DNA from: Nanohaloarchaea archaeon B1-Br10_U2g1
Lineage (GTDB): Archaea; Nanohalarchaeota; Nanosalinia; Nanosalinales; Nanosalinaceae
NCBI GenBank assembly: GCA_001563875.1
Contig: LKMN01000018.1
Coordinates: 1 to 16,195 of the forward strand
DNA length: 16,195 nucleotides
Direction: 5' to 3'
Part shown: positions 1-16,195 of the stretch, one piece after another
How positions within the stretch are numbered: position 1 is the first letter of the stretch
Layout of the letters: every line of letters begins with the position of its first letter
The notes under the pieces: generated by a model
The model's database searches: none
The model's input: only the letters and a program-made list of their open reading frames with translations
What the model was told of the DNA's origin: nothing
Position numbers and translations under genes: made by a program

Positions 1-178
1 AATCTTCTTTCGAATATTTGAAGAAACCTGTGCCTTTCTCCTCATCGACTTTTTTACCTCGAGACTTTTTAGCATCCCTCTTTAGGTAGCTGCGGCCGCA
101 TCTATGACATTTAACTCTTTTTTGAGCCTTCGATCTCTGTTTGAAGCCGCAGTCCGGACACTGGTAGAAGACAGCCAT
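1..178 (-). CDS. Small CPxCG-type zinc-finger/zinc-ribbon protein (at least 59 aa; stop codon at or beyond the window edge; not in ORF track)
   Basis: Manual translation from ATG at 178: MAVFYQCPDCGFKQRSKAQKRVKCHRCGRSYLKRDAKKSRGKKVDEEKGTGFFKYSKED. It has two Cys pairs (CPDCG, CHRCG) and an open frame to the edge, and it is divergent from the gene at 257. Confidence 0.8.
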   Translation of the reverse strand, partial: MAVFYQCPDCGFKQRSKAQKRVKCHRCGRSYLKRDAKKSRGKKVDEEKGTGFFKYSKED

Positions 179-225
179 ACCATTCAAACTGTGTTTAGGC
201 TTCCAAAAATCTTGGGGTCAGACAA

Positions 226-234
226 TTTTTTAAA
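226..234 (+). promoter_or_regulatory. Putative TATA box for the gene at 257
   Basis: TTTTTTAAA lies 23-31 nt upstream of ATG 257, the spacing expected for a leaderless archaeal transcript. Confidence 0.45.
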
Positions 235-256
235 CCGTCTAAGGCAAAAAGGATTC

Positions 257-544
257 ATGTTTTCAAAACTTAAAATACCGGTTTTAATTGGTTTAATCTT
301 TTATGCAGTAGCTTTTTTAATAGTAAGTAGTTTAGGTTATAATTCTTTTTCTTTTACAGTTATTGCTTACCTTTACGTTGTTCTATCAGTCGTTTTAGCC
401 GTTAAGTATGAGGTTAGAGGAAGCAGTGTTCCTTCATCTCTCAAAAATATAGCTGTGATTGTTGATGAGGAAGAGAAACGTATCAAGAATCTATTCACAG
501 GAGAGAGGTTTGAAATAAAAGGAGAGGTTGAGAGGGTTCAGTAG
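257..544 (+). CDS. Small hypothetical membrane protein (95 aa, about 2 TM helices plus a short soluble tail)
   Basis: The track ORF 104..544 is re-started at MFSKLK (257) because its N-terminal extension overlaps the zinc-finger gene and a TATA-like box precedes 257. Two hydrophobic stretches: IPVLIGLIFYAVAFLIVSSL and FTVIAYLYVVLSVVLAV. Confidence 0.65.
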   Translation: MFSKLKIPVLIGLIFYAVAFLIVSSLGYNSFSFTVIAYLYVVLSVVLAVKYEVRGSSVPSSLKNIAVIVDEEEKRIKNLFTGERFEIKGEVERVQ

Positions 545-1395
545 CTCTCTGTTACAAGCTCTTCTCCCTCTGAACCTTTGAGTCTTGCCTGGTCGCCTTG
601 TTGGTTCCATCTTATGCCCGAGTCATAGATGTTTACAGCGTCTTCGTCAACGGTTTCAACATCTTCCTCATCGTTACTGTAGAGGTATAGTTTCGAGTCT
701 CCTGCAAGCTCTACGTTTTCGAAGACGTAATGGTAGTTACCTCTGTCTGACGCTTCCCAGTTCTCAAGATCAAGGGTTTCAGAACCAGTGTTCTCAACCT
801 TTAGGTGTTCTGAGTCGCCTTCCGGCTGTACCTCTAGATCAAGTTTATCTGAGTAGTGATCGGATACAGAATCTTTAGAAACAGATCTCAGCTCTTCTTT
901 TTTCTCCTCCATAAGGTCTTTTAGTCTCTCTTTTTCTTGTTCTATCTCTGACCTGTCTGTTCCTTCGAAATCTTCGTAAGTTGCTCCTTTAACAGTCCTT
1001 TTCTCAAGTGTCCCATAAGGAGTTTGTACGGTCTCTACTGTTTCCGTAGCTCTCTGTTCTATTTTTAGGTCTGCCTCCGGAGTTTTCAGTTTCCATACTG
1101 TTGATTCAGGATCTCTGTCTATGGAAAGTTCGGATTCTGCATCTTGTATCAGTGTTTCAGCGCCTTCAGAGGTTATTTCTGTTCTTATCTCTTGAAACGC
1201 TGTTGAAACCTGACGTACAAAACCTTCAGACGTCTGGTTAGTCACTACATCCTCTTGAAGCTGTTCGCTTTCAGATATGTCAGGCATATCTTGAGAGAAA
1301 GTCTCTGTATCCTCCAAAGTTTGTGAAGCTACAGGTACAGAAACCATTCCCATTATTAGCGATGCGGCAATTAGTGAACTGCCTATATCAGTCAT
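538..1395 (-). CDS. Secreted or membrane-anchored acidic protein with C-terminal lamin-tail domain (LTD)
   Basis: N-terminal hydrophobic segment (SLIAASLIMGMVSVPVA). The C-terminal pattern EHLKVENTG..LDLENW..SD...Y.F..VEL...WNQQGDQARL matches the prokaryotic LTD consensus. Very D/E rich. Confidence 0.75.
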   Translation of the reverse strand: MTDIGSSLIAASLIMGMVSVPVASQTLEDTETFSQDMPDISESEQLQEDVVTNQTSEGFVRQVSTAFQEIRTEITSEGAETLIQDAESELSIDRDPESTVWKLKTPEADLKIEQRATETVETVQTPYGTLEKRTVKGATYEDFEGTDRSEIEQEKERLKDLMEEKKEELRSVSKDSVSDHYSDKLDLEVQPEGDSEHLKVENTGSETLDLENWEASDRGNYHYVFENVELAGDSKLYLYSNDEEDVETVDEDAVNIYDSGIRWNQQGDQARLKGSEGEELVTESY

Positions 1396-1579
1396 TGTAA
1401 CTCTCAGTTTTGAAGGCTTATTTATAAAATTTTACAGTGAAAAATCAATACAAGAACACTTGAAAGACATAATAAATTCTCAATTTAGATTGAAAATTTA
1501 TAATATCTATAAAAAACCTCAAAAAAGCAAGTAAATACAATTTGTAAGTTTTTAGAGTTGATATCTTCTACTAAATATT

Positions 1580-2770
1580 TTACAAATGTACCTCCCCTGA
1601 GAAGAATATTATCGTCGGCACCAGGAGAACCGCCATACAGACCCGCCTGTTAGAGGTTAGAACCGCGGCCAGACCTACAAAAGAGGAAACAAACAAGACC
1701 ATTAAACCTCTAAAACCGGTTAGATAAAACGTTATAATTACTAAAACTCCTATAACAGTTAAAAGCACCTTAGAATAGTCAAAACGTTTTATAACCGATA
1801 CATATACTCTTGCTATATTCAAAGCTAGTAACACCGATAAGCCTGTGGCGAAAAGCGATGTACCCATTAAGAAGAAAACTTCATGCCGAGAGATACTGGA
1901 TACAGCCTGTAAAGCCACAGAGGCGCCTGAACGCGCTCTTTCTATAACCAGTATCGCTAGAAACGAGATTATTATATCCGTAGTATTAACACCGCCCATA
2001 CCTGCAAGAAACTCTCTTTTAGAGTTACCGGATATGGGCGCTATAAAAGAAGTTGATGCCGCCGCACCAAGTCCCGGAAATATACCCGCGGTAAGACCAG
2101 CCAGAAAACCTATGACTCCTCCTTTTAAGGACTTGTCTTTTGTAATTCTTGCCGGTTTCTGTCCGGGTATACTTGCTCTTTCACTTAACGAAAGCAGGAC
2201 TGTGGGCACAGCGAAAAGTCCAGCAAAAATTGGAACCAGAATATACTGTCTGTTAACTGTTGTAGTGAATGACAGAGCTCCTAGAGTCCCTGCAAGAGCT
2301 GCTACTGTGAAAGATGCTTTTAGATCTCCTGAGTCGAATACTAGTACAAGTAGAAAGAATAGTAGAAGATACTCCATGAACCCTTCAAGAACCATATAGA
2401 CCGGTTCAATCGTTAGATAGAGTATGGGAAGCATTAACACTACAAGTACGGTTGACCACATACCTCCTATAACCGTGTAATAGAATCCTTCTATGCCTTT
2501 TCCGTTAGAAGTCATCTCCAGCCCAGGGCTTGTAGAGAGTGCCGACTCTCCCTCAGGAGCTCCAAGGAACATTGCAGGAAGAAAGTCGTGAAAAGTGTGC
2601 GCCACCGAAAGACCGGAGATAAATGATAAATAATTAACAAAAGTTACGTCAAGAAAAAAGTAAAACGGTAATGAACCAAATATAACAGTATTAGGGTGTA
2701 TTCCCGGAGTTAGACCAGTAAATACTCCTGTTAACACACCAATAAGAACTAAAAACACAATTTCTATCAT
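1580..2770 (-). CDS. TctA-family / DUF112 archaeal integral membrane protein (tripartite tricarboxylate transporter permease family), about 396 aa
   Basis: Motifs TGLTPGIHPN, HTFHDFLPAMFLGAP, GIFPGLG and RARSGA, and polytopic hydrophobicity. Start moved to MIEIVF (2770) because the track extension overlaps nac. Confidence 0.85.
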   Translation of the reverse strand: MIEIVFLVLIGVLTGVFTGLTPGIHPNTVIFGSLPFYFFLDVTFVNYLSFISGLSVAHTFHDFLPAMFLGAPEGESALSTSPGLEMTSNGKGIEGFYYTVIGGMWSTVLVVLMLPILYLTIEPVYMVLEGFMEYLLLFFLLVLVFDSGDLKASFTVAALAGTLGALSFTTTVNRQYILVPIFAGLFAVPTVLLSLSERASIPGQKPARITKDKSLKGGVIGFLAGLTAGIFPGLGAAASTSFIAPISGNSKREFLAGMGGVNTTDIIISFLAILVIERARSGASVALQAVSSISRHEVFFLMGTSLFATGLSVLLALNIARVYVSVIKRFDYSKVLLTVIGVLVIITFYLTGFRGLMVLFVSSFVGLAAVLTSNRRVCMAVLLVPTIIFFSGEVHL

Positions 2771-2792
2771 AGAATAATGACAAGGATCACGG

Positions 2793-2802
2793 ATATAAAA
2801 AA
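2793..2802. promoter_or_regulatory. Putative shared (bidirectional) TATA element between the TctA-like gene and nac
   Basis: ATATAAAAAA on + is 21-30 nt before nac ATG 2823. The same bases read TTTTTTATAT on -, 23-32 nt before ATG 2770. The gap is only 52 bp. Confidence 0.55.
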
Positions 2803-2822
2803 CAGGGCCTAACTGGAACAAC

Positions 2823-3137
2823 ATGTTCGGCGGCGGAAAAGATATGGCGAAGATGATGAAGCAGATGGGAATGGATATGGAAGAGCTTGACGCAGAGAAA
2901 GTTGAAGTCCATCTGTCAGATGAGAAAAAACTTGTTTTCTCCAAACCAGAGATCTCAAAGATAGAAGTACAGGGACAAGAAGTCTTCCAGCTACAAGGAA
3001 ACTACTCAGAAGTTGAAGACGTAAGCTCTGAAGATATTGAACTAGTGATGGAGAAAACGGATTGTTCAGAGAGCGAAGCCAAGGAAGCCCTGAAGAACTC
3101 TGAAGATGTTGCGGAAGCAATAATGAATCTTCAGTAA
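2823..3137 (+). CDS. nac: Archaeal nascent polypeptide-associated complex protein (NAC)
   Basis: N-terminal MMKQMGMDMEEL-AEKV NAC signature, central beta region (V-GQEVFQLQG) and C-terminal UBA-like EDIELVMEKT...AKEALK...DVAEAIMNL. Confidence 0.95.
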   Translation: MFGGGKDMAKMMKQMGMDMEELDAEKVEVHLSDEKKLVFSKPEISKIEVQGQEVFQLQGNYSEVEDVSSEDIELVMEKTDCSESEAKEALKNSEDVAEAIMNLQ

Positions 3138-3208
3138 ATCTACTACTTCTTATTTAATTTTACAGAACTTAGACAACGAAAAATCATTCTTACTTATTTG
3201 AGATACTT

Positions 3209-4825
3209 CTAGGTCTGATCCCCTTCGTAATCCATATACTCTAAGAACTTAGCGTAAGCCGGCCTTGTAATCATTATACCTACTAGAACGCCTATTATCG
3301 TGGTTATTGCGAACCCTCTTACAGCCTGTAGTGCGAAGGCGGACGGATCAAACTGCATCATAAAGACCGACGCTGTTACTGTAAACGCTCCGAGACCCAG
3401 GTACATCCTGCTTGCTCTTCTGCTGTACAGAGCGTATCCTATAAGTCCTAGTCCTGCCGCACCTATTGCAAGATTGGATGCAGCCGGATTAATCAACGGC
3501 GCCATCGCCCCTATAGTGGTAGCGGCTGCCGTAAATATCACGAAGAAAGCTCTCTTCAAACGTCTCTTCCAGCTTCTTATCTTATCTTTACCTCTCTCGT
3601 CCGTAATAATAATCTGGTCATCTACACCGGTTCCTACCGCCGCAATTATACCTGCTATCGCCGCCAAGTCAAGCGTTATCAGCGTCGAGAAGAACGCTCC
3701 TAACAGGATGAATACTTCTGAAGATCCTGTAAATACTATAGGAACTACTAGTCTTGGATCACCGTATCTTAGATAGATTATACCTCCCACAGCTATAAGA
3801 GAGGAAACTATTGAGAAAAGCGCAGCCGTCATAAACCGATCTCCAAGTGCTGCCGATATAGTAGATATGCTCTCGACCTGGATACCTGCCGGCAGACTTC
3901 CCGACTGAAGTATTGCCTGTAGTTCTTCCATGTTCTGTTGTGTCTCCGCCTCGGTCTCTCCTCCTCCCGTTATTGAGGGCTGCTGTATTATCTGTTGTGC
4001 GAAAACTCCTGCCATCCTAAGCTCGTTCTGCATCTCACCGTCGACATAAAGTCTCAGGTATGCGTATTCGTTGCTGTCAGGCATCATCAGATGTGATTCA
4101 TCGCCTACTCCTGCCACCTCATAGTTCTGGGCAACTCTCTGTACGTTTTCCGCTGATTCTCGTGTAATTATTACAGGGAACTGGAACTCGAAACCTTCAC
4201 CGCTCGGTCCTACAGCCCCCTCTCCGGTAAGCACCTGTTCTACATCTGCTCCAGAGTAGGCTACAGCTTCTAGATGAGCTGTGTCCTCAGTATCGTTTAT
4301 GTAACGGAATGTTGTACCTTCTATCTCCCAATCGTCTCCAGGCTGGTATGTCGAGCCGTTTACCGAGATTTCTCCGTTTTCGCGTGTAAAGGTATGTGTC
4401 TCGAAAAGCGTGTACTCCAGCTCGTCTTCAACTTCTAGCGGCATTCTTGCTTCGAACTGTCCTTCCTGCTCTATAAGCTCTCTTATCTGTTCTTGGTCTG
4501 TTTCAGCCACCTCAACCTGCACCATATACTCTCCGGCCAGCTCGACAGTTCTTATCGATGCCTCAGTTAGACCGAAAGCCGATATTCTCTGGTCTAGTAC
4601 GTTTGATACTTGGTTAGCAAGTTCCTGACTGTTCTCTTCAGAATCTATAGAGACAAGTACATTAGTTCCTCCTTGGAGGTCTAAACCTTGGTTTATCCCT
4701 GTCTCTATCTGCCACTGTCCGTCGTCGTCTTGGACGTACTGCGGGCTTAGAAGAATTAAAGATATTAAAAGCGAAAATGCTAGCACCCACATCCTCCATT
4801 CTTTAAGTAGCGGCTTTACCTCCAT
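3209..4825 (-). CDS. secD: Protein translocase subunit SecD (archaeal)
   Basis: GLDLQGG after TM1, large extracellular domain ending LQSGSLP, DLAAIAGIIAAVGTGVDDQIII, RGFAITTIIG and ITRPAY. Lies directly downstream of secF. Confidence 0.95.
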   Translation of the reverse strand: MEVKPLLKEWRMWVLAFSLLISLILLSPQYVQDDDGQWQIETGINQGLDLQGGTNVLVSIDSEENSQELANQVSNVLDQRISAFGLTEASIRTVELAGEYMVQVEVAETDQEQIRELIEQEGQFEARMPLEVEDELEYTLFETHTFTRENGEISVNGSTYQPGDDWEIEGTTFRYINDTEDTAHLEAVAYSGADVEQVLTGEGAVGPSGEGFEFQFPVIITRESAENVQRVAQNYEVAGVGDESHLMMPDSNEYAYLRLYVDGEMQNELRMAGVFAQQIIQQPSITGGGETEAETQQNMEELQAILQSGSLPAGIQVESISTISAALGDRFMTAALFSIVSSLIAVGGIIYLRYGDPRLVVPIVFTGSSEVFILLGAFFSTLITLDLAAIAGIIAAVGTGVDDQIIITDERGKDKIRSWKRRLKRAFFVIFTAAATTIGAMAPLINPAASNLAIGAAGLGLIGYALYSRRASRMYLGLGAFTVTASVFMMQFDPSAFALQAVRGFAITTIIGVLVGIMITRPAYAKFLEYMDYEGDQT

Positions 4826-5751
4826 GTTAACATACCTCCTAGCTCAGAAGCTGCTTCTGAAGCTGTTTCCATATCTCCGTCAGCATACTTCTTTAGTACA
4901 ACTGCGTTTCCAAGCCATGTTAAAGGCATGTCTGCGAGCAGTCCTATAACCATTACTGCTGCGATATTTGAAAGCTCTGAAGGCCCCGCTATCATCCATG
5001 AAACTGCGTAAAGTAGTGTGAAGCCGGCTATTCCGCCAGAGCTCATTGTTAGTCCTGTCTTGGTTGCGCTCCAGACACGGTCTCTTAGGCTTCCACGTCT
5101 CTGTTTGAGAACTCTAGTAGATAAGACAATATCCGTATCAACAGAATAACCTATAAGCATCAGTAAAGCTGCTAAAGAACCTAATGTTAGAGGTATATCT
5201 AGTAAAGCCATACCAGCCATCGCAAATGTTATGTCTCCAGCTATAGCAAATATTACGGCAAAAGAAGGCACTATATCTCTGAAAGCTATGAAAACAACAG
5301 TACTCATTATTATGAAGGCGATTCCGAAAGCTAGTATTGCCTGTCTAAAGAACTCTTCAGAGACCGTCGCATCTATAGTGCTTAGGCTCTGCAGCTCAAC
5401 ACCAAAACCTTCGTCTTCAAGCACCTCTACAGCTTCTCCCTCAGTAAGCTCAGGGGGAGGAGCCCTCAACAATAAATATGTTTCATCGGTAGTAACCTGT
5501 TCTAATGCCTCTACATCTTCTCTGCCAGCATTAGCGAAAGCAGATTCTATTTCTTGTGTCGAAAACTCTTCATCTATAGAAAACTGCATCTCTGTACCGC
5601 CTGTGAAGTCAAGACCCAACGTTAAAACCTGGCCAGTTAAAATATAGTTCCCTCCTAGAACTGTTAACGCAAGGACGACCATCAAGACAGGTATTATGAA
5701 GTAGTCCTCCATATTCCTGTAGATTCTATCGAAATATTTCTCTAGACTCAC
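4816..5751 (-). CDS. secF: Protein translocase subunit SecF (archaeal); start probably GTG 5751 (track start 5787)
   Basis: LGLDFTGGT, LAALLMLIGYSVDTDIVLSTRVLK and IGLLAD...TWLGNA motifs. TTTAAAAG on - lies about 27-34 nt upstream of GTG 5751. The exact start is uncertain. Confidence 0.93.
   Translation of the reverse strand: MSLEKYFDRIYRNMEDYFIIPVLMVVLALTVLGGNYILTGQVLTLGLDFTGGTEMQFSIDEEFSTQEIESAFANAGREDVEALEQVTTDETYLLLRAPPPELTEGEAVEVLEDEGFGVELQSLSTIDATVSEEFFRQAILAFGIAFIIMSTVVFIAFRDIVPSFAVIFAIAGDITFAMAGMALLDIPLTLGSLAALLMLIGYSVDTDIVLSTRVLKQRRGSLRDRVWSATKTGLTMSSGGIAGFTLLYAVSWMIAGPSELSNIAAVMVIGLLADMPLTWLGNAVVLKKYADGDMETASEAASELGGMLTWR
4834..4840 (-). promoter_or_regulatory. Shine-Dalgarno site for secD inside the secF 3' end
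   Basis: AGGAGGT on - strand, 8 nt before secD ATG (4825). secF and secD overlap by 10 nt, suggesting translational coupling. Confidence 0.7.
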
Positions 5752-5845
5752 AGTTATTATAGAAGTAGCTAAGAATCTTTTAAACACTCCGGGAGGTTGC
5801 TTGAGTAGAGAATAAAAAAGCTCCAGCCTTAACAGTTAAACACTG

Positions 5846-8536
5846 ATGAGTATAGATCCGGATGATATTAATTTTAGATCAGTAAAGACCTTCCTAAACA
5901 GACACAGAATGTTTCTGCTGGCTTCTATCATAGCTCTAGCCGCTGTCTACATCCGGTTCAGCCCGGCTGAAAACATGGATTACCTACAAGCAATGGACTC
6001 ATATATCATATACCGTTTCAGCCAGCATATCGCCTTAGACTGGAGCTTCCCGGCCTTAGACTTTTTTAGGTACTTCCCTTACGCTTTCCCTACTTATGCT
6101 GAAAACATGGGATCTTTCTATATTCCTGCTATACTTTACTGGTTAGGTCCTTTCCTATTCCTTGACTACCTCACTTGGGCTCAGTTATTCCCGCCTTTGA
6201 TGGGAGGACTATCCGTTATCGCAATCTACTTTATCGGTAAAGAGGCATTTGACCCTTTAACAGGTGTTTCCGCAGCCTTCTTCCTTGCAACAATCGCAGG
6301 GGTCATGCATAGATCCGGTGCAGGATTCTTCCAGAAAGACCCTATATCTGCAGCATTCATGCTAGTATCTATCTACTTCTTCATACGTGCCTGGAAACGC
6401 GACGACTGGTACTCCGGAATAGGTGCCGGTGCCACCTTAGGAGTCGCAACAATATCTTGGGGAGGCTCAAGCATGCTTTGGCTCCTCTACGCTCTAACAG
6501 TAGGCGTGATGCTCTGGATAAATGAAGATATACGGAAACTTGTAACCGCCTACACACCAACAATACTAATAGGTGCTTTCCTAGCAGCCTCACTGAACCA
6601 CGACAGGTTCTGGCTTACAGATCTAGACTTCTTAGCTAACCTAGCCGTACTTCTCCTACTATGGAGCCGTTATCTGCTTGAAGAGCTTGAGCTAGTTAAA
6701 GAAAACTATCTTCCATATTATATACCGTCAGTCTCTATTTTTGGGCTTGTAATGGCAGCTTTATCACCTTTGTACTCCCAGACTCTTGCAAATATGTTCA
6801 TAAGGATGGTCAGACGCGTTACAAGACAACAGAGCGACAGCGACGTTATTGGAGGGACAGTGGCAGAGAACACTCCTGTTACGTTAGGAGAACTTTCCTC
6901 ACAGCTTGGATCTGTAGGTGTTAGTCAGGTCCAGATGTTTGTAAGTGATCCTTATGCCAGCATTATATCACCTTTCACAGCAATAGGAGGCTTAATAAGC
7001 AATATCAACGGTCCTTGGCCTCTAGCATTTATAGGTATCGTTTTCCTTTCAACGAGCATCCTTTTCATGGTTTTAAGGAAGCTGGAGTTTGTCGAGGAAA
7101 CCATAAATGAAAGAATATTTTACCGAGTGCTCGCAGCGGTCCTAGTAGTTTGGATCGGATCTTTCTCACTAGTATTTGACGACCCTACCCCTGGAGCTAC
7201 CTTAATTGCTGTAGGACCTGCAGTATTTGCATTAGCAGGTTCTCTAGGAATATTATATAGCTTAGAAGAGTTTAGAGACATAGATATTGAGATAAAGTGG
7301 TACCAGATAATCCTAGTTTTATGGGCAGTAAGCAACATACTGGCTGCTTCAGCACAGTCTAGACTTGTCTTTTTAGCGTCCTATCCTACGGCATTCATGG
7401 CAGGATACATGTTTGCTAAAGTGGTAAGAAGAATCAGAGATCTTGGCCCAGAGTCTGTCCGGTACTTGTCAGTAGGTTCAGGAGTTCTGCTAATAGATAT
7501 TACTCTTATCGTAGGCCTCCTAATCTCCGGTATAGGGATAATCCCTGCAGTTGTTGCCGTGGCTATACTTAACGGTCTCGGCTATATTATAGCAGGAGGG
7601 ATCGAATCCCGCCATCATCTGAACAGCAACTATCTAAGTACAGGCCTTCTAGCCATCATGGTTATTGTGACCATCCTAGTAAACTTCGGATCAGGATACT
7701 CGGCAGCAAACAGTCTGCAGGAGTCTCCTGACGAACTATGGATGGAAAATCTAGATTATCTGAACGAAGAGGCTGATGAAGACGCAGTAGTTCTCTCGTG
7801 GTGGGACTACGGATACCATTTCCAGTCGGTAGGCAGAACAGCAACTGTGGCAGACGGAGGTAACTTAGGATACTACACAGATGAGGATAGAATTCCTTAT
7901 ACCATAGCAGATTTCTTCACATCGGAGAACCCTGAAGAGCATGAAGAGCTTTTCAAGAAACATTCTGTGGACTACCTGGTCCTAGACGAGACTATGCTAG
8001 GTAAGTACTCTGCCGTAAGCCAGATCGCTGAAAGGGATAATGAGAACTTCCGTTCAATGATACAGCTTGAAAGCCCAAGTAATATACAGGAAGGAGTAAC
8101 AGAGATAGATAATAGAACCATGGTAGAGTTCTCAGGCCAGGGAATAAACGTTTATACTCCAGTAGATAATAGTGAAGGCTCTGCAGAGATAACTTCGGCT
8201 CCTATATTCGAAAGCCCTGAATTCAGAGGAGAGATAGACTGCGTTCTAACAGATGACGGTGTGCAGGAGTTTGACGGAGATGGAATCGAGCTTGATGGTT
8301 TCGGAGAAGTATGTGCAGCACAGAACCCTTACTTCAATGTAGACAGGGCTTTAGCTTTTGGACAGCAAGGGTTCGGAATGCCGGCCAGACTCGTACTAGT
8401 ACCGAAAGATATCAAGGATCATACCATGGTACGGCTATATCTTATGGATGGCTACGATATTGATTTCCTCGAGAGCGCTCCTGACGCCTCTAACGACTAC
8501 ATCAAAACCTGGGAAGTTGACTATGACGAACTTTAA
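5846..8536 (+). CDS. aglB: Oligosaccharyltransferase AglB (STT3 family)
   Basis: WWDYG motif, EL1 Asp (MDSY), TIXE-type TVAE motif, conserved Arg (QSRL), RTATVADG, DK-like LDETMLGK, and a multi-TM N-terminal region. Confidence 0.96.
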   Translation: MSIDPDDINFRSVKTFLNRHRMFLLASIIALAAVYIRFSPAENMDYLQAMDSYIIYRFSQHIALDWSFPALDFFRYFPYAFPTYAENMGSFYIPAILYWLGPFLFLDYLTWAQLFPPLMGGLSVIAIYFIGKEAFDPLTGVSAAFFLATIAGVMHRSGAGFFQKDPISAAFMLVSIYFFIRAWKRDDWYSGIGAGATLGVATISWGGSSMLWLLYALTVGVMLWINEDIRKLVTAYTPTILIGAFLAASLNHDRFWLTDLDFLANLAVLLLLWSRYLLEELELVKENYLPYYIPSVSIFGLVMAALSPLYSQTLANMFIRMVRRVTRQQSDSDVIGGTVAENTPVTLGELSSQLGSVGVSQVQMFVSDPYASIISPFTAIGGLISNINGPWPLAFIGIVFLSTSILFMVLRKLEFVEETINERIFYRVLAAVLVVWIGSFSLVFDDPTPGATLIAVGPAVFALAGSLGILYSLEEFRDIDIEIKWYQIILVLWAVSNILAASAQSRLVFLASYPTAFMAGYMFAKVVRRIRDLGPESVRYLSVGSGVLLIDITLIVGLLISGIGIIPAVVAVAILNGLGYIIAGGIESRHHLNSNYLSTGLLAIMVIVTILVNFGSGYSAANSLQESPDELWMENLDYLNEEADEDAVVLSWWDYGYHFQSVGRTATVADGGNLGYYTDEDRIPYTIADFFTSENPEEHEELFKKHSVDYLVLDETMLGKYSAVSQIAERDNENFRSMIQLESPSNIQEGVTEIDNRTMVEFSGQGINVYTPVDNSEGSAEITSAPIFESPEFRGEIDCVLTDDGVQEFDGDGIELDGFGEVCAAQNPYFNVDRALAFGQQGFGMPARLVLVPKDIKDHTMVRLYLMDGYDIDFLESAPDASNDYIKTWEVDYDEL

Positions 8537-8539
8537 AAC

Positions 8540-9604
8540 ATGGAGTTTATAGCCCTATCAGCTTTTCTAGGCTTTCTTGTAACTCTTGTAGGTACTCCTT
8601 TAGCTGAAAAGTATCTCGCCGCTTCAGGAATATATGGAAAAGATCAGAACAAGACCGGAAAACCTAAGATACCTACTTCAGGCGGACTCATAGTTTTAAT
8701 GGGTTTTTTAATATCAATAACCTTCTATGCCGGAGCCACATCAATCTTCACAGATACAATCGTAGACAAAGAGCTTTTGTTCGCCGCGCTTGCTTCAACA
8801 ATACTTATAGCTCTTATAGGTCTTGTAGATGACATACATATTGAGTCTTTAGCTTCTTCAGAGGATATTGAGATAGTTACAGGAGACAGTATACTCCACC
8901 AAAAAGCCGAGCTGATCCTTGGTTCTGGTGAAGCCGGAGAGGACCGTAAAGGTCTTTCACAGTCAGTCAAGATGTTGATGGTTCTGCCTGCAGCCTTTCC
9001 TTTGATCGCTGCCGGAGCAGGATCTTGGACGATGGTTCTTCCTGCTCTCGGAGAAGTTCAATGGGGTCTTATATACCCGCTGATACTGCTTCCCGTAGGA
9101 CTACTGTTTGTTTCAAATGTTGTGAACATGCTTGCAGGCACAAACGGTCTATCATCAGGTCTAAGCTTAGTAACGGCTTTAGGTCTTGGTATTTTCGGTA
9201 TTCTAAACGGACAGCTGGAGGCAGCTATGATTGCGTTTGGTCTTGCAGGAGCTCTAACAGGCTTCATCTGCTATAACTGGCCTCCCGCATCTATACTTCC
9301 AGGAGACTCTTTAACCTATCTCTGTGGCGCAGCTCTTTTCTCTACAATGGTAATCGGCGATATGGAAAAGTTCGGAGTCTTTGTGTTCGTCTTATGGTTT
9401 ATAGAGTTTTTCTTGAAGCTTAGAAGTCGTTTTAACGCCCATTCATGGGGTAAGCCAGATGGAGGGAGTCTCAAACCTCTTTATGATAAAAACTACTCTT
9501 TAACACATCCTTTGATGCGTAGAGGATTTACTGAGAGCCAGATAACAGCTACTCTTATCTTGGTTCAGATTTTTGTAGTTTTATTAGGCTTGATTTTACT
9601 TTAG
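8540..9604 (+). CDS. aglH: UDP-GlcNAc:dolichyl-phosphate GlcNAc-1-phosphate transferase (AglH/GPT/MraY, glycosyl transferase family 4)
   Basis: GKDQNK..KPKIPTSGG, IGLVDD, NVVNMLAGTNGL, YNWPPASILPGDS and EFFLKLR are GPT/DPAGT1-like motifs. Starts 3 nt after the aglB stop. The symbol is assigned by family resemblance. Confidence 0.85.
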   Translation: MEFIALSAFLGFLVTLVGTPLAEKYLAASGIYGKDQNKTGKPKIPTSGGLIVLMGFLISITFYAGATSIFTDTIVDKELLFAALASTILIALIGLVDDIHIESLASSEDIEIVTGDSILHQKAELILGSGEAGEDRKGLSQSVKMLMVLPAAFPLIAAGAGSWTMVLPALGEVQWGLIYPLILLPVGLLFVSNVVNMLAGTNGLSSGLSLVTALGLGIFGILNGQLEAAMIAFGLAGALTGFICYNWPPASILPGDSLTYLCGAALFSTMVIGDMEKFGVFVFVLWFIEFFLKLRSRFNAHSWGKPDGGSLKPLYDKNYSLTHPLMRRGFTESQITATLILVQIFVVLLGLILL

Positions 9605-9614
9605 AATTTTTAAC
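9598..9614 (+). repeat. 17-bp direct repeat, copy 1 (ACTTTAGAATTTTTAAC)
   Basis: 16/17 identical to 13180..13196. Spans the convergent stop codons of aglH and the cupin gene. Confidence 0.6.
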
Positions 9615-9972
9615 GTTTCTCTTCGTACGGATCTTCTATCCTGTTTATGTCCTCAGGTCTGTAAGGGAAGGATATCTCAAGCAGTTCAGCTACCTCGCCA
9701 CCTATATTCTGTATCTGATGTTTTTCTCCCGATCTAACGACAATTGCATTCCCCTTTTCCAGGTTCTTGATGTCTCCTTCCTTTCTTATGGATACATCTC
9801 CCTTCTCTAGATAAAGTATATCTGCCTGCTTGTCGTGGAAAGAGTAGGAGGTCATCTCTTCTGCATCTATAACCAGTTTACGAACTCCTAACATACCAGG
9901 TTTGTCTCCGATATCTACCTGAGTTATCATAACCTGTTCTTCGTACCCCCATGGCTTCTCAATCCTTGACAT
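9610..9972 (-). CDS. Cupin protein, mannose-6-phosphate isomerase type II C-terminal-like
   Basis: N-terminal EKPWG, S..FH (MTSYSFHDK), KHQIQN, LLEIS and C-terminal EDINRIEDPY, typical of standalone PMI-type-II cupins. Confidence 0.8.
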   Translation of the reverse strand: MSRIEKPWGYEEQVMITQVDIGDKPGMLGVRKLVIDAEEMTSYSFHDKQADILYLEKGDVSIRKEGDIKNLEKGNAIVVRSGEKHQIQNIGGEVAELLEISFPYRPEDINRIEDPYEEKR

Positions 9973-10023
9973 TGACGTTCCCTCTATACGGTTTAATGAT
10001 AAGCCAATCTTCTTATCTCTATC

Positions 10024-10953
10024 TTAGCGATAGTATCTAACAGTTTCTTTCAGTCCTTCTTTGAAGCTGTATCCAGGTCTGTAACCCATCAAGTCTTCGG
10101 CTCGAGAATAATCTGCCCTAGTAGTTTCCACATATTTATCTCTAGGGTTTTCAACATGCTTAGGCTCTATTTGGGTTTCAAGCACTTTGTTTAGCTTATT
10201 AACTGCTTCATTGAAAGTTATATCTTTACCAGTACCTATATTGAAGTGTTCACCATCCAGTTTCTCATCCTGTTCAGCGGCCAATATATTTGCTTTAACT
10301 ATATCTTTCACATAGGTGAAGTCTCTAGACTGTTCTCCCTCTCCCCATATAACAGGTCTCTCGCCCTTTTTCATCTTCCATAGAAACTGTGTGACTACAT
10401 TAGCATACTTTCCTTTTGACTTCTCTCTAGGACCGTAGACAGAGAAATATCTCAGGCCTGTAGTCTGTAAAAGATTATTGTAGGAGTATGCTTCGGCATA
10501 TCGTTCTCGCGACATCTTTGAAGCAGTATAGAGATTGGTAGGTATCTCTCCTGAGTCCTCTCTATGAGGAGGTTTCACGCTTCCATACATGGAGCTGGTG
10601 GACGCATAAACCACTTTTTCAACCTCTTCCTCTATGGCTGCTTCACAGGTGTTTACGAACCCTGCTACGTTAACATTCACGCCTTCAACAGGATTTTCTT
10701 TGTGCATCGGTGAAGAAGATCTAGCAGCCTGATGAAAAACTGTGTCACAGTCTCTTACAGCCTCTTTTACAGTTTCTTTATCAGTCACAGAACCCTTTAT
10801 GAACTCTATATCGTTTTTTACGTCTTCAAGATTAGATCTTGATCCTAGATATAGGTCATCAAGGACTTTGACCTCTTTGTCTTTAGAAACAAGTTCTTTA
10901 ACAATATTAGATCCTATAAAACCTGCTCCTCCTGTTACCAGTACCTTCTCCAT
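10024..10953 (-). CDS. NAD-dependent NDP-sugar epimerase/dehydratase (extended SDR, GalE/WbpP-like)
   Basis: TGGAGFIG Rossmann motif, HQAA, YASTSS, YTASK (YxxxK), LRYFSVYGP and GEQSRDFTYV. Confidence 0.92.
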   Translation of the reverse strand: MEKVLVTGGAGFIGSNIVKELVSKDKEVKVLDDLYLGSRSNLEDVKNDIEFIKGSVTDKETVKEAVRDCDTVFHQAARSSSPMHKENPVEGVNVNVAGFVNTCEAAIEEEVEKVVYASTSSMYGSVKPPHREDSGEIPTNLYTASKMSRERYAEAYSYNNLLQTTGLRYFSVYGPREKSKGKYANVVTQFLWKMKKGERPVIWGEGEQSRDFTYVKDIVKANILAAEQDEKLDGEHFNIGTGKDITFNEAVNKLNKVLETQIEPKHVENPRDKYVETTRADYSRAEDLMGYRPGYSFKEGLKETVRYYR

Positions 10954-10979
10954 ATTTTAACCTTTCCCATACATTCTTT

Positions 10980-11828
10980 TTATTCTAAGCTGATTTTCGT
11001 TGGTAGAGCTTCCATAGCCCCTTTCGAAGTTGTAGATACTGCTGCCGCCTCTACAGCCTTTTGGAGTGCTTTGGTCTTTCCTGCTTCTCTAAAAGCCAGA
11101 TAAGCTCCTGTCAGACAGTCTCCGGCGCCCGTCGTATCAACCACTTCTACGTTAGGAGGTTGGAACCGAGTCTCTTCTCCGCCGTGAACAAGCTCTGCAC
11201 CCTCTTCACCTTTTGTTATAACCAGTTCCTTTGGCTTCTCAACAACGTTTTTATCAAAGAATCTCAGTTCCTCTTCTGCAGCTATGAGGATATCTGTCTC
11301 TTCAATTATCTCGTTTAAAACCTGTCTGTAGCTCTCATCCAGAAGCTCTTCTCTTATATTAGGGTCAAAGCTTACTTTGGCATCAGTCTTTTTTAGGAAG
11401 TTGAGGATGTTGTCTGCAGAACTTTTATCAGTCCATGGAAGAGATCCTAGATGTACAATATCGTCTTTGCTGGGTTCTATATCTAGCTGTCTATTCCTTA
11501 TGTTTTCATCCGCATCTCTGTAAAAGCTGAAATGAGGTTTAGCCTCCTCGTCAAGCGCGACAAAAGCCAGTGTTGTTTTCCCTTCTCTTCCTATCTTATC
11601 TGTACCTACGTTTTCTTCTTTGAGTCTTTCAGCTAGAAAGTCTCCGAATTCGTCCTCCCCAACGGTTGCAACCATTTCCACATCCGCGCCAAGTCTAGAT
11701 GCTGCAACAGCTACGTTTGCGGGTGCTCCTCCAGCCCTCTTCAAGAATCCACAGTTTTCAGTTAAATCTTTTTCCTCCCTTCCTATCATGTCGACTAGAA
11801 GCTCTCCTATACAGTAAATCTTGGTCAT
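10980..11828 (-). CDS. PfkB-family carbohydrate kinase, fructokinase-like
   Basis: GELLVD, AGGAPANVA, VGEDEFG, SFDPNIR, ITKGEEG and VDTTGAGD signatures. Confidence 0.92.
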   Translation of the reverse strand: MTKIYCIGELLVDMIGREEKDLTENCGFLKRAGGAPANVAVAASRLGADVEMVATVGEDEFGDFLAERLKEENVGTDKIGREGKTTLAFVALDEEAKPHFSFYRDADENIRNRQLDIEPSKDDIVHLGSLPWTDKSSADNILNFLKKTDAKVSFDPNIREELLDESYRQVLNEIIEETDILIAAEEELRFFDKNVVEKPKELVITKGEEGAELVHGGEETRFQPPNVEVVDTTGAGDCLTGAYLAFREAGKTKALQKAVEAAAVSTTSKGAMEALPTKISLE

Positions 11829-12700
11829 CTGTAGGCCTCCACCGTCCTGTACTCTTCTGTTATATCTTCATATATATCAGCTATCTGCTCTGTGAAAGGA
11901 CCTTCTTGAACTATTTCAGGCTCTTCGAGTTCACTCAGGCCGTAATCCTGTCTACCAGACTCAATATATCTGAATGTCTCCTCTCTTGCCTCTTCAATCT
12001 CTTTACCGTTTAGAAGTTCTCTGGCAGCTATTGCTGAAGCTGTCCTTCCCCAGCCTTCAGAGTCGTCTGGGAAGTAGAGTGTAGAGTACTTTCTTGCTCT
12101 GTCTCTTCCAAATGCTTCCTCAGAGTTTTCCATTATCTCTTTATCATTTGAACTGTTTCCAAAGGCTATAGAGGTTACTTCTTCAGGTTTGTAGCCTTTT
12201 TCTTGCTCTAGAACCTTTAGCTTTTTCTGGCCTGAACAGTATCTTCCGACCTCTAGTCCTGATCCATTCTGTTTGATTCTGGCTCCGTACACCTCTGGTG
12301 CATCATCTTGAAGCAGCTGTTGAAGTGCGTGAAGCGGTGGCTCTTCAAGCCCTGCGGTTACAACTGTTATAGGTTGACCTAAATATCTGTTCAGATGTAG
12401 GAATCCATCGCCGTAGTCCTGTAGGAACGGTATCTGGGCCTCTTTAGCTATTCTATCCAATTCGTCTATATCTTCTGCTTCTTGAGAAACCGTGTATGCT
12501 AGAGAGTCCGCTGTGTTGAGCTCCTGTTTGTCAAATGTATCGACCATCTGTTCGAACTGTTCTACGTCTTCGAACCCTAGCTTGTAGCTTTCGGGATGTT
12601 CAGCAATATTTAGTCCTGTATCTCTTGTGGTTACCGTTTCGCAGTGGTCGGCCCAGATCTCTACCTGGTTTTCCGGGCCCTGACCGTCATCTAATGCCAT
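11825..12700 (-). CDS. HAD-superfamily hydrolase-like protein (subfamily IB / phosphoserine phosphatase-like) with non-canonical motifs
   Basis: Motif I-like WADHCET, motif II VVTAG, motif III Lys (QKKL) and motif IV-like FGNSSND. Overlaps pfkB by ATGA. Confidence 0.6.
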   Translation of the reverse strand: MALDDGQGPENQVEIWADHCETVTTRDTGLNIAEHPESYKLGFEDVEQFEQMVDTFDKQELNTADSLAYTVSQEAEDIDELDRIAKEAQIPFLQDYGDGFLHLNRYLGQPITVVTAGLEEPPLHALQQLLQDDAPEVYGARIKQNGSGLEVGRYCSGQKKLKVLEQEKGYKPEEVTSIAFGNSSNDKEIMENSEEAFGRDRARKYSTLYFPDDSEGWGRTASAIAARELLNGKEIEEAREETFRYIESGRQDYGLSELEEPEIVQEGPFTEQIADIYEDITEEYRTVEAYR

Positions 12701-12719
12701 AGTATTACGATGTAATACT
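12701..12719. promoter_or_regulatory. Perfect inverted repeat AGTATTAC-GAT-GTAATACT, candidate repressor operator
   Basis: Exact 8-bp arms with a 3-bp spacer. It abuts the HAD start codon (12700) and lies between that codon and the TATA-like box at 12725..12732. Confidence 0.7.
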
Positions 12720-12724
12720 TCTAG

Positions 12725-12732
12725 TTTTTAAA
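12725..12732 (-). promoter_or_regulatory. Putative TATA box of the HAD-pfkB transcript
   Basis: TTTAAAAA on - strand, 25-32 nt upstream of ATG 12700. Confidence 0.55.
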
Positions 12733-12784
12733 GGTTGTACTACAGCCCTTACGTTTATTACTTGAACAGATTCAAACCAGTAGT

Positions 12785-13186
12785 ATGAACAGACGTTTCC
12801 TAAAAGACACTTTAGCACGCGAGTCCCGAGCCTATGGATTCACTATTGCCTTCTGGGGATCAGGAGCCATGATACTAAACCAGCTAGGGGTACCTACAGC
12901 TCTAGAGATAATCACATTCGGAATAGGATCAGTTCTTGGATTCGGCTTACTAACGCTTTACGTATACCGTGACGCTCTGAATCCGGTTAAAGATGAAGAC
13001 GTTAAGATAGTGGCTCTAAGTATGATTCATTACATTGCTGCAGTTATACCTATAGTAGGAGCTTACTTCCTGGCCAGTCTTCCTGGGTTGTGGGCATATC
13101 TAACCACAGGAATGTTAACCTCTATAGGCTACAACCTTGGTATGGTTATAGAAGAGCGTTTAGCTGAAAAACTAGTCGAACTTTAG
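12785..13186 (+). CDS. Hypothetical membrane protein (133 aa, about 4 TM)
   Basis: Four hydrophobic segments and an ES.AYGFT...WGSGA motif. TTTATTA at 12754..12760 is at TATA spacing. Confidence 0.8.
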   Translation: MNRRFLKDTLARESRAYGFTIAFWGSGAMILNQLGVPTALEIITFGIGSVLGFGLLTLYVYRDALNPVKDEDVKIVALSMIHYIAAVIPIVGAYFLASLPGLWAYLTTGMLTSIGYNLGMVIEERLAEKLVEL

Positions 13187-13196
13187 AATCTTTAAC
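13180..13196 (+). repeat. 17-bp direct repeat, copy 2 (ACTTTAGAATCTTTAAC)
   Basis: 16/17 identical to 9598..9614. Spans the convergent stop codons of the membrane protein and RHH-NTase genes. Confidence 0.6.
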
Positions 13197-13935
13197 CTAC
13201 TTCCAGCCATTTGCCGCCGTATATATAGCCGTAGAGCTCAGATGTAGCTGCAAGACTCTCAAAAACAGACTCAAGATTCGAGCCGTTTAAACGGGAAAAA
13301 ATTGACGGAGAGACAATATAGGTACCTGAATTTATCAGTCTTGAAGGCTCCTCTCCTTTACTTGGCTTCTCCTCGAAACCCAGTATCTCTCTTCCTTTTA
13401 AACGGGCTACACCGTAGTTGGAAGGGTTTTCTACAGTTGTCAGCGCCATAGTGGCTACAGCATCTTCATCCTCATGTACCTTCAACATATCCCTTATATC
13501 TACATCCGCAGCCACATGGCCGTTCAGAACCACAAGATCCTCATTAACCTTGCTCTCAATCTTTGAGAGTGCTGAGGCAGTACCTTCCGGTTCATCCTCA
13601 AAAACATACTCCAGAGCTATTCCTCGGTACTCCGAACCGAACTGGTTCTCTATCTCACGGTTTCTGCCCACCAAGAGTATAGTTCTGTTTATTCCCTGAG
13701 ATCTTAGATGGTCAAGTATATGGCTCAGAACCGGTTTTCCTTCCACCAATTCCAGAGTCTTGGATTCGGCTCCACCACATAGAACTGCTGCTGTACCGAC
13801 ACCTTTCCTCTTAAAATGGCTCTCAACTATCTGCTCAACCATGGAGGAGCGGTTCAAACCTTTATCCTCCGCCTCCAGATCAACTTTCTCAACAAGCTCT
13901 CTCTCCAAGGTTAGAGAGATCCTTTTCTTAGACAT
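13192..13935 (-). CDS. Ribbon-helix-helix (CopG/NikR-like) domain fused to a degenerate sugar-phosphate nucleotidyltransferase domain
   Basis: aa 1-42 KRISLTLERELVEKVD..AEDKGLNRSSMVEQIV is an RHH pattern. The rest has NTP_transferase motifs GKPVL.H, EPEGTA, YGV, FEEKP and INSGTY, but the GxGTR..P motif is missing. Confidence 0.85.
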   Translation of the reverse strand: MSKKRISLTLERELVEKVDLEAEDKGLNRSSMVEQIVESHFKRKGVGTAAVLCGGAESKTLELVEGKPVLSHILDHLRSQGINRTILLVGRNREIENQFGSEYRGIALEYVFEDEPEGTASALSKIESKVNEDLVVLNGHVAADVDIRDMLKVHEDEDAVATMALTTVENPSNYGVARLKGREILGFEEKPSKGEEPSRLINSGTYIVSPSIFSRLNGSNLESVFESLAATSELYGYIYGGKWLEVG

Positions 13936-14024
13936 TAATCGAAATATAGTCTTACCAATTTTTTAACTCTAACAGCCTCCTAAAATAAGAAGACTCCTGA
14001 CTCAAAGAAACGTTGTAAGTCGTC

Positions 14025-14834
14025 ATGACGAAGATTGTTGACGGAAATAGAATAGCTGAAGAAGTCGAGAAACAGCTTGAAACAGGTATCAAACCGTTGC
14101 TCGGGATAATACTTGTTGGAGACAGAAAGACTTCGGAAGTGTTCGTGGAGAAGAAGGTTGAAGCCTGTGAGAGAAACGGTTACAGATCACGAGTAAAAAC
14201 CTTTCCCGAGGACGTGGAACAAGAAGCTCTAAAAGAAGCTATAGAAGACTGGAACAGAGACACGGAAGTAAACGGTATTCTAGTGCAGCTCCCTCTACCC
14301 AAACATATAGAAGAAAACCAACTGTTCAAAAATCTGAAACCTGCGAAAGATGTTGACGGCTTAACACCTGAAAATCTTGGAAAAATTCTTAGAGGCTGTG
14401 AAGACGTGGTTCCTGCAGCTGTCTCAGCTATAATAGAGATAATAGAACAGAAAGGCATCAGGATAGAGACTGAAGACGTCGTAATCATAAACAACAGCTC
14501 TTTGATCGGAAAACCATTATCAATGGCTCTTACAAATAGAGGTGCAACAGTCAGCTTGTGTCATAAAAAAACTGAGAATTTAGAGAAGTATACCCAGGAC
14601 GCAGATATGATAATAACTGCTACCGGAGAACCCGGTCTGATAGAAGACGAAATGCTTTCTGAAAATGCTTTGGTCATTGATGCAAGCTACGGATTTATCG
14701 ACGGGAGCCTTGTATCAGATACCAAGGATCTAGAGGAAGATGTAGATTTAACTCCTGTGCCCGGAGGAGTAGGTCCCGTAACAGTAGCTAAAACACTTGA
14801 AAACCTGGTCAAATGTTACCGTAAACAGGTTTAA
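14025..14834 (+). CDS. folD: Methylenetetrahydrofolate dehydrogenase/cyclohydrolase FolD
   Basis: IVDG..IA, KKVEAC, VNGILVQLPLP, KDVDG, ATVSLCH, ADMIITATG and TPVPGGVGPVT. Confidence 0.95.
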   Translation: MTKIVDGNRIAEEVEKQLETGIKPLLGIILVGDRKTSEVFVEKKVEACERNGYRSRVKTFPEDVEQEALKEAIEDWNRDTEVNGILVQLPLPKHIEENQLFKNLKPAKDVDGLTPENLGKILRGCEDVVPAAVSAIIEIIEQKGIRIETEDVVIINNSSLIGKPLSMALTNRGATVSLCHKKTENLEKYTQDADMIITATGEPGLIEDEMLSENALVIDASYGFIDGSLVSDTKDLEEDVDLTPVPGGVGPVTVAKTLENLVKCYRKQV

Positions 14835-15496
14835 TCCCTTCTTATCTCTATATCAACAAAGTATTTCTGTCCGTAAAGCTCAAAGTACGCATTTTTACGT
14901 GGCGGAAAACTAAGCGCTCTCAACCGGTCCAGAAACTGTCCGGCGGTTACTTCCTCGTTCAGATCGATTCTGCGAAGCTCTTCTAGCTCTCTACTGTAAT
15001 GCTTGTTTCCCTTACCTGTCTGTGGTTTAGGAGACATACCTTCTTTGATATCTTTCCAACTCTCCTTGAAAAGCTGGACTCCTTCACTGGTTAAACGCTG
15101 GTAAAGAGTTTTACCGGCATCCTCAGGAGTTACCCTTACCTCTTTCTTATCTATTATAGGGCCTTCATCTATCTCTTCAGTCATGTAATGCAGTGTTACA
15201 CCGGCCGGTGTCTCCTCAACCATACTCCAGATATATGGATGCGCTCCTTTGTTATAAGGAAGATATGATGGATGAAGGTTGACTATGCCTTGGTCAGGGA
15301 CTTCAATTATCTCCTTGGGAACTTTATGTTCAAATCCGGCTGAGACAACCAAGTCCGGCTCCAGTTTTTTAACAAGTTCTAGCTGCTCTTTCTCGGTTAG
15401 AAGCGCTTTAACCTCTACATCGTCTCTCTGGTTAAGCCATTCGTAGATCTCTTCACCTGCATCGTTCAGACCAAGGAAAACAGTTTTCAGAACCAT
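14831..15496 (-). CDS. 10-formyl-THF-dependent formyltransferase, NDP-amino-sugar N-formyltransferase type; start probably 15496 (track 15523)
   Basis: VNLHPSYLPYNKG.HP, GVTLHYM...IDEGPII (Asn/His/Asp triad), and a short C-terminus RLRALSFPP.KNAYF resembling VioF-type sugar formyltransferases. Too short to be Fmt. Confidence 0.85.
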   Translation of the reverse strand: MVLKTVFLGLNDAGEEIYEWLNQRDDVEVKALLTEKEQLELVKKLEPDLVVSAGFEHKVPKEIIEVPDQGIVNLHPSYLPYNKGAHPYIWSMVEETPAGVTLHYMTEEIDEGPIIDKKEVRVTPEDAGKTLYQRLTSEGVQLFKESWKDIKEGMSPKPQTGKGNKHYSRELEELRRIDLNEEVTAGQFLDRLRALSFPPRKNAYFELYGQKYFVDIEIRRD

Positions 15497-15575
15497 AAAT
15501 GTTTCTAGCCGGTTAAACTTCAATTAACTACCGGATCCGAAAAACTATTATCTTCTTAACTACAACCGGTTTTAC

Positions 15576-16195
15576 GTGTCTAGTAATAAACCTGTTATAA
15601 TATCTTTTGAGGGCTGTGAAGGTGCCGGAAAATCCACTGCTACCGAGATAGCTTCAACTATTTTAAGAGATAAAGGTGCGTCCGTCGAGACAGTAACTCT
15701 TGGTATATACAGATACAGTTTTCCTCTAAACCTTTACCGTTCCTTCAAGAGAATCTTCAGTTCGAAGAAAAGTAACAGTAACTCTTCCGGAGGAAGCTCA
15801 AGCTCCAAATATAGGAAGAGAACCACAGTAAGAAGTCTTGTGCTTCTAGCTAATATGAGATGGCGCCTGTTCAAAACAGAAAGAAGTAAACCCGAATTTA
15901 TTGTTACGGACCGGCACTACGCCGATATCTTCAAACAGTCAAGACCAGACTTTCTAACATTAAAAGCTGTGAAACGTCTCGATAGCTCAGACGAACTAGT
16001 GCTGCTTGAAACAGATCCAGAAACGGTTAAAGAGAGAAGAGATAGCAACCCTGAACTAGTTGAAAAACGGTTTGAACAGCTTGAAAAGTACCTGGAAAAG
16101 ACCGGTATAGAGTATACAAAGATAAGTTCTGAGGATTACAAGGAAACACAGGACAGCATCAAGAAAATCGTTGAAAAGTATTCGGACCGGTTTAA
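15576..16195 (+). CDS. Thymidylate-kinase-like P-loop nucleotide kinase (3' partial; not in ORF track)
   Basis: Manual translation from GTG 15576: MSSNKPVIISFEGCEGAGKSTA...EFIVTDRHYAD...VLLETDPETVKERR..., open for 206 codons to the window edge. The P-loop, the DR motif and the lid-proximal motif are TMK-fold features. Confidence 0.8.
   Translation, partial: MSSNKPVIISFEGCEGAGKSTATEIASTILRDKGASVETVTLGIYRYSFPLNLYRSFKRIFSSKKSNSNSSGGSSSSKYRKRTTVRSLVLLANMRWRLFKTERSKPEFIVTDRHYADIFKQSRPDFLTLKAVKRLDSSDELVLLETDPETVKERRDSNPELVEKRFEQLEKYLEKTGIEYTKISSEDYKETQDSIKKIVEKYSDRF

Follow-up and report, generated by a model that had tools for sequence, protein, structure and literature searches.

The window analysed here, a 16,195-nt stretch of a nanohaloarchaeal genome, carries on its minus strand a gene (13192..13935, stop codon at 13192-13194) whose 247-aa product joins a ribbon-helix-helix (RHH) domain to a degenerate nucleotidyltransferase domain, as judged from the open reading frame, Pfam matches and homologues. 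The best explanation is that this protein represses the supply of sugars and nucleotide-sugars and uses a catalytically dead enzyme domain to sense a ligand; the binding of DNA and of ligand is inferred from sequence in this reading, which I consider reasonably probable.

Domain architecture of the RHH-fusion protein

The preliminary description of this locus had proposed an N-terminal RHH joined to an NTP_transferase domain, and both domains were recovered with Pfam. Residues 5-39 match RHH_1 (E 3.9e-5, 23.9 bits against a cut-off of 20.5), and the predicted DNA-binding domain (residues 1-44; 13804..13935, minus strand) has the composition of the RHH superfamily profile, i.e., an N-terminal beta-strand, here KKRISLTL, followed by two helices (residues 12-25 and 29-42). 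Residues 59-220 match NTP_transferase (E 1e-22) over profile positions 23-191 of 245, leaving the initial 22 positions, which cover the G-rich loop, unmatched. The corresponding putative sensor domain (residues 46-247; 13195..13800, minus strand) ends at WLEVG and shows the nucleotidyltransferase alpha/beta fold of PF00483.

An AlphaFold2 model of the protein (mean pLDDT 95.7) places the two N-terminal helices, modelled at pLDDT 90-98, ahead of the nucleotidyltransferase fold; residues 1-11 have no partner strand in this monomer model. The top Foldseek matches were the GDP-mannose pyrophosphorylases 7x8k and 7d74 (TM 0.71-0.73, E 3e-19), and neither the model nor Foldseek revealed a C-terminal helix or a left-handed beta-helix domain in the 247-aa protein. 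Its 120 close homologues span 230-252 aa. K3, R5 and S7 are kept in 118 and T9 in 119 of the 120 homologue rows, that is, in every row with a residue there, and N28, R29 and S30 of the RHH are identical in all of them.

A candidate operator in front of the adjacent operon

Scanning the 710-kb genome for the pattern GTAWTAC-N3-GTAWTAC returned a single copy with 0-1 mismatch, located at 12702..12718 of the window. This candidate operator, GTATTAC-GAT-GTAATAC, consists of two 7-bp quasi-palindromes 10 bp apart and lies 1 nt from the ATG of a gene for a HAD-like protein, with a TATA box (CCTTTAAAAA, minus strand, 12725..12734) 6 nt upstream, as suggested by the sequence and by the arrangement in relatives. 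It thus follows the TATA box and precedes the start codon of a putative minus-strand operon, which begins with the HAD-like protein (291 aa, 11825..12700; a weak match, below cut-offs), continues with a PfkB-family sugar kinase overlapping it by 4 nt (10980..11828) and an NAD-dependent sugar-nucleotide epimerase/dehydratase (10024..10953), and ends with a cupin protein resembling the C-terminus of mannose-6-phosphate isomerase by profile match (9610..9972). A heptose pathway was considered as the identity of this operon and rejected: the model nearest to the epimerase, ADP-heptose 6-epimerase, scored 187.9 bits against a cut-off of 274.6, the kinase was closest to fructokinase (below cut-off) and rfaE reached 56 bits only, and the operon can therefore not be named after that pathway.

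Between the operator and the RHH-fusion gene lies the gene of a 133-aa membrane protein (12785..13186, plus strand), which related loci show to be a conserved convergent neighbour of the fusion gene in Nanohaloarchaea. A weaker copy of the operator (contig C8:9965-9981) abuts a ROK glucokinase gene of the same genome. Going by these sites, the candidate targets in this genome are the adjacent HAD-like/PfkB/epimerase/cupin operon and, probably, the ROK glucokinase.

The promoter of the RHH-fusion gene itself (13949..13967, minus strand) combines a TATA-like GTTAAAAAATT with one half-site-like word, GTAAGAC (13949-13955). A second binding probe had been proposed at 13936-13970, and this proposal was not borne out, as the segment contains that single word and no full operator; autoregulation is consequently not evident in this genome. 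The promoters of the phosphoglycerate kinase (PGK) and aldolase genes of this genome had no operator site, and relaxing the scan of the genome to 3 mismatches near any ORF start gave no useful contrast (27/94 against 23/63 for the control).

The candidate operator in relatives and its link to the fusion gene

The palindrome that had been pointed out at 12701-12719 proved to be a promoter element that is conserved throughout the phylum and linked to the RHH-fusion family. A scan of 70 genomes of the phylum yielded 268 sites, compared with 17 when the pattern was reversed as a control, and 22 of the 26 nanohaloarchaeal loci had a site with at most 2 mismatches 750-2500 nt downstream of the gene start. 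Among 37 oriented sites of relatives, the spacer, which was unconstrained in the pattern, showed a consensus of A (26), T (31) and C (28), and a TATA-like word stood 8-10 nt before the site in 28. The genes preceded by sites in relatives were, by Pfam, PGK (four cases), ROK (four), DeoC/LacD aldolase (three), NTP_transferase (four), FBPase_3 (two) and PEPCK (one). The earlier expectation that the protein controls the surrounding glycosylation genes has to be corrected: the candidate targets belong to sugar supply, with kinases, glycolysis/gluconeogenesis and nucleotide-sugar genes, and not to the AglB/GT4 glycosyltransferases.

Outside the Nanohaloarchaea, the site was found at -70..-10 of the fusion gene itself in 8 of 30 loci, against a background of 6 sites over 315,577 bp (binomial P 2e-17); among other ORF starts, 3 of 554 had one. 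A relaxed pattern, which was designed after seeing the data, gave counts of 15/30 fusion loci and 6/553. Four of the five genomes without sites (G021, G022, G026 and G056) were also without a fusion gene.

An alternative that I regard as unlikely is that GTAWTAC-N3-GTAWTAC is the operator of another regulator, such as the TrmB-family protein encoded at C16:20028-20843, and that the RHH-fusion gene is merely one of its sugar-related targets or that its product binds other DNA. This protein of the same genome matches TrmB and Regulator_TrmB above both cut-offs, and TrmB-family regulators govern glycolysis and gluconeogenesis in other archaea, according to two papers (PMC4706686, PMC2710871). The site would also suit a winged-helix dimer, which could read it equally well because the entire 17-mer is nearly palindromic, with centres 10 bp apart. 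A TrmB-like gene was found in 69 of the 70 genomes, and Regulator_TrmB matches were obtained in all five outgroup genomes tested. One related genome (G066; single contig, 99% complete), which counts against the fusion protein as the reader, has sites and a TrmB-like gene while the fusion gene is absent at the syntenic place, and searching it with the family model and the RHH head gave nothing beyond E 0.12; it keeps five sites with 1 mismatch (control 0), preceding aldolase, PGK and nucleotidyltransferase genes. In another genome of its genus, G068, the fusion gene is split into two pieces. A NikR-like protein of G066 (128 aa, encoded beside a membrane protein of 247 aa) was considered as a substitute reader and set aside with an RHH head match of only E 0.12. 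Sites are still present in 13 of the 17 genomes that gave no full-length RHH-fusion match; four of these 13 were inspected, three of them being explained by contig ends, and the other nine are incomplete.

Several observations nevertheless speak against TrmB as the reader. The four genomes lacking both sites and fusion gene all have the TrmB-like gene, so that in G021, G022 and G026, for instance, it is present with the sites absent, and no site was seen in the promoter of the TrmB-like gene itself. In three outgroup genomes (G008, G009 and G019), the sole site of each genome lies in the fusion gene's own promoter. The half-site words vary by lineage together with the RHH strand in a qualitative comparison: fusions with the strand RVSLTL have GTAWTAC, and those with KIAISI have 2-3 copies of GTATGAC. 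In one genome, two paralogues (L034 and L114) each have their own version of the half-site, and three words repeated every 10 bp are an arrangement more typical of RHH arrays.

A degenerate catalytic site with a retained pocket

The preliminary description had also claimed that the catalytic residues were lost while the ligand-binding motifs were retained, and alignment upheld both halves of this claim. The signature is collapsed to CGGAESK (residues 53-59; 13759..13779, minus strand) by a 9-residue deletion that includes the catalytic Arg: a canonical paralogue of the same genome reads AAGRGTRMKPLTEDTPKP...GKP where the aligned RHH-fusion protein reads CGGAESKTLELVEGKP, the loop measures 11 residues against 20, no residue falls in the Arg column, and the signature Lys of the paralogue is aligned to K59. 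The 11-residue loop is common to all 120 close homologues, and its collapse is therefore not a one-off. NGD has become NGH, with His140 (13516..13518, minus strand) replacing the metal-binding Asp, and position 140 across the 120 homologues is H in 112, N in 7 and D in 1. WxDxG has become WLEVG, two residues after which the protein terminates; position 245, a Glu in the window's protein, is D in 66 and E in 49 of the homologues. The catalytic-Arg loop GxGTRxxPxT and the Asp of xGD and WxDxG that mark active enzymes of PF00483 are accordingly missing. EPEGTA, YGV, FEEKP and INSGTY were all found, and the base- and sugar-pocket motifs are invariant across the 120 homologues, amounting to a strongly conserved pocket. 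Judged by alignment, this is a sugar-nucleotidyltransferase fold without the triphosphate/Arg loop and one metal-binding Asp that has kept its base- and sugar-pocket residues.

It is improbable that the protein is still a sugar-1-phosphate nucleotidyltransferase with an unusual active site, whose RHH only autoregulates or tethers in the manner of the trigger enzyme PutA. K59, E189-K190 and the acidic residue at 245 are kept, databases label the family as an enzyme, and fusions with an intact loop are widespread in other DPANN lineages and have sites in their own promoters (L053/L115), all of which would fit such a reading. The deletion, however, takes out an Arg that 46 of 49 unfused relatives have along with the signature Lys, and 119 of the 120 homologues have His or Asn in place of the metal-binding Asp. 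Among NCBIfam enzyme models, the best match, Arch_glmU, scored 99.2 bits against a cut-off of 292.1, and the best 25 of 35 matched models all stayed under their own cut-offs. Moreover, the canonical nucleotidyltransferase paralogue, with an intact loop, is encoded on another contig of the same genome (C8:15760-16956), and the enzyme function is thus covered elsewhere. Very improbable is a role exerted chiefly by contact with other proteins, in which the fusion would resemble GMPPA as the inactive, regulatory subunit of a canonical nucleotidyltransferase and the RHH would be used for oligomerisation and not for DNA reading: the GMPPA/GMPPB complex is among the nearest structures and the fusion gene overlaps a ~390-aa canonical enzyme gene in several DPANN loci (L045, L051, L056, L059), but the putative base-reading K3, R5, S7 and T9 and the helix-2 cap N28, R29 and S30 are invariant in the close family, a conserved DNA element is linked to the fusion gene, and canonical enzymes lie on another contig in this genome.

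Family distribution and comparison with known systems

The RHH-fusion protein is part of a large family, so far without a name, that occurs in Nanohaloarchaea and in other DPANN archaea. An architecture search, which had been suggested as a check, returned hundreds of clusters across DPANN; the combination is hence not rare, and many members elsewhere have an intact catalytic loop, so that the family is not uniformly inactive. The intact form, GGxGTR(L/M)R, occurs in about two thirds of the 30 outgroup fusion loci, and 46 of 85 distant fusions matched RHH_1 at E <=0.01. In a FastTree tree built from 139 domain sequences, resolution was poor (24 of 136 branches starred), with RHH presence requiring 15 changes and the nine loop-intact fusions scattered over the tree (8 changes, no better than shuffles in 99 of 500), and consequently no claim is made as to whether the fusion, or the loss of the loop, arose once or many times. 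Database names of the family are 'sugar phosphate nucleotidyltransferase' or 'mannose-1-phosphate guanylyltransferase', and a homologue in the ESM Atlas (P0070) has enzyme-type automatic names only. The initial impression that no regulator of this architecture had been characterised agrees with a literature search, which found no published description of an RHH plus NTP_transferase regulator.

The DNA-reading module (Pfam RHH_1) is shared with CopG, Arc and MetJ, which bind as several dimers on repeated words, in MetJ under co-repressor control, but which have no large enzyme-derived sensor domain. NikR is closer in its layout, being a one-component regulator with an N-terminal RHH and a C-terminal ligand-binding oligomerisation domain that binds repeated promoter half-sites, and its half-site, GTATGA/TCATAC, resembles the words of some fusion lineages. 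The sensor of NikR, however, is an ACT-like, nickel-binding tetramerisation domain, whereas the C-terminal domain here has the NTP_transferase fold, for which a sugar metabolite and not a metal would be expected as the ligand, and the protein falls outside the NikR family. In trigger enzymes of the PutA/BirA type, a DNA-binding domain (RHH in PutA) is fused to a metabolic enzyme and metabolite status sets transcription. By analogy, the loop-intact RHH fusions may work in this way; PutA and BirA remain active enzymes, unlike the window's protein with its lost catalytic residues.

TrmB and TrmBL1 are functional analogues, namely archaeal sugar-sensing regulators of glycolysis, gluconeogenesis and sugar genes that act via a conserved promoter motif, according to the two papers cited above. 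They differ in having a winged-helix head and another sensor domain; the 247-aa protein contains neither a TrmB nor a Regulator_TrmB domain by Pfam, and a TrmB-like gene coexists with it in the genome. GMPPA (PDB 7d72), described in PMC11228364 as a paralogue without catalytic activity that restrains GMPPB and binds GDP-mannose, shares the fold, the degenerate catalytic signature and the kept product pocket, which GMPPA uses for sensing; the search with the RHH-fusion protein gave E 1.7e-4 to chain 7d72_A (GMPPA) and 1e-16 to GMPPB. In contrast to the RHH-fusion protein, GMPPA has no DNA-binding domain, keeps the C-terminal beta-helix and acts on a partner enzyme and not on transcription.

A proposed sugar-supply switch and its implications

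As a ligand-sensing repressor, the protein would be a one-component transcription regulator whose RHH dimers read the 7-bp quasi-palindrome GTAWTAC, two such dimers, held together by the enzyme-like domains, occupying the two words 10 bp apart. With the operator words between the TATA box and the start of the (leaderless) target gene, bound protein would block the recruitment of RNA polymerase, and the regulator is most likely a repressor. The dead enzyme domain would bind a nucleotide-sugar or a sugar-1-phosphate and thereby alter DNA affinity; ligands resembling GDP-mannose come first among the candidates, given that GDP-mannose pyrophosphorylases are the nearest structures. The most parsimonious logic would be feedback by the end product on the route that supplies activated sugars, with PGK, the DeoC/LacD-family aldolase, glucokinase and the canonical nucleotidyltransferase as further putative targets in relatives.

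Extended to the family, the proposal becomes more tentative, and I would place it slightly below an even chance. RHH-nucleotidyltransferase fusions would form a DPANN-wide, undescribed class of one-component regulators that originated as loop-intact enzymes repressing their own genes through one operator in the promoter. In Nanohaloarchaea and sister lineages they would later have become dead-enzyme sensors with a small regulon (glucokinase, PGK, aldolase, FBP aldolase/phosphatase, PEPCK), through which end-product feedback would gate the flow of carbon from glucose or C3 units into activated cell-surface sugars.

The genomes of DPANN archaea are tiny and encode few regulators, and knowledge of how their genes are regulated is, as far as I am aware, very limited. 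If the reading is true, these archaea would gain a recognisable switch for sugar supply, with a defined operator, a regulon that is small and predictable and a testable ligand pocket, and the family would clearly exemplify the conversion of an enzyme fold into a transcription sensor. It would also correct a systematic annotation error, the naming of RHH-fusion proteins as nucleotidyltransferases, which inflates the inferred nucleotide-sugar biosynthetic capacity of these symbiotic archaea.

Anatomy and spread of the fusion family

The fusion gene (window 13192-13935, minus strand) encodes 247 residues. A preliminary description had read the product as an RHH domain joined to an NTP_transferase domain, with a collapsed signature loop, NGH and a C-terminal W-L-E, and all of these features were found by Pfam search and alignment. 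RHH_1 matched residues 5-39 (23.9 bits against a cut-off of 20.5), and NTP_transferase matched residues 59-220, which correspond to profile positions 23-191 of 245, so that the G-rich signature at the profile start is unmatched. All NCBIfam enzyme models stayed far under their cut-offs, the top one being the archaeal GlmU subfamily (99.2 bits versus 292.1). When aligned with 149 representatives and the own genome's two paralogues, the protein had a GG-to-GKP loop of 11 residues versus 20, a gap in the Arg column, and K59 in line with the signature Lys; NGH stands in place of NGD, and the chain ends two residues past W-L-E. An AlphaFold2 model built from 85 input sequences reached a mean pLDDT of 95.7, and its top Foldseek matches were GDP-mannose pyrophosphorylases and GMPPB (TM 0.71-0.73), in alignments of about 220 residues, which approximates the enzyme-like domain in length.

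The same anatomy was seen in 120 close homologues named from Nanohaloarchaea (57-72% identity, 230-252 aa). The signature loop was short in 120/120, position 140 was H in 112, N in 7 and D in 1, and position 245 was D in 66 and E in 49, while G118, N138, G139, G175, P191, N202, G204 and Y206 were invariant. Within the RHH domain, K3, R5, S7 (118/120) and T9 (119/120) were identical wherever a row had a residue, and N28, R29 and S30 were invariant in all 120. Judged from these sequences, the degenerate architecture is a fixed family trait.

The window corresponds to contig C11 of the own genome (Nanohaloarchaeal, 710 kb, 96.75% complete), which has two further PF00483 genes, adjacent to each other on C8. 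One combines a canonical loop with a hexapeptide domain; the second (C8:16963-18066, minus strand, 367 aa; positions 1066-2169 of locus L001) has a hexapeptide-repeat tail and a degenerate signature loop lacking GxGTR and the Lys, but its NGD and WIDIG motifs are intact. This second paralogue may serve the adjoining canonical enzyme as an inactive, GMPPA-like partner.

In a database of 1.84 billion representatives, 13,317 sequences matched at E ≤0.001. Of the 150 top-ranked ones, 85 carried an N-terminal extension of 35-60 residues, and RHH_1 was detected at E 0.01 or better in 46 of these. The signature Arg was present in 11 of the 85 extended rows (Arg and Lys in 9) versus 46 of 49 rows without extension (Arg and Lys in 46), a contrast that is inflated because the ranking was by likeness to a degenerate query; this count leaves out 16 rows in which an end was missing or the extension was longer. 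The fusion architecture is present in Nanohaloarchaea, Asbonarchaeum, Altiarchaeota, Aenigmatarchaeota, Micrarchaeota, Burarchaeum, Nanoarchaeia, Woesearchaeota, Parvarchaeota and one Patescibacteria record. Read directly from the sequences, about two thirds of 30 fusion loci from other phyla keep GGxGTR(L/M)R. PutA is a trigger enzyme, and by analogy these loop-intact relatives may be trigger enzymes as well.

Gene neighbourhood

Gene order around the fusion gene is conserved in Nanohaloarchaea. Upstream and divergent lies either a second epimerase or a FolD and formyltransferase pair; the fusion gene is followed by a convergent 133-aa membrane protein, then by an operon of a variable first gene, PfkB kinase, epimerase and cupin, and finally by GT4 and AglB on the opposite strand. 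The window operon spans 12700 to 9610, with a 4-nt overlap between its first two genes; its kinase resembles fructokinase and its cupin mannose-6-phosphate isomerase, both below cut-offs. AglB/STT3 oligosaccharyltransferase (5846-8536, plus strand, 896 aa) and, directly after it, an MraY/AglH-like GT4 phosphosugar transferase (8540-9604, plus strand) form the N-glycosylation core of the locus, and no operator site was found ahead of either gene. FolD (14025-14834, plus) and the formyltransferase (14831-15523, minus) form a pair that is found again close to the regulator gene in several relatives (loci L007, L017 and L079). The best models for the formyltransferase were sugar N-formyltransferases (dTDP-4-amino-4,6-dideoxyglucose formyltransferase, 130 bits, below cut-off), together with Pfam N_formyltrans_C, which along with the recurring pair suggests formylated sugars in the glycan. 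An acidic 285-aa protein that combines a signal-like N-terminus with a lamin-tail domain (LTD, E 9e-9; 538-1395, minus) is also kept near the locus in several relatives.

A conserved candidate operator

The palindrome proposed at 12701-12719 was present as GTATTAC-GAT-GTAATAC and is conserved at the same position in most related loci, mostly as a 16-17-mer of the form GTAATAC-ATC-GTAATAC. It was the only zero-mismatch match to GTAWTAC-N3-GTAWTAC in the window, which held 5 matches at ≤3 mismatches versus 0.61 expected, and the only site with 0-1 mismatches in the whole genome, where 12 sites at ≤2 mismatches compared with 3 for the reversed control pattern. The operon coding strand reads CCTTTAAAAA, 6 nt, the 17-mer, 1 nt and ATG, and this spacing places the site in the gap between TATA box and leaderless start. 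A site (≤2 mismatches) lay 750-2500 nt downstream of the fusion-gene start in 22 of 26 Nanohaloarchaeal loci; L009, L015, L024 and L025 had none in that range, and the count leaves out L021 and L026, whose gene copies are cut by contig ends. Among 37 distinct oriented sites, the free spacer of the search pattern was itself biased (A 26, T 31, C 28), and 28 had a TATA-like word 8-10 nt before the site. A TATA-like TTAAAA/ATTAAA word also stands ~22-30 nt ahead of the fusion-gene ATG in nearly every one of 28 loci (window 13957-13967), a position implying that transcripts are as a rule leaderless in these genomes. The own genome also has a perfect palindrome related to the operator word at C4:279-295 (GGAATAC-GTC-GTATTCC), but within an 86-aa ORF and with no promoter context.

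Predicted regulon

Five other Nanohaloarchaeal genomes held 4, 6, 6, 4 and 4 sites (≤1 mismatch) versus 1, 0, 0, 0 and 0 for the control. The gene directly behind the site was phosphoglycerate kinase (PGK) in 4 genomes, a canonical nucleotidyltransferase of about 320 aa in 4, a DeoC/LacD-family aldolase in 3, a NUDIX protein in 1, and ROK glucokinase in 3 as well as the own genome, whose second-best site (GTAATAC-TCT-GTATTGT, C8) abuts the glucokinase ATG. Also directly behind a site was the first gene of the operon beside the fusion gene. In the own genome the site is absent from the PGK and aldolase promoters and there is no orthologue of the 320-aa enzyme, so the regulon in this genome would be small. 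Across 70 genomes of the phylum, 65 had at least one site, with 268 sites in total versus 17 for the control.

Sister lineages G006 and G007 had 5 and 7 sites versus 0 for the control, the genes behind them being the fusion gene as well as FBP aldolase/phosphatase and PEP carboxykinase. Ahead of the two metabolic genes the half-site word is repeated three times with a 10-bp period, forming overlapping 17-mers (G006 C1:72329-72355; G007 C1:94892-94918 and C13:2133-2159), an operator longer than the Nanohaloarchaeal one. Elsewhere, a dense TAATAC/GTATTAC array precedes a 315-aa nucleotidyltransferase-like ORF in the Parvarchaeote G015 (L131, C5:157368-157384 and flanks), and a site lies 41 nt ahead of an epimerase/dehydratase in G017 (L133).

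Does the fusion protein read the site?

With the pattern defined on Nanohaloarchaea only, I found a site (≤2 mismatches) at -70 to -10 of the fusion gene's own start in 8 of 30 loci outside that group, representing about 5 independent lineages, against a background of 6 sites in 315,577 bp (binomial P 2e-17); of 554 other ORF starts, 3 had such a site. The fusion-gene promoter carried the genome's single site in Woesearchaeote G008, Burarchaeum G009 and G019. A relaxed pattern, GTANNA-N4-GTANNA, picked after the data had been seen, occurred in 15/30 own promoters versus 6/553 other windows. The words also changed with the RHH strand: RVSLTL pairs with GTAWTAC, KIAISI with 2-3 copies of GTATGAC, Aenigmatarchaeotal KISLTL with three GTAnnAy words, and Nanoarchaeial RITITL with GTAATAC...TCATAC, and in one Burarchaeum genome two paralogues each have their own version of the word. 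Four of the five site-less genomes (G021, G022, G026 and G056) also lack the fusion gene. The own-promoter sites, the pairing of word and strand and this joint absence argue for the fusion protein as the reader of the site. A TrmB-like regulator would be a rival reader, but its gene is present in 69/70 genomes, including those same four.

Sites were present in 13 of 17 genomes without a full-length fusion match; of these 13, nine are 68-81% complete and the other four were inspected. Partial copies lie at contig ends in G065 and G029, and in G050 the syntenic contig begins inside the operon. G066 (single contig, 99% complete) is a true absence: the membrane-protein gene is followed directly by the formyltransferase, family matches were unfused enzymes only, and no RHH-head match was better than E 0.12. 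It keeps 5 one-mismatch sites (control 0) ahead of aldolase, PGK and the 320-aa enzyme, which counts against the fusion protein as reader. The fusion gene is in two pieces in G068, of the same genus, which makes a recent loss in G066 possible. As a separate observation, G066 encodes a 128-aa NikR-like protein (C1:12177-12563, plus strand; L162 1495-1881) with RHH strand IISLSL and a C-terminal domain; its divergent neighbour, a multi-pass membrane protein of 247 aa, looks from its sequence like a ZIP-type metal transporter.

Discussion

The degenerate anatomy and a conserved site linked to the gene agree with the proposal of a nucleotide-sugar-sensing transcription factor; G066, which keeps sites without the gene, is one clear counter-example. 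Comparative evidence largely supports the fusion protein as a candidate one-component regulator in which an RHH head would be paired with a sensor derived from an enzyme. NikR has the same design, an RHH head joined to a domain for ligand binding and oligomerisation, although its sensor has another fold. The putative sensor is analogous to GMPPA, an inactive paralogue sensing GDP-mannose (PMC11228364), but would be wired to DNA, and the role would be similar to that of TrmB/TrmBL1 (PMC4706686, PMC2710871). An RHH-nucleotidyltransferase architecture described as a regulator was not found in the full-text literature, subscription journals and supplements lying outside this coverage.

RHH proteins contact the major groove as dimers, through a two-stranded sheet, and such dimers often bind in arrays; archaeal regulators located between TATA box and start site block polymerase recruitment. 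Here, one RHH dimer would bind each 7-bp quasi-palindrome, the enzyme-like domains would bridge two dimers 10 bp apart, and DNA affinity would be set by a nucleotide-sugar or sugar-1-phosphate bound in the conserved but dead pocket. The structures nearest to the model point to GDP-mannose-like ligands. All predicted targets feed hexose phosphates or activated sugars, which makes end-product feedback with a nucleotide-sugar co-repressor the simplest logic, with induction by substrate equally possible.
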